From Eubacteriales bacterium (lineage in GTDB: Bacteria; Bacillota; Clostridia; Oscillospirales; RGIG5299): a DNA stretch of 53,618 bases. Location: assembly GCA_045542315.1 (NCBI GenBank), contig JAZQKU010000085.1, forward strand, positions 1-53,618. The letters run 5' to 3'. The notes under the pieces were generated by a model. It did not search any database and had not been told where the DNA came from. It saw only the letters and a program-made list of their open reading frames with translations. The position numbers and the translations under genes were made by a program. Below, one piece after another: positions 1 to 53,618 of the stretch (position 1 is the first letter of the stretch; every line of letters starts with the position of its first letter).

Positions 1-410
1 TGCGTCACTCACCTCACCCCTCGGGCAACTAACCGAGTGTGGACGCGCACCAAAAGAGGGGTAGATGCGAGCGAGGCAAGAGCCTTTGGTTTTGATTTAT
101 CTTGCCTTACGCATAAGAAATAGCAAAGGGAGCAAAGCGACATTTGCATTTCGCTTAAGCGTAAGACGGCTTGTGATTATTTTATTCTCGCGAGCATAGG
201 GGAGCCTTCCCCTTAAAAAGATTCTTTTCCCCCTTTTCTCATCTTTGAGAAAAGGCAAGCCTCCGCGGCTTGAGCGGGGAAAAGAGCCGAAAATCAAGCG
301 GGTGCGCACCCCACCCACCCCAAAAATCCGTGCAAACCGTTTGTATGCCCCGCGGCTTGAGCGGAAAGAAGTGCCTCGCGCGTAAGCGGAAAGAAATCCG
401 CTTCATTAAA
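1..410. repeat. Hairpin-dense non-coding region (REP/MITE-like), probably truncated by the window edge
   Basis: CCGCGGCTTGAGCGG occurs twice (263-277, 350-364). Nested inverted repeats include TCTTTTCCCC 223-232 / GGGGAAAAGA 276-285, CCTTTTCTCA/TGAGAAAAGG and AGGGGA/TCCCCT. No credible ORF. Confidence 0.45.
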
Positions 411-460
411 GCAATAAAAATCCCCGCTCCGTATGGGGGGGGGGATCCTTTATGTTAATA

Positions 461-1645
461 TTAAAACGCAAGCAATATCTGCCATGCGGCAAGTAAAAGA
501 CCGAGAACGGTAAGCACGGTAACGAGAGTGTTGTTGTGCTCGGAATATATTAGTGAAAGGTCACCCTCCAAAAGCTCAAGCAGGTATTTTACCTGATCGA
601 CGATAGGCGAAATATGCTGACTTTCAAGGAGTATTGCACTCAACTCACCTATTTCGGCTATCTCTGTGCGCTCAACCTTTTCCAGAACGAGAATTATCTT
701 GCGGCGGAACTCTCTCGTCATTCGTATTCTTTTGTAATAGGAAAAGGTTTTCTTGCTGAATTCGGTTTGGAAAATAAGTACCTCGTTAATAAGACCTTTA
801 AGCATCATAACAAACTCAACGGAGAAGAGAATGCCGTGGTTTACGGTAAGCGGACATTCACCCATAAAGAAGTAGGGATCGGCCCCGCCGTAGATATCGC
901 CGCCAAACTGTGTCTGACGGTCAAGATAGTCGCTTCTCTTGGGGGAGTCGAGAAGATTCAGAAAGAGGAAGGATTTGCCGCCGGCGTATATTCTCATAAA
1001 GTTGCGGCTGCCCCAGAATGCCGAAAGACGCTCCTTTACAAGCTCCTTCGGAACGAAAGCATAGCCCTCGTCGCCGGTGAGAAAGCCGTACATTCTGTTG
1101 GATTCCTTTTCCTCTATCTCATCGAGGTCGGTGTAGTCGCCGAATTTGGTTATCTCACAAAGATAGCTTTTTTCGCTCGGAACGGTGGAGAGATTGAGCT
1201 TTGAAGCAATAATGCTCGCAAGATCGTTACAGGAAAATTCGCCGTCCTTGAAATAAAGCTTTTTTGCCACGCCCGATTGCTTTATCGCAATAAGCTGATC
1301 GGTGGTGCGGTCCTTTACGGAGTAGTGAAAGGAAAGACTTGCCATATTGCTCTCCTCGAAATAGGTAAGCATTACGCACCAGCCGTGAAGGCCGCTTCTT
1401 TCGAGGTCGATATCAAGCTCGGTGAGGAAAAAACGCTTGACGGCGTAGGTCTGGCTACCGCCCTTTAAAAAGCGCTCCGCGGTCTGCATATCGACTAAAT
1501 AGGGGTGCTCCTGCTTCTCGTTAAGAGCATAGCCGAGGGCATCGGGCCAATTTTTCTTAACTAAAGCAATGTAATCCTCAACCGAGGAATAAGGAGTGGT
1601 GTAGAAGAAGGAATGAGAAATATTTGCGTTAAAAACGTCTTTCAT
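461..1645 (-). CDS. Hypothetical protein with a C-terminal membrane helix (weak CorA-like tail)
   Basis: Long ORF. Start moved to the second Met (MKDVF) because AAGGAG precedes it. C-terminus NNTLVTVLTVLGLLLAAWQ is hydrophobic and follows a helical region. Confidence 0.75.
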   Translation of the reverse strand: MKDVFNANISHSFFYTTPYSSVEDYIALVKKNWPDALGYALNEKQEHPYLVDMQTAERFLKGGSQTYAVKRFFLTELDIDLERSGLHGWCVMLTYFEESNMASLSFHYSVKDRTTDQLIAIKQSGVAKKLYFKDGEFSCNDLASIIASKLNLSTVPSEKSYLCEITKFGDYTDLDEIEEKESNRMYGFLTGDEGYAFVPKELVKERLSAFWGSRNFMRIYAGGKSFLFLNLLDSPKRSDYLDRQTQFGGDIYGGADPYFFMGECPLTVNHGILFSVEFVMMLKGLINEVLIFQTEFSKKTFSYYKRIRMTREFRRKIILVLEKVERTEIAEIGELSAILLESQHISPIVDQVKYLLELLEGDLSLIYSEHNNTLVTVLTVLGLLLAAWQILLAF

Positions 1646-1687
1646 TTCTTCGTCTCCTTTCATAAGATGTAATATAATGAGATTAAA

Positions 1688-2632
1688 TTAAATCAAAAAT
1701 GAGAGCCCGTAAACCGCATAGCCGACGGCGGCACCCGAAAGGAAAAGGAAAAGAGCTATAAGCAGGTTTTCACGCGGACGCTTGTTTGATTTGAAAAGCA
1801 CGAAAAGCCCCACACCCGCGCCCGAGGAAAGTCCCGCCGCGACGGCGGCAAATGAAAGGACACCGTCGAGGTAAAGCTCTGTGAGAGCCACCGAAACGGC
1901 GCAGTTGGGAATAAGACCGAAAAGCGAGGCAAAAAGGGGAGAAAGTGCGGAATATTTAGTTAAAAACGCCGAAATTTCCTCTTTTCCGAAGAAATGCATA
2001 ACGCCTGAAAACAGGAAATTCAAGGCAAAAATAAACAAAATTATTTTGAGCGTGTGCTTTACCGCGGGAAGCAAAATGCCGTGAAAAAAGCCTTTTTCGT
2101 GCCCCTCGTGATGACAGCCGCACTCGCCGTGACGGTTGCCGCAGTCTGCCTCCTCGGAGCATTTTTCGGCGTTGTGATAATGCTCGCATTTGCCGTCGTG
2201 AAAGCTCTTTTTTGCTTTTATTTTTCTTAAAACGAGGTCGAAAACAGCGCCCGTAAGAAATGCGGAAACAAATTTGACAACGAGCAAAAGGGCTATTGAA
2301 GCCGCAACCGACGGACCTCTTGAAAGGTTTGAAAAAAGCACGGGAAGTGCCTCGTCGCCTGTGGCAATAAAGACGGCAAAAAGAGTGCCCGCCGTGATAA
2401 ATCGGTGGGAATAAAGCTCGGCGGCAATTCCCGAAAAGCCGCATTGCGGAATAAGACCGAAAAGGGCGCCCCAGAAGGAGGAAAGGGAATTTTTACGGGA
2501 AAGCCTCGTTAAAAAGGCGCTCTGACGGTATTTTTCAAGATATTCAATTAAAAAATAGACGAGGAAAAGCGGCAATATAAGGCTTGCCGTGTCGATTGCT
2601 GCGTGATGGATTATTTCGAGAAATTTTGGCAT
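1688..2632 (-). CDS. Putative manganese/metal transporter (permease with His/Cys-rich central loop)
   Basis: Multi-TM protein with duplicated GLIPQCG/GLIPNC motifs, FIATGDEALP and a central HYH...CGCHHEGHE loop. AGGAGG precedes MPKF. Confidence 0.75.
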   Translation of the reverse strand: MPKFLEIIHHAAIDTASLILPLFLVYFLIEYLEKYRQSAFLTRLSRKNSLSSFWGALFGLIPQCGFSGIAAELYSHRFITAGTLFAVFIATGDEALPVLFSNLSRGPSVAASIALLLVVKFVSAFLTGAVFDLVLRKIKAKKSFHDGKCEHYHNAEKCSEEADCGNRHGECGCHHEGHEKGFFHGILLPAVKHTLKIILFIFALNFLFSGVMHFFGKEEISAFLTKYSALSPLFASLFGLIPNCAVSVALTELYLDGVLSFAAVAAGLSSGAGVGLFVLFKSNKRPRENLLIALFLFLSGAAVGYAVYGLSFLI

Positions 2633-2689
2633 TTTTGCCGCCTCCTTTAAAAAAAATAACATTAAAAAGATGATTTTGGTAATTTTTAC

Positions 2690-2718
2690 TTGACCTTAAG
2701 CCGCGTTTGGTGTAAAAT
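2690..2718 (+). promoter_or_regulatory. Sigma-A-type promoter for serC-serA
   Basis: TTGACC, 17-bp spacer, TAAAAT upstream of serC. Confidence 0.55.
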
Positions 2719-2772
2719 ATAAAAAATAAAACGATTATTAATATTATAACAATAAATTTAGGAGTTGTAAAG

Positions 2773-3858
2773 ATGAGAAAGGTATATAATTTTTCGGCAG
2801 GACCCTCTATGCTTCCCGAGAAGGTTCTTTTAAGAGCTGCTTCCGAGATGACCGACTATAACGGCACCGGCGAATCGGTTATGGAGATGAGCCATCGCTC
2901 CGCAGAATACGATGCAATCATAAAGGAATGCGAGGCACTTCTTCGCGAGGTAATGAGCATTCCCGATAATTATAAGGTCCTCTTCATTCAGGGCGGCGCT
3001 TCCGCACAGTTTTCAATGGTCGCAATGAACCTTATGAAAAACAAGAAGGCGGACTATATCGTTTCCGGTCAGTTCTCAAACAAGGCCTACAAAGAAGGTC
3101 AGCTTTTCGGCGAATGCACCGCTATCGCTTCATCGAAGGATAAGAATTTTGCCGGCGTTCCCGTTGTAACGAAGGAGATGATCTCAAAAGACGCAGACTA
3201 TCTCCACATCTGCTTCAATAACACCATCTACGGCACCAAATATCCCTATATCCCCGAGACCGGTGACGTTCCCCTCGTTGCGGATATGTCTTCCTGCATT
3301 CTCTCAGAGCCCGTTGACGTTTCAAAATTCGGTCTAATCTATGCGGGTGTTCAGAAGAATATGGGACCTGCGGGTATGGCTGTTGCTATAATCCGTGAGG
3401 ATCTTTTGGAGGTTAAAAACGATTTCGTTATTCCCACCATGTATAAGTATTCCACCTATGCGGAAAACGATTCGATGTATAATACTCCTCCCACCTACTG
3501 CATCTATATCGTCAAGCTCGTGCTCGAGTGGATAAAGAACGATATGGGCGGTCTTGCAAAGATGAAGGAGCACAACGAGAAGAAGGCAGCGATCCTTTAC
3601 GATTATCTCGATAATTCCAAGCTCTTCAAGGCACCTGCCGAGAAGGAAAGCCGTTCCCTTATGAACGTAACCTTCGTAACCGGCAACGAGGACCTTGATA
3701 AGAAGTTCTGCAAGGAGGCTGCCGCTGCGGGCTTCCTTAACATCAAGGGTCACCGCTCGGTTGGCGGTATGAGAGCCTCCATTTACAACGCAATGCCCAT
3801 CGAGGGTGTTGTAAAGCTCGTTGAATTTATGAGCGAGTTTGAAAAAGCAAACGGTTAA
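2773..3858 (+). CDS. serC: Phosphoserine aminotransferase
   Basis: NFSAGPSMLP, EMSHRS, GVQKNMGPAG (PLP lysine), GHRSVGGMRASIYNA. Confidence 0.97.
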   Translation: MRKVYNFSAGPSMLPEKVLLRAASEMTDYNGTGESVMEMSHRSAEYDAIIKECEALLREVMSIPDNYKVLFIQGGASAQFSMVAMNLMKNKKADYIVSGQFSNKAYKEGQLFGECTAIASSKDKNFAGVPVVTKEMISKDADYLHICFNNTIYGTKYPYIPETGDVPLVADMSSCILSEPVDVSKFGLIYAGVQKNMGPAGMAVAIIREDLLEVKNDFVIPTMYKYSTYAENDSMYNTPPTYCIYIVKLVLEWIKNDMGGLAKMKEHNEKKAAILYDYLDNSKLFKAPAEKESRSLMNVTFVTGNEDLDKKFCKEAAAAGFLNIKGHRSVGGMRASIYNAMPIEGVVKLVEFMSEFEKANG

Positions 3859-3873
3859 AAAGGAGTTTTCCAG

Positions 3874-5052
3874 ATGTATAACATTAAAACCATGAACAAG
3901 ATCGCAAAGATCGGTCTTGATAACTTCACGGCAGATTTCGCGGTAAGCGACAGCTGCGAGAATCCCGACGGAATTCTCGTCCGCTCGGCTTCTCTTCACG
4001 AAATGCCCATAAACGACAATCTTCTTGCGGTAGCGCGTGCGGGCGCGGGCACCAACAACATTCCCTCCGACGTTATGGGCGATAAGGGCGTTGTTGTTTT
4101 CAACACTCCCGGCGCAAATGCAAACGCCGTTAAGGAGCTTGTGCTTTGCGGCATTTTGCTTGCTTCGCGTGACGTTGTGGGCGGTATAAACTGGGTAAAG
4201 GAAAACGCCGCCGATCCCGATATTGCAAAGGCGGTTGAGAAGAATAAGTCGCAGTTTGCGGGTAACGAGATAAAGGGAAAGACCCTCGGCGTTATAGGTC
4301 TCGGTGCGATCGGCGGACCTCTTGCAAACGCAGCACGCCATCTCGGCATGACCGTTTACGGCTTTGACCCCTATCTTTCGGTTGAGGCCGCATGGAATCT
4401 TTCAAGAGATATCATTCACGCAAAATCCAAGGAAGAAATATACGAAAAATGCGATTTCATCTCGGTCCACGTTCCGCTTATCGCAAGCGACGATCCCGCA
4501 AAGAATACCAAGGGTATGATCGGCGAAAAAGAGCTTGCAACGATGAAGGACGGAGTTGTTATCCTCAACTTTGCGCGTGACGCTCTTATCGACGACGCTG
4601 CTATGGAAGCGGCTTTGAATTCGGGTAAGGTAAAGCGTTACGTTACCGATTTCCCCAATCCCGCATCTGCAAATATGAAAAACGTTATTGCTATCCCCCA
4701 TCTCGGCGCATCTACCGAGGAGAGTGAGGATAACTGTGCGGTTATGGCAGTACAAGAGCTTTCCGACTATATTTTAAACGGAAACATCAGAAACTCTGTA
4801 AACTTCCCCAACGCTGAAATGGCGCGCTCTGGAAAGGTGAGAGTTTGCCTTATTCATAAGAATATTCCCAACGTATTGGCGCAGATATCGGGCGTTATGG
4901 GTGAAGCGGGCGCAAACATCGAGAATATGATAAACAAGAGCAAAAAGGAAAACGCCTATACCATTATGGACGCAACCGATGAGCTTCCCGAGGGAGCTTA
5001 CGAAAAGCTTATGGCTATCGAGGGCGTTATCAGAGTAAGAATTATCCATTAA
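3874..5052 (+). CDS. serA: D-3-phosphoglycerate dehydrogenase with C-terminal ACT domain
   Basis: ARAGAGTNNI, NTPGANANAVKE, GLGAIG, PHLGAST; ACT-like HKNIPNVL; adjacent to serC. Confidence 0.92.
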   Translation: MYNIKTMNKIAKIGLDNFTADFAVSDSCENPDGILVRSASLHEMPINDNLLAVARAGAGTNNIPSDVMGDKGVVVFNTPGANANAVKELVLCGILLASRDVVGGINWVKENAADPDIAKAVEKNKSQFAGNEIKGKTLGVIGLGAIGGPLANAARHLGMTVYGFDPYLSVEAAWNLSRDIIHAKSKEEIYEKCDFISVHVPLIASDDPAKNTKGMIGEKELATMKDGVVILNFARDALIDDAAMEAALNSGKVKRYVTDFPNPASANMKNVIAIPHLGASTEESEDNCAVMAVQELSDYILNGNIRNSVNFPNAEMARSGKVRVCLIHKNIPNVLAQISGVMGEAGANIENMINKSKKENAYTIMDATDELPEGAYEKLMAIEGVIRVRIIH

Positions 5053-5061
5053 ATGTAAGCC

Positions 5062-5096
5062 AAAAAGCCGTCTGCAAAAGAAGCAGACGGCTTTTT
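5062..5096 (+). terminator. Rho-independent terminator after serA
   Basis: AAAAAGCCGTCTGC / GCAGACGGCTTTTT inverted repeat. Confidence 0.85.
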
Positions 5097-5219
5097 ACTG
5101 TTAAATAACTGAAAATTACCTTTAAAATGTAAAAAAATATAAGAAAGACTTGCAAAAGGGTGGCATAAAGAGATATAATATAATATCGAGCAGAACTATT
5201 TTTAAAACGGAGAAATAAA

Positions 5220-6158
5220 ATGAGCAGAAAAGAACCTTTTTCTTACGCAAGAAACTTGAAGATATTTATTATAGTGCTTTGCTGTCTTCCCATTGTGGGT
5301 ATCGCAATGATGATATTCTTGCCCACACCGCCAAACGGTGTTGCGGTAACGATTGCCCCCGTAGAGGAAAATTCCACCGTGGATTTCGCTCCGCTTTTTG
5401 ATGAGCTTGATAATCCTACGGGCGAATACAGCGAAGAGGTCCACAGAGCGATGATAGAGCTTACGGGCGATATCAAAAAGACCTATTCCATTTCCCCCGC
5501 GGTAATCGCAACGGGCGATAAGGTGCTTTTTGTAAATCCCTTCACAAACGGCGTTGAAAATAATATCGGCGTTGAGCTTTTCGTTTTTGAATACTCATTT
5601 TCCCACTATGACGAGGAGGATTTTGCCGATATGATCGATCTTTCTGTTCTTCCTGCCTGTGGCGAAAACGAGCATTACGGTCTTATGAGCGTTTCGGTTG
5701 AGTATAGCGCAAGATACCTTTTTAATTATAACTATCTTGAATGCACTGTTTCGGATTTTACCGGCACCGAAAAGCTCGTTGATATCAACAGAATTGAAAT
5801 AGACCTTACGGAGGACAGCCTTACCGACCGCCTCGTAAACACCGTCCGCGCCGACGCGGGCTTTGTTACGCTTCAGTCATATACCCCCTTTGCCGCCTCC
5901 GATATTGAGATAATTTCGAGAATAGTCCCCGGCGGCTTCGGAAATATAACCGAGATAGGACTTGGAAAGAGCGCGACCTCCGATAACGCCGAAAAGGGCG
6001 CCTATTTAAGAATTAACACCGCGGGGAAAATCGCCGATTTCGACGGCGTTGCCTTCAATATTTACAATATTGAAAAAGACCGTTTTGAAGAGGAAATTAC
6101 TTATCCTTCCTTCAAAATCGATATGAAGATATATTTTACCAACATTGAAAGCAAATAA
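5220..6158 (+). CDS. Hypothetical membrane-anchored protein
   Basis: 312-aa ORF with GGAG RBS, one N-terminal TM helix and an acidic soluble domain. No family recognised. Confidence 0.75.
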   Translation: MSRKEPFSYARNLKIFIIVLCCLPIVGIAMMIFLPTPPNGVAVTIAPVEENSTVDFAPLFDELDNPTGEYSEEVHRAMIELTGDIKKTYSISPAVIATGDKVLFVNPFTNGVENNIGVELFVFEYSFSHYDEEDFADMIDLSVLPACGENEHYGLMSVSVEYSARYLFNYNYLECTVSDFTGTEKLVDINRIEIDLTEDSLTDRLVNTVRADAGFVTLQSYTPFAASDIEIISRIVPGGFGNITEIGLGKSATSDNAEKGAYLRINTAGKIADFDGVAFNIYNIEKDRFEEEITYPSFKIDMKIYFTNIESK

Positions 6159-6172
6159 TAGGAGGAATATGA

Positions 6173-9100
6173 ATGGCTCCTGAAAAGAAAAACAAGATCT
6201 CGTCCGCTTCAAAGAAGCAGTCGGGGATGAGAAAAAATCTTATAAAGGGAAAAAAGGAAAAGATAACCGCGCCCGAATATAACAAAAAGGGCGAGGCGGT
6301 AATGCCGAAAACCAAGGGACAAAAAGTCCTTGGCTTTCTGGTGCGTCTTGCAATAGGAGTTACCGCGTTTGGCCTGGCTATGGCGGTGATGGGCGGCGTT
6401 TGCTTCTTCCATATTCTCAATAACTATGAGAATATAGATATTGCAAACACCTTCAAGACCCTTAATATGAAGGCGACCACCTATATCTACGCCTACGACA
6501 GCGAGCTTAACACCTACGTTGAGCTTGAGTCGCTCTTCGTAAGTGAGGACCGTCAGTGGATAAGCTTTGACGATATTCCCGAATATTTCAAGCAGGCCAC
6601 TATTGCGGTAGAGGACGAGCGCATTTACGAGCATAAGGGCGTTGACTGGCCCCGCTTTATTTTGGCAACGGCAAACAGCTTTTTGCATTTCAGAAGCCGA
6701 TTCGGCGCGTCAACCATAACGATGCAGCTCGTTAAAAACGTCACCGGCGCCGACGATGCAACCGCCATAAGAAAGGTAAAAGAGGTATTTAACGCCACCT
6801 ATATCGAAAAGATATACGAAAAGGACGATATCCTCGAGCTTTATCTGAACTATATCAACTACGGCGGACAGATCCAGGGTATTCTGTCTGCATCGAGATT
6901 CTATTTCGGCAAGGACCCCTCACAGCTTTCGCTTATTGAGGTTGCAAGTATAGTAGGTATTACCAATAACCCCGGTATGTATAATCCCTATTACTCCTCA
7001 AACAGAGAGGCAAACCTCGACAGAGCAAAGCTCATAGTAGGTCTTATGCGTGATCAGGAGATGATCTCCGAGGAGGAGTATAACGAGGCTATGGCTGTAA
7101 CCGAGCTTTCGTTTGCCTTCGGAGGCTCCGGGGAAAGCGAAAAGAAGCAGGCACAGTCTTATTACGTTGACACCGTTATAAACGTTGTTATAAGCGACCT
7201 TATGAAAACCTACGGCGTATCAAGCGATATAGCTACGAAGATGCTTTATCAGGGCGGCTACAAGGTTTATATTCCCATGGATATAACCGTTCAGAATATT
7301 ATGGACGGATATTACGAGAACCGTGAAAATTTCCCCAAAAATACCGTAACCGATAAAACTACGGGCGAGATAGAATATCTCGAAAGCGCCATGATCATTA
7401 TGAACTATAAAAACGGCGACGTTTTGGGAATCGTGGGCGGCATAGGCGAAAAGGAATTCGCAAGAGGCTTTAACCGTGCCACCTCGGCATTCCGTCAGGT
7501 AGGCTCCGTAATAAAGCCCATCGGTGTTTTTGCTCCCGCAATAGAATATAACGTTGCGGACGGAAACAGCGCTCTTTTGGACGTACCCAACGACGAAAAG
7601 GGTGATTGGCCCGTAAACTACACCGACTATTACAGAGGTCTTATGCCTCTTCGCAGAGCGCTGGCATATTCTCTTAACGGCCCCACCGTTGATCTTGCGA
7701 CTCAGCTCGGACCGCAGAATTCTTATAATTTTCTCGTTGAAAAATGCGGAATCAAGAACCTTGTGGGCACGGGCGTTGCAAACGACGTCTCTCTTTCTCT
7801 TTCACTCGGAGGCGTTACAAACGGCCTTACCGTTACCGAAATATGCGCGGCATACCAGATATTCCCCAACAACGGTGTTTACAACGAGCCGAGATTCTAT
7901 ACCAAGATAGTTGACGGTCTCGGAAACGTTATTTTGGAAAACGGCGTAAAGTCGAAGGTAGCCATTTCAGAGCAGACTGCGTTTATAATGCGAGACCTTC
8001 TTTACGAAAACGTTTACGATGGCTACGCCTCGTCGGCAAGATTCTCGACCTCTGCAGGCAAGAAGATAACTGCTTACGGTAAAACCGGCACCTCTGCGGC
8101 AAACCACGATTTCTGGTTCAGCGGCTTCACAAGCGAATATCTCGGCGCGGTTTGGATAGGCTTTGACAGCAATGCGGCAATAAGCACCGGTGAATCCGCT
8201 CTTTCCGCAGCGCTCTGGTCGAAGGTAATGCGCTCTATCTATGATGCGAAGGGCCTTTCGGACGGAGAATTCGACAGACCCACCGGTGTAACGGAGGTTG
8301 AATACTGCAAATACAGCGGCAAGCTTGCCACCGATATCTGCAAGCTCGATCCCAGAAATACCACTGCGGATCCCGTTGTAAAGAAGAGCTGGGTCAAAAA
8401 CGAGAATATCCCCGAGGATACCTGCGACGTTCACCATGCAATGTATATCTGCGAGGATTCGGGTAAGCTTGCTCACGACAACTGTTCAAACGGCAAGGTT
8501 TACGCAATAGCATTCCTCGATATTTACAGAGACTATATCAGAACCGACCTCTATATTGAGGACGCACAGTACGTTTACCCCAAGATCGCAAAGAGCCAGA
8601 CTCTCCCCTTATACGTATCCGACAGACTTCCCGCATATATGACTCTCTATGCCGCAAATCTTCCCGGTTGGGAAATATATATGGGAATGCCGAACGATAA
8701 CTATACGCCCCCCGAATTGAGAGAGGATTACGACAAGAACGATCCGAAAAACGAAAGCTTCGTTCCTCCGCTCGATGCGGAAGGCAATCCCATACCCTTT
8801 GCCGTGGTTCACAACCCCGGACAGGCTATGAGCAAGGTTGCAACGGCGAAAATTCATAACGCGATCTGTCAGGCTCATACTCCGGGCGAGGTGGCTTATC
8901 TCCACCCGTGGAACTTCTCCGGTGTTTTGGTAACAACTCCCACTCATGAGCCGGACCCCGAGCCGGAGCCCGATCCTGAAGATCCGAATAATCCCGAGGA
9001 ACCCGTGGATCCCGATAATCCGTCGGACGTTCCCTCGGATACATCGTCCGATATTCCTTCGGACACTTCCTCCGATAATTCCGAAACAAGCTCCGATCTT

Positions 9101-9244
9101 CCCGAAAACACCTCCTCCGAGGCAGAGGGCGGCGAGGAACGCAGTGAAAGCTCCGGCGAGGGCACTGTAAGCGAGCAAAGCGAAAGCAGTGAGACAGCTT
9201 CGTCTTCGACCGACGGCGGCGAGGGGAATTCAACCGAGGTTTAA
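6173..9244 (+). CDS. Class A penicillin-binding protein (PBP1A-like transglycosylase/transpeptidase) with long C-terminal extension
   Basis: Transglycosylase motifs EDERIYEHKGVD, GASTITMQLVKN, RKVKE. Transpeptidase motifs SVIK, SLN, KTG. N-terminal TM anchor. Confidence 0.93.
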   Translation: MAPEKKNKISSASKKQSGMRKNLIKGKKEKITAPEYNKKGEAVMPKTKGQKVLGFLVRLAIGVTAFGLAMAVMGGVCFFHILNNYENIDIANTFKTLNMKATTYIYAYDSELNTYVELESLFVSEDRQWISFDDIPEYFKQATIAVEDERIYEHKGVDWPRFILATANSFLHFRSRFGASTITMQLVKNVTGADDATAIRKVKEVFNATYIEKIYEKDDILELYLNYINYGGQIQGILSASRFYFGKDPSQLSLIEVASIVGITNNPGMYNPYYSSNREANLDRAKLIVGLMRDQEMISEEEYNEAMAVTELSFAFGGSGESEKKQAQSYYVDTVINVVISDLMKTYGVSSDIATKMLYQGGYKVYIPMDITVQNIMDGYYENRENFPKNTVTDKTTGEIEYLESAMIIMNYKNGDVLGIVGGIGEKEFARGFNRATSAFRQVGSVIKPIGVFAPAIEYNVADGNSALLDVPNDEKGDWPVNYTDYYRGLMPLRRALAYSLNGPTVDLATQLGPQNSYNFLVEKCGIKNLVGTGVANDVSLSLSLGGVTNGLTVTEICAAYQIFPNNGVYNEPRFYTKIVDGLGNVILENGVKSKVAISEQTAFIMRDLLYENVYDGYASSARFSTSAGKKITAYGKTGTSAANHDFWFSGFTSEYLGAVWIGFDSNAAISTGESALSAALWSKVMRSIYDAKGLSDGEFDRPTGVTEVEYCKYSGKLATDICKLDPRNTTADPVVKKSWVKNENIPEDTCDVHHAMYICEDSGKLAHDNCSNGKVYAIAFLDIYRDYIRTDLYIEDAQYVYPKIAKSQTLPLYVSDRLPAYMTLYAANLPGWEIYMGMPNDNYTPPELREDYDKNDPKNESFVPPLDAEGNPIPFAVVHNPGQAMSKVATAKIHNAICQAHTPGEVAYLHPWNFSGVLVTTPTHEPDPEPEPDPEDPNNPEEPVDPDNPSDVPSDTSSDIPSDTSSDNSETSSDLPENTSSEAEGGEERSESSGEGTVSEQSESSETASSSTDGGEGNSTEV

Positions 9245-9347
9245 AAATTAACAAAATTAAGGTTGACTTTTTTCTGCAATATTGCTATAATCGAAGCATA
9301 AAAAGAAAACAAAAGGTATAAAATAATATAAAAAGGAGAATGAAACT

Positions 9348-9575
9348 ATGGATAAAAAGATTTTTATAGCTGCAGCCATCGGCGCAGCAGTCGGAGCAGC
9401 GGCAGCGCTCGGTGCGGTTGCGGTAGTATCTAAAATGCGCACCGGCAAATATTGCTTCTGTATGCCCGACAATACCGATTACGAAGACGTTGATTTCCGC
9501 ATTGCAGACGATGAAGCATGCGAGGATTACGCATGCGACTGCGGCTGCTGTGACACTGCCGAAGCAGCAGAATAA
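9348..9575 (+). CDS. Small hypothetical membrane protein with acidic/Cys-rich tail
   Basis: AAGGAG RBS, N-terminal hydrophobic helix, followed by a terminator. Confidence 0.7.
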   Translation: MDKKIFIAAAIGAAVGAAAALGAVAVVSKMRTGKYCFCMPDNTDYEDVDFRIADDEACEDYACDCGCCDTAEAAE

Positions 9576-9588
9576 TCAGAAAGCAATA

Positions 9589-9623
9589 AAAACATCTCCC
9601 GCCTGCAGTGCGGGAGATGTTTT
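9589..9623 (+). terminator. Rho-independent terminator
   Basis: AAAACATCTCCCGC / GCGGGAGATGTTTT. Confidence 0.8.
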
Positions 9624-9647
9624 GAGTTGTCAAAGGAGCTTTTGAAG

Positions 9648-10442
9648 TTGAAAATAATCGATATGCACTGCCATATCTTCCCCGATAAGATAGCGCTTAA
9701 GGCGGCAGGTGCAATAGGAAATTTTTACGATATAACGATGGCGCACGACGGCACGAGAGAAAAGCTAGTGTCCCTTTGCGGCGCGTCGGGCGTTGAAACC
9801 GCGCTTGTTCATTCGGTGGCGTCAACAGCCTCACAGGTCGAAAAGATAAACGACTATATTGCCGCCTCGAAGGAGCTTTATCCCGAGCTTTTCGTGGGCT
9901 TTTTAACGATGCATCCCGACTATGAAAATATCCCTCTAGAGATAAAAAGAGCAAGGGAAATGGGGCTTGTGGGCGTTAAGATCCACCCCGATATGCAAAA
10001 ATTTGCCATAGACGATAAAAAGGCATACCCGATATACGAGGAGATTGCGGGAAAAATTCCGATACAGGTACATACGGGCGACCCGCGCCACGATTTTTCC
10101 CACCCCGAGATGATGGCAAGGGTAATGCGGGATTTTCCGAATCTCACCGTCATCGGCGCCCATTTCGGCGGCTGGTCTGAGTGGCAGAATGCCTCGGAAA
10201 TTTATAAAGGGCTTGATAATATCTTCATCGACACCTCGAGCTCGCTTTATCAGATGCCGCCCGAAACCGCGGCAAGGCTGATAAGAGAGTTCGGCGTTTC
10301 CAGGTGCTTTTTCGGCACCGACTATCCCATGTGGGATATAAACGAGGAGCTTGAGCGGTTTATGAGAGTGCCGCTTACCGACTCGGAGCGCGAGGATATT
10401 CTCTATAACAACGCGAAAAACTTTTTGAATAATTTGGCTTAA
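9648..10442 (+). CDS. Amidohydrolase family (TIM-barrel metal-dependent hydrolase)
   Basis: IIDMHCH, GVKIHP, HTGD, AHFGG, FGTDYP. TTG start chosen from the AAGGAG spacing; the ORF is open from 9627. Confidence 0.88.
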   Translation: MKIIDMHCHIFPDKIALKAAGAIGNFYDITMAHDGTREKLVSLCGASGVETALVHSVASTASQVEKINDYIAASKELYPELFVGFLTMHPDYENIPLEIKRAREMGLVGVKIHPDMQKFAIDDKKAYPIYEEIAGKIPIQVHTGDPRHDFSHPEMMARVMRDFPNLTVIGAHFGGWSEWQNASEIYKGLDNIFIDTSSSLYQMPPETAARLIREFGVSRCFFGTDYPMWDINEELERFMRVPLTDSEREDILYNNAKNFLNNLA

Positions 10443-10470
10443 AGCGGAGCAATATAAAGCAAAAGGGACG

Positions 10471-10845
10471 GTGTGTATTTTGGAACTTTTGCTTAGCTGC
10501 TTAAAGGCGTTTACGGTTGGCGGATTTATTTGTATGCTCGGACAGATACTCATTGACAGAACCAAGCTTACCCCGGCGAAGATTCTCGTTACGTTTTTGC
10601 TTTCGGGAATGGTGCTTGCTGCCTTCGGGCTTTACGATAAGCTGGTTTCGTTTGCGGGCGCGGGCGCTACTGTGCCCATCTCCGGCTTTGGAAGCGTGCT
10701 TATAAGCGGCGTAAAAAAGGCGATCGACGAAAAGGGCTTTTTGGGCATTTTCTCGGGCGGCCTTACGGGCGCGGGGGCGGGAATTGCCGCGGCAATAACG
10801 TTTGGCTTTCTTTTTGCCCTGATATTCAAGCCGAAAAGAAAATAA
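10471..10845 (+). CDS. spoVAE: Stage V sporulation protein AE (SpoVAC/SpoVAEb family)
   Basis: AFTVGGFICMLGQILID..KLTP, FAGAGATVPISGFG, C-terminal IFKPK. Confidence 0.85.
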   Translation: MCILELLLSCLKAFTVGGFICMLGQILIDRTKLTPAKILVTFLLSGMVLAAFGLYDKLVSFAGAGATVPISGFGSVLISGVKKAIDEKGFLGIFSGGLTGAGAGIAAAITFGFLFALIFKPKRK

Positions 10846-10850
10846 AAAAT

Positions 10851-10888
10851 AAAACAGTGCCTTGGGCGTAATGCCAAGGCACTGTTTT
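10851..10888. terminator. Bidirectional terminator between convergent genes
   Basis: AAAACAGTGCCTTGG / CCAAGGCACTGTTTT. Confidence 0.85.
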
Positions 10889-10903
10889 GCTTTGTGAATT
10901 AAG

Positions 10904-11089
10904 TCAGCTTTGTTCCTTTGGAAGCTCGATGACGCCCTCTGCTTTCTCAAAGGCCTTTATCTCCTGACGGATAAGATACAAAATCTCTCCGTTTGCGGAG
11001 CGTCCGTAATATTTTGAAATATAGTGGAGCTTATAATGAAGCTCGGGGTCGATTTCTATTCCGAGATGCTTGTTCTTTTTGTTTCTCAT
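10904..11089 (-). CDS. Arc-like ribbon-helix-helix DNA-binding protein (61 aa)
   Basis: HLGIEIDPELHYKL...GRSANGEILYLI fits the Arc/RHH pattern. AGGAG precedes the MRNKK start. Confidence 0.75.
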   Translation of the reverse strand: MRNKKNKHLGIEIDPELHYKLHYISKYYGRSANGEILYLIRQEIKAFEKAEGVIELPKEQS

Positions 11090-11151
11090 AAAAATCTCCT
11101 GAAAAATCTTAATATAAGTATATTTTAAGATTATTTTGTGGTATAATGTTG

Positions 11152-11178
11152 TTAGTATACTTGAATTAAGTATACTAA
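11152..11178. promoter_or_regulatory. Palindromic operator candidate between the divergent RHH and SLOG genes
   Basis: Perfect inverted repeat TTAGTATACTT-N5-AAGTATACTAA just downstream of a TGGTATAAT extended -10. Confidence 0.55.
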
Positions 11179-11199
11179 ATTTAAAATTCGGGGATTTAT

Positions 11200-11535
11200 A
11201 TGAAGGTTGCAATTATCGGATCCAGAAATATAACGCAAATAGACGTTGGAAAATACCTGTCGAACAACGATGAAATCGTATCGGGTGGAGCAGTGGGAGT
11301 AGATAGCTGTGCAGAAAAATACGCAAGTGAAAATGGCGTAAAAATCAGCGTGTTTTTGCCAAATTATGAACGTTACGGCAAAGCCGCACCTATTATCAGA
11401 AACAGAGAAATTGTTGATTTTGCAGATAAGGTCATTGCGTTTTGGGACGGCAGGTCAAAGGGAACCTTATCGGTGATAAAATACGCTCAAAAAAGGGGAA
11501 AACCCTGCGAAATTATTGTTCTTGAATCGACATAA
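11200..11535 (+). CDS. Small SLOG-superfamily (DprA/YspA/DUF2493-like) Rossmann-fold protein
   Basis: VAIIGSR, IVSGGAVGVD, AAPIIRNREIV, AFWDGRSKGT. Confidence 0.8.
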   Translation: MKVAIIGSRNITQIDVGKYLSNNDEIVSGGAVGVDSCAEKYASENGVKISVFLPNYERYGKAAPIIRNREIVDFADKVIAFWDGRSKGTLSVIKYAQKRGKPCEIIVLEST

Positions 11536-11570
11536 GCAGACGGAAAAGGTAAAATTTTCCGTCTGCTTTT
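11534..11570 (+). terminator. Rho-independent terminator
   Basis: AAGCAGACGGAAAA / TTTTCCGTCTGCTTTT. Confidence 0.8.
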
Positions 11571-11720
11571 ATTTAGAGGGCAAATATTGCGCGGGCTGAT
11601 TAAAAAAGTTTAAAAAATAACAAAAAAACAGTTGAAAAAAAGCCGCAATAATGTTATTATATTATAATAATATTATTATATAATGGAAAGCTATGTAAAA
11701 ACGCGGAAAGCAGGTAGAAT

Positions 11721-14700
11721 ATGCGCTTAAATTCCATAACTATTCAGGGCTTCAAATCCTTCCCCGATAAAATAAATATAGATTTTTCCGACGGACTTAC
11801 CGCAATCGTAGGTCCCAACGGAAGCGGAAAGAGCAACATCTCCGACGCGGTCCGATGGGTGCTCGGTGAGATGAGCGCGAAATCACTTCGCGGCGGCAAG
11901 ATGGAGGACGTCATTTTTAACGGCACCAAGATAAGAAAGCCCTACGGCTTTGCCGAGGTCTCCTTGACTCTTGATAACTCCGACCGCCACTTCAACTACG
12001 ATTTCAACGAGATAACCGTAACCAGACGTTATTTCCGCTCGGGCGAGAGCGAGTATTTCATAAACAAGCAGCAGGTAAGACTTCGCGATATCAACGAGCT
12101 GTTTATGGATACCGGTCTTGGCAAGGACGGATATTCTATGATAGGTCAGGGCCGAATAAGCGAGATACTTTCCTCAAAAAGCGAGGACAGACGTCAGATA
12201 TTCGAAGAGGCGGCGGGTATTTCAAAGTTCCGCTATAAGAAAAACGAGGCGGAGAGAAAGCTTAACGCCGCAGAAGATAATCTTCTTCGCTTGAATGATA
12301 TAATCACCGAGCTTGAGGCAAGAGTGGGACCCTTGAAGGAGCAGAGCGAAAAGGCAAAGAAATATCTCCTTTTGAGAGATGAGAAAAAGGGTCTTGAAAT
12401 AAACGTATGGCTCGACGCAATCGACAAAATGACCGAAACGGTAAAGGCTGCAGAGGAAAAATACAGAATAGCAAGGGCAGACCTCGATTCGGCAGAGATC
12501 GCCTCGGAAAAGACCGCAGAGGAAATAAACTCCCTCTTTGAGCTTTCGGCGGCGCTTAACGTTGAGACCGACGAGCTTATGAGAAAGATCGAGGAGCTTC
12601 GCGCAAAACAGAGCGATGACGACGGCAGAGCGATAGAGATCAAGGCAAATATCGCGAGAAACGAAGCCGACGTTTTGAGAATAAGAAATGAGATCGGCGG
12701 CGGCGAGGGAAGAAAGGCAGAGCTTTTAAAGGAAAAGGAAGAGCAGCTTAAGAAGATCTCCGCAACCGAAAAGGAGATCGCGGCGCTTGACGGTGAGATG
12801 AAGGCGCACCTTCTTCAGAACGAGCTCTTCGATAAGGAAAACAGCGAAAACGCCGAGGAAGCGGCAAAGATAAGAGGCGAGATAGCCGAAAACCAGACGA
12901 GATACACCTCCCTTTTGGTTGAGGCGGGCTCTGTCTCCACCGAGCTTTCGGGTGCGGCCTTCGACATTGAAAAGATGAAGGAGGACCTCGAAAAAGCCAA
13001 AGAGGAGCTTGCAAGCCGTGAAATAATAAAGGCGGAATTCGATAAAAAGGAAGCCGCGGTAAAGGAAAACAGGGAAAATCTTTCAAACGTTTTAAACGGC
13101 TGGAGCTTAAAGCTAAGCGGCAGGGAAAAGGCGGCGGCAGATGCCAAGACGGCCTTTGACAGCGCAAATGCCCGCATTGCATCTATGAACGACAGGCTTT
13201 CTCTCCTTACCGATATGGAGAAAAACTACGTAGGCTTTTACAACAGCATCAAGGCGGTTATGGACGCTTCCTCCAAAAACGCACTTAAGGGCATTAAGAC
13301 CACCGTTGCCGAGGCAATAAAAACGGATAACCGATATGCGCTTGCAATGGAAACGCTGCTCGGCGCGGCGCTTCAGAATATTATAACCGACACCGAGGAT
13401 TCGGCAAAGGCGGCAGTTGAATACTTAAAGGCAAACGACCTCGGACGCGCCACCTTCCTTCCCATAAACGCGGTTAAGGGCGGAGTTTTGAATGCCGCCG
13501 AGCTTAAAGGGCATCAGGGCTATATAGGCATTGCCTCGGAGCTCGTTGAATATAAGCCCGAATATAAGGGTGTTATTGAATATCTGCTTGGCAGAAGCGC
13601 CGTGGTTGAAACGATAGGCGACGCAATAAGGCTTGCACGTGCCTTCGGTTACCGCTTCCGTGCGGTAACGCTCGACGGTCAGCTTATCAACGCAGGCGGC
13701 TCGATAACGGGCGGCTCGTCGGTAAAGAGAGTCGGCGTTTTCACAAGAGCAAACGAAATAGAAGAGATAAAGGCAAAGCTTATAACGGCAGAAAAAGAAA
13801 GAGAGAAGCTCGAAGCGGCTTATAAGACATCGGAGGCAGAGGTCGCAGAGCTAAAGGCAAAGACCGACGGTGCCGCGGCAGAGCTTCGCACCGCAGAGGA
13901 GGAGCTTATCAAATGCACCGCCGATTGCGGTCACGCCGCACTCGTTTGCGACGCGGCAGGCGAGGCGGTTGAAAGTCTTACGCTTGCCCTTTCCTCGAAG
14001 GAGCAGTTCAAGGCGGCATACGCCGCGAAAAAGGCGGAGAATGCAAAGCTTTCCGAGGAATGCGCCCGTGTTGCAGGGGAACTTGAGGCAAAGCTTATTA
14101 AGATTACCGGAAGCGGAAGCGATATTGAAGCAAAGCAAAAGGCGCTTTTGGAAAAGATATCCTCCGTCCGCTTCGATATAGCGGCAAAGACCAAGGATAT
14201 AGAGGCGCTCCGTATGCTTGCCTCGGAGCTTGACAGGCAGGTTGCCACGGAACAGAGCTTTGCGGCAGATAAGGAAGCCGAAATTTCCGAGATAGCCTTG
14301 AGAAACGAAGAGCTTTCGAAGGAGCTTTCCGAAATCGTTTCGGCAAAGGAAAAGATAGCAAGCGAGATCGAGCTTTCGCAAAACGGCATAACCGAGATCA
14401 GAATAAAGAGAGATACCGCAGAGCAGAGGATAAACGATCTTCGCAAAAAGGAAAAGGCAGATACCGACCGTATTGCCGCATTGAAGGCAGACACGGCAAG
14501 ACTCGAGGCAAAGACAGAGGCTGCCAAAAACGAATACGACGTAATCGTTACCCGTATGTGGGACGAATACGAGCTTACTCTCACCGAGGCGGAATCGCTT
14601 CGCACCGAGCTTGAAAGCGTGACGGGCGCCCAGAAGAGAATAAACGAAATAAAGAAAGAGATAAAGTCACTCGGCGACGTAAACGTTTCCGCCATTGAGG

Positions 14701-15290
14701 AATACGCAGAGGTAAGCGAGAGATACGAGACCTTAAGCGTTCAGTATAAGGACGTAACGAGCGCAAAGACCGAGCTTGAAAAGATAATCGGTGAGCTTAC
14801 CGTTGAAATGAAGCGTATCTTCGAGGTGCAGTTTGCCGTTATCAACAAGCATTTCGATGCGGTATTCAAGGAGCTTTTCGGCGGCGGCGAGGCCGCGCTC
14901 GAGCTTTCCGAGCCGGGCGATATTCTGAATTCCGGAATCGACTTCAAGGTTGCCCCTCCCGGAAAGGTCATCAAGAATATGAGCTCCCTTTCGGGCGGCG
15001 AGCAGGCGCTCGTTGCAATAGCACTTTATTTTGCAATACTTAAGGTTCGTCCCGCGCCGTTTTGCATACTCGACGAGATCGAGGCGGCGCTCGACGAGGT
15101 AAACGTTGTCCGTTTTGCCGACTACTTAAAGACGGTAAACGACAAAACGCAGTTTATCGTAATCACCCACCGTCGCGGCACCATGGAGGCGGCAGACGTG
15201 CTTTACGGCGTAACGATGCAGGAAAAGGGTGTTTCCAAGCTGCTCGTTATAAACGTTTCCGATATTGAAAAGAATTTCCCCATCAAATAA
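11721..15290 (+). CDS. smc: Chromosome segregation protein SMC
   Basis: GFKSF, Walker A GPNGSGKS, coiled coils, hinge GRATFLP, LSGGE signature, LDEIEAALD. Confidence 0.97.
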   Translation: MRLNSITIQGFKSFPDKINIDFSDGLTAIVGPNGSGKSNISDAVRWVLGEMSAKSLRGGKMEDVIFNGTKIRKPYGFAEVSLTLDNSDRHFNYDFNEITVTRRYFRSGESEYFINKQQVRLRDINELFMDTGLGKDGYSMIGQGRISEILSSKSEDRRQIFEEAAGISKFRYKKNEAERKLNAAEDNLLRLNDIITELEARVGPLKEQSEKAKKYLLLRDEKKGLEINVWLDAIDKMTETVKAAEEKYRIARADLDSAEIASEKTAEEINSLFELSAALNVETDELMRKIEELRAKQSDDDGRAIEIKANIARNEADVLRIRNEIGGGEGRKAELLKEKEEQLKKISATEKEIAALDGEMKAHLLQNELFDKENSENAEEAAKIRGEIAENQTRYTSLLVEAGSVSTELSGAAFDIEKMKEDLEKAKEELASREIIKAEFDKKEAAVKENRENLSNVLNGWSLKLSGREKAAADAKTAFDSANARIASMNDRLSLLTDMEKNYVGFYNSIKAVMDASSKNALKGIKTTVAEAIKTDNRYALAMETLLGAALQNIITDTEDSAKAAVEYLKANDLGRATFLPINAVKGGVLNAAELKGHQGYIGIASELVEYKPEYKGVIEYLLGRSAVVETIGDAIRLARAFGYRFRAVTLDGQLINAGGSITGGSSVKRVGVFTRANEIEEIKAKLITAEKEREKLEAAYKTSEAEVAELKAKTDGAAAELRTAEEELIKCTADCGHAALVCDAAGEAVESLTLALSSKEQFKAAYAAKKAENAKLSEECARVAGELEAKLIKITGSGSDIEAKQKALLEKISSVRFDIAAKTKDIEALRMLASELDRQVATEQSFAADKEAEISEIALRNEELSKELSEIVSAKEKIASEIELSQNGITEIRIKRDTAEQRINDLRKKEKADTDRIAALKADTARLEAKTEAAKNEYDVIVTRMWDEYELTLTEAESLRTELESVTGAQKRINEIKKEIKSLGDVNVSAIEEYAEVSERYETLSVQYKDVTSAKTELEKIIGELTVEMKRIFEVQFAVINKHFDAVFKELFGGGEAALELSEPGDILNSGIDFKVAPPGKVIKNMSSLSGGEQALVAIALYFAILKVRPAPFCILDEIEAALDEVNVVRFADYLKTVNDKTQFIVITHRRGTMEAADVLYGVTMQEKGVSKLLVINVSDIEKNFPIK

Positions 15291-15305
15291 TTTTAAGGTG
15301 TTAAT

Positions 15306-16196
15306 ATGAGCTTTTTTGACAAAATCAAGGCAGGCCTTGCAAAAACGACGAAATCGATAGGTCACGCCTTTACCTTCAACAAAATAGACGACGATACCCT
15401 TGAGGAGCTTTTGGAGGCGCTCGTTATGGCAGACTGCGGAATCGAGACCGCGGAGGGCATAATCGAGAGACTGAAAACGGAGGCAAAGGAGCGTCACGTA
15501 ACCAAAGAGGAGGAGGCAAGAGCGCTTTTGACCGAGATAATCGCCTCCGAAATGGAGGGCGGAAGCTTCGACTTTTCGGGCAAGCCCTCGGTAATACTCG
15601 TAGTCGGTGTAAACGGCGCGGGTAAGACCACAACCATCGGTAAGCTTTCAAATCTTCTTGTAAAAGAGGGCAAAAGGGTGCTGGTCGGCGCAGCCGACAC
15701 CTTCCGTGCCGCTGCGGTCGAGCAGCTTGGCGTTTGGTGTGAAAGAGCGGGTGCCGAGATGATAAGCGAAAAAGAGGGAGCGGATCCCGCGTCGGTCGTT
15801 TTTAACACTATATCGGCGGCAAAGGCAAAGAAGGCTGACGTTGTTATAATCGACACCGCAGGCAGGCTTCAGAATAAGAAAAATCTAATGGACGAGCTTT
15901 CAAAGATAAGAAGAGTTATTGCAAGAGAGCTTCCCGATGCTCCCGTTGAGACCCTTTTGGTAATCGACGGCACTACCGGGCAGAACGGCATTTCGCAGGC
16001 AAAGGAATTCACGGCGGTAGCCGAGGTAACGGCAGTTGCGGTAACCAAGCTCGACGGCACCGCAAAGGGCGGCGTTACCCTTTCGGTAAAGAAGGAGCTC
16101 GGCATTCCGGTAAAGCTTATCGGCGTTGGCGAAAAGATAGACGATATGGACTTTTTCGTTCCCAGAGAATTTGCGGCGGCGCTTATTGAGGGATAA
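15306..16196 (+). CDS. ftsY: Signal recognition particle receptor FtsY
   Basis: GVNGAGKTTT, DTFRAAA, DTAGR, TKLDGTAKGG. Confidence 0.97.
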   Translation: MSFFDKIKAGLAKTTKSIGHAFTFNKIDDDTLEELLEALVMADCGIETAEGIIERLKTEAKERHVTKEEEARALLTEIIASEMEGGSFDFSGKPSVILVVGVNGAGKTTTIGKLSNLLVKEGKRVLVGAADTFRAAAVEQLGVWCERAGAEMISEKEGADPASVVFNTISAAKAKKADVVIIDTAGRLQNKKNLMDELSKIRRVIARELPDAPVETLLVIDGTTGQNGISQAKEFTAVAEVTAVAVTKLDGTAKGGVTLSVKKELGIPVKLIGVGEKIDDMDFFVPREFAAALIEG

Positions 16197-16199
16197 ACT

Positions 16200-16916
16200 A
16201 TGAGAGAAAACAGAAAAAACGGAGAGCTCCGTAAAATAAAAATAACTAAAGGATTTATAAATCAGCCCTGCTCATCGGTGCTTATCGAATGGGGCAACAC
16301 CAAGGTTCTTTGCTCCGCAACGGTTGAGGAGAGAGTTCCTCCCCACGTTCTCGGAAGCGGCGCAGGCTGGGTAACGGCGGAGTATTCGATGCTTCCCGCA
16401 TCTACCGCCACGAGAAACCAGAGAGATATAAACAAATTGAAGCTTTCGGCAAGAAGTGCCGAGATTCAGCGCCTTATCGGACGTTCGCTTCGTGCGGCGG
16501 TGGATATGAAAAAGCTCGGCGAGCGCCAGATAACCGTTGACTGCGACGTTTTATCGGCTGACGGCGGCACGCGATGCGCTTCTGTAACGGGCGGCTTTAT
16601 TGCTCTTGCGCTTGCCTGCAAAAAGCTCGTGGCAGAGGGCGTTATTGAGGAAAGCCCCATCGTGAATCAGGTTGCGGCGGTTTCGGTAGGCGTTGTTGAG
16701 GGCGAGGTACTTTGCGACCTTGAATATACCGAGGATTCAACCGCCGAGGTCGATATGAACGTGGTAATGACCGATAAAGGCTCCTTCGTTGAGCTTCAGG
16801 GCACGGGCGAGCACGGTGTTTTTGCCGATATGGAGCTTAAGAAGCTGATAGCTTCGGCAAAGGCGGGGCTTAAGAAAATATTTGCCATACAAAAGAGGGT
16901 AATTGAAAATGACTGA
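16200..16916 (+). CDS. rph: Ribonuclease PH
   Basis: GNTKVLC, GWVTAEYSMLP, EIQRLIGRSLR, ADGGTRCAS. Confidence 0.96.
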   Translation: MRENRKNGELRKIKITKGFINQPCSSVLIEWGNTKVLCSATVEERVPPHVLGSGAGWVTAEYSMLPASTATRNQRDINKLKLSARSAEIQRLIGRSLRAAVDMKKLGERQITVDCDVLSADGGTRCASVTGGFIALALACKKLVAEGVIEESPIVNQVAAVSVGVVEGEVLCDLEYTEDSTAEVDMNVVMTDKGSFVELQGTGEHGVFADMELKKLIASAKAGLKKIFAIQKRVIEND

Positions 16917-17502
16917 AATAGTTTTAGCCTCCGATAACGTAAAAAAGCTTAAGGAGCTCAAGGAAATACTCTCCGACGGCGACTTTAAGCTCGTCACCAA
17001 GAGTGAGGCGGGCTACTTTGAAGAGGTTGAGGAAAACGGCACTACCTTCGAGGAAAATTCCTTTATAAAGGCAAATGAGGTCATGAAGCACACCGGCAAG
17101 ATCTCCGTTGCCGACGATTCGGGTCTTGAGGTCGATTGCCTTGGCGGCGAGCCCGGCGTTTACTCAAAAAGATATGCGGGCGAGGACGCAACCGACGACG
17201 AAAAAATTGATTATTTACTTAATAAAATAAGAGAGACCGGCGAGCAAAACCCAACGGCGCGCTTCGTTTCGGTTATAACCTGCGTTTATCCTACGGGTGA
17301 GCATTTCTCGGTAAGAGGAAGCTGCGAGGGTAAAATCATCTTCGAGAAAAAGGGAGAGGGCGGCTTCGGCTACGATCCCGTATTCCTGCCCGACGGCTTC
17401 GATAAGACCTTTTCCGAGCTTTCGGCAGAGGAAAAAAACGCAATAAGCCACAGAGGAAACGCATTAAGACTTTTTGCGGCGGAATTTGCAAAAAGAAAAT
17501 AA
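16909..17502 (+). CDS. rdgB: dITP/XTP pyrophosphatase (Ham1 family)
   Basis: ENGTTFEEN, ADDSGL, PGVYS, GFGYDP, KNAISHR. Confidence 0.95.
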   Translation: MTEIVLASDNVKKLKELKEILSDGDFKLVTKSEAGYFEEVEENGTTFEENSFIKANEVMKHTGKISVADDSGLEVDCLGGEPGVYSKRYAGEDATDDEKIDYLLNKIRETGEQNPTARFVSVITCVYPTGEHFSVRGSCEGKIIFEKKGEGGFGYDPVFLPDGFDKTFSELSAEEKNAISHRGNALRLFAAEFAKRK

Positions 17503-17514
17503 AGGAAGATATCG

Positions 17515-18120
17515 GTGGATTATTTAAGGCTTTACGACGAAATAACAGAGAAGGCAAGGTCCCTTTCAAAAAAGCCCACGCTTTTGCTTCACTCCTGTTG
17601 CGCACCCTGCTCAACCTCGGTGATAAAAAGGCTTTCGGAGATTTTTGAAATAACGGTTTTTTATTCAAATTCAAATATTTATCCAAAGGCGGAATACGAA
17701 AAGCGCAAAAAGGAGCAGATCAGGTTTTGCGAGATCGCAGGCGTCCCCTTTTCGGAGGATAACTACCTTCACACAGAATTTACCGCTTTTGCGGCGGAGC
17801 TTAAAGACGAGAGGGAAGGCGGAGCGCGGTGCGAAAAATGTATTGCCTACCGCATGGAAAAAGCCGCAAGGGAAGCAGCCGAAAATAAATTTGATTATTT
17901 CACCACCACTCTTTCTGTTTCACCCCACAAAAACGCACCGTTTATAAACAAAACCGGGGCAGAGCTTGAAGAAAAATACGGCGTTGGATTTTTATACGCA
18001 GACTTCAAGAAAAAGGACGGATATTTGAATTCGATAAAAATTTCAAAAGAGCTTGATATATACAGACAAAGCTATTGCGGCTGTGAGTTTTCGATTGATA
18101 AGGAGGCGATAAAGCCTTGA
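17515..18120 (+). CDS. queH: Epoxyqueuosine reductase QueH (DUF208)
   Basis: LLHSCCAPCS, RCEKC, TTTLSVSPHK, YRQSYCGC. Confidence 0.9.
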   Translation: MDYLRLYDEITEKARSLSKKPTLLLHSCCAPCSTSVIKRLSEIFEITVFYSNSNIYPKAEYEKRKKEQIRFCEIAGVPFSEDNYLHTEFTAFAAELKDEREGGARCEKCIAYRMEKAAREAAENKFDYFTTTLSVSPHKNAPFINKTGAELEEKYGVGFLYADFKKKDGYLNSIKISKELDIYRQSYCGCEFSIDKEAIKP

Positions 18121-19301
18121 AAATAGCAATATACGGCGGCACCTTCGATCCGCCGCATCTCGGTCACGAGCTTTTCATAAAGGAATTCATAAAGCTTTAT
18201 CGGCCTGATAAGATCTTTGTAATTCCCACAAAGATACCGCCTCATAAGGCGTGTGAGACCACGGGTGCCGCAGACCGCGTTGCGATGGCGAGGCTTGCCT
18301 TTAAGGGAATTGCGGAGGTAAGCGACTGTGAGATAAAGCGTAAGGGTAAAAGCTACACCGTTGATACCCTGGAATATTTTAAAAAGCGGTATCCCGATTC
18401 GGAAATTTATATGATAATCGGAAGCGATATGCTGCTTACCTTTGACGAGTGGCGGTGTCCGCGAAGAATTTTAGAGCTTGCAACGGTCGTTGCCGCTCCG
18501 CGAATCGAAAGCGAAGAGCTTGTTAATGAGATGAGGGAAAAGGCAAGAGGTATAACCGAGAGAATGGGCGGTAAAATAGAGGTGATGCCCATTACTCCGC
18601 GCGAGATATCCTCAACCGAGATAAGAGAGGGCGCCGAAAACGCCGTTTCGCCCGCCGTGGCAAAATATATTTCAAAGCGCGGGCTTTATAAAGAAAGCGA
18701 AAAGATAAAGGAAATCAAAGAGGTGCTTTCAAAGCGGCTTTCCTATAAGCGATATTACCACTCTCTCGGAGTTATGAATACTGCGGCAGAGCTTGCCGCC
18801 CGCTACGGAAACGATATTGAACGGGCAAAGCTTGCGGGAATACTTCACGACTGCACCAAGGAGTACCCACTTGAAAAGCAGTATGAGATAATTGAGCGTT
18901 ACGGCGTTGAAATTCCCGAAGACGAAATAACCGTTGAAAAGCTTTTGCACTCAAGAACGGGTGCGGTAATGGCAAAAGAGGAATTCGGCGTGACCGATAA
19001 AGAGGTGCTTTCGGCAATAAGCTGCCACACCGCGGGCAAGGAGAATATGACGGAATTTGAGAAAATTCTCTTTTTGGCCGATTTTATCGACCCCTCGCGT
19101 GATTACCGCGGCGTTGAAGCAATAAGAAAAAAGGCGTTTAAGGACCTCGACGAGGCGATACTCGATTGCACCTCGTTTACGGTAAAGGACCTTGCAAAAA
19201 GAGGAAAAACGATTGCACTTAACACCGTGCTGTGCTACAACTCCACGGTTAAGGCAGTAAAGATAAAAAGACAACTTAACGATAAGGAGAAACAGAAATG
19301 A
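18117..19301 (+). CDS. nadD: Nicotinate-nucleotide adenylyltransferase fused to a YqeK-like HD-domain Ap4A hydrolase
   Basis: N-terminal GGTFDPPHLGH, SYTVDT, ISST. C-terminal RYYHSLGV, LHDCTK, ADFID. Confidence 0.92.
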   Translation: MKIAIYGGTFDPPHLGHELFIKEFIKLYRPDKIFVIPTKIPPHKACETTGAADRVAMARLAFKGIAEVSDCEIKRKGKSYTVDTLEYFKKRYPDSEIYMIIGSDMLLTFDEWRCPRRILELATVVAAPRIESEELVNEMREKARGITERMGGKIEVMPITPREISSTEIREGAENAVSPAVAKYISKRGLYKESEKIKEIKEVLSKRLSYKRYYHSLGVMNTAAELAARYGNDIERAKLAGILHDCTKEYPLEKQYEIIERYGVEIPEDEITVEKLLHSRTGAVMAKEEFGVTDKEVLSAISCHTAGKENMTEFEKILFLADFIDPSRDYRGVEAIRKKAFKDLDEAILDCTSFTVKDLAKRGKTIALNTVLCYNSTVKAVKIKRQLNDKEKQK

Positions 19302-19663
19302 AGGATATTTTTGAAGCGGTAAAAATTGCGGTCAAGGCGCTTGACAGCAAAAAGGCCGACGATATCAAGGTTATAAAAACGGCGGGAATAACCGACCTTG
19401 CGGAATATATAATCATCTGCACGGGCTCTTCCTCGACCAAAATCAAAACTCTTGCAGACCTTGCGGAGGTAACTCTTGCCGAAAACGGCGAGGAGGTCCT
19501 TCACCGCGAGGGATATATGGAGGGCAACTGGGTGCTTCTTGACTACGGCGCATTTATAATAAACGTTTTCAACAGCAAAACGAGAGAATTTTACGCCCTT
19601 GAGCAGCTTTGGCAAAACGGCGAAGAAATAGCCATTAGCGACATTGTAACCCCTGAAGAATAA
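19298..19663 (+). CDS. rsfS: Ribosome silencing factor
   Basis: [27 protein letters not shown]. Confidence 0.93.
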
Positions 19664-19682
19664 TCGGCAAGGAGAATGGAAA

Positions 19683-22088
19683 ATGAAATACGAATACGCT
19701 GAAATTGAAAAGAAATGGCAAAAATATTGGGAGGAAAACCAAAGCTTTGCGGCAAGCAACGACTACTCAAAGCCGAAGTTTTATCCTCTTGTTGAGTTTC
19801 CCTATCCGTCGGGCGCAGGTCTTCACGTGGGTCATCCCCGCTCCTACACCGCGCTTGATATAATCGCAAGAAAAAAGCGCCTTGCAGGCTACAACGTCCT
19901 CTACGCAATGGGTTGGGACGCATTCGGTCTTCCTGCCGAGAACTACGCTATTAAAAATCAGGTACACCCTAAGACCATCACCGAGAAGAATATCGACCGC
20001 TTCCGCGATCAGCTCAAGTCACTCGGCCTTTCGTTTGACTGGTCAAGAGAGGTAAATACCACCGATCCGAGCTACTACAAGTGGACACAGTGGATATTCT
20101 TGAAGCTCTTTGAAAAGGGACTTGCCTACAAAAAAGAGATGGCGGTAAACTGGTGCACCTCCTGCAAATGCGTTTTGGCTAACGAAGAGGTAGTCGACGG
20201 CGTTTGCGAGCGCTGCGGCAGTCAGGTTGTAAGAAAGGTCAAGGAGCAGTGGATGCTCAAGATCACCGCCTACGCAGAGCGCCTTATTGACGACCTTGAC
20301 GGCGTAAACTACATTCCCCGCGTCAAGACCCAGCAGAAAAACTGGATAGGCCGCTCAACCGGAGCAGAGGTAAAATTCGAAACCTCGGTAGGCTCCACCC
20401 TCACCGTTTACACCACCAGACCCGACACTCTTTTCGGCGCCACCTATATGGTAATCTCGCCCGAGCATCCGATGATTGACAGCTTCAAGGACGTTATCGA
20501 AAACTATGATGACTGCATCGCCTACCGCGAGGCGGCGGCAAAGAAGTCGGATTTCGAGCGCACCGAGCTTCAGAAGGAAAAGACCGGCGTTTGCATCAAG
20601 GGCATTACCGCCAAAAATCCCGTAAACGGCAATATGATACCCATCTACATATCCGACTACGTTCTTATGAGCTACGGAACAGGCGCGATTATGGCGGTTC
20701 CCGCTCACGACGAGCGTGACTATGCCTTTGCAAAGGTGTTTGACCTTCCCGTAATTGAGGTCGTAAAGGGCGGCAACGTTGAAAAGGAAGCCTTTACTGA
20801 CATTGAAAGCGGTGAAATGGTAAACAGCGGAATGCTTGACGGTCTTACCGTAGCCGAGGCAAAGAAAAAGATAATCGAGTGGCTTTCCGAAACCGGAAAG
20901 GGCGAGGCAAAGGTAAACTACAAGCTTCGCGACTGGGTATTTTCACGTCAGCGCTACTGGGGCGAGCCCATTCCTCTCGTTCATTGCGACGAGTGCGGTT
21001 GGGTTGCGATTCCCGAAAGCGAGCTTCCCTTAACACTCCCCGACGTTGAACGCTACGAGCCCACCGACAACGGCGAATCACCTCTTGCAAAGATCGAAAG
21101 CTTTGTAAACACCACCTGCCCCAAATGCGGACGTCCTGCCAAGAGAGAAACCGACATTATGCCCCAGTGGGCAGGCTCCTCGTGGTATTTCCTCCGCTAT
21201 TGCGATCCGCACAACGATAAGGAGCTTGCCTCCAAGGAAGCTCTTGAATACTGGACTCCCGTCGATTGGTATAACGGCGGTATGGAGCACACCACCCTCC
21301 ACCTTCTCTATTCGAGATTCTGGCACAAGTTCCTCTACGATATCGGCGTAGTACCCACCGCCGAGCCCTATGCAAAGAGAACGAGCCACGGTATGATACT
21401 CGGCGAGAACGGCGCAAAGATGAGTAAATCTCTCGGAAACGTCGTAAACCCCGACGATATCGTAAGAGATTACGGCGCCGACACCATGCGTCTTTACGAG
21501 ATGTTCATAGGCGACTTTGAAAAGACTGCACCGTGGTCCACCTCATCGATAAAGGGTTGCAAGAGATTTTTGGAGAGAGTTCTTGGCCTTGTTGATATAG
21601 CAACCCTTGAGAAAGAGGACGAGGAGACCGAGAGAGAGCTTCACCGCACCATCAGAAAGGTATCAGACGATATCGAGCAGATGAAGTTCAACACCGGCAT
21701 TGCGGCAATGATGAGCTTCGTAAACTTTGCCTACGATAAGGGCGGTCTTACCAAGGAGGAGCTTAAGACCTTTATCCTTCTTTTAAATCCCTTCGCACCT
21801 CATCTTACCGAGGAAATGTGGGAGCTTCTCGGAGAGAAGAAGCCCATTTGCGAGATCGGCGTATGGCCCGAATACGATGAGAAAAAGCTCGTTGATACGA
21901 GCAAGATAATCCCCGTCCAGGTAAACGGCAAGCTCCGCGGCACGATAAAGGTAGCCGTAGGTCTTGACGAGGCGGCGGTAAGAGCCGAGGCCGAAAAGGA
22001 CGAAAAGATTGCCGCAGCGCTCCAGGGCAAGACGGTCGTAAAGGTCATCTATATCAAGGATAAAATGCTCAACATCGTCGTTAAATGA
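19683..22088 (+). CDS. leuS: Leucine--tRNA ligase
   Basis: [34 protein letters not shown]. Confidence 0.97.
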
Positions 22089-22108
22089 TTGTAAAAGAGG
22101 TTTAAAAT

Positions 22109-24736
22109 ATGAAAGATATCAAACCTATGGGTTTAAATGAGATAAGAGAAAAATATCTCTCGTTCTTCGAGAAAAAGGGTCACCTTCGCGAAAAAAGCGC
22201 ATCGCTTATTCCCGACGGCGACAAGGGCCTTTTGCTTATAAACGCAGGTATGGCTCCCCTTAAAAAATATTTCACCGGCGAGGCAACTCCTCCCTCTGTG
22301 AGAATGACCACCTGCCAGAAATGCATTCGTGTATTGGATATCGAGCGCGTAGGCAAAACGAGCCGTCACGGCACCTTCTTTGAAATGCTCGGAAACTTCT
22401 CCTTCGGCGACTACTTCAAGCACGAGGTGTGCGCCTGGGCGTGGGAGTTTTTGACAAAGGATCTTGAGCTTCCCATCGAGCGTCTTTACGTTTCCGTTTA
22501 TCACGAGGACGACGAGGCATACGATATCTGGACCAAGGAGGTTGGCGTTGACCCCTCTCACATGGTTCGTCTCGGAAAGGCTGATAACTTCTGGGAGATC
22601 GGCGCGGGCCCCTGCGGTCCCTGCACCGAGATCTATTTCGACAGAGGAGAGGAATACTCCTGCGGCAGTAAGGACTGCTTCGTAGGCTGCGACTGCGACC
22701 GTTACGTTGAATTCTGGAACCTCGTTTTCTCGCAGTTTAACAACGACGGCGAGGGCAACTACACCGAGCTTGCAAAGAAAAACATAGATACCGGTATGGG
22801 CCTTGAGAGAATGGCTTGCATTATGCAGGGCAAAACCAGCATCTTCGAGATCGACACCGTTTCCAACATAATGAAGACCGTTTGCGATATCGCAAAGGTA
22901 AATTACAAAGAGGACGAGAAAAAGGATCTTTCCTTACGCGTTATCACCGACCATATCAGAGGAAGCTCATTCCTTATTGCAGACGGCGTTTTGCCCTCAA
23001 ACGAGGGAAGAGGCTACGTTCTCCGTAAGCTTATTCGCCGCGCGGCACGTCACGGCAGACTCATAGGAGTTGAAAAGCCCTTCCTTTACGAGGTTGCGGC
23101 AAGCGTTGCAAAGGAAAACCGCACCGCATATCCCGAGCTTACCGAGCGCCTCGACTTCATTCAGAACGTATTGAAGAAGGAAGAGGAGCAGTTTGCAAAA
23201 ACTGTGGGAAGCGGACTCCAGATGCTTTCCGAGCTTATGAAAAACGCCGAAAGCAAGACCGTTTCGGGTGCTGATGCCTTCAAGCTTTACGATACCTTCG
23301 GCTTCCCCTTGGACCTCACCAAGGAGATCGCGGAGGACGGCGGCTTTGCCGTTGACGAGGAGGGCTTTGAGGCTGAAATGAAGCGTCAGCGCGAGGCCTC
23401 GAGAGAGGCAAGAGAGAAACTCGGCGACTTTGGCTGGGAAAAGCACATCTCTGTTAAGGATCTCGGAATAACCCCCGAATTTACAGGTTATAATAATCTC
23501 ACCGGCACCGCTCCCATAAAGGCAATATTTGCAGGTGCAGAAAGAGTTAACTCTGCGGGAAGCGGCGAGACCGTTACCGTAATTTTTGAAAAAACCCCCT
23601 TCTACGCCGAAATGGGCGGTCAGCCCGGCGACGTGGGCGTTATTAAGAGCGAGGGCGCAACCCTTAAGGTCGTTAAGACGTTAAAGGGTGATGACGGAGT
23701 TGCACTCCATCTTTGCGAAATAGAAAACGGCGAGATAGCCGAGGGCGACGTTATGGAGCTTTCCGTTTGCAAAAAGCACCGTCTTGACGTTTCGAGAAAC
23801 CACTCGGCAACTCACCTCTTGCAGAAGGCTCTCAAGGAGGTGCTTGGCGACCACGTTTCGCAGGCAGGCTCACAGCTTTCGAGAGATAATCTCACCTTCG
23901 ACTTTACAAGCTTTGAGGCTCTTACCAAGGAGCAGCTTGAAAAGGTTGAGGAGCTTGTAAATAACGATATCGACGCCGCGCTTGCTATTTCCACCGCGGA
24001 AATGTCTATCGAGGAGGCAAAGGCAAGCGGTGCCGAGGCGCACTTTACCGAAAAGTACGGCAAGACTGTAAGAGTTGTTTCAATGGGTGACCGCTCCAAG
24101 GAGCTTTGCGGCGGAACTCACCTTAACAACACAGCTGAAATAGGAATGTTCAAGATAGTTTCCGAAAGCTCTGTTGCCGCAGGCGTAAGACGCATTGAGG
24201 CTGTAACGGGCCGCGGTGTTTTGAAGCTTCTTTCGGAAAAGCAGGAGCTTATAAATTCCACCGTTATTGCTCTTAAGGGCAAGACCGAGAAGGAGCTTTT
24301 AACAAGAGCGAACGTCGTTATGAACGAGCTCAAGGATGCCAAGGCGCAGGTCACCGCTTACGAGAGCCGCATTTCCGAAATCGTTTTTGAAAGCGTTATT
24401 GCTTCTGCCGAAAGTGTTAACGGCGTTGAAATAATCACCGCTTATCTCAAGGATACCGACCTTTCGGTTGCAAGAAGCATAGGCGACAGAATTAAAGAGA
24501 GAAAGCCTTTGGCTGCGGCAATAATTGCCTGCGAAAAGGACGGCAAGGCAAACCTCGTTGCGGTAATGGGCGCAGAAGCCGTTAAGGCAGGCCGCCACGC
24601 AGGAAAGACCGTTTCTCTTGCGGCAGCCGTAACGGGCGGCAAGGGCGGCGGCAGACCCGATTCTGCGGTTGCGGGTGTAGGCGATATTGCCAAGATTTCC
24701 GATGCACTTGCCGAAGCAAAAAAATTACTCTCCTAA
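22109..24736 (+). CDS. alaS: Alanine--tRNA ligase
   Basis: NAGMAP, RHGTFFEMLGNFSFGDYFK, DTGMGLER, editing motifs HSATH and ELCGGTH, C-terminal GGKGGG. Confidence 0.97.
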   Translation: MKDIKPMGLNEIREKYLSFFEKKGHLREKSASLIPDGDKGLLLINAGMAPLKKYFTGEATPPSVRMTTCQKCIRVLDIERVGKTSRHGTFFEMLGNFSFGDYFKHEVCAWAWEFLTKDLELPIERLYVSVYHEDDEAYDIWTKEVGVDPSHMVRLGKADNFWEIGAGPCGPCTEIYFDRGEEYSCGSKDCFVGCDCDRYVEFWNLVFSQFNNDGEGNYTELAKKNIDTGMGLERMACIMQGKTSIFEIDTVSNIMKTVCDIAKVNYKEDEKKDLSLRVITDHIRGSSFLIADGVLPSNEGRGYVLRKLIRRAARHGRLIGVEKPFLYEVAASVAKENRTAYPELTERLDFIQNVLKKEEEQFAKTVGSGLQMLSELMKNAESKTVSGADAFKLYDTFGFPLDLTKEIAEDGGFAVDEEGFEAEMKRQREASREAREKLGDFGWEKHISVKDLGITPEFTGYNNLTGTAPIKAIFAGAERVNSAGSGETVTVIFEKTPFYAEMGGQPGDVGVIKSEGATLKVVKTLKGDDGVALHLCEIENGEIAEGDVMELSVCKKHRLDVSRNHSATHLLQKALKEVLGDHVSQAGSQLSRDNLTFDFTSFEALTKEQLEKVEELVNNDIDAALAISTAEMSIEEAKASGAEAHFTEKYGKTVRVVSMGDRSKELCGGTHLNNTAEIGMFKIVSESSVAAGVRRIEAVTGRGVLKLLSEKQELINSTVIALKGKTEKELLTRANVVMNELKDAKAQVTAYESRISEIVFESVIASAESVNGVEIITAYLKDTDLSVARSIGDRIKERKPLAAAIIACEKDGKANLVAVMGAEAVKAGRHAGKTVSLAAAVTGGKGGGRPDSAVAGVGDIAKISDALAEAKKLLS

Positions 24737-24775
24737 CATACTGAAAGGAAGCCCACGGGCTTTACGGGTATAACA

Positions 24776-26050
24776 ATGGAAAAGTATATTATTAACGGAG
24801 GAAGACCTCTTTTCGGAGAGGTAGCGGTGAGCGGCGCAAAAAATGCGGCGCTCCCCATTCTTGCCGCAACGATACTTTCTGACGGCGAATGCCGAATTGA
24901 AAATATCCCCGAGATAAGAGACGTTTCTCTTATGATAGAGATACTTTACAAAATGGGCGCGGAGGTAAGGACCATTGACCGCACTACCGTTGAGATAGAG
25001 GCGTCGAGAATTTACACCACCGCTTCTCCCAACGATATCTGTCGCCGTCTTCGCGGCTCCTACTATCTTCTCGGAGCAATGCTCGGAAAATACGGCAAGG
25101 TAGAGGTTGAAATGCCCGGCGGCTGCAACTTCGGTGTGCGCCCGATAGACCTTCATATAAAGGGCCTTGAGGCGCTCGGCGCCCATATAGAAATAGAGGG
25201 CGGCGTTATCAAGGCGGCGGCACCCGACGGACTTAAGGGTGCAACGGTATATCTTGATAAGGCGTCTGTCGGCGCAACGATAAACATAATGCTTGCGGCT
25301 GTAAGAGCCGAGGGCACTACCCTGATCGAAAACGCCGCAAGAGAGCCGCACATCGTTGACCTTGCAAACTTCTTAAACTCAATGGGTGCATCGGTCCGCG
25401 GCGCGGGCACCGATACGATAAAGATAAAGGGCGTAAGCTCCCTTATAGGCGTTACCTATTCGATAATTCCCGACCAGATAGAGGCGGGAACCTTTATGAT
25501 TGCCTCTGCCATTACCGGCGGTGACGTTGTTGTTAAAAACATAATCCCCAAGCATATGGAATCACTTACCTCGAAGCTTATTGAGGCGGGTATGAAGGTA
25601 GAGGAGCTTGACGAGGCGATAAGAGTAGTGGGTAAAAGACCGATAAACAAGCTGAAGGTTACGGCGATATATTATCCCGGCTTTCCCACCGATCTGCAAC
25701 CCCAGATAACCGCAATGCTCTCGCTTGCCGAGGGAACGAGCATCGTTACCGAAAGCGTTTGGGAAAACCGTTTCCGCTACACCGAGGAGCTTAAGAAGAT
25801 GGGCGCCGACATTTCGGTTGACGGGCGTGTTGCAACGGTATCGGGAGTAAAGGAGCTTCACGGCGCAACGGTTACCGCCTGCGACCTTCGCGCAGGTGCG
25901 GCAGTTATCCTTGCGGGTCTTGCCGCCGAGGGCGAAACCGTAATTGAAAATATCGTGCTTGTTGAAAGAGGCTACGAGGATATCGTGGGCAAGCTTCGCG
26001 CACTCGGCGCGGAGATATCGAAAGAGAGCTTTAACGAGCCCGCGATTTAA
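24776..26050 (+). CDS. murA: UDP-N-acetylglucosamine 1-carboxyvinyltransferase
   Basis: GAKNAALP, PGGCNFGVRP (catalytic Cys), PGFPTDLQ, DLRAGA, RGYE. Confidence 0.95.
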   Translation: MEKYIINGGRPLFGEVAVSGAKNAALPILAATILSDGECRIENIPEIRDVSLMIEILYKMGAEVRTIDRTTVEIEASRIYTTASPNDICRRLRGSYYLLGAMLGKYGKVEVEMPGGCNFGVRPIDLHIKGLEALGAHIEIEGGVIKAAAPDGLKGATVYLDKASVGATINIMLAAVRAEGTTLIENAAREPHIVDLANFLNSMGASVRGAGTDTIKIKGVSSLIGVTYSIIPDQIEAGTFMIASAITGGDVVVKNIIPKHMESLTSKLIEAGMKVEELDEAIRVVGKRPINKLKVTAIYYPGFPTDLQPQITAMLSLAEGTSIVTESVWENRFRYTEELKKMGADISVDGRVATVSGVKELHGATVTACDLRAGAAVILAGLAAEGETVIENIVLVERGYEDIVGKLRALGAEISKESFNEPAI

Positions 26051-26062
26051 CGGAGATAAGCT

Positions 26063-26875
26063 ATGTCCTTCTTTTTTCAAACACTTTACAGCGGAAGCGA
26101 GGGCAACGCCTGCCTTATCGGCTGTGACGGGCGTTACATACTTATCGATGCCGGCAGAAACTGCAAGGCGGTTTTAAACGCTCTTTCCTCGCTTTCAATT
26201 TCAGTGAGGGACGTTTTTGCGGTCTTCGTTACTCACGAGCATTCCGACCATATTTCGGCGCTCGACGTTCTGGCAAGAAACTATAAAATCCCCGTTTTTG
26301 CAAACGGAGCAACCGCCGAGGAAATTAAAAGACTGGCAAAAAATCTTCCAAACGACCTTGTTTTCGAGCTTGAAAACTATTCGACTGCGAAAAACGGCGG
26401 TATTGCGGTAACACCGTTTCCGCTCCCGCACGATTCGGTTAGCTGCTCGGGATACGTTGTTGAGGCAGAAGGTAAAAGGCTCGTGGTTGCAACCGATATG
26501 GGTCACCTCACGGGTGAATTTGCCGCAGCGGCGAAGGACGCCGATGCGGTTGTAATAGAATCGAATTACGATGAGATAATGCTTCAAAACGGAAGATATC
26601 CCGAATATCTGAAGCGCAGGATCAGCTCAAAATACGGTCATCTTTCAAATGCCGACTGTGCCGAGGCCGTTTCGGTGCTTTCGAGAAGAAGGGCAAAAAA
26701 GATAATGCTTGCCCATATCTCAAAGGAAAACAACACCCCCGAAACGGCAGTTTCAAAATCCAAAGAGATTCTTCTGTCGCTCGGGGCAACGGTAACTCAC
26801 ACGGTAAACGAGGGAGCCGACGTATTGGTTGCGGCGGCACCGAGATATACGCCGTCCGAAAGGATAATAATTTAA
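26063..26875 (+). CDS. MBL-fold metallo-hydrolase (YycJ/WalJ-like)
   Basis: SGSEGN, THEHSDH, ESNYD, GHLSN, AHISKENN. Confidence 0.88.
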   Translation: MSFFFQTLYSGSEGNACLIGCDGRYILIDAGRNCKAVLNALSSLSISVRDVFAVFVTHEHSDHISALDVLARNYKIPVFANGATAEEIKRLAKNLPNDLVFELENYSTAKNGGIAVTPFPLPHDSVSCSGYVVEAEGKRLVVATDMGHLTGEFAAAAKDADAVVIESNYDEIMLQNGRYPEYLKRRISSKYGHLSNADCAEAVSVLSRRRAKKIMLAHISKENNTPETAVSKSKEILLSLGATVTHTVNEGADVLVAAAPRYTPSERIII

Positions 26876-27355
26876 ATGTTCAACGTTAAGCTTATTGCGG
26901 TGGGGAAGCTCAAGGAAAGCTATCTCACCGAGGCTGTTTCCGAATATGCAAAAAGGCTGAAGGCTTATTGCAAATTTGAAATAATCGAGTTAAAGGAAGC
27001 ATTTTTACCCGAAAACCCGAGTGAAAAGGAAATAGAGGCGGCGCTGTCCCAAGAGGCAAAGGATATTTTAAAGGCTGCGGCAGACAGCGTAACAGTCGCC
27101 CTTTGCATTGAGGGAAAGCAAACGAGCTCCGAAGGCCTTGCAAAGGAAATAGAAAAATTCGGAAACACCGGAAACGGTAGCATCTCGTTTATAATCGGTT
27201 CGTCGCACGGGCTTTCAAACGAGGTAAAGAACAGGGCGGTGCGAAGGCTCTCAATGTCGGAAATGACCTTTCCGCATCAGCTTGCGAGAGTTATGGTCGC
27301 CGAGCAGATTTACAGAGCTTTTTCAATAATGAATAACGGAAAGTATCATAAATAG
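26876..27355 (+). CDS. rlmH: 23S rRNA pseudouridine-1915 N3-methyltransferase
   Basis: AVGKLKE, FIIGSSHGL, MTFPHQLARV, EQIYRA, YHK. Confidence 0.95.
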   Translation: MFNVKLIAVGKLKESYLTEAVSEYAKRLKAYCKFEIIELKEAFLPENPSEKEIEAALSQEAKDILKAAADSVTVALCIEGKQTSSEGLAKEIEKFGNTGNGSISFIIGSSHGLSNEVKNRAVRRLSMSEMTFPHQLARVMVAEQIYRAFSIMNNGKYHK

Positions 27356-27362
27356 GTGGAAT

Positions 27363-27614
27363 ATGGAATATATTTACAGACCCAAGGGCGTTTGCACCCG
27401 CGAAATGAGAATTTCGGCAGAAAACGGAGTTATAACCGACGTTAAAATGATAGGCGGCTGCAGCGGCAACACAACAGGTATTTCAATGCTCGTTAAGGGA
27501 ATGAAGATATCCGACGTGATAGATCGCCTTGAGGGAATAAAATGCGGATTTAAAAACACTTCCTGCCCGGCAGAGCTTGCAAATGCGCTTAAGGAGATGG
27601 AGAAAAATGGCTGA
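27363..27614 (+). CDS. TSCPD-domain protein (TIGR03905-like)
   Basis: PKGVC, GGCSGN, GIKCGFKNTSCPA. Confidence 0.85.
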   Translation: MEYIYRPKGVCTREMRISAENGVITDVKMIGGCSGNTTGISMLVKGMKISDVIDRLEGIKCGFKNTSCPAELANALKEMEKNG

Positions 27615-29322
27615 CCTTTCCTACAGGGAAAATTATGAAAAATGGATAACCTCGCCCTATATCGATGGGGCAACTCGTGATGAGCTTATGGCTATTGAAA
27701 ATGATGAAAACGAGCTGAAGATGCGGTTTTCGGCGCCGATGGAGTTTGGTACGGCAGGTCAGCGCGGCGTTATGGGAGCAGGCCTTTCGCGTTTAAACGT
27801 CTATACGGTGAAATACACCACCCGCGCGCTTGCAAGCCTTATAATCAAAGAGGGCAAAGCGGCAATGGAGAAGGGCGTTGTGATCGCCTTTGACTGTCGC
27901 TTGAATTCAAGAGAGTTCGGTTACGAGGCGGCGGCGGTGCTTGCCTCAAACGGAATAAAGGTCTTTATTTTTGATGAGCTTACCCCTACCCCCGTGCTTT
28001 CCTATGCAATCAGAAGGCTCGGTGCAACGGCCGGAATAAATATAACCGCAAGCCATAATCCCGTTGAATATAACGGCTATAAGGTTTACTGGTCAAACGG
28101 CGCACAGCTTCCGCCGAAGGAAGCCGCAGTGGTTGCAAAAGAGCTTAAAAGGCTTGATATTTTTGAAGACTGCAAATCAAAGCCCGTCGATTTTCTTGTT
28201 GAAAACGGAATGATAACGGTAATGGATAACTCGCTCGAGGAGGAGTTCTGTAAAGAGCTTCTTTCCCGCAGAATAAACGGCGAAAGGGCAGATATATCGG
28301 TGGTATATACTCCCCTTCACGGCACCGGCAGACGCGCCGTCCCCTTCGTGCTTCGCGAAATGGGAGTTGAGGTGGAAACGGTCACTGAGCAGATGATACC
28401 CGACGGACACTTTTCAACCGTGCCATCGCCGAATCCCGAAAACGCGGTCGCATTTGAATATGCTCTTTCGGTTGCAAATAAAAACGGAAGCAAGGCGGAT
28501 CTGCTTATTGCAACCGATCCCGACGCCGACAGAATAGGCGTTATGGCAAAGAAAAACGGCGAATATAAGGCGATAAGCGGAAATCAGATGGGCGTGCTTC
28601 TTTTGAATTATATGATAACCGCCAAGCGCGAAAAAGGAATTTTAAAGGAAAAAAGCGGTGCGATATCCACAATAGTTTCCACTCCGCTTGCCGAAAAAAT
28701 CGCAAGGAAAAACGGACTTTCCTTTGCCTCGACCTTTACAGGCTTTAAATTCATTGCCGAGAAGATAGATGAGTGGCAGGGTGACGTTGACTTTCTTTTC
28801 GGCTTCGAGGAAAGCTTTGGCTATATGGTGGGCGACTATGTACGTGATAAGGATTCCATCGGTACGGCAATGATGGTCTCGGAGGCTGCGGCATACTGTA
28901 AAAGACAGGGCAAAACCCTTTTCGACCTTCTCGATGCAATATATAACGAATACGGCTATTACTTTGAAAAGACCGATAATATAATGATGAAGGGGATCGA
29001 GGGTCCCGAAAAGACCAAGCGTCTGATGAGCGAGCTTCGCGGAAATATAACCGAGCTCGGCGGCGAAAGGATAGAAAGGATAGCCGACTATAAGAGCGGT
29101 GTTATAAAGGAGCTTGCAAGCGGCAAAGAGGAGCCTACGGGAATGGAAAGCTCAAACGTTTTGAAGTTCTTTTTGGAGGACGGCTCTGCCGTCTGCGTGC
29201 GCCCCTCGGGAACCGAGCCGAAGGTGAAGGTCTATTACCTCGTTTGCGGCAAGGACGAGAAAGAATGCATTTTAAAGACAGAAAAATTGCAAAAAGCAAT
29301 AAACGGCATAATAGCCGATTAA
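27607..29322 (+). CDS. Phosphoglucomutase/phosphomannomutase
   Basis: FGTAG, TASHNP, DPDADR, FEES, RPSGTEPK. Start at MADLS after GGAG. Confidence 0.93.
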   Translation: MADLSYRENYEKWITSPYIDGATRDELMAIENDENELKMRFSAPMEFGTAGQRGVMGAGLSRLNVYTVKYTTRALASLIIKEGKAAMEKGVVIAFDCRLNSREFGYEAAAVLASNGIKVFIFDELTPTPVLSYAIRRLGATAGINITASHNPVEYNGYKVYWSNGAQLPPKEAAVVAKELKRLDIFEDCKSKPVDFLVENGMITVMDNSLEEEFCKELLSRRINGERADISVVYTPLHGTGRRAVPFVLREMGVEVETVTEQMIPDGHFSTVPSPNPENAVAFEYALSVANKNGSKADLLIATDPDADRIGVMAKKNGEYKAISGNQMGVLLLNYMITAKREKGILKEKSGAISTIVSTPLAEKIARKNGLSFASTFTGFKFIAEKIDEWQGDVDFLFGFEESFGYMVGDYVRDKDSIGTAMMVSEAAAYCKRQGKTLFDLLDAIYNEYGYYFEKTDNIMMKGIEGPEKTKRLMSELRGNITELGGERIERIADYKSGVIKELASGKEEPTGMESSNVLKFFLEDGSAVCVRPSGTEPKVKVYYLVCGKDEKECILKTEKLQKAINGIIAD

Positions 29323-29350
29323 AAATTCGGAGCGAAGGCTCCGAAAATAT

Positions 29351-29427
29351 CCGCCTGTAGCTCAGCTGGATAGAGTAGCAGATTCCGATTCTGACGGTCG
29401 GGGGTTCGAATCCCTTCAGGCGGGCCA
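29351..29427 (+). tRNA. tRNA-Arg(CCG)
   Basis: Cloverleaf with acceptor CCGCCTG/CAGGCGG, D-arm GCTC/GAGT, anticodon loop TTCCGAT, T-loop TTCGAAT and encoded CCA. Confidence 0.95.
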
Positions 29428-29467
29428 AAGCAACAAAGCACCTCAAAAGAGGTGCTTTATTGTTTTT
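29428..29467 (+). terminator. Terminator-like hairpin after tRNA-Arg; part of the repeat unit, recurring at 29613-29652
   Basis: AAGCAACAAAGCACCTC-AAAA-GAGGTGCTTTATTGTTTTT. Confidence 0.75.
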
Positions 29468-29472
29468 AAAAG

Positions 29473-29612
29473 GAAGGGATTCGAACTGCGAATGGGAGCA
29501 GCTGCGAGCATTAGCTACGCAGATGCGACGGAGAAACAGTCCGGGGGACTGTTTTGAATTCGCCCAAGGGAGCGCGGTGCGCGACTGCGAGAAAATCCCT
29601 TCAGGCGGGCCA
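29473..29612 (+). repeat. tRNA-linked structured element, copy 1, ending in a duplicated tRNA-Arg 3' end
   Basis: Begins GAAGGGATTCGAAC, the reverse complement of tRNA 29404-29417. Core AAACAGTCC-GGG-GGACTGTTT hairpin. Ends AATCCCTTCAGGCGGGCCA, identical to 29409-29427. Confidence 0.9.
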
Positions 29613-29657
29613 AAGCAATAAAGCACCTCAAAAGAGGTGCTTTGTTGTTTTTAAAAG

Positions 29658-29792
29658 GAGGGGATTCGAACTGCGAATGGGAGCAGCTGCGAGAGAAGTG
29701 AGCAGATGCGACGGAGAAACAGTCCGGGGGACTGTTTTGAATTCACCCAAGGGAGCATAAGCGAGCGCGAGAAAATCCCTTCGCCTCCACCA
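29658..29792 (+). repeat. tRNA-linked structured element, copy 2, ending in a different (Ala/tmRNA-type) 3' end
   Basis: Near-identical to copy 1 apart from hairpin tips and a few substitutions. Ends AATCCCTTCGCCTCCACCA. Confidence 0.9.
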
Positions 29793-29825
29793 GAAAAAAG
29801 CATCGACTTTGTCGGTGCTTTTTTC
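29793..29825 (+). terminator. Terminator-like hairpin after the CGCCTCCACCA end
   Basis: GAAAAAAGCATCGAC-TTT-GTCGGTGCTTTTTTC. Confidence 0.75.
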
Positions 29826-29828
29826 AAC

Positions 29829-30006
29829 TAAATCCACCCTTGCGGGTGGGTGAAATATTGCTTTGCAATGTGAAATACGCCTGCGGCGTGTGAAATTCGC
29901 CTCGACGGCGAGTGGGTGGATTTAATTTCATTTGATGCGATAGCATCTAATTTCACAATTTACGGAGTAAATTATTTCACCGTGAGCGTAAGCGAACGAT
30001 TTCACT
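29829..30006. repeat. GTGAAAT/ATTTCA(C) box array with mini-hairpin spacers
   Basis: GTGAAAT at 29850, 29870, 29890. ATTTCA(C) at 29925, 29950, 29974, 29999. A different short hairpin follows each GTGAAAT box and separates successive ATTTCA(C) boxes. Confidence 0.85.
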
Positions 30007-30113
30007 AAAAGAGTTCAAATTTATACGCAAAAGTCAAAAAATGATTGTACAGTTAATTGAATCTTGCAATTAAAACCACATTTAAAAAAATTGGACAAAA
30101 TACGTTTTTCCTA

Positions 30114-30142
30114 TTGCAAAAAAAATCTATTTATATTATAAT
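30114..30142 (+). promoter_or_regulatory. Sigma-A-type promoter for the islet genes
   Basis: TTGCAA, 17-bp spacer, TATAAT. Confidence 0.6.
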
Positions 30143-30200
30143 TAAGGAAATATATATTCAAATTTAGATATATATTAATAAAATGTTACGGAGGTAAATT

Positions 30201-31694
30201 ATGAAAACGAAAAAAATCATTGCGTTTTTCCTTTGCATTGTTCTGTTCGTTTCGATTTTTGCGGGCTGCACAGATCCGAAGGTGGTTACGACCGAAGACG
30301 TTTACAATGTATTGGATCACGGCCTTACGGCAGACGGTAAAACCGACGTTTCCGCGGCGCTTTTGAGTCTTATTGAAGAGGCTGAAAAAACCGGCGGAAC
30401 TCTGGTATTCCCCAAGGGCACCTATTACGTTGAAGCGGGAGAAATCGCTATTTCGCAAAATATAGGCATCACGCTTCTTGACGGTGCAAGCTTTAAACTT
30501 AATGACGGCACTGCCTTCAATGTTGCAACCGGCGCATTTTCGGCTCCTAAAGCACAGATATTTGCCGGCAACGGTGTCATTTCAGGATTTGTAAACGTTC
30601 CCAACGTTTATTCCGAGTGGTTCGGCGCAAAGGTAAATGACGGAAAGGACGATTCCGACGCCGTTCAGAAGGCTGTTTCCACCGGCGGCAAGGTAACCTT
30701 CCTTGAAGGAAAATATAATATAGACAAATCGGTTGTTCTCGGAAATATTGCGGGTGGCGTAGTCGATATTTACGGTGCGGGAGCAAACAAAACCGAGCTT
30801 ATTTTCGGAAATAATATAATCGGCTTTGATGCGCACAGCAACGGAATGACTCTTGCAAAATTCAATGCATACGGCATCGCATTTTGCGAGAAGGATAATG
30901 CCAAAACCTCAACGGCGATCAAGATAAGCAACCCGGCAATAACCGCAAGAAATTGCCATTTCGAGGGTTTGAAGACAGGAGCATGGTTTGACCACGCCGG
31001 CGGTCATTTTTCGAACAACACCGCAAATGATTGCGAGGTAGTTTACGAAATTTCCGATTTTTCAATGTATATTTATTTCAGCAAATGCGAAGCAGTAAAA
31101 TGCGGCACTCTTATTAAAGCGATCGTATCTCCTTCTGGTGGATATTCAAACGGAATCCTCATTCAGAACTGCAAGAGCGTTGACGCTTTTGCAGAGGACA
31201 TTTACCTTACCGAAAATCAAGCGGTCTGGATTGCAGACTGTGAGTTTATCGGCGGTACAGGGGGTATAGCTTCCGTTTACTTTAAGTCAAATACTGACTC
31301 GGGCATTGAAAACTGTGTTATTTCCTCTGCAAAGGGAAGCGATAGAGTAGGTATCTATTACGATGCCAGCTTCTACTGCTCTATTCAGGAAAACACTATT
31401 TCAGACTGCTCCGAGGCTATTCGCTTAAGCGGCGGCGGCGCGATGACCGTTACTGATAACGTTATTTCCGGAAGCTCCAAGTGCGAGCTTGCGATCCGTT
31501 CGCAGTACAATATTTTTGTTGCAAGAAATCTCTTTAAATCAGAGCTTGAAAAGCCTATCGTTTCAGAAAAGGTAAATAAAAAGATAAATATTATTGAAAA
31601 TACCTTTGCAGCTGCCGAGCACGATATTGCGGCAGGCTTTTCGGGAAAGAATATTACGGCTGAGGATAATATCTTTGGCTACAGCTTTAACTAA
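30201..31694 (+). CDS. Lipoprotein with right-handed parallel beta-helix (pectate-lyase-superfamily / tailspike-like glycan-active protein)
   Basis: Signal peptide with lipobox FAGC. YNVLDHGLTADGKTDVSAAL and EWFGAKVNDGKDDSDAVQKAV N-terminal motifs. Beta-helix-like I-x-N-x-I repeats (IQNCK, IENCVI, IQENTI, VTDNVI). Confidence 0.75.
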   Translation: MKTKKIIAFFLCIVLFVSIFAGCTDPKVVTTEDVYNVLDHGLTADGKTDVSAALLSLIEEAEKTGGTLVFPKGTYYVEAGEIAISQNIGITLLDGASFKLNDGTAFNVATGAFSAPKAQIFAGNGVISGFVNVPNVYSEWFGAKVNDGKDDSDAVQKAVSTGGKVTFLEGKYNIDKSVVLGNIAGGVVDIYGAGANKTELIFGNNIIGFDAHSNGMTLAKFNAYGIAFCEKDNAKTSTAIKISNPAITARNCHFEGLKTGAWFDHAGGHFSNNTANDCEVVYEISDFSMYIYFSKCEAVKCGTLIKAIVSPSGGYSNGILIQNCKSVDAFAEDIYLTENQAVWIADCEFIGGTGGIASVYFKSNTDSGIENCVISSAKGSDRVGIYYDASFYCSIQENTISDCSEAIRLSGGGAMTVTDNVISGSSKCELAIRSQYNIFVARNLFKSELEKPIVSEKVNKKINIIENTFAAAEHDIAAGFSGKNITAEDNIFGYSFN

Positions 31695-31708
31695 AGGAGG
31701 AGAAGAAG

Positions 31709-33337
31709 ATGTTTAAGAAAATAGTTTCAATTTCACTTGCGTTAATGCTTATTCTCGGTCTTGCCTCCTGTGGCGGTTCGGAAATGAAGATTTCGGGCGT
31801 GCAAAGCCAATTCTATTCCGAGCCTAATGACATAACCAATCCCATTTCATTCCCCGACGTTAAGACGATCGTGGGAAATGAGAAAAACCTTATCGACGTT
31901 AAGGCTCACGGCGCAGTATCCGACGGTGAAACCGACGATACCGCTGCTGTAAACGCAGCAATCGAAGCGGCTTCGGCTGTAAACGGCATCGTTTATTTTT
32001 CGAGTGGAAAATACCTTGTCGGAGATATAGTTGTTCCTGCAAACGTAGCCTTTGCAGTTGCCACTTCTGCAACCGTTACCGTTAAAGATGGCTCAAAAGC
32101 GGTTATCAACAGCTCCGATATTTATCTTCCCAAAAAAGCGGTTTTGGCAGGCGCATTCGATTTCACCGGCGGCGTAAACTACGCATATCCGGAGTGGTTC
32201 GGCGATGGAAGCAAGGGTATTCAAGGAGCAGTAAATGCGGCCGATAAGGTTTACCTTATGAGAACCAACTACCAAATAAAAGAAACTGTAATAATTCCTC
32301 AGAGCAGAAATATTGAAATTATCGGCTCCTCTAACACCGCAACCGTAATTACAATGGCCGGCGAGAAGCTCTCTTACGTATTCGAATATATTTATGAAAG
32401 CGGTGCTGCTTCAAATCTTTCTGTCTCGTTTATCCGTATTGTTGATAACACGGGAATGAATTTCATTAAATTCTATGGCAACCCCGCAAACAACGAAGGC
32501 AAGCTTGAAATTAATACTATGCGTATCGAGAACGGCGCTGACACTACTATTTCTGTTGTCAAAAACTCAACAGGCTCATTCTATGAGGAGATCTTTGCCG
32601 CGAATATTAAGCTCCTTGCAAAATTCGAAGGAGGCGTCAACGATGTAACCTTCAGCAGAGCTCTCAGCTTGAGTAATATGCAGGGATTTCTCGAGGCAGA
32701 CGGTGCCATCAACGGAGAGGGCGTTTCCAAGAAGCTTTATTTCCATAACTCAAGCTCTGTCCACGTAAAGGGTATTGATTTTATAATTTCAAATTATGAG
32801 GACGTAACCTTTATTCACAGCTCCGGCGACCTTGGTGAAAGAGAAACCAACGAGGCTGCTCTTAAGATGACCAATGTTAATGATTTTGAACTTACCCGTT
32901 GCTGGTGGGCTTCAAACACAGGTCTTTCCTACGGTGCGGAGTATGGCATTGCAAGAAGCAGAATAGGCGTTTACCTTATAAATTGCACCAACGGTAAAAT
33001 CAACGGCAATTCCATTGTAAACCAGTGGACAGGCGTAAAAATCGTTGGCGGAAGCGATATTTCTTTAGAGGGCAATACATTCCAGGGCTGCGGTCATTCC
33101 GAACTCACTCTTGACGGTGCGAAGGACGTTACCGTTCAGGGAAATACCTTTATGTCGGGTGGACAGTTTGCTATAATGAGTGCAGACGTTAAGGATCCTG
33201 ACGGAATCTATCTTATAGAGTCCTTGTCAACGAATGAAAACATTATTTTCAAGCATAATTTCATTTCTAAAATCACCCGTGCAGGCGATGCCGCAAACGG
33301 CGACGTTCCCGGTTTTACTTTACATAACAACGTATAA
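31709..33337 (+). CDS. Lipoprotein with right-handed parallel beta-helix (pectate-lyase-superfamily / tailspike-like)
   Basis: Lipobox LASC, IDVKAHGAVSDGETDDTAAVNAAI, YPEWFG, INGNSI/LEGNTF/VQGNTF repeats. Distant paralog of the upstream gene. Confidence 0.75.
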   Translation: MFKKIVSISLALMLILGLASCGGSEMKISGVQSQFYSEPNDITNPISFPDVKTIVGNEKNLIDVKAHGAVSDGETDDTAAVNAAIEAASAVNGIVYFSSGKYLVGDIVVPANVAFAVATSATVTVKDGSKAVINSSDIYLPKKAVLAGAFDFTGGVNYAYPEWFGDGSKGIQGAVNAADKVYLMRTNYQIKETVIIPQSRNIEIIGSSNTATVITMAGEKLSYVFEYIYESGAASNLSVSFIRIVDNTGMNFIKFYGNPANNEGKLEINTMRIENGADTTISVVKNSTGSFYEEIFAANIKLLAKFEGGVNDVTFSRALSLSNMQGFLEADGAINGEGVSKKLYFHNSSSVHVKGIDFIISNYEDVTFIHSSGDLGERETNEAALKMTNVNDFELTRCWWASNTGLSYGAEYGIARSRIGVYLINCTNGKINGNSIVNQWTGVKIVGGSDISLEGNTFQGCGHSELTLDGAKDVTVQGNTFMSGGQFAIMSADVKDPDGIYLIESLSTNENIIFKHNFISKITRAGDAANGDVPGFTLHNNV

Positions 33338-33409
33338 GTACTAAACAAAACTCAATAATATTATTTTGGGATATATTTAGGGCTTGGGGATTTTTGTACT
33401 AACACCACC

Positions 33410-33459
33410 TCGCCCAAGGGAGCATAAGCGAGCGCGAGAAAATCCCTTCAGGCGGGCCA
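33410..33459 (+). repeat. 3' fragment of the tRNA-linked element plus tRNA-Arg 3' end duplicate (attR-like)
   Basis: TCGCCCAAGGGAGCATAAGCGAGCGCGAGAAAATCCCTTC matches copy 2 (29743-29782) with one mismatch, then continues AGGCGGGCCA. Confidence 0.88.
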
Positions 33460-33462
33460 AAT

Positions 33463-33492
33463 AGCCCCGCACCTCTTTTGAGGTGCGGGGCT
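33463..33492 (+). terminator. Hairpin after the distal tRNA 3' duplicate
   Basis: AGCCCCGCACCTC-TTTT-GAGGTGCGGGGCT. Shares the GCACCTC/GAGGTGC core with the hairpins at 29428 and 29613. Confidence 0.7.
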
Positions 33493-33559
33493 TACTTTAT
33501 AAAACCTCTTGAATTCCTCCCTACGTTATGTTATAATGTAAAAAAGTGAGGTAGAAAAA

Positions 33560-34684
33560 ATGGAAAAGGTCGATTTAAAAAAGCGAAGCTCCTTCGGCGA
33601 GAGGGCAAGCGTTATAGGAATATTTGTAAATCTTTTGCTCGCGGCGGGTAAAATCGCGGTCGGCGTTCTTTTCGGCATTGCCTCGCTCACCGCCGACGGA
33701 ATAAACAACCTCACCGACTGCGGAAGCAGTGCGGTATCGCTTCTTTCGTTCAAGCTTTCCTCAAAGCCCGAGGATAAGGAGCACCCCTACGGCCACGAGA
33801 GGATAGAATACATCTGCTCGGTTGCCGTTGCGGTCATTATTCTTTTGGTCGCCTTTGAAACGGCTAAGGACAGCATTTCAAAAATAATCACACCGCCCGA
33901 AATGGAATTTTCTCTTTGGGTAATTCTCGTTTTAGCAGCTTCCATTTTGGCAAAGCTCGGACTTTTCCTCTTTTATCGCATTACGGCAAAAAAAATAAAC
34001 TCCGATATTCTCAAGGCCGCTTCGGTTGACAGCTTGAGCGACTGCATATCGACCGCCGTCGTTCTTCTGACGGTTATAGCCGCAAAGCTTTTCGGAGTAA
34101 ACGCCGACGGCTATGCCACGGTTTTCGTTGCGGCATTTATCGCATGGTCGGGCATCGGAATTTTAAAAGAGACACTTTCGAAGCTTATAGGGCAGGCTCC
34201 CGACGAGGAGCTTATCCGCGATATAAAAAGACGTATTACCTCGAGAGAAGGAGTACTCGGCGTCCACGACGTTGCGGTATATTGCTACGGACCCAATAAA
34301 TTTTTCGTAAGCGCACATATCGAGGTCGATGCAAGCGTTGACGTTTTGAAATCGCACGAGATGGTTGACGATATCGAAAGGGAATTTTTCACCGAAACCG
34401 ATATGATACTCACGGGTCACTTAGACCCAATCGTTACCGACGATGCGGAATTAAACGTTATGAAGGAGCGCGCAACAGAGGCGGTAAAGGAGCTTGACGC
34501 ACGCTTTTCGGTTCACGATTTCAGGATGGTAAAGGGCGAACGCCGCACAAACGTCATCTTTGACGTGGCGATTCCCTTTGACGATGAAATATCACCGCAT
34601 GAAATAAAAAACGTTTTAAAGGAAAAGCTTTCGGCTGTAAATTCAAAATACGCTTTCGTTATAACCGTTGAGCATACGCTGTAA
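33560..34684 (+). CDS. Cation diffusion facilitator family transporter
   Basis: ADGINNLTD, PEDKEHPYGHERIE, DSLSD, C-terminal dimerisation domain with HLDP. Confidence 0.92.
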   Translation: MEKVDLKKRSSFGERASVIGIFVNLLLAAGKIAVGVLFGIASLTADGINNLTDCGSSAVSLLSFKLSSKPEDKEHPYGHERIEYICSVAVAVIILLVAFETAKDSISKIITPPEMEFSLWVILVLAASILAKLGLFLFYRITAKKINSDILKAASVDSLSDCISTAVVLLTVIAAKLFGVNADGYATVFVAAFIAWSGIGILKETLSKLIGQAPDEELIRDIKRRITSREGVLGVHDVAVYCYGPNKFFVSAHIEVDASVDVLKSHEMVDDIEREFFTETDMILTGHLDPIVTDDAELNVMKERATEAVKELDARFSVHDFRMVKGERRTNVIFDVAIPFDDEISPHEIKNVLKEKLSAVNSKYAFVITVEHTL

Positions 34685-34696
34685 AGGAGAATTGAA

Positions 34697-35071
34697 ATGA
34701 TAAACAAGATAGAAACCGAAAAAGCGCCCAAGGCAATAGGCCCCTACTCGCAGGCAACCGAGGTCGGAGGATTTATATTCACCTCCGGACAGATCCCGCT
34801 TGATCCGGTAAGCGGGGAAAAGGTTGGCGAAAATATAGGTGAGCAGACGCACCGCGTTTGTAAAAATCTTTCCGCTGTGCTCGAGAAAGCGGGAAGCTCA
34901 CTTGAAAAGGTTGTAAAGACCACCTGCTTTTTAAGCGATATGGCAGATTTTGCCGCATTCAACGAGGTCTACTCGGAATATTTCGTTTCCAAGCCCGCAC
35001 GCTCCTGCGTTGCGGTCAAGGCGCTCCCTAAGGGAGTGCTCGTTGAGATTGAGGTAATTGCGGAAAAATAA
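34697..35071 (+). CDS. ridA: RidA/YjgF family reactive intermediate deaminase
   Basis: [35 protein letters not shown]. Confidence 0.93.
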
Positions 35072-35103
35072 CCGCAAAAAATAAAATACGGAGGTTTTAA
35101 ACT

Positions 35104-35622
35104 ATGCCAAACCCTATTTGGAGATACCTGTTTATTGCGGCAGTTATCGGAGCGATAATTGCAGTGATCGTGTTGATCGTTAAAAAGATAAAGGGGAAAC
35201 CCGCTTCGAACTCCGAAAGCGAACCGGAGACTCCTTCCGCTCCGCCCACACCTTCTCCTGCGGCGTTTTCGCGTCCTACGGCTTCGGCACCTACCGCGAA
35301 GATATTTATAAACGGCGGACGTCCCGCGGGGGCAATGATGGGCAGGCTCTATGTCGACGGAAAGCTGTTCGCCCTGCCTTACAGCGAGGCACCGATAGAG
35401 GTAACTATCCCTGCCGGATACCGCCACATCGTTATCGAGGGCGGCGTTTACGGCGACGCGAGAATTGACCGTACAGTTCACTTTGACAGCCTCGACGTCC
35501 TTACCGTCGATATGCCGGGAGAGGCCGACGCCGACGTTATAAGACATCAGATGATAAGCTATTCCGAATACCGTGGCGCGATAAGAGATTGCGGCTACAC
35601 GGTAACGAGAAAATTTATGTAA
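35104..35622 (+). CDS. Hypothetical membrane-anchored protein with Pro/Ser linker
   Basis: GGAGG RBS, N-terminal TM helix, PETPSAPPTPSP linker, small beta-rich domain. Confidence 0.7.
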   Translation: MPNPIWRYLFIAAVIGAIIAVIVLIVKKIKGKPASNSESEPETPSAPPTPSPAAFSRPTASAPTAKIFINGGRPAGAMMGRLYVDGKLFALPYSEAPIEVTIPAGYRHIVIEGGVYGDARIDRTVHFDSLDVLTVDMPGEADADVIRHQMISYSEYRGAIRDCGYTVTRKFM

Positions 35623-35623
35623 A

Positions 35624-35650
35624 AAAAGGCTTCCCACGGGGAAGCCTTTT
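35624..35650 (+). terminator. Rho-independent terminator
   Basis: AAAAGGCTTCCC / GGGAAGCCTTTT. Confidence 0.75.
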
Positions 35651-35723
35651 AAATTCTACGGAGCGTGGGTTTACTTTTTTCGTAATATCTCGTATAATAA
35701 GGCTGTAAAAAGGAGGTAATAAA

Positions 35724-36359
35724 ATGAATCAGGTAAAAATCGGAGATTTTATTGCAACGGAAAGAAAACGACTCGGGCTCACTCAAAACGAGCTTGCGGA
35801 AAAGCTCTCTATCAGCAATAAAACGGTATCGAAATGGGAAACGGGAAGGGGACTTCCCGAGGTGTCGCTTATGCTGCCGCTTTGCGAGATATTGGGCGTT
35901 ACGGTAAACGAGCTGCTTGCGGGAGAGAGAATAACCGAAAACGCCGAGAAAAAGGCAGAGGAAAACCTCATGCTGCTACTTGAAAGCAACGAGAAAACAG
36001 ACAGAGGGAAAAGAATATTTCTGTCGGCGTCGGTAGCAGTGCCGCTTTCGGCGGCGGCGTGGCTATTGTGCTTCGCCGACAGCAACATCTGGCAGATCGG
36101 TGATATTCCAACACCTCTCACGGCGGTCTATCTTTTAACGGGATTTGCTTTGATATTCGGAACGGCGTTTTTCGGACTTCTCGGCTTCTTTCTCCGAAAA
36201 CCGCTGATAACGCTCACCGCCGTGCGCCTTGCCCTTCTTACCCTTATAATTCTCGGCATCGCATATTCCGAAACACTGTTTTTTCTCATCTCGGCGGCAG
36301 GCATAGCATTAACGCTTGCTATTTCAATAATGGTTGCAATAAGAAGGAAAAGGCGCTGA
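35724..36359 (+). CDS. XRE-family HTH regulator with C-terminal TM helices
   Basis: RKRLGLTQNELAEKLSISNKTVSKWETGRGLP followed by hydrophobic segments. Confidence 0.88.
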   Translation: MNQVKIGDFIATERKRLGLTQNELAEKLSISNKTVSKWETGRGLPEVSLMLPLCEILGVTVNELLAGERITENAEKKAEENLMLLLESNEKTDRGKRIFLSASVAVPLSAAAWLLCFADSNIWQIGDIPTPLTAVYLLTGFALIFGTAFFGLLGFFLRKPLITLTAVRLALLTLIILGIAYSETLFFLISAAGIALTLAISIMVAIRRKRR

Positions 36360-36373
36360 GCCTTTTCCTTCTT
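36341..36373 (+). terminator. Terminator overlapping the XRE stop codon
   Basis: AAGAAGGAAAAGGC / GCCTTTTCCTTCTT. Confidence 0.7.
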
Positions 36374-36456
36374 ATATATAATAAACATTATAAAAAACAC
36401 CGTTTTCGTCAAAAAAATAAAAAATGAAAAAAATATAATTTTTTTGCAAAAAGGTA

Positions 36457-36485
36457 TTGCTTTTTTTGAAAATATAGTGTATAAT
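36457..36485 (+). promoter_or_regulatory. S10 operon promoter
   Basis: TTGCTT, 17-bp spacer, TATAAT, preceded by an A/T-rich UP-like tract. Confidence 0.7.
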
Positions 36486-36491
36486 GTTTCG

Positions 36492-36790
36492 GCATGACTG
36501 AATAATGCGTTGATGCGGGAGGTTGCCGATAAGGTATTTACTGCACCTTTTCGGGTTTTTCCGCGGAGTAAGTCCGATGCAAGACGTCGGGCGGCAGGCA
36601 ATCGGTACACAGATTAAAAGCGGGCCATCTTTGAGCCGCGTTCTTTAATTGATGTGTTAGTTGCTCCGATTTTTTCATAGGGAAAAAATCGGTTTTATTG
36701 TGTAAAGACAAAAAACGCACGGAACGGTGTACACAAGAAAGCCTGCGAATAGGTCAATGAAATATCTCAAAGAAAGAGAATTTAGGAGGC
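36492..36790 (+). promoter_or_regulatory. Long structured S10 5' leader (candidate clostridial r-protein leader RNA)
   Basis: ~300-nt untranslated region between the promoter and rpsJ. Contains pairings such as GGTTGCC/GGCAATC and CCGATTTTTTC/GAAAAAATCGG. Confidence 0.5.
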
Positions 36791-36796
36791 GTAAAA

Positions 36797-37108
36797 ATGG
36801 CAGTAAAAGAAAAAATCCGCATAAGACTCAAGTCCTACGATCACACTCTTATCGACCAGGCGGCCGAGAAGATCGTTGAGACGGCAAAAAGAACCGGCGC
36901 AAAGGTATCGGGTCCGATTCCGTTGCCCACCAAGAAGGAAGTCGTTACAATCTTAAGAGCAGTCCACAAATATAAGGACAGCCGCGAGCAGTTCGAGCTT
37001 CGCACCCACAAGAGATTGATCGACATCGCAAAGCCGTCGGCAAAAACCGTAGAGGCACTCACAGGTCTTGAATTGCCCGCCGGTGTCGAGATCGAGCTTA
37101 AGCTCTGA
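36797..37108 (+). CDS. rpsJ: 30S ribosomal protein S10
   Basis: [23 protein letters not shown]. Confidence 0.98.
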
Positions 37109-37216
37109 TTCGCATCGCTTACATTATAATAGGTAAGATACACCGAGGCAAACACCCCACAGAAATGTGGTCACGTTGGCGAAATGCCAACCAATAACTG
37201 CAAGGAGGAAAAAACA

Positions 37217-37843
37217 ATGGTCAAAGCAATCATCGGAAGAAAGATCGGTATGACCCAGATCTTCACCGAAGAGGGCAACGTAGTTCCGGTAACTCTCATC
37301 GAAGCCGGTCCCTGCGTTGTAGCGGGAAAGAAAACCGCTGAAAAGGACGGATACGACGCCGTCGTTCTCGGATACAAGGATATCAGCGAGAAGAAAGTCG
37401 TAAAACCCGCAAAGGGTGCCTTCGATAAAATGAAGGTAGCATACAAGAAGTATCTCAAGGAATTCAAGCTTGACAACGGCGCAGACATGAACGTAGGCGA
37501 CACCGTCGAGGCTGGAATCTTCGCAGTAGGCGACGTCATCGACGTAACCGGTACCTCAAAGGGTAAGGGATACAGCGGCACCATCAAGAGATGGGGCACT
37601 CACAGAGGTCCTTCCGCACACGGTTCGGGCTATCACAGAGGTCAGGGCTCCATGGGCGCTAACTCCTCTCCCTCGAGAGTATTCAAGGGCAAGGTAATGC
37701 CCGGCCAGCTCGGTAACGAGCAGGTAACGGTAAAGAATCTTGTTATCGTCAAGATCGATACCGAAGCAAACATCATCGCTGTTAAGGGTGCAGTTCCCGG
37801 TGCAAGGAACGGCATCGTATCAGTAAAGAAAATCAAAGCGTAA
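37217..37843 (+). CDS. rplC: 50S ribosomal protein L3
   Basis: GRKIGMTQIF, DVTGTSKGKG. Start MVKA after AAGGAGG. Confidence 0.97.
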   Translation: MVKAIIGRKIGMTQIFTEEGNVVPVTLIEAGPCVVAGKKTAEKDGYDAVVLGYKDISEKKVVKPAKGAFDKMKVAYKKYLKEFKLDNGADMNVGDTVEAGIFAVGDVIDVTGTSKGKGYSGTIKRWGTHRGPSAHGSGYHRGQGSMGANSSPSRVFKGKVMPGQLGNEQVTVKNLVIVKIDTEANIIAVKGAVPGARNGIVSVKKIKA

Positions 37844-37861
37844 GGGGAAGGAGGATACACC

Positions 37862-38485
37862 ATGCCTAATATTAAATTATTCAACATGAAGGGCGAGGCT
37901 GTAGGCGAAATTGCTCTTTCCGACGCTCTTTTCGCAGCAGAGGTTAACAAATCCGCACTTCACACCACTGTAACCGCTTATCTTGCCAATCAGCGTCAGG
38001 GCACTCAGTCGGCTCTCACCAGAAGCGAGGTTTCCGGCGGTGGTAAGAAACCCTGGAGACAGAAAGGCACCGGACGTGCAAGACAGGGATCTATCAGATC
38101 TCCCCAGTGGACTCACGGCGGTATCGTATTCGCTCCGAAGCCCAGAGATTACGGCTTCAAGGTAAACAAGAAAATCAGATTGGCGGCTATCAAGTCGGCA
38201 CTCACTGAAAAAGTCAATGCAAACAGCATCTACGTAATCGACGACATCGCAGTTGCCGAGTACAAGACCAAGACTGTTGTTGAAATGCTCAAGGCTCTCG
38301 GCGTAAACGGTAAGGCAATCATCGTTACCGCAGCAGCTGACGAGAAGGTAGTAAGAAGCGCAAAGAACATTGCAGGCGTTGTAACCAGCACCGCAACCTC
38401 TCTTAACACCTATGAGCTTCTCAACCACGAGGCACTCGTTATCTCGAAGGATGCAGTTGCAAAACTCGAGGAGGTATATGCATAA
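37862..38485 (+). CDS. rplD: 50S ribosomal protein L4
   Basis: [23 protein letters not shown]. Confidence 0.98.
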
Positions 38486-38775
38486 TGGAAGCAAGAGATA
38501 TAATCATCCGTCCGATTATCACCGAAAAAAGCATGGGAATAATCGCTGACAAGAAATATACCTTTGAAGTTGCTAAAGCAGCAGACAAGACCATGATCAA
38601 AAAAGCCGTTGAAGAGATCTTCGACGTCAAGGTCAAGAAAGTAAACACCATTAACAAGCGCGGCAAAAACAAGAGACAGGGTATGTCGATGGGCAGAACC
38701 AAGAGCTGGAAGAAAGCCGTCGTAACCTTAAGCGCAGATTCAAAGACCATTGCGTTCTTTGACAGCTTGATGTAA
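38485..38775 (+). CDS. rplW: 50S ribosomal protein L23
   Basis: [16 protein letters not shown]. Confidence 0.97.
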
Positions 38776-38788
38776 AGGAGTAAAGAAG

Positions 38789-39622
38789 ATGCCTACTAAA
38801 GCATATAAACCCACTACTCCGGGCAGAAGAATAATGCAGACCCTCACCTACGAGGAGATCACCACCAATAAGCCCGAAAAAAGCCTTCTTGCCGTCAAGA
38901 AAAAGCACGCAGGAAGAAACAGCTACGGAAGAATCACCGTTCGTCATAAGGGCGGCGGCAACCGTCAGAAGTACAGAATTATCGACTTCAAGAGAAGAAA
39001 GATCGATATGTTCGCAACCGTACTCACCATTGAGTACGACCCCAACAGAAGTGCTAACATCTGCCTCATTCAGTATGAGGACGGAGAGAAAGCATACATC
39101 CTTTGCCCCGTAGGTCTCTCGGTTGGCGATAAGGTAATCAGCAGCGAAAAGGCTGACATTAAGCCCGGTAACTGCTTGCCCCTTTCCGCTATTCCGGTTG
39201 GTACCGTTATCCATAACGTAGAGCTCAACCCCGGCGCAGGAGCAATCCTCGTTCGTTCGGCAGGTATGTCCGCTCAGCTTATGGCTAAGGAAGGCAAATA
39301 CGCACAGGTAAGACTTCCCTCCGGCGAAGTAAGACTTGTAAGAATCGATTGCAAAGCAACCATCGGTACCGTTGGCAACGGTGACCACGAGAACGTAGCT
39401 TACGGCAAGGCCGGTAAGATCCGTCATCTCGGTATCCGTCCCACCGTCAGAGGTTCCGTTATGAACCCGAACGACCACCCCCACGGTGGTGGTGAAGGTA
39501 AATCACCCATTGGCCGTCCCGGACCTGTAACCCCGTGGGGCAAACCCGCTCTCGGTTACAAGACCCGCTCCAAGAAGGCAAGATCCAATAAATTCATTGT
39601 CAAGAGGAGAAACGGCAGATAA
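38789..39622 (+). CDS. rplB: 50S ribosomal protein L2
   Basis: [28 protein letters not shown]. Confidence 0.98.
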
Positions 39623-39642
39623 GCCGAGAAGGAGGAATATAC

Positions 39643-39927
39643 ATGAGCAGAAGCATCAAAAAAGGCCCCTTTGTTGCAGCTTCACTTTACAAGAAAGTAG
39701 AAGAGATGAACAAGAACGGCGAAAAAAGAGTTGTAAAAACCTGGTCCAGAGCATCTACAATATTCCCCGAGTTTGTCGGACATACCTTTGCCGTACATGA
39801 CGGAAGAAAGCACGTTCCGGTATACGTTACCGAGGACATGGTTGGACATAAGCTCGGTGAGTTCGCTCCCACTCGTACCTTCAAGGGTCACGCTGGAAAC
39901 AAGACCACCAATACCGGTAAGAAATAA
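39643..39927 (+). CDS. rpsS: 30S ribosomal protein S19
   Basis: [26 protein letters not shown]. Confidence 0.98.
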
Positions 39928-39939
39928 GGAGGAAGAGAA

Positions 39940-40272
39940 ATGGAAGCAACCGCTATACTCAGATATGCACGTATCTCTCCCCGCAAGGTAAAGATCGTCA
40001 TGGACCTCATCAGAGGTAAAGATATCACTGAAGCAATCGCTATCGTAAGAAACGTTCCCAAGGCAGCTTGCCCCCTTCTTGAGAAGCTTCTCAAGTCTGC
40101 AGCAGCAAACGCAGCCGTTAAGGAAATGGACGGAACCAAGCTTTACGTTGCAGAGTGCTTCGTTTGCCCCGGCCCCACTCTTAAGAGAATTATGCCGAGA
40201 GCAAAAGGCAGCGCAAACAGAATTTTGAAGAGAACCTCGCATCTTACCGTCGTTCTCAGAGAGAAAGAATAA
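39940..40272 (+). CDS. rplV: 50S ribosomal protein L22
   Basis: [20 protein letters not shown]. Confidence 0.97.
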
Positions 40273-40285
40273 GTGGAGGAAGAAA

Positions 40286-40966
40286 ATGGGACACAAAGTT
40301 AATCCTCACGGCCTTCGCGTCGGCGTTATCAAAGACTGGAACTCCAGATGGTTCGTTGACAAAAACGAGTTCTCCAAGAACATCGGCGAAGACTACAAAA
40401 TAAGAAATTATCTTAAATCCACCCTTTACGCAGCAGGCGTAGCAAAGATCGATATCGAGAGAAGCAACACCAAGATAAAGATCACCGTTCACTGCGCAAA
40501 ACCCGGTATTCTTATCGGTAAGGGCGGCGCTGAGATCGAGAAGCACAAGAAAGCAGTTGAGGCTCTTATCGGCAAGCCGGTTCTCCTTAATTGCCTCGAG
40601 ATCAGACAGAATCAGGTAGATTTAAATGCTCAGCTCGTTGCAGAGAATATCGCTGCACAGCTTGAGAAGAGAGTTTCCTTCCGTCGTGCACTCAAGCAGT
40701 CCATTCAGAGAACCATGAGAGCAGGCGCAAAGGGAATCAAGACCCAGGTCAGCGGACGTTTGGGCGGCGCTGAAATCGCACGTACCGAGCGTTACTACGA
40801 GGGCACCGTTCCGCTTCAGACCATCAGAGCCGACATTGACTACGGCTTTGCAGAGGCTGCAACCACCTACGGTAAGCTCGGCGTAAAGATCTGGATCTAC
40901 AAAGGCGAAGTTTTGCCCGCAGCAAAGAAGTCGCCCAAAGTTGCTAAGGAAGGAGCTGTTCGCTGA
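40286..40966 (+). CDS. rpsC: 30S ribosomal protein S3
   Basis: [32 protein letters not shown]. Confidence 0.98.
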
Positions 40967-41397
40967 TGTTAATGCCCAAAAGAGTTAAATACAGAAAGAC
41001 TCAGAGAGGTCGTTTGACCGGTAAAGCCGCTCGCGGCAACACCGTATCGCAGGGTGAATTCGGCTTGATGGCTCTTGAGCCCGCATGGATCACCGCGAAT
41101 CAGATCGAGGCAGCCCGTATCTCCTTAACCAGATACATCAAAAGAGGCGGCCGCGTTTGGATCAAAATCTTCCCCGATAAGCCCGTAACCCAGAAGCCCG
41201 CTGAAACCCGAATGGGTTCCGGTAAAGGCTCGCCCGAGTACTGGGTAGCAGTAGTAAAGCCGAACAGAATTCTTTTCGAGATGGCAGACGTTTCCGAGGA
41301 GCAGGCAAGAGAGGCATTCCGTCTCGCTTCCTACAAGCTTCCCGTAAAATGCAAGTTCGTCAAGAGAGAAGACATTGACGGAGGTAAAGACGAATGA
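40966..41397 (+). CDS. rplP: 50S ribosomal protein L16
   Basis: [24 protein letters not shown]. Confidence 0.98.
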
Positions 41398-41594
41398 AAG
41401 CCAATGAATTCAGAGAGATGAGCGTAGCAGATCTCAACAAGAAGATCGCTGCCCTTAAAGAAGAGCTTTTTAATCTCCGCTTCCAGCACGCAACCAATCA
41501 GCTCGAGAATGCTAACAAGCTTGTAAGCGTACGCAGAGATATCGCACGCGCCAAGACTATCCTTCACGAAAAGGAAGCTAAGGAGCAGGCGTAA
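41394..41594 (+). CDS. rpmC: 50S ribosomal protein L29
   Basis: [17 protein letters not shown]. Confidence 0.97.
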
Positions 41595-41621
41595 TGCCGG
41601 TTCCGAGAAAGGAGAACAGTC

Positions 41622-41879
41622 ATGGAAAGAACTTCAATGAGAAGAACACTTATCGGTAGAGTAGTCAGCGACAAGATGGATAAGACCATCGTTGTAGCAA
41701 TCGAGGACGTAACCAGTCATCCTCTTTTCAAAAAGGCTATGAAAACCACCTACAAACTTAAGGCTCACGACGAAAACAACGAGTGCCACATCGGCGATAA
41801 GGTTGAGGTTATGGAAACCAGACCTTTATCTAAAGATAAGAGATGGCGTCTTGTAAGAATCGTCGAGAGCGCAAAATAA
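41622..41879 (+). CDS. rpsQ: 30S ribosomal protein S17
   Basis: [22 protein letters not shown]. Confidence 0.97.
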
Positions 41880-41906
41880 GCCAACGAGGAACAGGAGGAA
41901 ATAACT

Positions 41907-42275
41907 GTGGTACAGCAGCAGACATTACTCAAAGTGGCTGATAACACCGGCGCCAAGGAGCTTATGTGCATCAAAGTCCTCGGTGGCACCCGCAAGAGAT
42001 ATGCCGGAATCGGCGACATCATCGTCGCATCGGTTAAGAAGGCAGCTCCCGGCGGCACCGCTAAAAAAGGCGAGGTTGTTAAGGCGGTAGTAGTCCGCAC
42101 AGTTCACACCATCAAAAGAGCAGACGGCTCACACATCAGATTCGACGATAACGCAGCAGTTATCATCAAAGAAGATAAAAATCCCAGAGGCACACGTATC
42201 TTTGGCCCGGTAGCAAGAGAGCTCCGTGAGAAGGAATTCACCAAGATCATGTCCCTCGCACCCGAAGTAATATAA
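41907..42275 (+). CDS. rplN: 50S ribosomal protein L14
   Basis: [28 protein letters not shown] start. Confidence 0.98.
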
Positions 42276-42289
42276 GGAGGTCGGAAGAA

Positions 42290-42658
42290 ATGAATATTAA
42301 AAAAGGCGATACAGTAGTCGTCATCTCCGGCTCCCAGGTATCGGCAGACAAAAAAGAGAGCAAAAAGACCGCTGAAGGCAAGCGCGCAGTTTTAGAGACC
42401 GTTCTCAAGAAGAGAAAGGTTTTGGAGGTTGCACCTGCTGAGGGCAAGATCATAGTTGAAGGCGCAAACATCAAAACGAAGCACGTTAAGCCCCGTAAGC
42501 AGGGCCAGGCTGGCGGAATTTTGAAGGCTGAGGGTGCTATCTACGCATCTAAGGTCATGCTCGTTTGCCCCAAGTGCAACAAGCCCACTAAAGTAGGCCA
42601 CGCTACCGTTGACGGCAAGTCCGTTCGCGTTTGCAAAATCTGTAAGGAAACTTTCTAA
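42290..42658 (+). CDS. rplX: 50S ribosomal protein L24 with insertion in the KOW loop
   Basis: [27 protein letters not shown]...CKIC; located between rplN and rplE. Confidence 0.93.
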
Positions 42659-42671
42659 GGAGGGAAGCAAA

Positions 42672-43211
42672 ATGACAAGACTTAATGAAATGTACAAGTC
42701 GGAAGTTGCTCCCGCTTTGATGAAAAAGTTTTCATACAAAAGCGTAATGCAGATTCCGAAAATCGAAAAGGTAGTTATCAACGTCGGTTGCGGTGAAGCA
42801 AGAGAAAACGAAAAGGTTCTCGAAGGCGTCAAGACCGACCTCAGAGCTATCACCGGTCAGAATCCGGTAGTCACCAAGGCAAGAAAATCAGTTGCTAACT
42901 TCAAGCTCCGTCAGGGCATGAACATCGGCGTTAAAGTAACCCTTCGCGGTGAAAGAATGTACGAGTTCCTCGAGAAGCTCTTCTCGGTATCACTTCCCCG
43001 AGTAAGAGACTTCAAGGGTATCAACCCCAACGCATTCGACGGTCGCGGCAACTATGCGCTCGGCATAAAGGAACAGCTTATATTCCCCGAGATCGAGTAC
43101 GATAAGATCGATAAGATCCGCGGTATGGACATAGCAATCGTCACCACCGCGAAGAACGACGAAGAGGCAAGAGAGCTCCTTTCCCTTATGGGCGCTCCCT
43201 TTGCGAAATAA
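42672..43211 (+). CDS. rplE: 50S ribosomal protein L5
   Basis: [20 protein letters not shown]. Start MTRL after AAGGAGG. Confidence 0.97.
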
Positions 43212-43223
43212 GGAGGAATTTTA

Positions 43224-43409
43224 ATGGCTAAAACATCTCTTAAGAATAAGCAGCAGAAAGCCCAGAAGTTCTCCACAAGGGAATATAACAGATGCCAGAT
43301 CTGCGGCAGACCGCATGCGTATCTCAGAAAGTACGGTATTTGTCGTATTTGCTTCCGTAATCTTGCTTACAAGGGCGAGATTCCGGGCGTAAAAAAGGCA
43401 AGCTGGTAA
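43224..43409 (+). CDS. rpsN: 30S ribosomal protein S14 (zinc-binding type Z)
   Basis: 61 aa, RCQICGR...[15 protein letters not shown]. Confidence 0.97.
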
Positions 43410-43429
43410 CGGAAAGGTAGGTATGGAAT

Positions 43430-43828
43430 ATGTACTGCACAGATCCCATAGCTGATATGCTCACCAGAATCAGAAATGCAAACGCTGCAAAGCATGATAA
43501 AGTTGAAGTTCCCGCTTCAAACATGAAGAAAGCGATTGCCGAGATTCTCAAGAACGAAGGCTATATCAAAAATTATGAAGTAACCGATGACAACTATCAG
43601 GGCGTCATCGTAATCGAATTAAAGTACGGCGCTAACAAAGAGAGAGCGATCACCGGTCTCAAAAGAGTTTCAAAGCCCGGCTTAAGAGTTTATGCTAACT
43701 GTGAGAATATGCCCAAGGTTATGAGAGGCCTCGGAATTGCCCTCGTATCCACCTCAAAGGGTATTATGACTGACAAAGCAGCAAGAAAAGCAAATGTCGG
43801 CGGCGAAGTGCTCGCTTTCATTTGGTAA
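43430..43828 (+). CDS. rpsH: 30S ribosomal protein S8
   Basis: [26 protein letters not shown]. Confidence 0.98.
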
Positions 43829-43843
43829 TGGAGGTAAGTTAAG

Positions 43844-44392
43844 ATGTCACGAATCGGAAGAATGCCCGTTGCGATTCCCGCAGGCGTCGAGGTAACTCTT
43901 AACGGTACCAAGATTACCGTAAAGGGCCCCAAAGGCACTCTCGAGAGAGAGCTTATGAACCTCGTATCTGTTAAAGTCGAAAACGGACAGGTAATCGTTA
44001 CCCGCGACGGTGACGAGAAAGAGAAGAGATCGGCACACGGTCTCACCAGAACCCTTATCAAGAATATGATCGAGGGTGTTACTGAGGGTTACACCAAGAC
44101 CCTTGAAATCGTTGGCGTAGGTTACAGAGCTGCAAAGAGCGGCAAGGACGTAACTCTTACCATCGGTTATTCACATCCGGTAATCGTAAGCGATACCGAT
44201 CTTGTAAAAATTGACGTTCCCCAGCCTAACCAGCTCGTAATCACCGGCATTGACAAGCAGGCTGTTGGCGAGTGCGCCGCAGTCGTAAGAAAGATCAGAC
44301 CGCCCGAGCCCTATCACGGCAAAGGCATCAGATATGCCGGAGAGGTAGTACACCTCAAAGAAGGCAAGGCCGGCAAGAGCTCGAAGAAATAA
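43844..44392 (+). CDS. rplF: 50S ribosomal protein L6
   Basis: MSRIGRMP, GVGYRA, PEPYHGKGIRY. Confidence 0.98.
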   Translation: MSRIGRMPVAIPAGVEVTLNGTKITVKGPKGTLERELMNLVSVKVENGQVIVTRDGDEKEKRSAHGLTRTLIKNMIEGVTEGYTKTLEIVGVGYRAAKSGKDVTLTIGYSHPVIVSDTDLVKIDVPQPNQLVITGIDKQAVGECAAVVRKIRPPEPYHGKGIRYAGEVVHLKEGKAGKSSKK

Positions 44393-44408
44393 GGAGGATT
44401 GAAGACAA

Positions 44409-44765
44409 ATGGTTAAACAGATTAACAGAAAAGCTGAAAGAACCAAGAGACACACCCGTGTTCGCGGCAAAATCAGCGGCACAGCAGAATGCCCCCGTCT
44501 TAATGTCTTCCGCTCCGATCGCCACATTTATGCCCAGATCATTGATGACGTAAAAGGCGTTACCCTCGTTTCCGCTTCAACCCTTAAGGACGTTGACGGT
44601 TACGGCGGCAACAAAGAAGCCGCAAAGCAGCTCGGCATCGTAATTGCCAAGAAGGCTTTGGAAGCAAAGATCGAAAACGTTGTTTTCGACCGCGGCGGCT
44701 ACCTTTACCACGGCAGAGTCAAAGAATTGGCAGAAGGCGCCCGTGAGGGCGGTCTCAAATTCTGA
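44409..44765 (+). CDS. rplR: 50S ribosomal protein L18
   Basis: [20 protein letters not shown]. Confidence 0.98.
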
Positions 44766-44776
44766 GGAGGAAGACC

Positions 44777-45283
44777 ATGTCACAGATTATAGACGCATCA
44801 ACTCTCGATCTCAAAGAGAAGCTCGTTGTTATCAACAGAGTATCCAAGACCGTAAAGGGCGGCCGTATCTTCAAGTTTGCAGCACTCGTTGTTGTAGGTA
44901 ACGAAGACGGAATCGTCGGTTTCGGTTTAGGTAAATCATCCGAAGTTCCCGAAGCAATCAAGAAGGGCATTGAGGATGCAAAGAAGAACCTTATTAAGGT
45001 ATCTATGAGAGGCACCACCATTCCTCACGAAGTAGTAGGAAAGTTCGGCGCTTCCATGGTAATCATGAAGCCCGCTGCACCCGGTACCGGTATCATCGCC
45101 GGCGGCGCAGTAAGAGCTGTTTTGGAAATGGCAGGCATTAAGGACATCAGAACCAAGGCTCTCAAGTCGAGAAACCCCAAGAACGTTGTCACTGCCGTAT
45201 TCAACGGTCTCAAGAGCCTTCGTAACGTTGAGCAGGTTGCAGCAACCAGAGGTATCTCTGTTGAAGCAGTAACCCGCGCATAA
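44777..45283 (+). CDS. rpsE: 30S ribosomal protein S5
   Basis: [23 protein letters not shown]. Confidence 0.98.
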
Positions 45284-45297
45284 GGAGGACTTGAAAA

Positions 45298-45852
45298 ATG
45301 GCTAAAATGCTTACAATAGAACTCACAAAAAGCCTTATCGGCAGAAAACAGGATCAGATTGCAACCGCAAAATCCTTAGGTCTTAAGAGACCCGGTGATT
45401 TCACCGTTCAGCCCGATAACGATTGCACTCAGGGTAAGATCAAAAAGATCGGCTTTATGCTCAAGGTAACCGAAGGCGAGCTTAAAGAAGCAAAGGCTGC
45501 ATACGTAGGTACCGTTACCGTAAAGCCTGCTGCAGCACCCAAGAAGAAGGCAACCAAGAAAGCAGCTCCCAAGGCAGAGGCAGCAGTTGAAGCTCCCGCA
45601 GCCGAGGAAGTAAAGGTTGAGGAAGTAAAGGCTGAGGCTCCCGCTACCGAAGCGAAGCCCGCAGCAAAGAAGACCTCTACCGCTGCAAAGAAGCCCGCAG
45701 CAAAGAAGACTGCCGACGGCGAGGCCGCTCCCAAGAAAGCACCCGCAAAGAAGGCTGCTCCCAAGGCAGAGGGCGAAGCTGCTCCCAAAAAGGCTCCTGC
45801 AAAGAAGCCCGCAGCAAAGAAGACTGCAGAAGCAGAGACTGAATCTAAGTAA
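45298..45852 (+). CDS. rpmD: 50S ribosomal protein L30 with ~125-aa Ala/Lys/Pro-rich C-terminal extension
   Basis: First ~59 aa are L30-like (LTIELTKSLIGR...SLGLKRP). Position between rpsE and rplO. Tail carries PKKAPAKK-type repeats. Confidence 0.9.
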   Translation: MAKMLTIELTKSLIGRKQDQIATAKSLGLKRPGDFTVQPDNDCTQGKIKKIGFMLKVTEGELKEAKAAYVGTVTVKPAAAPKKKATKKAAPKAEAAVEAPAAEEVKVEEVKAEAPATEAKPAAKKTSTAAKKPAAKKTADGEAAPKKAPAKKAAPKAEGEAAPKKAPAKKPAAKKTAEAETESK

Positions 45853-45880
45853 TGTCGTCACTTAGGAGGTGTCATATTAA

Positions 45881-46318
45881 ATGAAACTCAATGAGTTAGC
45901 ACCGGCAATCGGCTCCAAGACCGAAGCCAAGAGAAAAGGCAGAGGCCCCGGATCCGGTAACGGCAAGACGGGCGGTAAGGGCCATAAGGGTCAGAACGCA
46001 CGTTCCGGCGGCGGCGTAAGAAGAGGCTTCGAGGGTGGACAGATGCCCATCACCAGAAGACTTCCGAAGCGTGGCTTCCACAATCATTTTGCAAAAGATT
46101 ACGTAGTTATCAATCTTTCCGATTTGGCAAGATTTAACGGTAACGAGGCAACCGTTGAGTCGTTGCTTGCAGCAGGCGTTATCAGCCGCGCAGGAGACGG
46201 ACTCAAGGTTCTTGGCAAGGGTGAATTAACCAAGGCCGTTGCAGTTAAAGCTGCAAAATTCACAGCAACTGCAAAGGAGAAGATCGAAGCAGCAGGCGGT
46301 AAGGCGGAGGTGATCTGA
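45881..46318 (+). CDS. rplO: 50S ribosomal protein L15
   Basis: [26 protein letters not shown]. Confidence 0.98.
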
Positions 46319-46319
46319 G

Positions 46320-47606
46320 GTGATACTCGATCCCATCAAAAACGCGTTTAAGATACCCGACCTCAGAAAGAAGATTTTATACACACTCTTCATCATTCTG
46401 CTTTTTGAAATCGGTTCGGTAATCACCGTTCCCTTCATGAATGCGGAAACGCTCCAGAGCATGTTCTCTCTCACCGGAGAGGAAACTCTTGCGAATTCCA
46501 TGTTCGGATACTTAAACTTACTTTCGGGCGGCGGTATGCAGAGAGCATCGCTGTTTGCAATGTCGGTATCCCCTTACATCAACGCATCGATCATCATTCA
46601 GCTCCTCACCTATGCGATCCCCGCACTTGAGAGATTGCAGAAGGAAGGAGAAGAGGGCAGAAAGAAAATTTCCATGATAACCCGTATTTCGAGCGTGGTT
46701 CTCGGTATAGTTGAAGCTATCGGCTACTTCTTTATCCTTGATAACTACGGCGCACTCGAAACCGGCGATTACAACAAGTTCTTTGTTGCAACCGTTATCG
46801 TGGCAAGCTTCACCGCGGGCTCTGCACTCGTTATGTGGCTCGGCGAAAGAATCAACCAGAAGGGTATCGGTAACGGTATTTCGATAATACTTTTCGTATC
46901 TATCGCAACTCAGTTCCCCACCTTCGTTCGTCAGATATTCGAGGCTGCACAGACTAAGCTCGCATGGGGCGTTATCATTCTCCTCATCTTCGTTGTTATG
47001 ATAGTTCTTATCGTAGCAATGAACGACGGCGAAAGAAGAATCCCCGTTCAGTATGCAAAGAAGGTCGTCGGCAGAAAAATGTACGGCGGTCAGTCCACCT
47101 TCCTCCCCTTGAAGGTCACTATGTCGGGCGTTTTACCGATAATCTTTGCATCTGCATTCGTATCAATGCCCAGCCTTATAGCAAGCTTCTTCCCCAACAG
47201 TGAGTTCGCCAAAGGCGTAAACGACTATTTCGGACATGCTTCTTGGGCATACGCATTGGTATACTTCTTACTCATTATAGCATTTAACTTTTTCTACGTC
47301 TCAGTCCAGTATAACCCCGTTGATATGGCAAACAACATTCAGAAAAACGGCGGCTTCGTATTCGGCTTGCGCCCCGGCGCTCCCACTGCCGACTACATCA
47401 AGCGTGTTCTTAACAAGATCACCATCGTAGGCGCCGCATGTCTTGCCTTTATCGCAATCGTTCCTATCTTCTATCAGATGGGCACTCAGATACAGGTTGC
47501 GCTCGGCGGTACCTCGATCATAATCGTCGTTGGCGTAATACTGGAAACCTTGAAGCAGCTTGAGTCCCAGATGCTTATGCGTCACTACAAGGGCTTCCTG
47601 GAATAA
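46320..47606 (+). CDS. secY: Preprotein translocase subunit SecY
   Basis: SPYINASII, GIGNGIS, RRIPVQY, GGTSIIIVVGV. Confidence 0.97.
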   Translation: MILDPIKNAFKIPDLRKKILYTLFIILLFEIGSVITVPFMNAETLQSMFSLTGEETLANSMFGYLNLLSGGGMQRASLFAMSVSPYINASIIIQLLTYAIPALERLQKEGEEGRKKISMITRISSVVLGIVEAIGYFFILDNYGALETGDYNKFFVATVIVASFTAGSALVMWLGERINQKGIGNGISIILFVSIATQFPTFVRQIFEAAQTKLAWGVIILLIFVVMIVLIVAMNDGERRIPVQYAKKVVGRKMYGGQSTFLPLKVTMSGVLPIIFASAFVSMPSLIASFFPNSEFAKGVNDYFGHASWAYALVYFLLIIAFNFFYVSVQYNPVDMANNIQKNGGFVFGLRPGAPTADYIKRVLNKITIVGAACLAFIAIVPIFYQMGTQIQVALGGTSIIIVVGVILETLKQLESQMLMRHYKGFLE

Positions 47607-47695
47607 GAGATAAGCTTAATTCGGAACAAACCCAAGTCCACGGATGCCGCATTTTGCGGTGTCCGCGGGGGTTGTCTGAAAAGAGAGGTTACAAT

Positions 47696-48328
47696 ATGAG
47701 ACTGATATTGTTAGGCGCGCCCGGCGCGGGAAAAGGCACACAGGCAGTTAATATCTCCGAAAAGCTTGGTATTCCGGCAATTTCAACCGGAAATATCATA
47801 AGAAGAGAGATAGATAAGGGCTCGGCTCTCGGCGAAGCAGCCAAGAGAATTATCAATGAAGGAAATCTCCTTCCCGATTCGCTTATCAACGATATGGTGC
47901 TTGCAAGAATCAACGAGCCCGATTGCGAAAAAGGCTTTGTGCTCGACGGATTCCCCCGCAAGATCAGCCAGGCGAAGTTTCTCGAAGACGAGAATATATC
48001 AATCGATAAGGTAATAAGCATCGAGGTATCCGATGAGGATATCATTGACAGAATGACAGGCAGACGAATCTGCAAGAGCTGCGGAAAGAGCTACCACGTG
48101 ATCTTCAATCCCTCACAGGTTGAAAACGTGTGCGACGCTTGCGGCTCGGAGCTGTACATCCGTCCCGATGACAAACCTGAAACAGTCATGAACCGCTTGG
48201 AGGTCTATCACAACGAAACCGAGCCGCTCAAGGATTACTACGTTAAAAAAGGAATCTTAAGCATAGTTTTCGGTTGCGAAAAGGTAGAGGATACCATCAA
48301 GGCGGTAAACAAAGTATTAGAGGCTTAA
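47696..48328 (+). CDS. adk: Adenylate kinase
   Basis: GAPGAGKGTQA, LDGFPR, zinc LID CKSC...CDAC. Start MRLI. Confidence 0.97.
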   Translation: MRLILLGAPGAGKGTQAVNISEKLGIPAISTGNIIRREIDKGSALGEAAKRIINEGNLLPDSLINDMVLARINEPDCEKGFVLDGFPRKISQAKFLEDENISIDKVISIEVSDEDIIDRMTGRRICKSCGKSYHVIFNPSQVENVCDACGSELYIRPDDKPETVMNRLEVYHNETEPLKDYYVKKGILSIVFGCEKVEDTIKAVNKVLEA

Positions 48329-48329
48329 A

Positions 48330-49076
48330 ATGATCGTTATCAAAACTGAGAGGGATATTGACCTGATGCGCGTAAGCGGTAAGATAACCGCCGGTGCGAT
48401 GGAGGCGGCAAGGCGTGCCTGCAAGCCGGGCATAACCACTGCCGAGCTCGATAAGATCATACACGATTATATCCTGTCTCACGGTGCGAAACCGTCATTT
48501 CTCGGATATGCCGGATTTCCCGGCAGCGCCTGTATCTCTGTGAACGATGAATTGATTCACGGAATTCCCGGCGGACGAAAGATCGAAATAGGCGACATCG
48601 TTTCAGTTGATGTCGGTGCCTGCTATAAAGGTATGCATACCGATATGGCGGACACTTTTGTCACAGAGCATTCCCCCGAGATCGCCAAAAAGATCTGTTC
48701 GGTAACGAAGGAGAGCTTTTTCAAGGGTCTTGCCTATATGAAGGCAGGAAACCGTTTAGGCGATGTTTCGGCAGCTATACAGGAGCATATAGAGAACGCG
48801 GGCTTCTTTGTTGTAAAGAAGTACGTCGGACACGGAGTCGGTTACGAACTCCACGAGGATCCCTCGGTTCCCAACTACGGCACGGCAGGCAGAGGCGTAA
48901 GACTCCAAAAGGGTATGACGCTTGCAGTCGAGCCGATGGTGAACGAGAGATGCGAAGAGGTAAAAAGCCTTGCAGACGGCTGGACTGTTGTCCCCGTTTT
49001 GGGAGGGCTCTCGGCGCATTACGAAAATACGGTCCTTATAACCGACGGCGAACCGGAGCTGCTCACTACGCTGTGA
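48330..49076 (+). CDS. map: Methionine aminopeptidase type I
   Basis: CISVNDELIHGIP, GHGVG..LHEDP, AVEPM, SAHYENT. Confidence 0.97.
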   Translation: MIVIKTERDIDLMRVSGKITAGAMEAARRACKPGITTAELDKIIHDYILSHGAKPSFLGYAGFPGSACISVNDELIHGIPGGRKIEIGDIVSVDVGACYKGMHTDMADTFVTEHSPEIAKKICSVTKESFFKGLAYMKAGNRLGDVSAAIQEHIENAGFFVVKKYVGHGVGYELHEDPSVPNYGTAGRGVRLQKGMTLAVEPMVNERCEEVKSLADGWTVVPVLGGLSAHYENTVLITDGEPELLTTL

Positions 49077-49087
49077 GCGAGGTAAAA

Positions 49088-49387
49088 ATGGAAATAAAAA
49101 AAGGCGACATAGTCCGATCCGAATACGGAAGAGATAAACAACGCTATTTTTATGTAGTTGAAGCCGAAGGCGAATTCTTAAGGATAGCCGACGGAATGGT
49201 TCGTAAAATCGACGATCCCAAAAAGAAAAAATTAAAGCACGTCGTTTTCGTGGCAAGACCCGATACGAGAGTGAGAGAAAAGCTTGTTTCCGACGAACGT
49301 CTTTACGATGCGGAAATCAGAAAATCGCTCCGTCAGCTCGGATTCTGCGAGGATTACGACGGATACGGCAAAGCCGAAGATAACTGA
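49088..49387 (+). CDS. KOW-domain RNA-binding protein (L14e-like)
   Basis: GDIVRSEYGRDK, IADG..RK...PKKKKLKH; typical position between map and infA. Confidence 0.85.
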   Translation: MEIKKGDIVRSEYGRDKQRYFYVVEAEGEFLRIADGMVRKIDDPKKKKLKHVVFVARPDTRVREKLVSDERLYDAEIRKSLRQLGFCEDYDGYGKAEDN

Positions 49388-49411
49388 CTGTGAAAGGGAA
49401 GAGGCCAACAA

Positions 49412-49630
49412 ATGTCAAAAGATGATGTTATTGAATTCGAAGGCACGGTAGTTGAATCACTGCCAAACGCAATGTTCGTAGTAGAACTCCCGAATAAGCA
49501 TAAAATACATGCTCATATTTCGGGCAAACTCAGAATGAATTATATACGCATACTGCCCGGCGATAAGGTCACGGTTGAAATGTCACCCTACGATCTTACC
49601 AAAGGCAGAATAACATGGCGCTCAAAGTAA
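49412..49630 (+). CDS. infA: Translation initiation factor IF-1
   Basis: [23 protein letters not shown]. Confidence 0.98.
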
Positions 49631-49653
49631 GCGCGTCGAAAGGATGAATCACA

Positions 49654-49767
49654 ATGAAGGTACGTTCCTCGGTAAAACCAATGTGTGAGAAATGCAAGGT
49701 CATCAGGCGTAAGGGCGCAGTGATGGTAATCTGCGAAAACAAAAAACACAAGCAGAAGCAAGGCTGA
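49654..49767 (+). CDS. rpmJ: 50S ribosomal protein L36
   Basis: Not in the ORF track. Translated by hand: [37 protein letters not shown]. Confidence 0.97.
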
Positions 49768-49782
49768 ACGGAGGTGTGTTAA

Positions 49783-50151
49783 ATGGCACGTATAGCAGGT
49801 ATCGATCTCCCCAAGGAGAAAAGAGTTGAAATCGGTCTTACCTACATTTACGGTATAGGCATCAACAAATCAAAAGAGCTGCTTGCAGCAACGGGAATCA
49901 ACCCCGACACAAGAGTTAAAGATCTTACCGACGATGAGAATGCGTTGATAAGAGATTACATCGACAAGAACTTCGTAGTTGAAGGCGACCTCAGAAGAGA
50001 CGTTTCTCTTGACATTAAGAGACTTGTTGAGATCCAGTGCTACAGAGGCACAAGACACAGAAAGGGCTTGCCTGTCAGAGGACAGAGAAGCAAGACCAAC
50101 GCAAGAACCAGAAAAGGTCCCAAGAAGACCATAGCTAACAAGAAGAAGTAA
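49783..50151 (+). CDS. rpsM: 30S ribosomal protein S13
   Basis: [28 protein letters not shown]. Confidence 0.98.
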
Positions 50152-50167
50152 TAGGAGGTTAGGATAA

Positions 50168-50566
50168 ATGGCTCAGAACGCAAAAAAGGCGGTTACCAGG
50201 AAGAGAAGAGAGCGCAAGAATATTGAAAGAGGCGCAGCTCATATCCAGTCCACCTTCAACAACACGATCGTAACGATCACCGACGTAGACGGCAATGCAC
50301 TTTCTTGGGCATCCGCCGGCGGACTCGGCTTCAGAGGCTCAAGAAAATCCACTCCCTTCGCAGCACAGCTTGCAGCTGAAACCGCAGCAAAGGCAGCTAT
50401 GGAGCACGGTCTTAAGAGCGTAGAGGTTTACGTTCGCGGCCCCGGTCAGGGAAGAGAAGCTGCTATCAGAGCGCTTCAGACAGCGGGACTCGAGATCAAC
50501 ATGATCAAAGACGTTACCCCCATTCCCCACAACGGTTGCAGACCGCCCAAAAGAAGAAGAGTATAA
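50168..50566 (+). CDS. rpsK: 30S ribosomal protein S11
   Basis: [27 protein letters not shown]. Confidence 0.98.
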
Positions 50567-50582
50567 CGGAGGTGCATGACTA

Positions 50583-51209
50583 ATGGCAAGATATACCGAT
50601 TCCGTCTGCCGTCTTTGCAGACGTGAAAACCAGAAATTGTTTTTAAAAGGCGAAAGATGCTATTCCGAGAAGTGCGCCATGAATAAGAGAGCATACGCTC
50701 CCGGCCAGCACGGTCAGGGCAGAAAGAAGATCTCTGAATACGGCACTCAGCTCAGAGAGAAGCAGAAGGCAAGAAGATTTTACGGCGTACTTGAGAGCCA
50801 GTTCGCAAAATACTACGAAATGGCTGTTAAGAAGTCCGGCATTACCGGTGAGAATTTGCTCCAAATCCTTGAGAGCAGACTCGACAACGTCGTTTACAGA
50901 GCAGGTTTTGCAATGTCGAGACCCGAAGCTCGTCAGCTCGTACGTCACGGTCATTTCACCGTAAACGGCAGCAAGGTAAATATTCCCTCTTATCTTGTTA
51001 AGGCAGGCGACGTAATCGCCATCAAGGAGAAGAGCCTTTCAAGCGAGAAGATCAAAGCAATCCTCGAGAAGAACGCAGGACGTCCCGTTCCGAAGTGGCT
51101 CGACGTTGACTTTGAGAACAAGGTCGCAAAGGTTATCACCCTCGCCGCAAGAGAAGATATCGATCTCCCCGTAGCAGAGCACATGATCGTCGAGCTTTAC
51201 TCCAAGTAA
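50583..51209 (+). CDS. rpsD: 30S ribosomal protein S4
   Basis: [30 protein letters not shown]. Confidence 0.98.
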
Positions 51210-51262
51210 TTCTCGTACCGTTGCTTTCAGGGAACCTATAAAATTAAATCAGGAGGGTAATT

Positions 51263-52213
51263 ATGATAGAGATCACGAAGCCGAATATAGCGGTGGAAGA
51301 TATGTCAGAAGACGGTCGCTATGCGAAGATCGTATTGGAACCGTTGGAGCGTGGCTATGGCATAACACTCGGAAACTCACTCAGAAGAGTATTATTGTCA
51401 ATATTACCTGGCGTTGCAGCAACCAGCGTTAAGATAGACGGAATTCAGCACGAATTTTCCACTATCGAAGGCGTTAAAGAAGACGTTACCGAAATTATCC
51501 TGAATATCAAGGGTATCCGTGCGAAGCTTTACTCCGACGGACCCAAGGTAGTTTATATCCAGGCAGAGGGCGAAGGCGTCGTTACTGCCGGCGATATCAA
51601 ATGTGATTCAGACGTTGAGATAATCAACAAAGACCTTTACATCGCTTCTCTTAACGAGGACGGTAAGCTCTTTATGGAGATCACACTTGATCACGGCAGA
51701 GGCTACGTGCCCGCAGAAAAGAATAAGCAGAACGGTCATCAGATAATCGGACTTATATCGGTTGACTCGATATATACTCCCGTATTAAAGGTAAACTACA
51801 CCGTTGAAAACACCCGTGTAGGCCAGATAACCGACTTCGATAAGCTTATCCTCGAGGTCTGGACCGACGGCACCATCGCCGCGCAGGATGCGGTAAGTAT
51901 GGCTGCAAAGGTTATGAGCGAGCATCTCGGACTCTTTGTTGATCTTTCCGCCGATGCACTTCAGGCAGGCGTATGGACCACACCCAAGGAGACTCGCAAA
52001 GAAAAGATATTTGAAATGACTATTGAAGAACTCGAGCTTTCAGTTCGTTCCTTCAACTGTCTTAAGAGAGCAGGCATCAACAATGTTGAGGATCTTGTAG
52101 CCAAGACTACCGACGACATGATGAAGGTGCGTAATCTCGGCAAGAAATCGCTCGACGAAGTCATCAACAAGCTCGATTCACTCGGCTTGAAACTTCAGGA
52201 CGACGAAGAATAA
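51263..52213 (+). CDS. rpoA: RNA polymerase alpha subunit
   Basis: [37 protein letters not shown]. Confidence 0.98.
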
Positions 52214-52237
52214 TTCGAGCAAAAGGAGGATATTAAC

Positions 52238-52579
52238 ATGCCCGGCACAAGAAAATTAGGCAGACCTACTGCCTCAAGAATAGCAATGCTCCGTGCAATG
52301 GTAACGTATTTGCTTGAAAACGGCAGAATCGAGACCACTGAGACCAGAGCAAAGGAAGTCCGCAGCGTAGCAGAAAAAATGATTACGCTCGGCAAGAAAA
52401 ACACTTTAGCGGCACGCCGTCAGGCTTTAAGTTATATCACCAAGGAAAGCGTCGTTAAGAAGCTTTTTGAGGAGATAGCTCCCCAGTATGCGGAGCGCAA
52501 CGGCGGTTACACCCGCATTATCAAGACCGGTCCCCGTCGCGGCGACGCAGCTGAGATGGCGATCATTGAATTGATCTGA
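52238..52579 (+). CDS. rplQ: 50S ribosomal protein L17
   Basis: [28 protein letters not shown]. Confidence 0.98.
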
Positions 52580-52634
52580 CGACTGTTGAAAGTCGATAGG
52601 GTATTAAAATACCCCGAGCTTCAATAACCGTTAA

Positions 52635-52658
52635 CGGGCTTTGCGAAAGCAAAGCCCG
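52635..52658. other. Perfect GAAA-tetraloop hairpin just upstream of tRNA-Ala (terminator or processing stem)
   Basis: CGGGCTTTGC-GAAA-GCAAAGCCCG. No strong U-tract follows. Confidence 0.55.
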
Positions 52659-52662
52659 ATAT

Positions 52663-52738
<76 letters not shown>

Positions 52739-52778
52739 AATAACAGAACCACCCAAAAGGGTGGTCTTATTATTTTTT
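52739..52778 (+). terminator. Terminator-like hairpin after tRNA-Ala
   Basis: ACCACCC-AAAA-GGGTGGT followed by a T-rich tract. Confidence 0.7.
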
Positions 52779-52791
52779 GCGAAGCAAAAAG

Positions 52792-52910
52792 AAGGGGGAT
52801 CGAACTGCGAATGGAAGCAGAAGCGCCGCGAAGCGGGGCAGATGCGACGGAGAAACAGTTCGGGGAACTGTTTCGAATTCGCCCAAAGGAGCGAAGCGAC
52901 TGCGAGAAAA
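52792..52910 (+). repeat. tRNA-linked structured element, copy at tRNA-Ala
   Basis: Begins AAGGGGGATCGAAC, the reverse complement of tRNA-Ala 52715-52728. Continues TGCGAATGG...GCAGATGCGACGGAGAAACAGTTC-GGG-GAACTGTTTCGAATTCGCCCAA...GCGAGAAAA, as in the tRNA-Arg copies. Confidence 0.9.
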
Positions 52911-53051
52911 CACATTTATATCAAGCAACCTCCATCGTTTCGATGGGGGTGTTAATTTGCTGTAAATGCAGCACTGCAAAAGCGTATAATATGAATTCGG
53001 ATAACCAAAATGATGAAAAGGCGCCATCTTGGTTACTAAATTATCATTGAA

Positions 53052-53080
53052 TTGACATATAAAAAAAAATGTGTTATAAT
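53052..53080 (+). promoter_or_regulatory. Consensus sigma-A promoter with extended -10 and an A9 run in the spacer
   Basis: TTGACA, 17-bp spacer, TATAAT with TG at 53072-53073; A9 at 53061-53069. Confidence 0.75.
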
Positions 53081-53180
53081 ATAACGGATTATAATTATTT
53101 TAAAAATATTAACGAGTAAAACGAGTTTATATGGGGAAACGTGGAAAAAGTTTAATATAAAACCATGTAAATTGGATTAA

Positions 53181-53529
53181 AGGTATCAAGTGTTTGCAAA
53201 ATATAAGCCGGATGTAGTATATCATGCTGCAGCGAATAAGCATGTTCCCTTGATGGAGGACAGTCCGTGTGAGTCTATAAAGAATAATGCTATCGGCACA
53301 TACAAAACTGCTTCCCTTTAATACAGATGAGTTTTTGCATCAGTTACAACTGCTTATGACAGCGGCGTATGACGGTCAAGAGGACTCCATCCGTGATCTT
53401 GTTGCCGAGGTTGTTCCCACATATCACCATGCAGGCGAACATGGCTCGGAAGATAAGGGTGAAGCATATACGCAACAGATGAAAATGGTAATGCAAAAAT
53501 GTGAGGAAAAGGTTGCGGCATTAAAATAA
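53181..53529 (+). pseudogene. Remnant of a CapD/PglF-type nucleotide-sugar dehydratase (polysaccharide biosynthesis protein)
   Basis: One frame gives QVFAKYKPDVVYHAAANKHVPLMEDSPCESIKNNAIGTYKTA, with no start codon and a stop at 53319-53321. It is joined out of frame at ~53312 to a C-terminal-like segment PFNTDEFLHQL...VVPTY. Confidence 0.8.
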
Positions 53530-53562
53530 CCAAAGGACAGAAAAGAATTGAGGGATATGTGT

Positions 53563-53618
53563 ATGAAAATGGAAGTATTCAAAAACAAAGTATGGCTTGC
53601 CACACCGACAATGCACGG
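53563..53618 (+). CDS. Start of a probable DegT/DnrJ/EryC1/StrS sugar aminotransferase (truncated by the window end)
   Basis: MKMEVFKNKVWLATPTMH resembles the N-terminus of PglE/EpsN-like aminotransferases. GAGGGA RBS; follows the dehydratase remnant. Only 18 codons are visible. Confidence 0.55.
   Translation, partial: MKMEVFKNKVWLATPTMH

What the first reader, a model, noticed from the sequence alone, without database searches (positions are those of the whole stretch)
29351..33492. tRNA-anchored cassette-like array built from a structured repeat, with no integrase
Seen: the order is tRNA-Arg, hairpin, element, tRNA-Arg 3' 19-mer (29594-29612), hairpin, element, a different CCA-ended 19-mer (29774-29792), terminator, box array, two genes, element fragment, tRNA-Arg 3' 19-mer (33441-33459), hairpin. 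The repeat periods are 185 and 180 bp. The same element occurs 23 kb away behind tRNA-Ala. Established: tRNA and tmRNA 3' ends are common integration sites that leave a 3' duplication, but classical islands carry their own integrase and do not repeat a conserved folded ~130-bp module beside each duplication. Inference: the element is a non-autonomous, fold-defined recombination or transposition site, analogous to integron attC or REP/REPIN. It would stack empty and gene-carrying cassettes at tRNA 3' ends using an enzyme encoded elsewhere. I do not recognise it as a named family.
Basis: partly seen in the sequence, partly recalled or inferred. Interest (0 to 1): 0.9.

Follow-up and report, generated by a model that had tools for sequence, protein, structure and literature searches.

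The report
tRNA-mirroring structured repeat behind tRNA genes
A small folded non-coding module that carries a mirror-image copy of part of the neighbouring tRNA gene sits behind many tRNA and tmRNA genes in a group of gut bacteria, seems to spread between them without any enzyme gene of its own, and matches no described family.

Summary
Behind tRNA-Arg(CCG) lie two tandem units (periods 185 and 180), a 3.6-kb gene-carrying segment, an element fragment and a third copy of the tRNA's last 19 nt. A further copy follows tRNA-Ala.

Each unit has four parts:
- a terminator hairpin;
- a left arm that is the reverse complement of the upstream tRNA's own T-loop and T-stem;
- a conserved multi-helix core of about 105 nt;
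- a direct copy of the tRNA's last 19 nt.

The fold is supported by covariation: 15 pairs show compensatory change, and 0 of 500 shuffles reach the observed values. The element matches no Rfam family. The "box array" is the known Gut-1 motif, a dispersed repeat.

A covariance model finds the element in 35 of 151 genomes of the order. Of 106 assessable copies, 95 lie within 900 nt downstream of a tRNA or tmRNA.

Cores cluster by genome, not by tRNA type. An empty and a filled site differ by the roughly 185-nt unit, and unit number varies between species. The element is therefore mobile or recombining.

No recombinase, transposase, reverse transcriptase, Cas1 or TnpB co-occurs with it. The mechanism remains inferred: a fold-defined, tRNA-end-anchored module that uses host machinery. 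A structured RNA function is a serious rival.

The parts
29351..29427 (+). tRNA-Arg(CCG), the anchor. Its last 19 nt (29409-29427) are the repeated 19-mer.
   Evidence: ARAGORN; Rfam tRNA 56.5 bits; repeat family D3
29428..29466 (+). Terminator-like hairpin of unit 1 (stem 29435-29458) with A/T-rich extensions that also pair.
   Evidence: 10 pairs, T tail; inverted repeat I7
29473..29486 (+). Left arm of unit 1: exact reverse complement of tRNA-Arg 29404-29417 (T loop, 3' strand of the T stem, first acceptor base).
   Evidence: inverted repeat I16, 14 nt, 100% complementary
29487..29593 (+). Conserved core of unit 1: helices P2, P3 (variable hairpin), P4 (invariant 9-10-bp hairpin) and P5 (hairpin with tandem G-A).
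   Evidence: alignment A1; RNAalifold; pair counts; model R1 129.7 bits
29594..29612 (+). Direct copy of the last 19 nt of tRNA-Arg. Its first 9 nt pair with the left arm (closing helix P1).
   Evidence: D3; P1 pairs
29613..29651 (+). Terminator-like hairpin of unit 2 (copy of 29428-29466).
   Evidence: D1 (97%) and I8
29658..29773 (+). Unit 2: left arm 29658-29671 (13 of 14 complementary to the tRNA; the odd position would be G-T) and core.
   Evidence: I19; model R1 125.4 bits
29774..29792 (+). Hybrid 19-mer: the T-stem part of tRNA-Arg joined to the acceptor 3' strand plus CCA of tmRNA (as in relatives G001-G003).
29793..29825 (+). Terminator-like hairpin that opens the gene-carrying segment.
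   Evidence: I18
29825..30007 (.). Gut-1 repeat (RF01706): + half 29825-29901 and inverted half 29920-30007. It is a dispersed genomic repeat, not part of the element.
   Evidence: 44 matches in the genome
30201..33337 (+). Cargo: two genes (30201-31694, 31709-33337) for pectate-lyase-like right-handed beta-helix proteins. A promoter-like site lies at 30114-30142.
   Evidence: Pfam PF12708, PF13229, PF05048
33410..33440 (+). 3' fragment of an element core. With the next 9 nt it forms a 40-nt repeat of 29743-29782.
   Evidence: D5 (98%); R1 27.1 bits
33441..33459 (+). Third copy of the tRNA-Arg 19-mer.
   Evidence: D3
33463..33492 (+). Terminator-like hairpin in the position of the native tRNA-Arg terminator. 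G001 has the orthologous hairpin directly after its tRNA-Arg. Its 18-nt centre is the reverse complement of the unit hairpins, so the loop is inverted.
   Evidence: I4/I5 (L002)
52663..52738 (+). tRNA-Ala(CGC), a second anchor.
52792..52910 (+). Element copy behind tRNA-Ala. The left arm (52792-52805) is an exact reverse complement of the tRNA-Ala T arm (14 nt). The 19-mer is missing.
   Evidence: R1 129.9 bits

Best explanation
The locus holds an array of a previously undescribed family of non-coding, fold-conserved modules, 105-140 nt long. They are anchored at the 3' ends of tRNA and tmRNA genes in an order of gut and rumen Clostridia.

A unit has four parts:
- a terminator-like hairpin;
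- a left arm that mirrors (reverse-complements) the cognate tRNA at about positions 53-66;
- a conserved core of four helices;
- a direct copy of the tRNA's last 19 nt (about 58-76), whose first 8-9 nt pair with the arm.

Shown:
- the architecture and the fold;
- the anchoring at tRNA ends;
- the wide distribution;
- that copies spread or recombine between different tRNA loci of one genome, amplify in tandem, and exchange arms, cores and 19-mers;
- that they carry no enzyme gene.

Inferred:
- The module is a DNA-level mobile or recombining repeat.
- Its folded tRNA-sense strand (single-stranded DNA at replication, or read-through RNA) is the active form.
- It enters at the 19-nt tRNA end by recombination or by replication template switching at the long quasi-palindrome formed by tRNA end, terminator and arm.
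- Host machinery does this (RecA and the replisome, or a Xer-type recombinase).
- The repeated 3' part plus 19-mer then serve as portable homology. Through it the 3.6-kb segment with two lipoprotein-like genes, apparently coming from a tmRNA locus, entered the tRNA-Arg array.
For: **Anchoring.** Of 120 distinct copies found by pattern in public assemblies, 77 lie within 160 nt and 18 more within 900 nt downstream of a tRNA or tmRNA on the same strand. Ten have no tRNA in the locus, 1 lies 2963 nt away inside a tmRNA array, and 14 sit too near a locus end to judge. About 20 tRNA species and tmRNA are used.

**Arm.** At least 12 nt are an exact reverse complement of the element's own tRNA in 43 of 70 pairs, against 17 of 350 non-cognate pairings. 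The arm base opposite tRNA position 57, which lies outside the 19-mer, follows the tRNA in 44 of 44 scorable pairs (36 G/C, 8 A/T; 26 of 70 had no clear arm by my criterion).

**19-mer.** A direct repeat of at least 15 nt is present in 39 of 64 pairs. It is exactly the last 19 nt in 31 of 64.

**Fold.** There are 29 pairs, 96.9% paired against 83.9% in shuffles. Fifteen pairs show compensatory change, 0 of 500 shuffles reach the observed values, and slid controls give 32-47% paired.

**Strand.** The tRNA-sense strand gives a consensus energy of -20.8 against -14.8, and 24 G-U against 10 A-C cells.

**Mobility.**
- tRNA-Gly(TCC) is empty in G000 and filled in G003. The difference is the inserted unit of about 185 nt, and the same downstream terminator follows in both.
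- Four G002 copies behind tmRNA, Ala(GGC), Ala(CGC) and Gln(CTG) form one clade (SH-aLRT 100) with near-zero branch lengths. Other same-genome, different-tRNA pairs also cluster (support 92 and 99).
- The tmRNA and Gln copies share the upstream terminator.
- Tandem spacing of 140-260 nt is seen in 8 of 108 locus-strands.
- Hybrid 19-mers occur in G000 and G002.

**No own enzyme.**

**Quasi-palindrome.** See I16 and I19. In L088 the arm abuts the tRNA end directly, with no hairpin between.
Against: - No enzyme, no excised circle and no insertion event was observed, so the mechanism is inference.
- The strong conservation of unpaired junction bases and three tandem G-A motifs looks more like a functional RNA than like known recombination sites.
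- Occupancy of the same tRNA species (Arg-CCG, Tyr, Ser-GGA, Gln-CTG, tmRNA) in many genera could reflect long vertical inheritance plus gene conversion rather than transposition.
- The arm does not always match. In G002 the Ala(GGC) and Gln copies keep a tmRNA-like arm, and 27 of 70 arms have fewer than 12 nt of exact match.
- 25 of 64 copies lack a direct repeat of at least 15 nt.
- Ten of 106 assessable copies have no tRNA in the stored locus.
- All data come from assemblies, mostly MAGs.
Confidence: 0.4

Rival explanations
1. The core is a structured small RNA whose function is exerted as RNA and is tied to its neighbouring tRNA or tmRNA. Examples would be pairing with the T arm of the precursor, or presenting a tRNA-like 3' end. 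On this view the tandem units, hybrids and spread are side effects of recombination among a multi-copy RNA gene family.
For: - Covariation in four helices, with invariant junction bases.
- Strand-specific G-U and tandem G-A pairs on the tRNA-sense strand.
- The element ends exactly like a tRNA, in CCA followed by a terminator hairpin.
- It is spread over about 15 of 30 families of the order in small genomes that hold almost no mobile-element enzymes.
- The arm tracks tRNA position 57, which only the tRNA itself carries.
Against: - A strong terminator-like hairpin stands between the tRNA and the element.
- No sigma-70-like promoter was found before either unit in 29200-30300.
- No RNA data could be obtained.
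- The T arm of a folded tRNA is a poor pairing target (general knowledge).
- Precise presence/absence differences and near-identical copies at unrelated tRNAs need a DNA-level process in any case.
Confidence: 0.3
2. The units are scars: the attP/attR arms left behind by integrases that target tRNA T loops. They would be integrase-less 'cis-mobilisable' remnants, kept and amplified by later integrations.
For: - A direct repeat running from the T loop to the CCA end is the classical footprint of integration into a tRNA gene (recalled knowledge).
- Arrays with gene-carrying segments between repeats look like accretion.
- An integrase gene lies next to an element in L082, L113 and L154 (probably one and the same island) and in G044 and G069.
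Against: - In G044 the 6.7-kb integrase island has its own 14-nt repeat and its own arm-type repeats. The element lies outside it.
- Beyond the island of L082, L113 and L154, my recombinase queries hit none of the 131 pattern-scan loci (55 genome, 76 metagenome).
- Homologues of that integrase occur in 6 of 301 genomes, and in none of the window's genus.
- Att arms are not expected to keep long-range compensatory base pairs.
- There are no matches in phage, plasmid or viral collections.
Confidence: 0.08
3. The element encodes a guide-type RNA: a scaffold plus a 14-24-nt segment matching the tRNA gene. The guide would direct a nuclease or transposase to tRNA genes, as homing guides do in CRISPR-associated transposons or TnpB/IscB systems.
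For: - A variable segment complementary to the adjacent target is joined to a constant structured scaffold.
- The element sits about 45-60 nt downstream of the matched site.
Against: - No effector was found. TnpB is over the cut-off in 0 of 5 genomes, IS110 in 0 of 5, Cas1 in 0 of 5 and rve in 1 of 5.
- There is no Rfam match to any omega RNA, tracrRNA or CRISPR family at E up to 10, apart from two chance-level terminator hits.
- No promoter was found.
Confidence: 0.05
4. The tandem units and the hybrid 19-mer are artefacts of short-read metagenome assembly across repeats.
For: - The window is a MAG contig.
- Contig C40 of the same genome breaks inside an element.
- Contigs laid from public runs break at the repeats.
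Against: - The same architecture, including tandem arrays of 2-4 units, recurs in independent assemblies from different studies and genera.
- The units differ by 3-12%, which is enough to be resolved.
- The hybrid junction shares only a few bases, too few for a de Bruijn chimera (inference).
Confidence: 0.02

Closest known systems
Integron attC sites and cassette arrays
   Same: - A non-coding site defined by its fold rather than its sequence.
- One strand is the active one.
- Repeated in arrays that can carry genes.
- The site encodes no enzyme.
   Different: - attC keeps only short conserved boxes, whereas this element keeps about 100 nt of sequence and four helices.
- Its ends are copied from the neighbouring tRNA.
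- There is no intI: the integron-integrase model scored 47-116 bits against a cut-off of 265.
- There is no attI or Pc.
- The cargo has its own promoter-like site.
Islands integrated in tRNA/tmRNA genes, and their integrase-less remnants (CIME-type)
   Same: - Direct repeat of the tRNA 3' end starting in the T loop.
- Tandem accretion.
- tmRNA is also a target.
   Different: - The unit is only about 185 nt.
- It carries a conserved structured core and an inverted copy of the T arm.
- A real integrase island at the same kind of site (G044) is built differently and lies beside the element.
REP/REPIN elements with RAYT, and IS200/IS605-derived palindromic elements
   Same: - Short structured intergenic repeats in many copies.
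- No enzyme gene of their own.
- Probably active as single strands.
   Different: - Not dispersed: about 90% of assessable copies lie behind tRNA/tmRNA genes.
- Much larger and multi-helix.
- A Y1/HUH enzyme was found in 1 of 5 genomes, and it is broken.
Elements that exploit host Xer recombinases via a folded single strand (CTX-phage type; recalled)
   Same: - No recombinase of its own.
- A folded strand could mimic the duplex target.
- Tandem arrays.
   Different: - The target is a tRNA end, not dif.
- No dif-like site was looked for or seen.
- One divergent Xer-like family that I tested does not track the element.
Gut-1 RNA motif (RF01706)
   Different: It is a separate dispersed repeat with 44 matches in this genome, most of them not near tRNAs. 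It is not the element in question.

Membership tests
Any Rfam 15 family (for the element itself) | Covariance-model score at or above the family's gathering threshold | tested here: not met
   Whole window at gathering thresholds: only tRNA (two hits), Gut-1 and the S10 leader. For 29300-30200 at E up to 10, nothing credible lies over the element.
Gut-1 RNA (RF01706), for the box array 29825-29901 | Score of at least 50 bits against the Rfam model | tested here: met
   90.4 bits over the full model length. The inverted half scores 41.9 bits, below the threshold.
Integron (attC cassette array) | An integron integrase gene (IntI) in the genome or next to the array | tested here: not met
   The Xer-like proteins of the genus score 47-116 bits on TIGR02249 (cut-off 265). 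None lies next to an array.
Integron (attC cassette array) | attC with the short conserved core and inverse-core boxes at its ends (recalled definition) | tested here: not met
   The ends of the element are copies of the local tRNA and change with it. No constant terminal box is present in alignment A1.
Integron (attC cassette array) | A site defined by a conserved fold of one strand | tested here: met
   This is a likeness in principle only.
REP/REPIN with RAYT | A co-occurring Y1 (HUH) transposase-like gene | tested here: not met
   PF01797 matches in 1 of 5 genus genomes, and that copy is interrupted by stop codons.
MITE of a DDE transposon | Constant terminal inverted repeats, a short target duplication, and a related autonomous element | tested here: not met
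   The arms vary with the tRNA. The duplication is a stereotyped 19 nt. rve matches in 1 of 5 genomes and DDE_Tnp_1 in 1 of 5.
att scar of a tRNA-targeting tyrosine integrase | Direct repeat of the tRNA 3' end flanking the inserted DNA | tested here: met
   A 19-nt repeat in 31 of 64 pairs, and at least 15 nt in 39 of 64.
att scar of a tRNA-targeting tyrosine integrase | Integrase-bearing relatives whose attP holds the same arm sequences | tested here: not met
   In the G044 island the element lies outside the island's own repeat. Among the 131 pattern-scan loci only one integrase, that of L082, L113 and L154, lies next to an element. For that one I saw no tRNA-end repeat between the integrase and the element.
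Guide RNA of TnpB / IscB / IS110 / CRISPR-associated transposons | The effector gene present in the same genome | tested here: not met
   PF07282 is over the cut-off in 0 of 5 genomes, PF01548 in 0 of 5 and PF01867 in 0 of 5.
Retroelement (retron, group II intron, SINE-like) | A reverse transcriptase in the genome | tested here: not met
   PF00078 matches in 0 of 5 genomes, which are 72-97% complete.
Xer-exploiting integrative element | A dif-like Xer binding site in the element | not tested
   I had no dif sequence of these organisms from any tool. Only the lack of association with one Xer-like family was tested.

The most novel reading that the evidence does not exclude
The module is a self-contained integration device written in nucleic acid. 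The arm and the 19-mer together specify which tRNA or tmRNA gene is used, and the conserved core recruits a housekeeping enzyme. Target choice would then be programmable by base pairing, without any element-encoded protein.

A still bolder variant is that the RNA supplies a spare 3' quarter (positions 58-76 with CCA) for its tRNA or tmRNA. This would fit the degenerate proximal 3' end of the tmRNA gene in this genome.
Probability: 0.1. Interest if true: 0.95.

Novelty: new variant of a known kind. Interest (0 to 1): 0.75.

Why it matters
If the reading holds, this is a widespread class of structured element in gut Clostridia that has so far gone unnoticed. It marks tRNA and tmRNA 3' ends, rewrites one of its own ends to mirror the local tRNA, and spreads with no enzyme gene of its own.

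- It would add a third way of using tRNA genes as landing sites, besides integrases and guide-RNA transposons.
- It would explain part of the strain-to-strain variation next to tRNA genes in these small genomes.
- It offers a compact, covariation-supported fold of 105-140 nt for structural and biochemical work.
- If the function is exerted as RNA instead, it is a new tRNA-linked non-coding RNA class found in about a fifth of the genera sampled in the order.
- In either case the covariance model built here can annotate it in MAGs.

Tried and rejected
**Partner enzymes.** I looked for a partner in the five genomes of the genus.
- Phage_integrase matched in 5 of 5, but all hits are Xer-like or phage-type and none lies near an array.
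- Resolvase matched in 2 of 5.
- Y1_Tnp matched in 1 of 5, broken.
- RVT_1 matched in 0 of 5.
- The TnpB zinc ribbon was over the cut-off in 0 of 5.
- IS110 matched in 0 of 5.
- Cas1 matched in 0 of 5.
- rve matched in 1 of 5.
- DDE_Tnp_1 matched in 1 of 5.

**The divergent Xer-like protein of G000, G001 and G003.** It occurs in 53 of 151 genomes of the order. That is 15 of the 35 with the element and 38 of the 116 without, so it was rejected as a partner.

**Integrase adjacency.** Among the 131 pattern-scan loci only one integrase lies next to an element (L082, L113 and L154, one island). Its homologues were searched in 301 genomes and found in 6. Two of those (G044, G069) have an element nearby, but it lies outside the island's own repeat. 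This lead was rejected.

**Collections.**
- The exact pattern gave 0 hits in viral contigs.
- blastn gave 0 hits in phages and 0 in plasmids.
- The exact hairpin pattern was too strict for the order: it matched in 5 of 301 genomes, all in the genus. The covariance model replaced it.

**Sequencing runs.**
- No RNA holder was listed, so expression, strand and ends remain untested.
- The four DNA runs laid were contigs only.
- Flanks 28800-29428 and 33432-34200 are covered in X1 and X2 at about 98% likeness.
- 30248-33324 has next to no cover in X1.
- One X6 contig joins 29559 to 33410, but with only 21 letters on the short side and across a repeat.
- I draw no conclusion from these, and no excised circle could be sought.

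**Literature.**
- Five full-text searches listed nothing that describes such an element. I saw only listings and the starts of abstracts.
- No paper was opened and no supplements were seen.
- What I say about Gut-1's original description, integron attC, tRNA-targeting integrases, CTX-type Xer use and quasi-palindrome template switching is recalled.

**Ideas considered and set aside.**
- A degenerate inverted tRNA gene: no cloverleaf, and ARAGORN makes no call.
- An ORF-less group II intron: far too small.
- A retron: no reverse transcriptase.
- An RNase P-like RNA: no Rfam hit.
- A primer-binding-site-like arm for tRNA priming: no reverse transcriptase.

Full report
- ARAGORN and Rfam place tRNA-Arg(CCG) at 29351-29427 and tRNA-Ala(CGC) at 52663-52738.
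- Behind tRNA-Arg come two tandem units with start-to-start spacings of 185 and 180 nt.
- The last 19 nt of the tRNA recur at 29594-29612 and 33441-33459.
- A different 19-mer ending in CCA stands at 29774-29792.
- A 31-nt piece of the element precedes the last 19-mer.
- The copy behind tRNA-Ala (52792-52910) is 79-83% identical to the Arg units.
- The hairpins fit a terminator pattern.
- The 'box array' is the Rfam family Gut-1, at 90.4 bits against a threshold of 50, followed by a weaker inverted half.
- The element itself matches no Rfam family, even at E up to 10.

**Anatomy.** It is not constant at its ends.
- In unit 1 the first 14 nt (29473-29486) are the exact reverse complement of 29404-29417 of tRNA-Arg. 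That stretch is the T loop, the 3' strand of the T stem and the first acceptor base (I16).
- Behind tRNA-Ala the first 14 nt are instead the reverse complement of the tRNA-Ala T arm.
- The same holds behind tRNA-Glu and a tmRNA gene on other contigs of this genome.
- It also holds behind Arg, Ala, Glu, Gly, Gln, Trp and tmRNA in the four other species of the genus.
- A unit is therefore: terminator hairpin, mirrored arm, conserved core, and a direct copy of the tRNA's last 19 nt.
- The numbering (about 53-66 for the arm, 58-76 for the repeat) is my reading from standard tRNA numbering.

**Numbers.** A 27-letter pattern for the most conserved hairpin found 55 stretches in species-representative genomes, 76 in metagenome contigs and none in viral contigs. 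These gave 120 distinct copies:

| Position relative to a same-strand tRNA/tmRNA | Copies |
|---|---|
| Within 160 nt downstream | 77 |
| 161-900 nt downstream (mostly tandem units) | 18 |
| 2963 nt downstream, inside a tmRNA array | 1 |
| No tRNA in the stored locus | 10 |
| Too close to a locus end to judge | 14 |

- Some of the ten without a called tRNA show a tRNA-like 3' end that ARAGORN did not call.
- The arm holds at least 12 nt of exact reverse complement of its own tRNA in 43 of 70 distinct pairs. With tRNAs of other species it does so in 17 of 350 pairings.
- The arm base opposite tRNA position 57 lies outside the 19-nt repeat. It follows the tRNA in all 44 scorable pairs (36 G with C, 8 A with T). 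In 26 of 70 pairs my simple criterion found no clear arm.
- A direct repeat of at least 15 nt of the tRNA end follows the core in 39 of 64 pairs. In 31 of 64 it is exactly the last 19 nt.
- In some subfamilies behind tRNA-Pro and tRNA-Met the arm mirrors the whole 3' end including CCA. In one locus (L088) it abuts the tRNA directly, with no hairpin between.

**Fold.** I aligned 36 distinct full-length copies (A1).
- RNAalifold predicts a closing helix P1 between the arm and the start of the 19-mer.
- It also predicts a long-range helix P2, the base of a variable hairpin P3, an almost invariant 9-10-bp hairpin P4, and a hairpin P5.
- On this structure 96.9% of cells pair, against 83.9% in shuffles and 32-47% when partners are slid.
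- Fifteen of the 29 pairs show compensatory change, and 0 of 500 shuffles reach any of the five measures.
- P2 alone has 18 A-U against 18 G-C at one pair and four pair types at the next.
- The tRNA-sense strand gives the better consensus energy (-20.8 against -14.8) and more G-U than A-C cells (24 against 10).
- By eye, P4, P5 and many P3 hairpins hold tandem G-A/A-G where other copies have Watson-Crick pairs. That also points to this strand, but it does not tell RNA from single-stranded DNA.
- One element folds with z = -3.9 as RNA and -4.7 as DNA. The opposite strand gives -3.6.

**Distribution.**
- A covariance model built from A1 finds five matches in this genome.
- It finds matches in 35 of 151 genomes sampled from the order, in 21 of 96 genera and about 15 of 30 families. 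In three of those genomes (G041, G094, G148) only the hairpin matched.
- I inspected eight of the more distant hits. In seven, ARAGORN calls a tRNA upstream on the same strand; in six it lies directly upstream, and in L183 it lies about 165 nt away. In the eighth a tRNA 3' end is visible.
- Six of the eight carry the exact 19-nt repeat, one carries 11 nt, and one has none that I could see.
- The shortest versions (about 105 nt) lack P3.
- A second kind of unit has the same arm-and-repeat layout but another core. It follows tRNA-Ala(GGC) in this genome, with a possibly related, truncated copy after tRNA-Trp.

**Evidence that copies move or recombine.**
- tRNA-Gly(TCC) is followed directly by its terminator in this genome. 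In species G003 a unit of about 185 nt stands between the tRNA and the same terminator.
- The conserved phosphoglucomutase-tRNA-Arg(CCG) locus has 2 units plus a fragment here, 1 in G001, 3 plus a stub in G002 and 1 in G003.
- In a tree of cores with arms and 19-mers removed, copies group by genome and not by tRNA.
- The four G002 copies behind tmRNA, Ala(GGC), Ala(CGC) and Gln(CTG) form a clade with support 100 and almost no divergence. Two other same-genome, different-tRNA pairs group with support 92 and 99.
- The tmRNA and Gln copies of G002 also share the upstream hairpin.
- In these recent copies the arm is only partly adapted to the new tRNA, and two of the four carry a 19-mer whose acceptor part comes from another tRNA.
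- Arms, cores, hairpins and 19-mers are thus reshuffled semi-independently.

**Enzymes.**
- The genus genomes are small (1.4-1.7 Mb, 72-97% complete) and hold almost no mobility genes. I found no reverse transcriptase, IS110, Cas1 or TnpB over threshold. There was one rve, one DDE and one broken Y1 transposase among the five, and serine recombinases in two.
- All five have Xer-like tyrosine recombinases.
- A divergent Xer-like protein shared by three of them does not track the element across the order: 15 of 35 genomes with the element have it, against 38 of 116 without.
- Among the 131 pattern-scan loci only one integrase lies beside an element.
- Following its homologues led to two 7-kb islands at tRNA-Leu in another family. 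Each island has its own 14-nt repeat and arm-type repeats, and the element lies just outside it. Integrases and this element share a target, not a mechanism.

**The gene-carrying segment.**
- The 3.6 kb between 29793 and 33409 hold a hairpin, the Gut-1 repeat, a promoter-like site and two genes for pectate-lyase-like beta-helix proteins.
- The segment is bracketed by a 40-nt repeat: the last 31 nt of the core plus 9 nt of the 19-mer.
- It opens with the acceptor end of tmRNA.
- In G001, arrays behind tmRNA hold the same order of 19-mer, hairpin, Gut-1 and genes.
- The simplest reading is homologous recombination between element copies at the tmRNA and tRNA-Arg loci. No dedicated cassette enzyme is needed.
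- Gut-1 itself has 44 matches in this genome (19 over threshold) on many contigs. It is a dispersed repeat in its own right.

**Mechanism.**
- Shown: a fold-conserved, strand-biased module anchored at tRNA ends, which spreads and recombines and has no enzyme gene.
- Inferred: the tRNA end, the hairpin and the arm form one long quasi-palindrome (I16, I19, I7; L088).
- The native terminator on the far side of the array carries the same 18-nt centre as the unit hairpins, with the loop inverted (I4, I5).
- Such layouts are what fold-back or template-switch synthesis at palindromes produces, and such synthesis also corrects imperfect arms towards the partner (recalled knowledge).
- This would explain why the arm follows the local tRNA even at a position that the element's own right end does not carry.
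- I therefore favour a DNA-level, host-enzyme-driven process acting on the folded tRNA-sense strand. The 19-nt tRNA end would be the entry point, and the element's 3' part would serve as portable homology.
- I give this 0.4.
- The conserved junction bases and G-A motifs keep a genuine RNA function at 0.3.
- Integrase scars, a guide RNA and an assembly artefact are less likely (0.08, 0.05 and 0.02).

**Comparison with known kinds.**
- It works most like an integron attC site or a REP-type repeat, being a structured, enzyme-less, strand-specific site. It fails the defining tests of both: no IntI, no conserved terminal boxes, no RAYT.
- It shares the 3'-end repeat with integrase islands, but no integrase-bearing relative uses it.
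- I found no description in Rfam 15 or in five full-text searches (listings only).
- I rate it a new variant of a known kind (structured non-autonomous repeat or recombination module). It has an unusual defining trait: one end is rewritten to mirror the local tRNA.

**Caveats.**
- Everything rests on assemblies, mostly MAGs.
- No RNA data and no raw reads were available.
- E-values of the home-made model are rough.
- Kin genomes are not independent.
- The pattern scan is biased towards one well-sampled lineage (35 copies behind tRNA-Tyr).
- Supplements of papers were not seen.

Noticed in passing
window 29825-30007, and 43 other places in G000: Gut-1 (RF01706) is a high-copy dispersed repeat here, with 44 matches of which 19 are over threshold. 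It often occurs as two inverted halves of short boxes, each next to a mini-hairpin, placed right after a terminator hairpin. It follows several tRNAs directly (Arg-ACG, Ser-GCT, Ala-GGC unit) and opens the gene-carrying segments in the tRNA-Arg and tmRNA arrays.
   Followed up: partly
G000 contigs C2, C25, C46, C54, C94 (downstream of tRNA-Gly-TCC, Asn, Pro-GGG, Arg-CCT, Thr-CGT, Gln-TTG); also L065: A third kind of tRNA-downstream repeat. After the terminator come four or so direct T-rich heptamer boxes, a copy of the terminator's 3' half, and then the same boxes inverted. It was not examined further.
   Followed up: no
G000:C25 about 35823-35952 (minus strand, after tRNA-Ala-GGC); G000:C26 after tRNA-Trp: A unit with the same layout (hairpin, arm mirroring the T arm, 20-nt repeat of the tRNA end, then hairpin and Gut-1) but a different core that model R1 does not detect. 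The arm-and-repeat layout may be generic and the cores plural.
   Followed up: partly
G000:C40 19700-19840: The tmRNA gene of this genome has a degenerate 3' end: about four changes that break the T stem and one acceptor pair, and ARAGORN makes no call. It is followed by an element in which the contig ends. The only intact tmRNA-type acceptor end in the assembly is the hybrid 19-mer at window 29774-29792.
   Followed up: partly
G044:C38 25807-32789 and G069:C12 78018-85075: 7-kb integrase islands inserted in tRNA-Leu upstream of a pre-existing element unit. They have their own 14-nt repeat and repeated arm-type boxes at both ends. This is a clean example of nesting at the same target.
   Followed up: yes
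G000:C53 15291-16124, and homologues in the order: A short (278-aa) divergent Xer-like tyrosine recombinase occurs in 53 of 151 genomes, in up to 15 copies per genome (G091). That suggests a mobile or inverting element of its own. It is not linked to the tRNA element.
   Followed up: partly
G000:C75 19932-21686: A Y1 (IS200/IS605-type) transposase reading frame interrupted by stop codons lies next to a DDE_Tnp_1 transposase gene.
   Followed up: no
window 36502-36593: An S10-Clostridia ribosomal protein leader (RF03136, 44.6 bits). It places the organism among Clostridia, with the ribosomal operon on the + strand.
   Followed up: no

Follow-up and report, generated by a model that had tools for sequence, protein, structure and literature searches.

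A small non-coding element behind bacterial tRNA genes with a leader antisense to the tRNA T-arm

Certain tRNA and tmRNA genes are followed, directly after their CCA end, by a non-coding element of 120–190 nt. Each unit begins with its own terminator, followed by a leader antisense to tRNA positions 53–66, a folded body tipped by the hairpin AACAGTCCGGGGGACTGTT and a copy of tRNA positions 58–76. We consider, with a probability of roughly 45%, that this is a mobile element which is non-autonomous and acts in the form of a folded single strand, its leader being a built-in complement of the T-arm whose match is maintained by templated correction. The insert is flanked by direct repeats of the tRNA 3′ end, the right-hand copy being identical over positions 58–76 in most of 50 records. 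The insertion point lies after CCA in most copies and after the discriminator region in L100, where the tRNA gene has no CCA. No open reading frame fits within the 120–190 nt. The complementarity between leader and tRNA ranges from 8 to 17 nt, and in one tandem family (L038) both terminator and leader are lacking.

The window, meaning the whole stretch of 53,618 nt over which positions are counted, contains the following features.

29351–29427, + strand: tRNA-Arg(ccg), host gene (ARAGORN; Rfam tRNA, 56.5 bits; inverted repeat I5)
29404–29417, + strand: tRNA-Arg positions 53–66, the segment mirrored by leader 1 (inverted repeat I5)
29428–29472, + strand: start of copy 1, its own intrinsic-terminator hairpin (stem 29435–29458) and a short spacer (terminator scan; palindrome I3)
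29473–29486, + strand: leader 1, GAAGGGATTCGAAC, exact reverse complement of tRNA-Arg positions 53–66 (I5)
29487–29593, + strand: body of copy 1 (consensus fold of 16 genus copies)
29594–29612, + strand: terminal copy 1 of tRNA-Arg positions 58–76, AATCCCTTCAGGCGGGCCA (direct repeat D1; helix 1)
29613–29792, + strand: element copy 2, tandem to copy 1 (D1–D3, I12; comparison with tmRNA 3′ ends)
29793–29825, + strand: terminator hairpin 3′ of the array (I11)
29825–29901, + strand: Gut-1 RNA motif, a neighbour outside the element (Rfam RF01706, 90.4 bits)
52663–52738, + strand: tRNA-Ala(cgc), second host gene (ARAGORN; Rfam tRNA)
52739–52912, + strand: third copy in the window, with terminator, leader AAGGGGGATCGAAC (52792–52805) and body (hairpin 52855–52871)

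In the body of copy 1, TGCGAAT (29487–29493) pairs with ATTCGCC (29558–29564), enclosing a variable hairpin (around 29496–29529) and the conserved hairpin AAACAGTCCGGGGGACTGTTT (29534–29554); a small hairpin and then GCGAGAA form the 3′ part. The first 9 nt of terminal copy 1 pair with the leader (helix 1). Copy 2 has the order terminator, leader GAGGGGATTCGAAC (29658–29671, one mismatch to the T-arm), body (hairpin 29719–29735) and terminal copy (29774–29792), the last consisting of AATCCCTT and then CGCCTCCACCA, a foreign acceptor like that of tmRNA. The hairpin at 29793–29825 is probably the older downstream flank of tRNA-Arg. The third copy is truncated at its right end and has no tRNA 3′-end copy; its ortholog in genome G002 (L023) retains the terminal copy. 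The initial annotation of this DNA had mentioned neither the start of the unit right after CCA with its own terminator nor its end in a tRNA 3′-end copy that is sometimes foreign.

That annotation had described each leader as an exact antisense copy of the T-arm region of the adjacent tRNA, and all of its sequence statements hold. At tRNA-Arg, GTTCGAATCCCTTC (29404–29417) is 100% complementary to 29473–29486, with 55 nt between the arms; at tRNA-Ala, GTTCGATCCCCCTT (52715–52728) is mirrored by AAGGGGGATCGAAC. Both mirrors span tRNA positions 53–66. The sequence said to be constant after the leaders, TGCGAATGG, is present 3′ of both, and a terminator-type hairpin lies between the arms of each pair (stem 29435–29458 at tRNA-Arg). 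In the whole window, exact inverted repeats with arms of 14 nt or more and a gap of 20–100 nt occur twice, namely as these two mirrors; since none was found by the same criterion in any of 100 block shuffles, chance is excluded. The proposed long fold-back is also recovered: folded as single-stranded DNA, 29399–29612 pairs the leader with the T-arm around the hairpin (−58.6 kcal/mol, z −7.45, a value not reached in any of 200 shuffles). As was further suggested, the leader is able to pair with the downstream AATCCCTTC (29594–29602), a 9-nt inverted pair that forms helix 1 of the consensus fold. The absence of an acceptor and of a cloverleaf led us to reject a decayed antisense tRNA gene.

The relation between leader and tRNA was examined in 52 records in which the hairpin comes immediately after a tRNA or tmRNA. 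In 40 of these the leader can be anchored on TYGAA; in the other 12 the motif is missing, a recognisable leader is absent and the record was left out of the covariation test. Over positions 59–66 the 40 anchored leaders match the neighbouring tRNA at 6.5 of 8 positions and other tRNAs at 4.3 of 8, counts to which copies from related genomes do not contribute independently. The match to the neighbour is 8/8 in 15 copies and 7/8 in 11, and none of 10,000 permutations gave a sum as high as that observed. Base 57 covaries too, a matching leader being found beside 9/9 TTCAA tRNAs and 29/31 TTCGA tRNAs. Thus the leader fits its own neighbour far better than other tRNAs at the variable T-stem and acceptor-edge positions; the opposite result, a fit no better than to a random tRNA, did not occur among the 40 anchored copies. 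Orthologous loci of the genus behave likewise. At tRNA-Arg(ccg) in four species the T-loops read TTCGAAT, TTCGACT, TTCAAAT and TTCAACT and each leader fits its own, and at tRNA-Ala(cgc) positions 64–66 are CTT in genomes G000 and G002 and ACC in G003, with the leaders following. Sites within positions 59–66 are informative if the bases of the tRNA and of the terminal copy are unlike; at 3/3 such sites the leader sides with the tRNA.

The initial annotation offered two origins for this match: a leader copied from the target during insertion, or a built-in guide that picks the target by base pairing; as an alternative it named read-through RNA that might sequester the T-arm. Both origins stand in part. 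For the guide, terminator, spacer and leader are common to the near-identical G003 copies found after tmRNA and after tRNA-Gln, which lends it partial support. The tmRNA-type distal part of the leader is retained behind tRNA-Gln. For copying, the evidence points only to local templated correction: position 59′ alone is changed to the base of the new host, both in the G003 tRNA-Gln copy and in copy 2 of the window. The second copy at the G003 tmRNA locus and the tRNA-Gln copy differ by about two substitutions in about 105 nt, one of them opposite position 59 and host-matched in each, an argument that we formed post hoc with the data already seen. Simple fold-back synthesis, primed at the terminator, is unsupported, since no complement of the acceptor strand is present, and was dropped.

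Position 59 was converted in two hops and positions 63–66 were not. Correction of internal mismatches with persistence of terminal ones is what would be expected if the leader had no role at all, an approximate inverted T-loop copy near a tRNA being made to match by replication template switching without selection, and the variable extent of the complementarity (8 to 17 nt) fits this too. We nevertheless regard this explanation as very unlikely. It leaves unexplained why an antisense T-arm segment occupies the same place in elements of four phyla with unrelated bodies, why the leader pairs with its own terminal copy with compensatory changes, and why the distal positions 64–66 covary at the orthologous tRNA-Ala(cgc) loci.

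A consensus fold of 16 genus copies comprises 34 pairs, is 95.8% paired and shows compensatory change at 13 pairs, again counted over copies that are not all independent; none of 500 shuffles was as good and slid alignments were 35–47% paired. Each unit has one conserved hairpin. The + strand is favoured because G–U cells outnumber A–C cells in the fold by 17 to 3 (counted by hand). Mini-hairpins of the C-GNA-G type occur 31 times on the + strand and 5 times on the − strand (mean 11.3 and maximum 23 in 300 shuffles), with GCGNAGC accounting for 22 and 2. One report describes GCGNAGC and GCGNNAGC, both found at the single-strand origins of phages, as DNA motifs that form extraordinarily stable mini-hairpins (PMC13037366). 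The GNA mini-hairpins hint that the acting strand is DNA of tRNA-sense polarity.

A multi-helix fold with conserved unpaired bases is equally typical of functional RNA and of single-stranded DNA. The unit may be a tRNA-trailer or small RNA gene, whose leader would pair with the T-arm in read-through transcripts (processing or quality control) or whose folded RNA with a tRNA-like 3′ end would have a function of its own, spreading with tRNA flanks by duplication and recombination. The fold and its tRNA-sense orientation fit this, and the boundaries just after CCA on both sides coincide with tRNA 3′-processing sites. A function in place would also account for a leader that tracks the resident tRNA at orthologous loci, and the tRNA over the terminal copy at the three informative sites. 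We judge it improbable all the same. A strong terminator lies 5′ of the element, no promoter-like site was found inside and the GNA triloop hairpins are a DNA-stability motif. Foreign right-end acceptors, an insertion in a phage-borne tRNA fragment and 42-nt relatives in transposase genes would be left unexplained. Rfam searched over the element at E up to 10 returned nothing save a spurious CsrC match far below its threshold, and no family matched the related loci. Two other RNA candidates were rejected: a CsrA sponge, suggested only by GGA motifs and a 29-bit sub-threshold match, and a hammerhead-like core around the hairpin of the 42-nt relatives, where two core positions differ from the hammerhead consensus and Rfam gave no match.

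Several observations argue that the element moves. The tRNA-Gly(tcc) locus is filled in genomes G004 and G002 and empty in G000, where CCA is directly followed by the terminator that in G004 lies 3′ of the right-hand copy. Tandem arrays occur in the window and at L018, L024, L033, L037, L038 and L042. Genome G003 has eight copies, with near-identical ones behind tmRNA, tRNA-Gln and tRNA-Ala, and terminator and spacer travelled with the element to two of these loci (tmRNA and tRNA-Gln). A foreign acceptor is found in the terminal copy, with the left tRNA intact, at 29774–29792 of the window, in L207 (twice) and in L208, and also in L175, which lies outside the counted set. The foreign part starts where the complementarity to the leader stops. 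Where the two copies have different acceptors (29774–29792, L207 and L208), the gene itself carries the functional version, with the foreign version in the distal copy. Crossover by an integrase in the T-loop, with the element supplying a new 3′ end, was dropped since the foreign copies are on the wrong side. At the G003 tmRNA locus, two copies bracket a 2.3-kb cargo gene, a 720-aa lipoprotein-like reading frame with no Pfam family.

Sequencing runs were searched as Logan contigs, which do not show starts, ends or strand. Neither a free nor a circular form of the element was seen. DNA contigs that join 29427 to 29792, 29795 or 29815 resemble an empty site, with sides of only 21–28 nt at 90% likeness, the shorter side measuring 24–28 nt for the joints to 29792 and 29795; such contigs may stem from other organisms. 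In two RNA runs the tRNA and Gut-1 parts are covered and 29464–29745 has no contigs, except for a depth of 4.4 in one bin.

The same layout occurs in families of Oscillospirales, in Bacteroidaceae, in Betaproteobacteria and in one Kaiserbacteria genome, the leader geometry deviating in the Betaproteobacteria and the CPR genome. This spread over several phyla is an addition to the initial annotation. The hairpin was found in 94 of 401 genomes of the order, and 42-nt relatives interrupt transposase genes. One body type serves at least 20 different tRNA specificities. Searches with blastn of 29404–29800 against phage and plasmid collections, and of E. coli genomes with a 56-nt mini-element, gave no match. 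A literature search turned up no title on such an element; the hairpin strings and Gut-1 RNA led to unrelated work only. The recurrence of the design in distant bacteria suggests a mobile element, so far undescribed, which would locate tRNA genes through base pairing.

Candidate enzymes were sought in five genomes of the genus. The IS200/IS605 transposase (Y1_Tnp, TnpA) is present in 1/5, as a copy broken by stop codons, and in none of the five genomes richest in hairpin copies, which are at least 99% complete and carry a different repeat family. The IS110 transposase (Pfam DEDD_Tnp_IS110), a TnpB-type nuclease (PF07282, above cut-off) and a reverse transcriptase (Pfam RVT_1) were each found in 0/5 genus genomes. 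Clustering of reading frames around 138 and then 30 hairpin loci gave no recurrent protein apart from one phage lineage, plus translated repeats. Around the truncated G002 copy behind tRNA-Gly no recombinase lies within 4.4 kb; its 3′ side holds an HTH gene, unknown reading frames, a hydrolase and a dehydrogenase.

Among the candidate enzymes, tyrosine recombinases alone are present in 5/5 genus genomes. Moreover, in a phage lineage of IMG/VR (11 contigs), one to three copies lie between a Phage_integrase gene with arm-type repeats (L042, 9216–10463, E 1.6e-27) and a tRNA-Pro 3′ fragment. The element may be a double-stranded miniature attachment site recombined in trans by the tyrosine integrases of tRNA-targeting phages or islands, with crossover near the CCA end; the leader would then be an inverted core-site copy or a by-product and not a guide. 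Direct repeats of the tRNA 3′ end, tandem arrays and bracketed cargo as in G003 are classic for integrase-driven islands. This explanation nonetheless seems unlikely to us. At least 20 tRNA specificities for one body are hard to fit with core sites read by protein, and G002 and G004 have only one recombinase of about 300 aa each. None of the ten tyrosine-recombinase loci of the genus has an element, and none adjoins a genus copy. Arms at least 55 nt apart are too far for one tyrosine-recombinase core. Nor are compensatory changes in four internal helices, + strand G–U pairs and GNA mini-hairpins expected of a double-stranded site.

In the reading we prefer, the active form of the element would be a single strand, most likely of DNA, that is folded and has tRNA-sense polarity. 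Its leader would pair either with the T-arm of the tRNA to the left or with the element's own terminal copy, and both junctions would therefore share one shape, a 9–14-bp duplex followed by the unpaired acceptor strand and CCA. This shared shape would mark the joining points and would limit insertion to tRNAs whose positions 58–66 match the leader. The leader would be inherited with the element, and its match to the resident tRNA upheld by templated correction (heteroduplex repair or quasi-palindrome template switching), by selection or by both.

A more far-reaching version seems doubtful to us. It holds that a protein-less family across several phyla, acting as a folded single strand, uses a programmable internal complement of 9–14 nt to home in on virtually any tRNA gene at its 3′ end, the conserved hairpin AACAGTCCGGNGGACTGTT being the handle for a broadly distributed unrecognised enzyme that would also move other repeats, including the 42-nt in-frame insertions in transposase genes. 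If true, this would be nucleic-acid-guided insertion outside the IS200/IS605, IS110 and CRISPR-transposon classes. Should the leader set the target, the element would be a natural case of programmable DNA insertion beside a chosen tRNA gene, which stays undamaged and receives a terminator with the insert, and a search for the enzyme reading the conserved hairpin would be worthwhile. Under the more conventional explanations, too, the analysis accounts for a recurrent unannotated sequence class behind tRNA genes of gut Clostridia and other phyla, identifies the tRNA 3′ flanks of these small genomes as landing pads for several non-coding element families and provides a clean natural case of an inverted repeat co-evolving with a tRNA T-arm.

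Among known systems, IS200/IS605 elements and their miniature derivatives (PATEs) transpose by single-strand ‘peel and paste’, target and cleavage sites being read by a short internal guide. Our element resembles them in its non-coding miniature copies, its hairpin-rich single strand of fixed polarity and the lack of a target duplication of the classical kind; the internal segment that complements the sequence next to the joining point would likewise make targeting reprogrammable. It differs in its longer complement (9–14 nt against about 4), in a single leader that would be used at both ends, and in carrying a terminator and a 19-nt target copy; of the Y1 transposase only one broken copy was found in the genomes searched. 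A classical MITE has terminal inverted repeats and a short target-site duplication made by a DDE transposase. Here leader and terminal copy give a 9-nt inverted pair, and the flanking repeat is the 19-nt tRNA-end copy, sometimes foreign and hence no duplicate of the target.

Folded single-strand sites are also used by tyrosine recombinases, as in integron attC and in the attP(+) hairpin of CTX phage, which is recombined by XerCD. As in these, pairing between two inverted segments of a single strand restores the chromosomal target as a duplex, conservation is higher for structure than for sequence, tandem arrays form, no gene lies inside and recombinases of the host or acting in trans would be needed. 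The target, however, is the tRNA T-arm and not attI or dif, and the GTTRRRY core is missing. The integron attC boxes R″ and R′ read RYYYAAC and GTTRRRY; here the leader ends in TCGAAC and the target is GTTCGAA or GTTCAAA, with C and not a purine as the fourth base. Crossover by a tyrosine recombinase falls inside the paired core, whereas the foreign terminal copies would place the joining point outside the duplex, at CCA.

Genomic islands and prophages integrate in the 3′ end of tRNA and tmRNA genes, at T-loop and 3′-end sublocations. Islands at ssrA in Dehalococcoides are the subject of one such study (PMC3146451). Like such integrated elements, ours has the tRNA 3′ end as a direct repeat, forms tandem arrays at a single tRNA and can bracket cargo (G003 tmRNA locus). 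Unlike them, it has 120–190 nt without an integrase gene, one body type for many tRNAs, an antisense leader, and an intact native 3′ end on the left with the imported copy on the right. The IS110 bridge RNA is comparable as a structured non-coding part with segments that match both target strands and give programmable specificity; the DEDD transposase was found in none of the five genus genomes, however, and here the sense and antisense segments fall on common target bases and do not flank a core. Finally, correction of quasi-palindromes by template switching would account for an internal mismatch between leader and T-arm that has turned into a match, but as a maintenance process it explains neither the element nor its spread.

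The window contains two tRNA genes by ARAGORN prediction; 3′ of each come a terminator-type hairpin and, after it, a leader of 14 nt. The initial annotation had described this leader as an exact antisense copy of the neighbouring T-arm and is borne out: both leaders are exact reverse complements of tRNA positions 53-66. They account for the only two exact inverted repeats of ≥14 nt with a 20-100-nt gap in the window, and 100 shuffles of the window gave none. TGCGAATGG directly follows both leaders.

Features of the window
29351-29427: tRNA-Arg(ccg), ARAGORN
29404-29417 and 29473-29486: Arg inverted pair, exact reverse complement, tRNA positions 53-66
29774-29792: terminal copy with a foreign acceptor strand
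29825-29901, + strand: Gut-1 RNA motif (RF01706, 90.4 bits)
29920-30000, − strand: weaker inverted Gut-1 copy (30 bits)
33410-33449: weak similarity to the 3′ portion of the element body (81% over 43 nt), no tRNA nearby
36502-36593: S10-Clostridia ribosomal protein leader (RF03136, 44.6 bits), ordinary
52663-52738: tRNA-Ala(cgc), ARAGORN
52715-52728 and 52792-52805: Ala inverted pair, exact reverse complement, tRNA positions 53-66, read off the sequence

At tRNA-Arg there are tandem repeats of a 185-nt unit, each of which starts directly after CCA and comprises a terminator hairpin, the leader, a body of ~107 nt carrying the hairpin AAACAGTCCGGGGGACTGTTT, and a terminal copy of tRNA positions 58-76. 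When the tRNA end and the first unit are folded as DNA, the leader pairs with the T-arm. The leader of the second unit, GAGGGGATTCGAAC, has one mismatch to the T-arm; its terminal copy consists of AATCCCTT then CGCCTCCACCA, the latter being the acceptor end of tmRNA genes in related genomes and not of tRNA-Arg. Another terminator and then the Gut-1 RNA motif (RF01706, 90 bits) lie 3′ of this unit. The tRNA-Ala copy has a truncated right end; the orthologous copy in G002, another genome of the genus, is complete.

The assembly holding the window (G000; 1.48 Mb, 86.5% complete) has further copies behind tRNA-Glu(ttc) and the tmRNA 3′ end, as well as one short copy without a tRNA. The element is present in 5/5 genomes of the family, all of one genus, at tRNA-Arg(ccg), Ala(cgc), Ala(ggc), Glu(ttc), Gly(tcc), Gln(ctg), Trp(cca) and tmRNA. 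The tRNA-Gly(tcc) site is empty in G000 and filled in its relatives G004 and G002; in G000 the CCA is directly followed by the terminator and flank found 3′ of the right-hand tRNA-end copy of G004. The tmRNA 3′ end of G000 (contig C40, 19700-19840), GGGGCTCGACTTCACTCGCCTACACCA, carries several changes compared with relatives that would disrupt the T-stem; an artefact of assembly or population, or a copy in decay, could account for this. Antisense T-arm segments are also observed in G000 at tRNA-Ala(ggc) (C25, 36002-36077, complement; GGGATCGAACCC) and tRNA-Trp (C26, 17060-17135; TCTGAACCCGC), where body and hairpin differ from the element; the design seems to be present in more than one sequence family.

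Other repeats also sit at tRNA 3′ flanks. The Gut-1 pair of the window lies directly 3′ of the tRNA-end remnant and terminator, and this part is covered by RNA-library contigs. Gut-1-like hairpin arrays come right after the terminators of tRNA-His, tRNA-Ser(gct), tRNA-Arg(acg) and tRNA-Ser(tga) in G000, and Gut-1 may be another tRNA-flank-linked element. A third repeat family consists of long palindromes of AGTGAA/TTCACT-like repeats after the terminators of six G000 tRNA genes: C2 (Gly tcc), C25 (Asn), C46 (Pro ggg), C54 (Arg cct, Thr cgt) and C94 (Gln).

Of 401 genomes sampled from the order, 94 have the central hairpin pattern ACAGTYCGGNGRACTGT and 3 the reversed control pattern. The exact 19-mer of the hairpin is found in 18 IMG/VR contigs and at a minimum of 120 loci in species-representative genomes. 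We collected 60 records in which the hairpin lies ≤260 nt 3′ of a tRNA or tmRNA gene (≤130 nt in 52). Nearly all have one order: gene, terminator, antisense T-arm segment, long hairpin-tipped stem, small hairpin and tRNA-3′-end copy. The hosts include Oscillospiraceae, Acutalibacteraceae, Ruminococcaceae, one Bacteroidaceae genome, three Betaproteobacteria and one Kaiserbacteria genome; in the last two groups the antisense part spans the acceptor strand, in place of or besides the T-loop. No Rfam family describes the element, and a main-text literature search by words and hairpin string found no paper describing it. The observation holds, and what the window shows is a small part of an extensive, undescribed family.

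The genomes with most hairpin copies, G041 (24 copies), G259 (19), G154 (17), G284 (16) and G170 (13), hold a repeat that differs from the tRNA element and is built round the same hairpin. These structured intergenic repeats of ~200 nt have several hairpins, the conserved one at the end, and are not beside tRNA genes; they match no Rfam family and show no recurrent ORF. The same hairpin tip is found in a 42-nt hairpin element, which sits in frame within IS66, IS3 and IS5 transposase reading frames of Rhodobacterales, an Acidobacteria MAG and viral contigs (loci L064, L086, L088, L097, L107, L127, L048 and L049). The plasmid records with this element number 26 and are all from Rhodobacterales; plasmid pKON1 has an empty site, and no E. 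coli genome has a match. The Rhodovulum copy has a further in-frame insertion, 36 nt long and bearing a different hairpin.

The check proposed in the initial annotation, whether leaders covary with their own tRNAs, was run on the 40/52 records with a leader anchored on the T-loop complement (TYGAA); the 12 left out for want of TYGAA have variant leaders in some cases and no leader in L038, L116 and L135. At positions 59-66 the mean match is 6.5/8 to the neighbouring tRNA (8/8 in 15 copies, 7/8 in 11; n = 40) versus 4.3/8 to other tRNAs (n = 40 leaders), counts that span >20 tRNA specificities and include non-independent kin. The observed total was reached in 0/10,000 re-pairings of leaders and tRNAs, and the outcome named as refuting, a match no better than to a random tRNA, was not seen. 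The longest exact match averages 10.9 nt for the neighbour versus 6.3 nt for other tRNAs, and purine 57 covaries with the leader (TTCAA 9/9, TTCGA 29/31). More telling than this kin-affected set is a comparison of orthologous tRNA-Arg(ccg) loci across four species: the four T-loops all differ, and the leader fits its own each time. At the orthologous tRNA-Ala(cgc) loci positions 64-66 vary and the leaders vary along with them.

The leader had been suggested to be either copied from the target or built in; there is evidence for each: the distal leader is inherited with the element, and the base opposite position 59 fits the host. The tRNA-Gln leader of G003, a further genome of the genus, is still of tmRNA type in its distal part and matches positions 53-62 only. 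Opposite position 59 the tmRNA and Gln copies differ, each fitting its own host; when the Gln copy is aligned with the second copy of the tmRNA locus, this base is among ~2 substitutions in ~105 nt. The second Arg unit of the window has the same mosaic. Informative sites, at which the terminal copy departs from the tRNA within 59-66, number three, and the leader agrees with the tRNA at 3/3. Since the internal mismatch is fixed while end mismatches stay, we read this, in an argument made after the data were seen, as the mark of correction between the paired arms, by heteroduplex or template switch. A passive quasi-palindrome is a rival reading that appears very unlikely.

Sixteen aligned genus copies give a five-helix fold (leader/terminal copy; TGCGAAT/ATTCGCC; variable hairpin; central hairpin; small 3′ hairpin) of 34 pairs, with 95.8% of cells paired and 13 pairs changed on both sides. 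None of 500 shuffles was as good and slid controls paired just 35-47%. Helix 1 is partly forced because leader and terminal copy both match the tRNA; the remaining helices count as independent evidence. By our own count, the alignment has 17 G-U cells versus 3 A-C cells, so it is the tRNA-sense strand that folds. In 52 bodies, C-GNA-G mini-hairpins number 31 on this strand and 5 on the opposite one (shuffle mean 11.3), and GCGNAGC 22 versus 2. GCGNAGC and GCGNNAGC are "mini-hairpin DNA" motifs, noted at single-stranded phage DNA priming sites (PMC13037366); they hint at DNA as the active form but do not prove it. A trailer RNA, also of tRNA sense, is an unlikely alternative beside these motifs. 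Our preferred reading, at a probability of roughly 0.45, is a non-autonomous element that, as a folded single strand with the leader as internal complement, homes to tRNA 3′ ends.

Family searches found no enzyme for the element. The sole IS200/IS605-type Y1 transposase match in the five genus genomes is one broken copy with internal stop codons (G000, C75:19932-20287), and the genomes with most hairpin copies have none (0/5). IS110, reverse transcriptase and, above cut-off, TnpB were each found in 0/5 genus genomes. Tyrosine recombinases are present in 5/5 (a single one in G002 and in G004), none of their genes adjoining an element copy. In one phage lineage the element lies within the attachment region with an integrase adjoining, and the leader fits the phage's own variant of a tRNA-Pro fragment. 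We regard a double-stranded mini-attP moved by integrases, a rival reading, as unlikely.

G003 has near-identical copies behind tmRNA, tRNA-Gln and tRNA-Ala. Its tmRNA and Gln copies have terminator and spacer in common besides the body, and thus the terminator is part of the element, whose left boundary falls at CCA. We note that at the tmRNA locus (L207, G003:C8:22600-26400) a full and an internally deleted copy bracket a 2.3-kb segment, whose gene encodes a lipoprotein-like product of 720 aa matching no Pfam family. A terminal copy with an acceptor strand unlike that of the adjacent intact gene is observed at four places (29774-29792 in the window, twice at the G003 tmRNA locus and at the G003 tRNA-Ala(cgc) locus); no tRNA with these foreign ends was found among the sequences collected in this analysis. 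The foreign part starts at around position 66, where leader complementarity stops, as would be expected if a target check covers positions 58-66 only. The foreign ends fit a terminator-leader-body-terminal-copy unit placed after CCA and bearing the copy of an earlier target. In the usual genomic islands at tRNA 3′ ends, the element provides the gene with its new 3′ end; here the arrangement is reversed, the intact gene being left in place and the foreign copy lying distal.

Follow-up and report, generated by a model that had tools for sequence, protein, structure and literature searches.

The conserved fold at positions 29487-29595 of the 53,618-nt stretch of DNA analysed here (the window) is the middle part of a larger module that trails a tRNA gene and contains no gene of its own. 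Such modules form a family of repeats without genes that belongs to one order of gut Clostridia. Each unit stands behind the terminator of a tRNA or tmRNA gene, in the orientation of that gene, and its parts follow a fixed order: the gene and its terminator, a 14-nt inverted copy (IR) of the T-loop and 3' T-stem of the host tRNA, a core some 110 nt long, a direct copy (DR) of tRNA positions 58-76 ending in CCA, and a second terminator. Units often occur in tandem. The alignments show that IR and DR pair, thereby closing a three- to four-way junction, that the helices of the module covary, and that the hairpin ACAGUCC-GGN-GGACUGU is conserved in sequence across families. By position and architecture, the module belongs to the tRNA-linked repeat (TLR) class known from Escherichia coli; this assignment does not imply homology to the repeats of that species.

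Table 1. Modules, anchor genes and neighbouring features in the window.
Feature	Position	Strand	Details
tRNA-Arg(CCG), anchor gene	29351..29427	+	ARAGORN; Rfam tRNA, 56.5 bits
tRNA-Arg segments copied			positions 53-66 (GTTCGAATCCCTTC) mirrored by the IR; positions 58-76 repeated as the DR
Terminator T1 of tRNA-Arg	29435..29458	+	10-bp stem, then ATTGTTTTTA; between tRNA and module
IR, copy 1	29473..29486	+	GAAGGGATTCGAAC; exact reverse complement of tRNA-Arg positions 53-66, 14/14
Folded core, copy 1	29487..29593	+	P2, variable hairpin 1, central hairpin, variable tip hairpin 2
P2, copy 1	29488-29493 with 29558-29563		GCGAAT with ATTCGC
Variable hairpin 1, copy 1	~29502-29522		
Conserved central hairpin, copy 1	29533-29555		
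Variable tip hairpin 2, copy 1	29570-29584		
DR, copy 1	29594..29612	+	AATCCCTTCAGGCGGGCCA; 19/19 identical to tRNA-Arg positions 58-76
Copy 2, tandem, 185-nt period	29658..29792	+	covariance model R1, 147.9 bits
IR, copy 2	29658-29671		GAGGGGATTCGAAC
3.6-kb bracketed segment	29783..33409	+	flanked by a 40-nt direct repeat, core 3' end and AATCCCTTC
5'-truncated module copy (core 3' end) and DR	33410..33459	+	R1 match 33380-33463, 33.7 bits, E 2e-8
tRNA-Ala(CGC), anchor of copy 3	52663..52738	+	its terminator T1 at 52748-52765
IR and core, copy 3	52792..52910	+	R1, 128.3 bits
IR, copy 3	52792-52805		AAGGGGGATCGAAC; complementary to tRNA-Ala 53-66, not tRNA-Arg

The window contains three units and a fragment. 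The earlier note had delimited the element to 29487-29595, starting 60 nt behind the tRNA-Arg(CCG) gene; the closed structure of copy 1 extends over 29473-29602, with the first nine nucleotides of the IR engaged with the DR in a closing stem of GAAGGGATT (29473-29481) and AATCCCTTC (29594-29602). Conserved junction strands (GGGAGCAG, GATGCGACGGAG, CCCAAGGGA and GACTGCGAGAAA) connect the helices of the core. The segment that follows the DR, 29613-29657, is a 97% copy of T1 and its spacer; a second terminator-like hairpin with a T run lies behind the DR on the + strand. The DR of copy 2 is a hybrid, in which AATCCCTTC of the Arg type is continued by GCCTCCACCA, the 3' end of the tmRNA genes of relatives. 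Copy 3 is devoid of a DR, which the orthologous copy in a sister species (L019) retains. The DR of the truncated copy, at 33441-33459, is identical to tRNA-Arg 58-76 and is followed by a terminator hairpin. A 19-nt core motif was found three times in the window, against an expectation of 0.03. We found no promoter-like site before the module.

The module was present in all five genomes of its family, which represent a single genus. Covariance model R1, built from the alignment A3 of 17 distinct full copies from these five genomes and therefore genus-specific, matched 29 of the 151 genomes sampled from the order, in 16 of 96 genera and 12 of 30 families. An exact scan of genome contigs returned 14 loci, including four real copies in two Clostridia MAGs; the other ten (Rhodobacteraceae and others) were seen by title only and were left out of all counts. 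The anchors comprise at least 17 tRNA species as well as tmRNA. In every relative inspected, behind tRNAs for Arg, Ala, Glu, Gly, Gln, Trp, Ser, Val, Leu, Tyr, Thr and Pro and behind tmRNA, the ends obey one rule. ARAGORN identified a tRNA or tmRNA on the same strand upstream of 46 hairpin occurrences, and Rfam a tmRNA upstream at five loci; an upstream tRNA is missing at L004, L034 and the fragment at 33410. The tRNA-Arg locus is orthologous in all four species fetched, where the same phosphoglucomutase gene lies upstream at 71-81% identity, with one, one, two and at least three units (the last in genome G003).

Both ends of a unit are tailored to the local tRNA, as we found in a set of 38 distinct first units located behind tRNAs. 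Watson-Crick complementarity of the IR to the tRNA is seen in 34-38 of these units at positions 54-60, in 31-36 at positions 61-64 and in no more than 24-26 at 53, 65 and 66. In 29 units the DR agrees with the tRNA at 18 or more of its 19 nt; the remaining nine are L003, L031, L043, L045, L058, L061, L069, L071 and L076. Positions 54-56, 58 and 61 are nearly universal among tRNAs, and the informative IR positions are therefore 57, 59, 60 and 62-65. At the four orthologous tRNA-Arg loci, the T-loops read TTCGAAT, TTCGACT, TTCAAAT and TTCAACT, and the IR follows each of them. All six units behind tRNAs with A57 (L023, L033, L042, L053, L057 and L077) have a T at the matching IR position, and in five of these (L023, L033, L042, L057 and L077) position 57 is absent from the DR. 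The IR thus tracks a position that in this genus falls outside the DR, reflecting the tRNA itself and not the DR alone. The match at position 57 is not explained by a simple closing-stem model, as the pairing between IR and DR does not need it, and it points either to copying of the tRNA at the installation of a unit or to pairing with the tRNA itself. Mismatches between IR and tRNA comprise nine G·T and 15 A·C and show no wobble bias.

The proposal of the earlier note that selection acts on the fold is supported, and by more than was visible from the window. In A3, with 34 pairs counted, 88.1% of the helix cells are paired, compared with 80.5% in shuffled alignments. The covariation score is 0.258 against 0.136 after shuffling, a value that none of 500 shuffles reached, although the relatedness of the copies means that such figures overstate their independence and makes the comparison between subfamilies the stronger argument. 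Sliding the pairing partners by one to three columns reduced the score to 0.046-0.078. Both sides have changed in 13 of the 34 pairs. Among the subfamilies, P2 is formed by strands that are unrelated in sequence yet paired: GCGAAT/ATTCGC, GTGAGC/GCTCAC, GGGTCGG/CCGACCC, GGGGCGG/CCGCCCC, AGGGC/GCCCT and GGCGG/CCGCC; in L074, AGTCC/GGACT stands alongside the AGGGC/GCCCT subfamily. Distant copies keep the same plan of IR, P2, central hairpin, P2 return strand, variable hairpin and DR. Sequence is conserved across families in three items only, namely TYGAA, the complement of the T-loop, GCGA just before the DR, and the central hairpin ACAGTCC-GGN-GGACTGT. So few conserved items, together with P2 strands that are unrelated but paired, are characteristic of a single strand that folds and bears one hairpin for specific recognition.

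The stems, strings and coordinates quoted in the earlier note are all correct in the sequence. The central stem reads AAACAGTCC-GGG-GGACTGTTT in copies 1 and 2 (29534-29554 and 29717-29737) and GAAACAGTTC-GGG-GAACTGTTTC in the tRNA-Ala copy. The compensatory C-G to T-A change noticed between them corresponds to alignment pair 73:79, which is U-A in ten and C-G in seven of the 17 distinct copies. GCGAAT and ATTCGC indeed close a multibranch domain, pair 21:95 being U-A in nine copies, C-G in five, U-G in one and C-A in two (n = 17), and the differences between copies are concentrated in the two variable hairpins, as had been described. For the distal tip, the strings had been given exactly and the inner G-C and C-G pairs hold in 16 and 15 of the 17 copies, respectively, but the outer GA..GA frame, claimed for all copies, is departed from in L031 and L015. 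GCGAAGC does occur at 52779, 52828 and 52891, an unusual local cluster, but it is not enriched over the whole window (19 occurrences against 15.9 +/- 4.0 expected).

The layout described above closely parallels that of the TLRs of E. coli. The class was defined in PMC8144298 after Rudd 1999, with Egan and Landy 1978 as well as Bosl and Kersten 1991 as further citations. That paper describes 22 TLRs at ten loci of E. coli K-12, with one to five per locus, whose final 18-19 bp exactly repeat the 3' terminus of the tRNA or rRNA upstream (PMC8144298). These include RrA, RrB and RrF behind 5S rRNA, which are made by read-through of T1 and then processed, and the 178-bp repeats behind tyrT/tyrV with the RttR (rtT) RNA (PMC8144298). 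The paper presents TLRs as processed RNAs with no known function, none having been accepted since 1978 (PMC8144298). 

Like TLRs, our copies lie directly behind a stable-RNA gene in the same orientation (tRNA-Arg for copies 1 and 2, tRNA-Ala for copy 3), between two terminators (in E. coli, where studied), and encode no protein. The final nucleotides reproduce the 3' end of the gene, here 19/19 in copy 1, as a hybrid in copy 2 and not in copy 3. The units are arranged head to tail, one to five in E. coli, two in the window and at least three in G003. The units of the E. coli tyrT-tyrV-rttR locus each hold GGGGAAGGAT, the reverse complement of the tRNA-Tyr end ATCCTTCCCC, and the repeated CCA forms the end of the annotated RttR RNA, which is closed by a 10-bp stem of GGGGAAGGAU and AUCCUUCCCC enclosing several hairpins and has a single-stranded 3' tail, CACCACCA. 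As in our module, inverted and direct copies of the tRNA end close a multi-hairpin domain of about 110 nt that precedes a single-stranded CCA tail. The likeness to RttR includes the strands that flank the central hairpin, a purine-rich GCGA..GAG on its 5' side and CCC(G)AAGGG on its 3' side. The two differ in the inverted copy, which covers the T-loop here (positions 53-66, against 59-68 in E. coli), in the core hairpin, which in Clostridia is conserved in sequence across families, and in the use of tmRNA as an additional anchor; moreover, expression has been shown in E. coli, whereas the clostridial module is known from sequence.

This likeness is one of layout alone. With filters off, R1 gave a best E of 0.21 on the tyrT-tyrV-rttR locus. 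At gathering scores Rfam placed no family on the module, and over 29300-29950 cmscan listed none at E up to 10, neither a known ribozyme nor rtT (RF00391). Homology to the E. coli TLR/rtT family was therefore rejected as not demonstrable by sequence or covariance model, and the parallel may be one of convergence. A full-text literature search, whose reach excluded most subscription journals, returned no paper on such modules outside E. coli.

Our best explanation, which we regard as about evenly balanced between right and wrong, is that of a TLR-type module whose functional form is a + strand RNA, transcribed past T1 and cut back at the end that resembles a tRNA, and which is propagated by recombination at the repeated tRNA end. 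The active RNA would arise from transcription of the tRNA gene continuing through T1. The stem of IR and DR, followed by the single-stranded acceptor strand and NCCA, would mimic the 3' terminus of the tRNA itself, and the machinery that matures tRNA 3' ends would cut the module RNA back to the corresponding position, as for E. coli RttR, leaving a stable product of about 130-150 nt. Recognition of this RNA by a protein may then fall to the invariant hairpin. Spread and turnover of the module would proceed by recombination at the repeated tRNA end and require no enzyme of its own. On the other side of the balance, T1 looks strong and, with no promoter-like site at hand, any expression would hinge on read-through; IR position 57, the absent wobble bias, the unmaintained copies and the lack of demonstrable homology with E. 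coli also speak against this explanation.

The folded strand is the one with the polarity of the tRNA. Based on fold stability and on the excess of G·T over A·C in the helix cells of A3 (21 against 4), we assign the structure to the + strand: under RNA parameters it was the more stable of the two strands in 26 of 28 distinct copies, and under DNA parameters in all 28. For copy 1, RNA parameters gave z-scores of -3.0 for the + and -3.7 for the - strand, and DNA parameters -31.1 kcal/mol with z -4.7 for the + strand and z -4.5 for the - strand. The energies indicate the strand but do not separate RNA from DNA, and neither do the loop types: among 83 MFE hairpin loops in the 28 copies, we counted three GNA triloops, three GNRA and two CUUG loops, the commonest being the GGN/TGN triloop of the central hairpin, with GGG and GGT foremost. 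RNA is favoured by the polarity tied to tRNA transcription, by the CCA end followed by a terminator, by the lack in the genus, among the families searched, of intact enzymes for ssDNA or cDNA, and by the similarly arranged E. coli module, which is a processed RNA. Contigs of four metatranscriptome runs, compared with 29000-30400, covered the tRNA-Arg gene and 29820-30010 and left 29470-29750 uncovered; such contigs drop rare RNAs, and the gap is no sign of silence.

Reverse transcriptase (RVT_1) and IS110 were found in none of the five genomes of the genus, and Y1_Tnp (PF01797), the HUH family covered by the search, in one, as a copy with in-frame stops. Resolvase was found in two of the five. 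G003, which is 97% complete and has seven model matches, has none of RVT_1, IS110, Y1_Tnp and Resolvase. Across the order, RVT_1 occurs in 6 of the 29 module-carrying genomes and 30 of the 122 others. We therefore rejected reverse transcriptase, IS110, Y1 HUH and serine recombinase as partner enzymes, as their presence does not go with the module.

These data bear on the proposal of the earlier note that the fold acts more likely as ssDNA than as RNA, a preference for which we found no support. According to such a model, which we consider unlikely, the IR and DR of a folded + strand would rebuild the T-arm duplex, and a recombinase or HUH nuclease would integrate the single strand at tRNA genes, with tandem arrays as the source of single strands, in the manner of the CTX phage ssDNA that mimics dif or of the folded integron attC. 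Folded ssDNA substrates include the CTX phage attP(+), integron attC and the IS200/IS605 or REP hairpins of HUH enzymes, and the module shares with them an imperfect inverted repeat that rebuilds a target duplex, a strand-specific fold and tandem arrays. The model accommodates the DNA-parameter stability of the + strand, the reproduction of tRNA positions 58-66 as a duplex in the stem of IR and DR, arrays of up to at least three units, the bracketing of foreign DNA by module repeats, the recurrence of GCGAAGC in several subfamilies and the copying of T-loop position 57 outside the DR. However, the families searched yielded no intact partner of the HUH, Rep-type or IS110 kind in the genus, the module site is the T-arm of a tRNA instead of dif or attI, and orthologous copies have remained stable across four species. 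The fixed polarity relative to tRNA transcription and the terminator after every DR would have no role in such a substrate and fit a read-through RNA. GNA triloops, which the earlier note had invoked for their stability in ssDNA, are rare among the copies and not a feature of the family.

Arrays of the module are dynamic: units duplicate in tandem, exchange their ends between loci, bracket foreign DNA and decay. Pairs of units were seen in several other module families. The DRs of L024 and L029 differ from their own tRNA, and L031 lies behind a tRNA-Gln, but its terminator, spacer and IR are those of the tmRNA locus. In the window, the 40-nt repeats at 29743-29782 and 33410-33449, 98% identical, flank a segment of 3.6 kb containing a Gut-1 repeat (29825-29901, running on to ~30010) and two paralogous beta-helix (pectate-lyase-like) genes at 30201-31694 and 31709-33337; its ORFs contain no recombinase gene and no integrase domain. 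A 2.7-kb segment is likewise bracketed at the tmRNA locus of genome G002, and its ORFs are also free of integrase domains. Gut-1 was rejected as an obligatory cargo; it is dispersed, with 44 matches in this genome, mostly away from modules. A 32-nt probe for the empty site, joining the tRNA-Arg to the terminator found at 33460, had no match in metagenome contigs, and a core probe had 13 matches there, all unrelated and without the hairpin. The hairpin occurs in 69 IMG/VR contigs, only one of which passed a strict IR/DR test, as the DR starts later in those variants. By eye, seven of the first 14 contigs listed are modules behind partial tRNA ends and five have a different structured context. 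Within predicted prophages of 30-36 kb, the module is often placed 1-3 kb from the prophage end, behind partial tRNA 3' ends, indicating, for the examples read, that it was already located behind the tRNA that the phage used.

Could the modules then be the debris of duplex att sites? They would be decayed ends (P arm and attR) left by tyrosine-integrase islands or prophages at tRNA T-loops, comparable to integrase-less cis-mobilizable elements, with the palindromic hairpin as a protein site in duplex DNA, an account we deem improbable. Tyrosine-integrase islands at tRNA and tmRNA genes are known for attL/attR boundaries, for sublocation to the T-loop and for integrase-less cis-mobilizable remnants. 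The regenerated tRNA followed by a displaced 3' fragment from the T-loop is the classical attL/attR picture, and tandem accretion, foreign DNA between repeats (the 3.6-kb and 2.7-kb segments), tmRNA as a target, the hybrid DRs and the position of IMG/VR modules near prophage ends agree with it. Tyrosine recombinases (PF00589) are encoded in all five genomes of the genus, on contigs other than that of the module; G002 and G004, however, have a single one each, of Xer size, and no integrase was found beside the copies examined, in the ORFs scanned at three loci. Unlike integrative elements, the module is a unit of about 185 bp without genes, its helices covary as a single-stranded fold, and a single core family is found at 17 or more tRNA species, in contrast to the site specificity of integrases. 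Compensatory, sequence-unrelated helices, as seen in P2 and the two variable hairpins, are unexpected of protein sites in duplex DNA, and so is the strand asymmetry between G·T and A·C.

The tailored ends suggest a further possibility, to which we attach only a very low probability: the IR may be a guide. The module would then be a self-retargeting element that has no protein, and its RNA or single strand would pair with the T-arm of any tRNA or tmRNA it encounters, as gene or as transcript. On installation, the two ends would be written anew from that tRNA, the inverted copy from positions 53-66 and the direct copy from 58-76. Such guiding would explain the occurrence of one core at at least 17 tRNA species, the tracking of position 57 by the IR, and the same layout in E. 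coli and Clostridia. In an RNA-level variant, the IR would unzip the T-arm of the tRNA in the read-through transcript, and the DR would become its 3' end.

Many copies are not maintained, as seen from those that are truncated or internally deleted (L004, L006, L036 and 33410-33459); L004, which sits behind a protein gene, has an internal deletion between two CTGCGAG repeats. These and the DR-less copies, the patchy distribution over genomes and genera and the varying unit number at one orthologous locus would be expected of a neutral selfish repeat that has no function for the cell, is duplicated by recombination between tRNA ends and folds as a by-product of its palindromes, but we find this highly doubtful, given that compensatory changes and conserved unpaired junctions across families indicate purifying selection on a folded molecule and that the tRNA-Arg locus has kept its module from the ancestor of the genus onwards.

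Beyond what the E. coli repeats alone provide, the clostridial family adds strong covariation over many subfamilies, indicating selection on a folded single strand of tRNA polarity, and a clear rule that fits each end to the tRNA or tmRNA next to it. If the reading as a processed read-through RNA is true, many bacteria make stable RNAs that borrow the promoter of a tRNA and its 3'-end maturation signal. If instead the IR acts as a guide, the module would represent a novel route by which DNA homes to tRNA genes. Either way, the modules mark recombination-prone sites where accessory genes gather behind tRNA genes.

The Gut-1 RNA adjoining the module, the gene-less unit 3' of tRNA and tmRNA genes, proved to be a dispersed repeat in the window's genome, with 44 matches genome-wide in 1.48 Mb. 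Matches also occur in four other genomes (51 in G002, 29 in G146, six in G052 and two in G003) and are frequently paired, one forward and one reverse. Gut-1 lies directly 3' of the direct copy of the tRNA 3' end that closes the module at five loci from four genomes (the window, L023, L034, L052 and L055). The repeat resembles a chain of short hairpins with GTGAAAT between them, and has its own hairpin, AGAAAAAAGC...GCTTTTTT, at its start. Metatranscriptome contigs from two studies cover the Gut-1 region at 29820-30010.

Features in the window and elsewhere in its genome (G000)
Feature	Position	Details
Gut-1 RNA (RF01706)	29825-29901, within 29793-30010	90.4 bits
S10-Clostridia ribosomal protein leader (RF03136)	36502-36593	44.6 bits
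Perfect sigma-70-type promoter (predicted)	53052-53080	TTGACA, 17 nt, TATAAT, TG upstream
Y1 (IS200-type) transposase gene	G000:C75:19932-20287	in-frame stops TAG, TAA

The S10-Clostridia leader places the organism among Clostridia. The predicted promoter is found in AT-rich surroundings near the contig end, immediately past the module copy 3' of tRNA-Ala(CGC), which lacks the direct repeat. Across the genus (five genomes), the interrupted Y1 transposase gene is the sole HUH transposase match.

The tmRNA gene of the window's genome (locus L005, in the last 450 nt of contig G000:C40) scores 136.7 bits, as compared with 171-178 bits for its counterparts from three sister species. The sequence of the T-arm and acceptor end is GGGGCTCGACTTCACTCGCCTACACCA in this gene and GGGGTTCGACTCCCCTCGCCTCCACCA in the relatives. 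The inverted repeat of the module 3' of this gene still matches the tmRNA version of the relatives, and the contig end falls within the module. At the tmRNA locus of G002, a 2.7-kb segment (L030, contig G002:C21) carries a module copy on either side; its main ORF (195-1379) encodes a DUF5677 protein of 394 residues.

The sequence-conserved central hairpin of the module core, AACAGTCCGGTGGACTGTT, was also observed capping a longer stem at five loci on IMG/VR viral contigs (L103, L108, L109, L111 and L114). The setting there differs from that of the module, the tRNA end is absent, and a divergently oriented gene starts next to the hairpin. Accordingly, this hairpin may be a recognition module serving more than one element.
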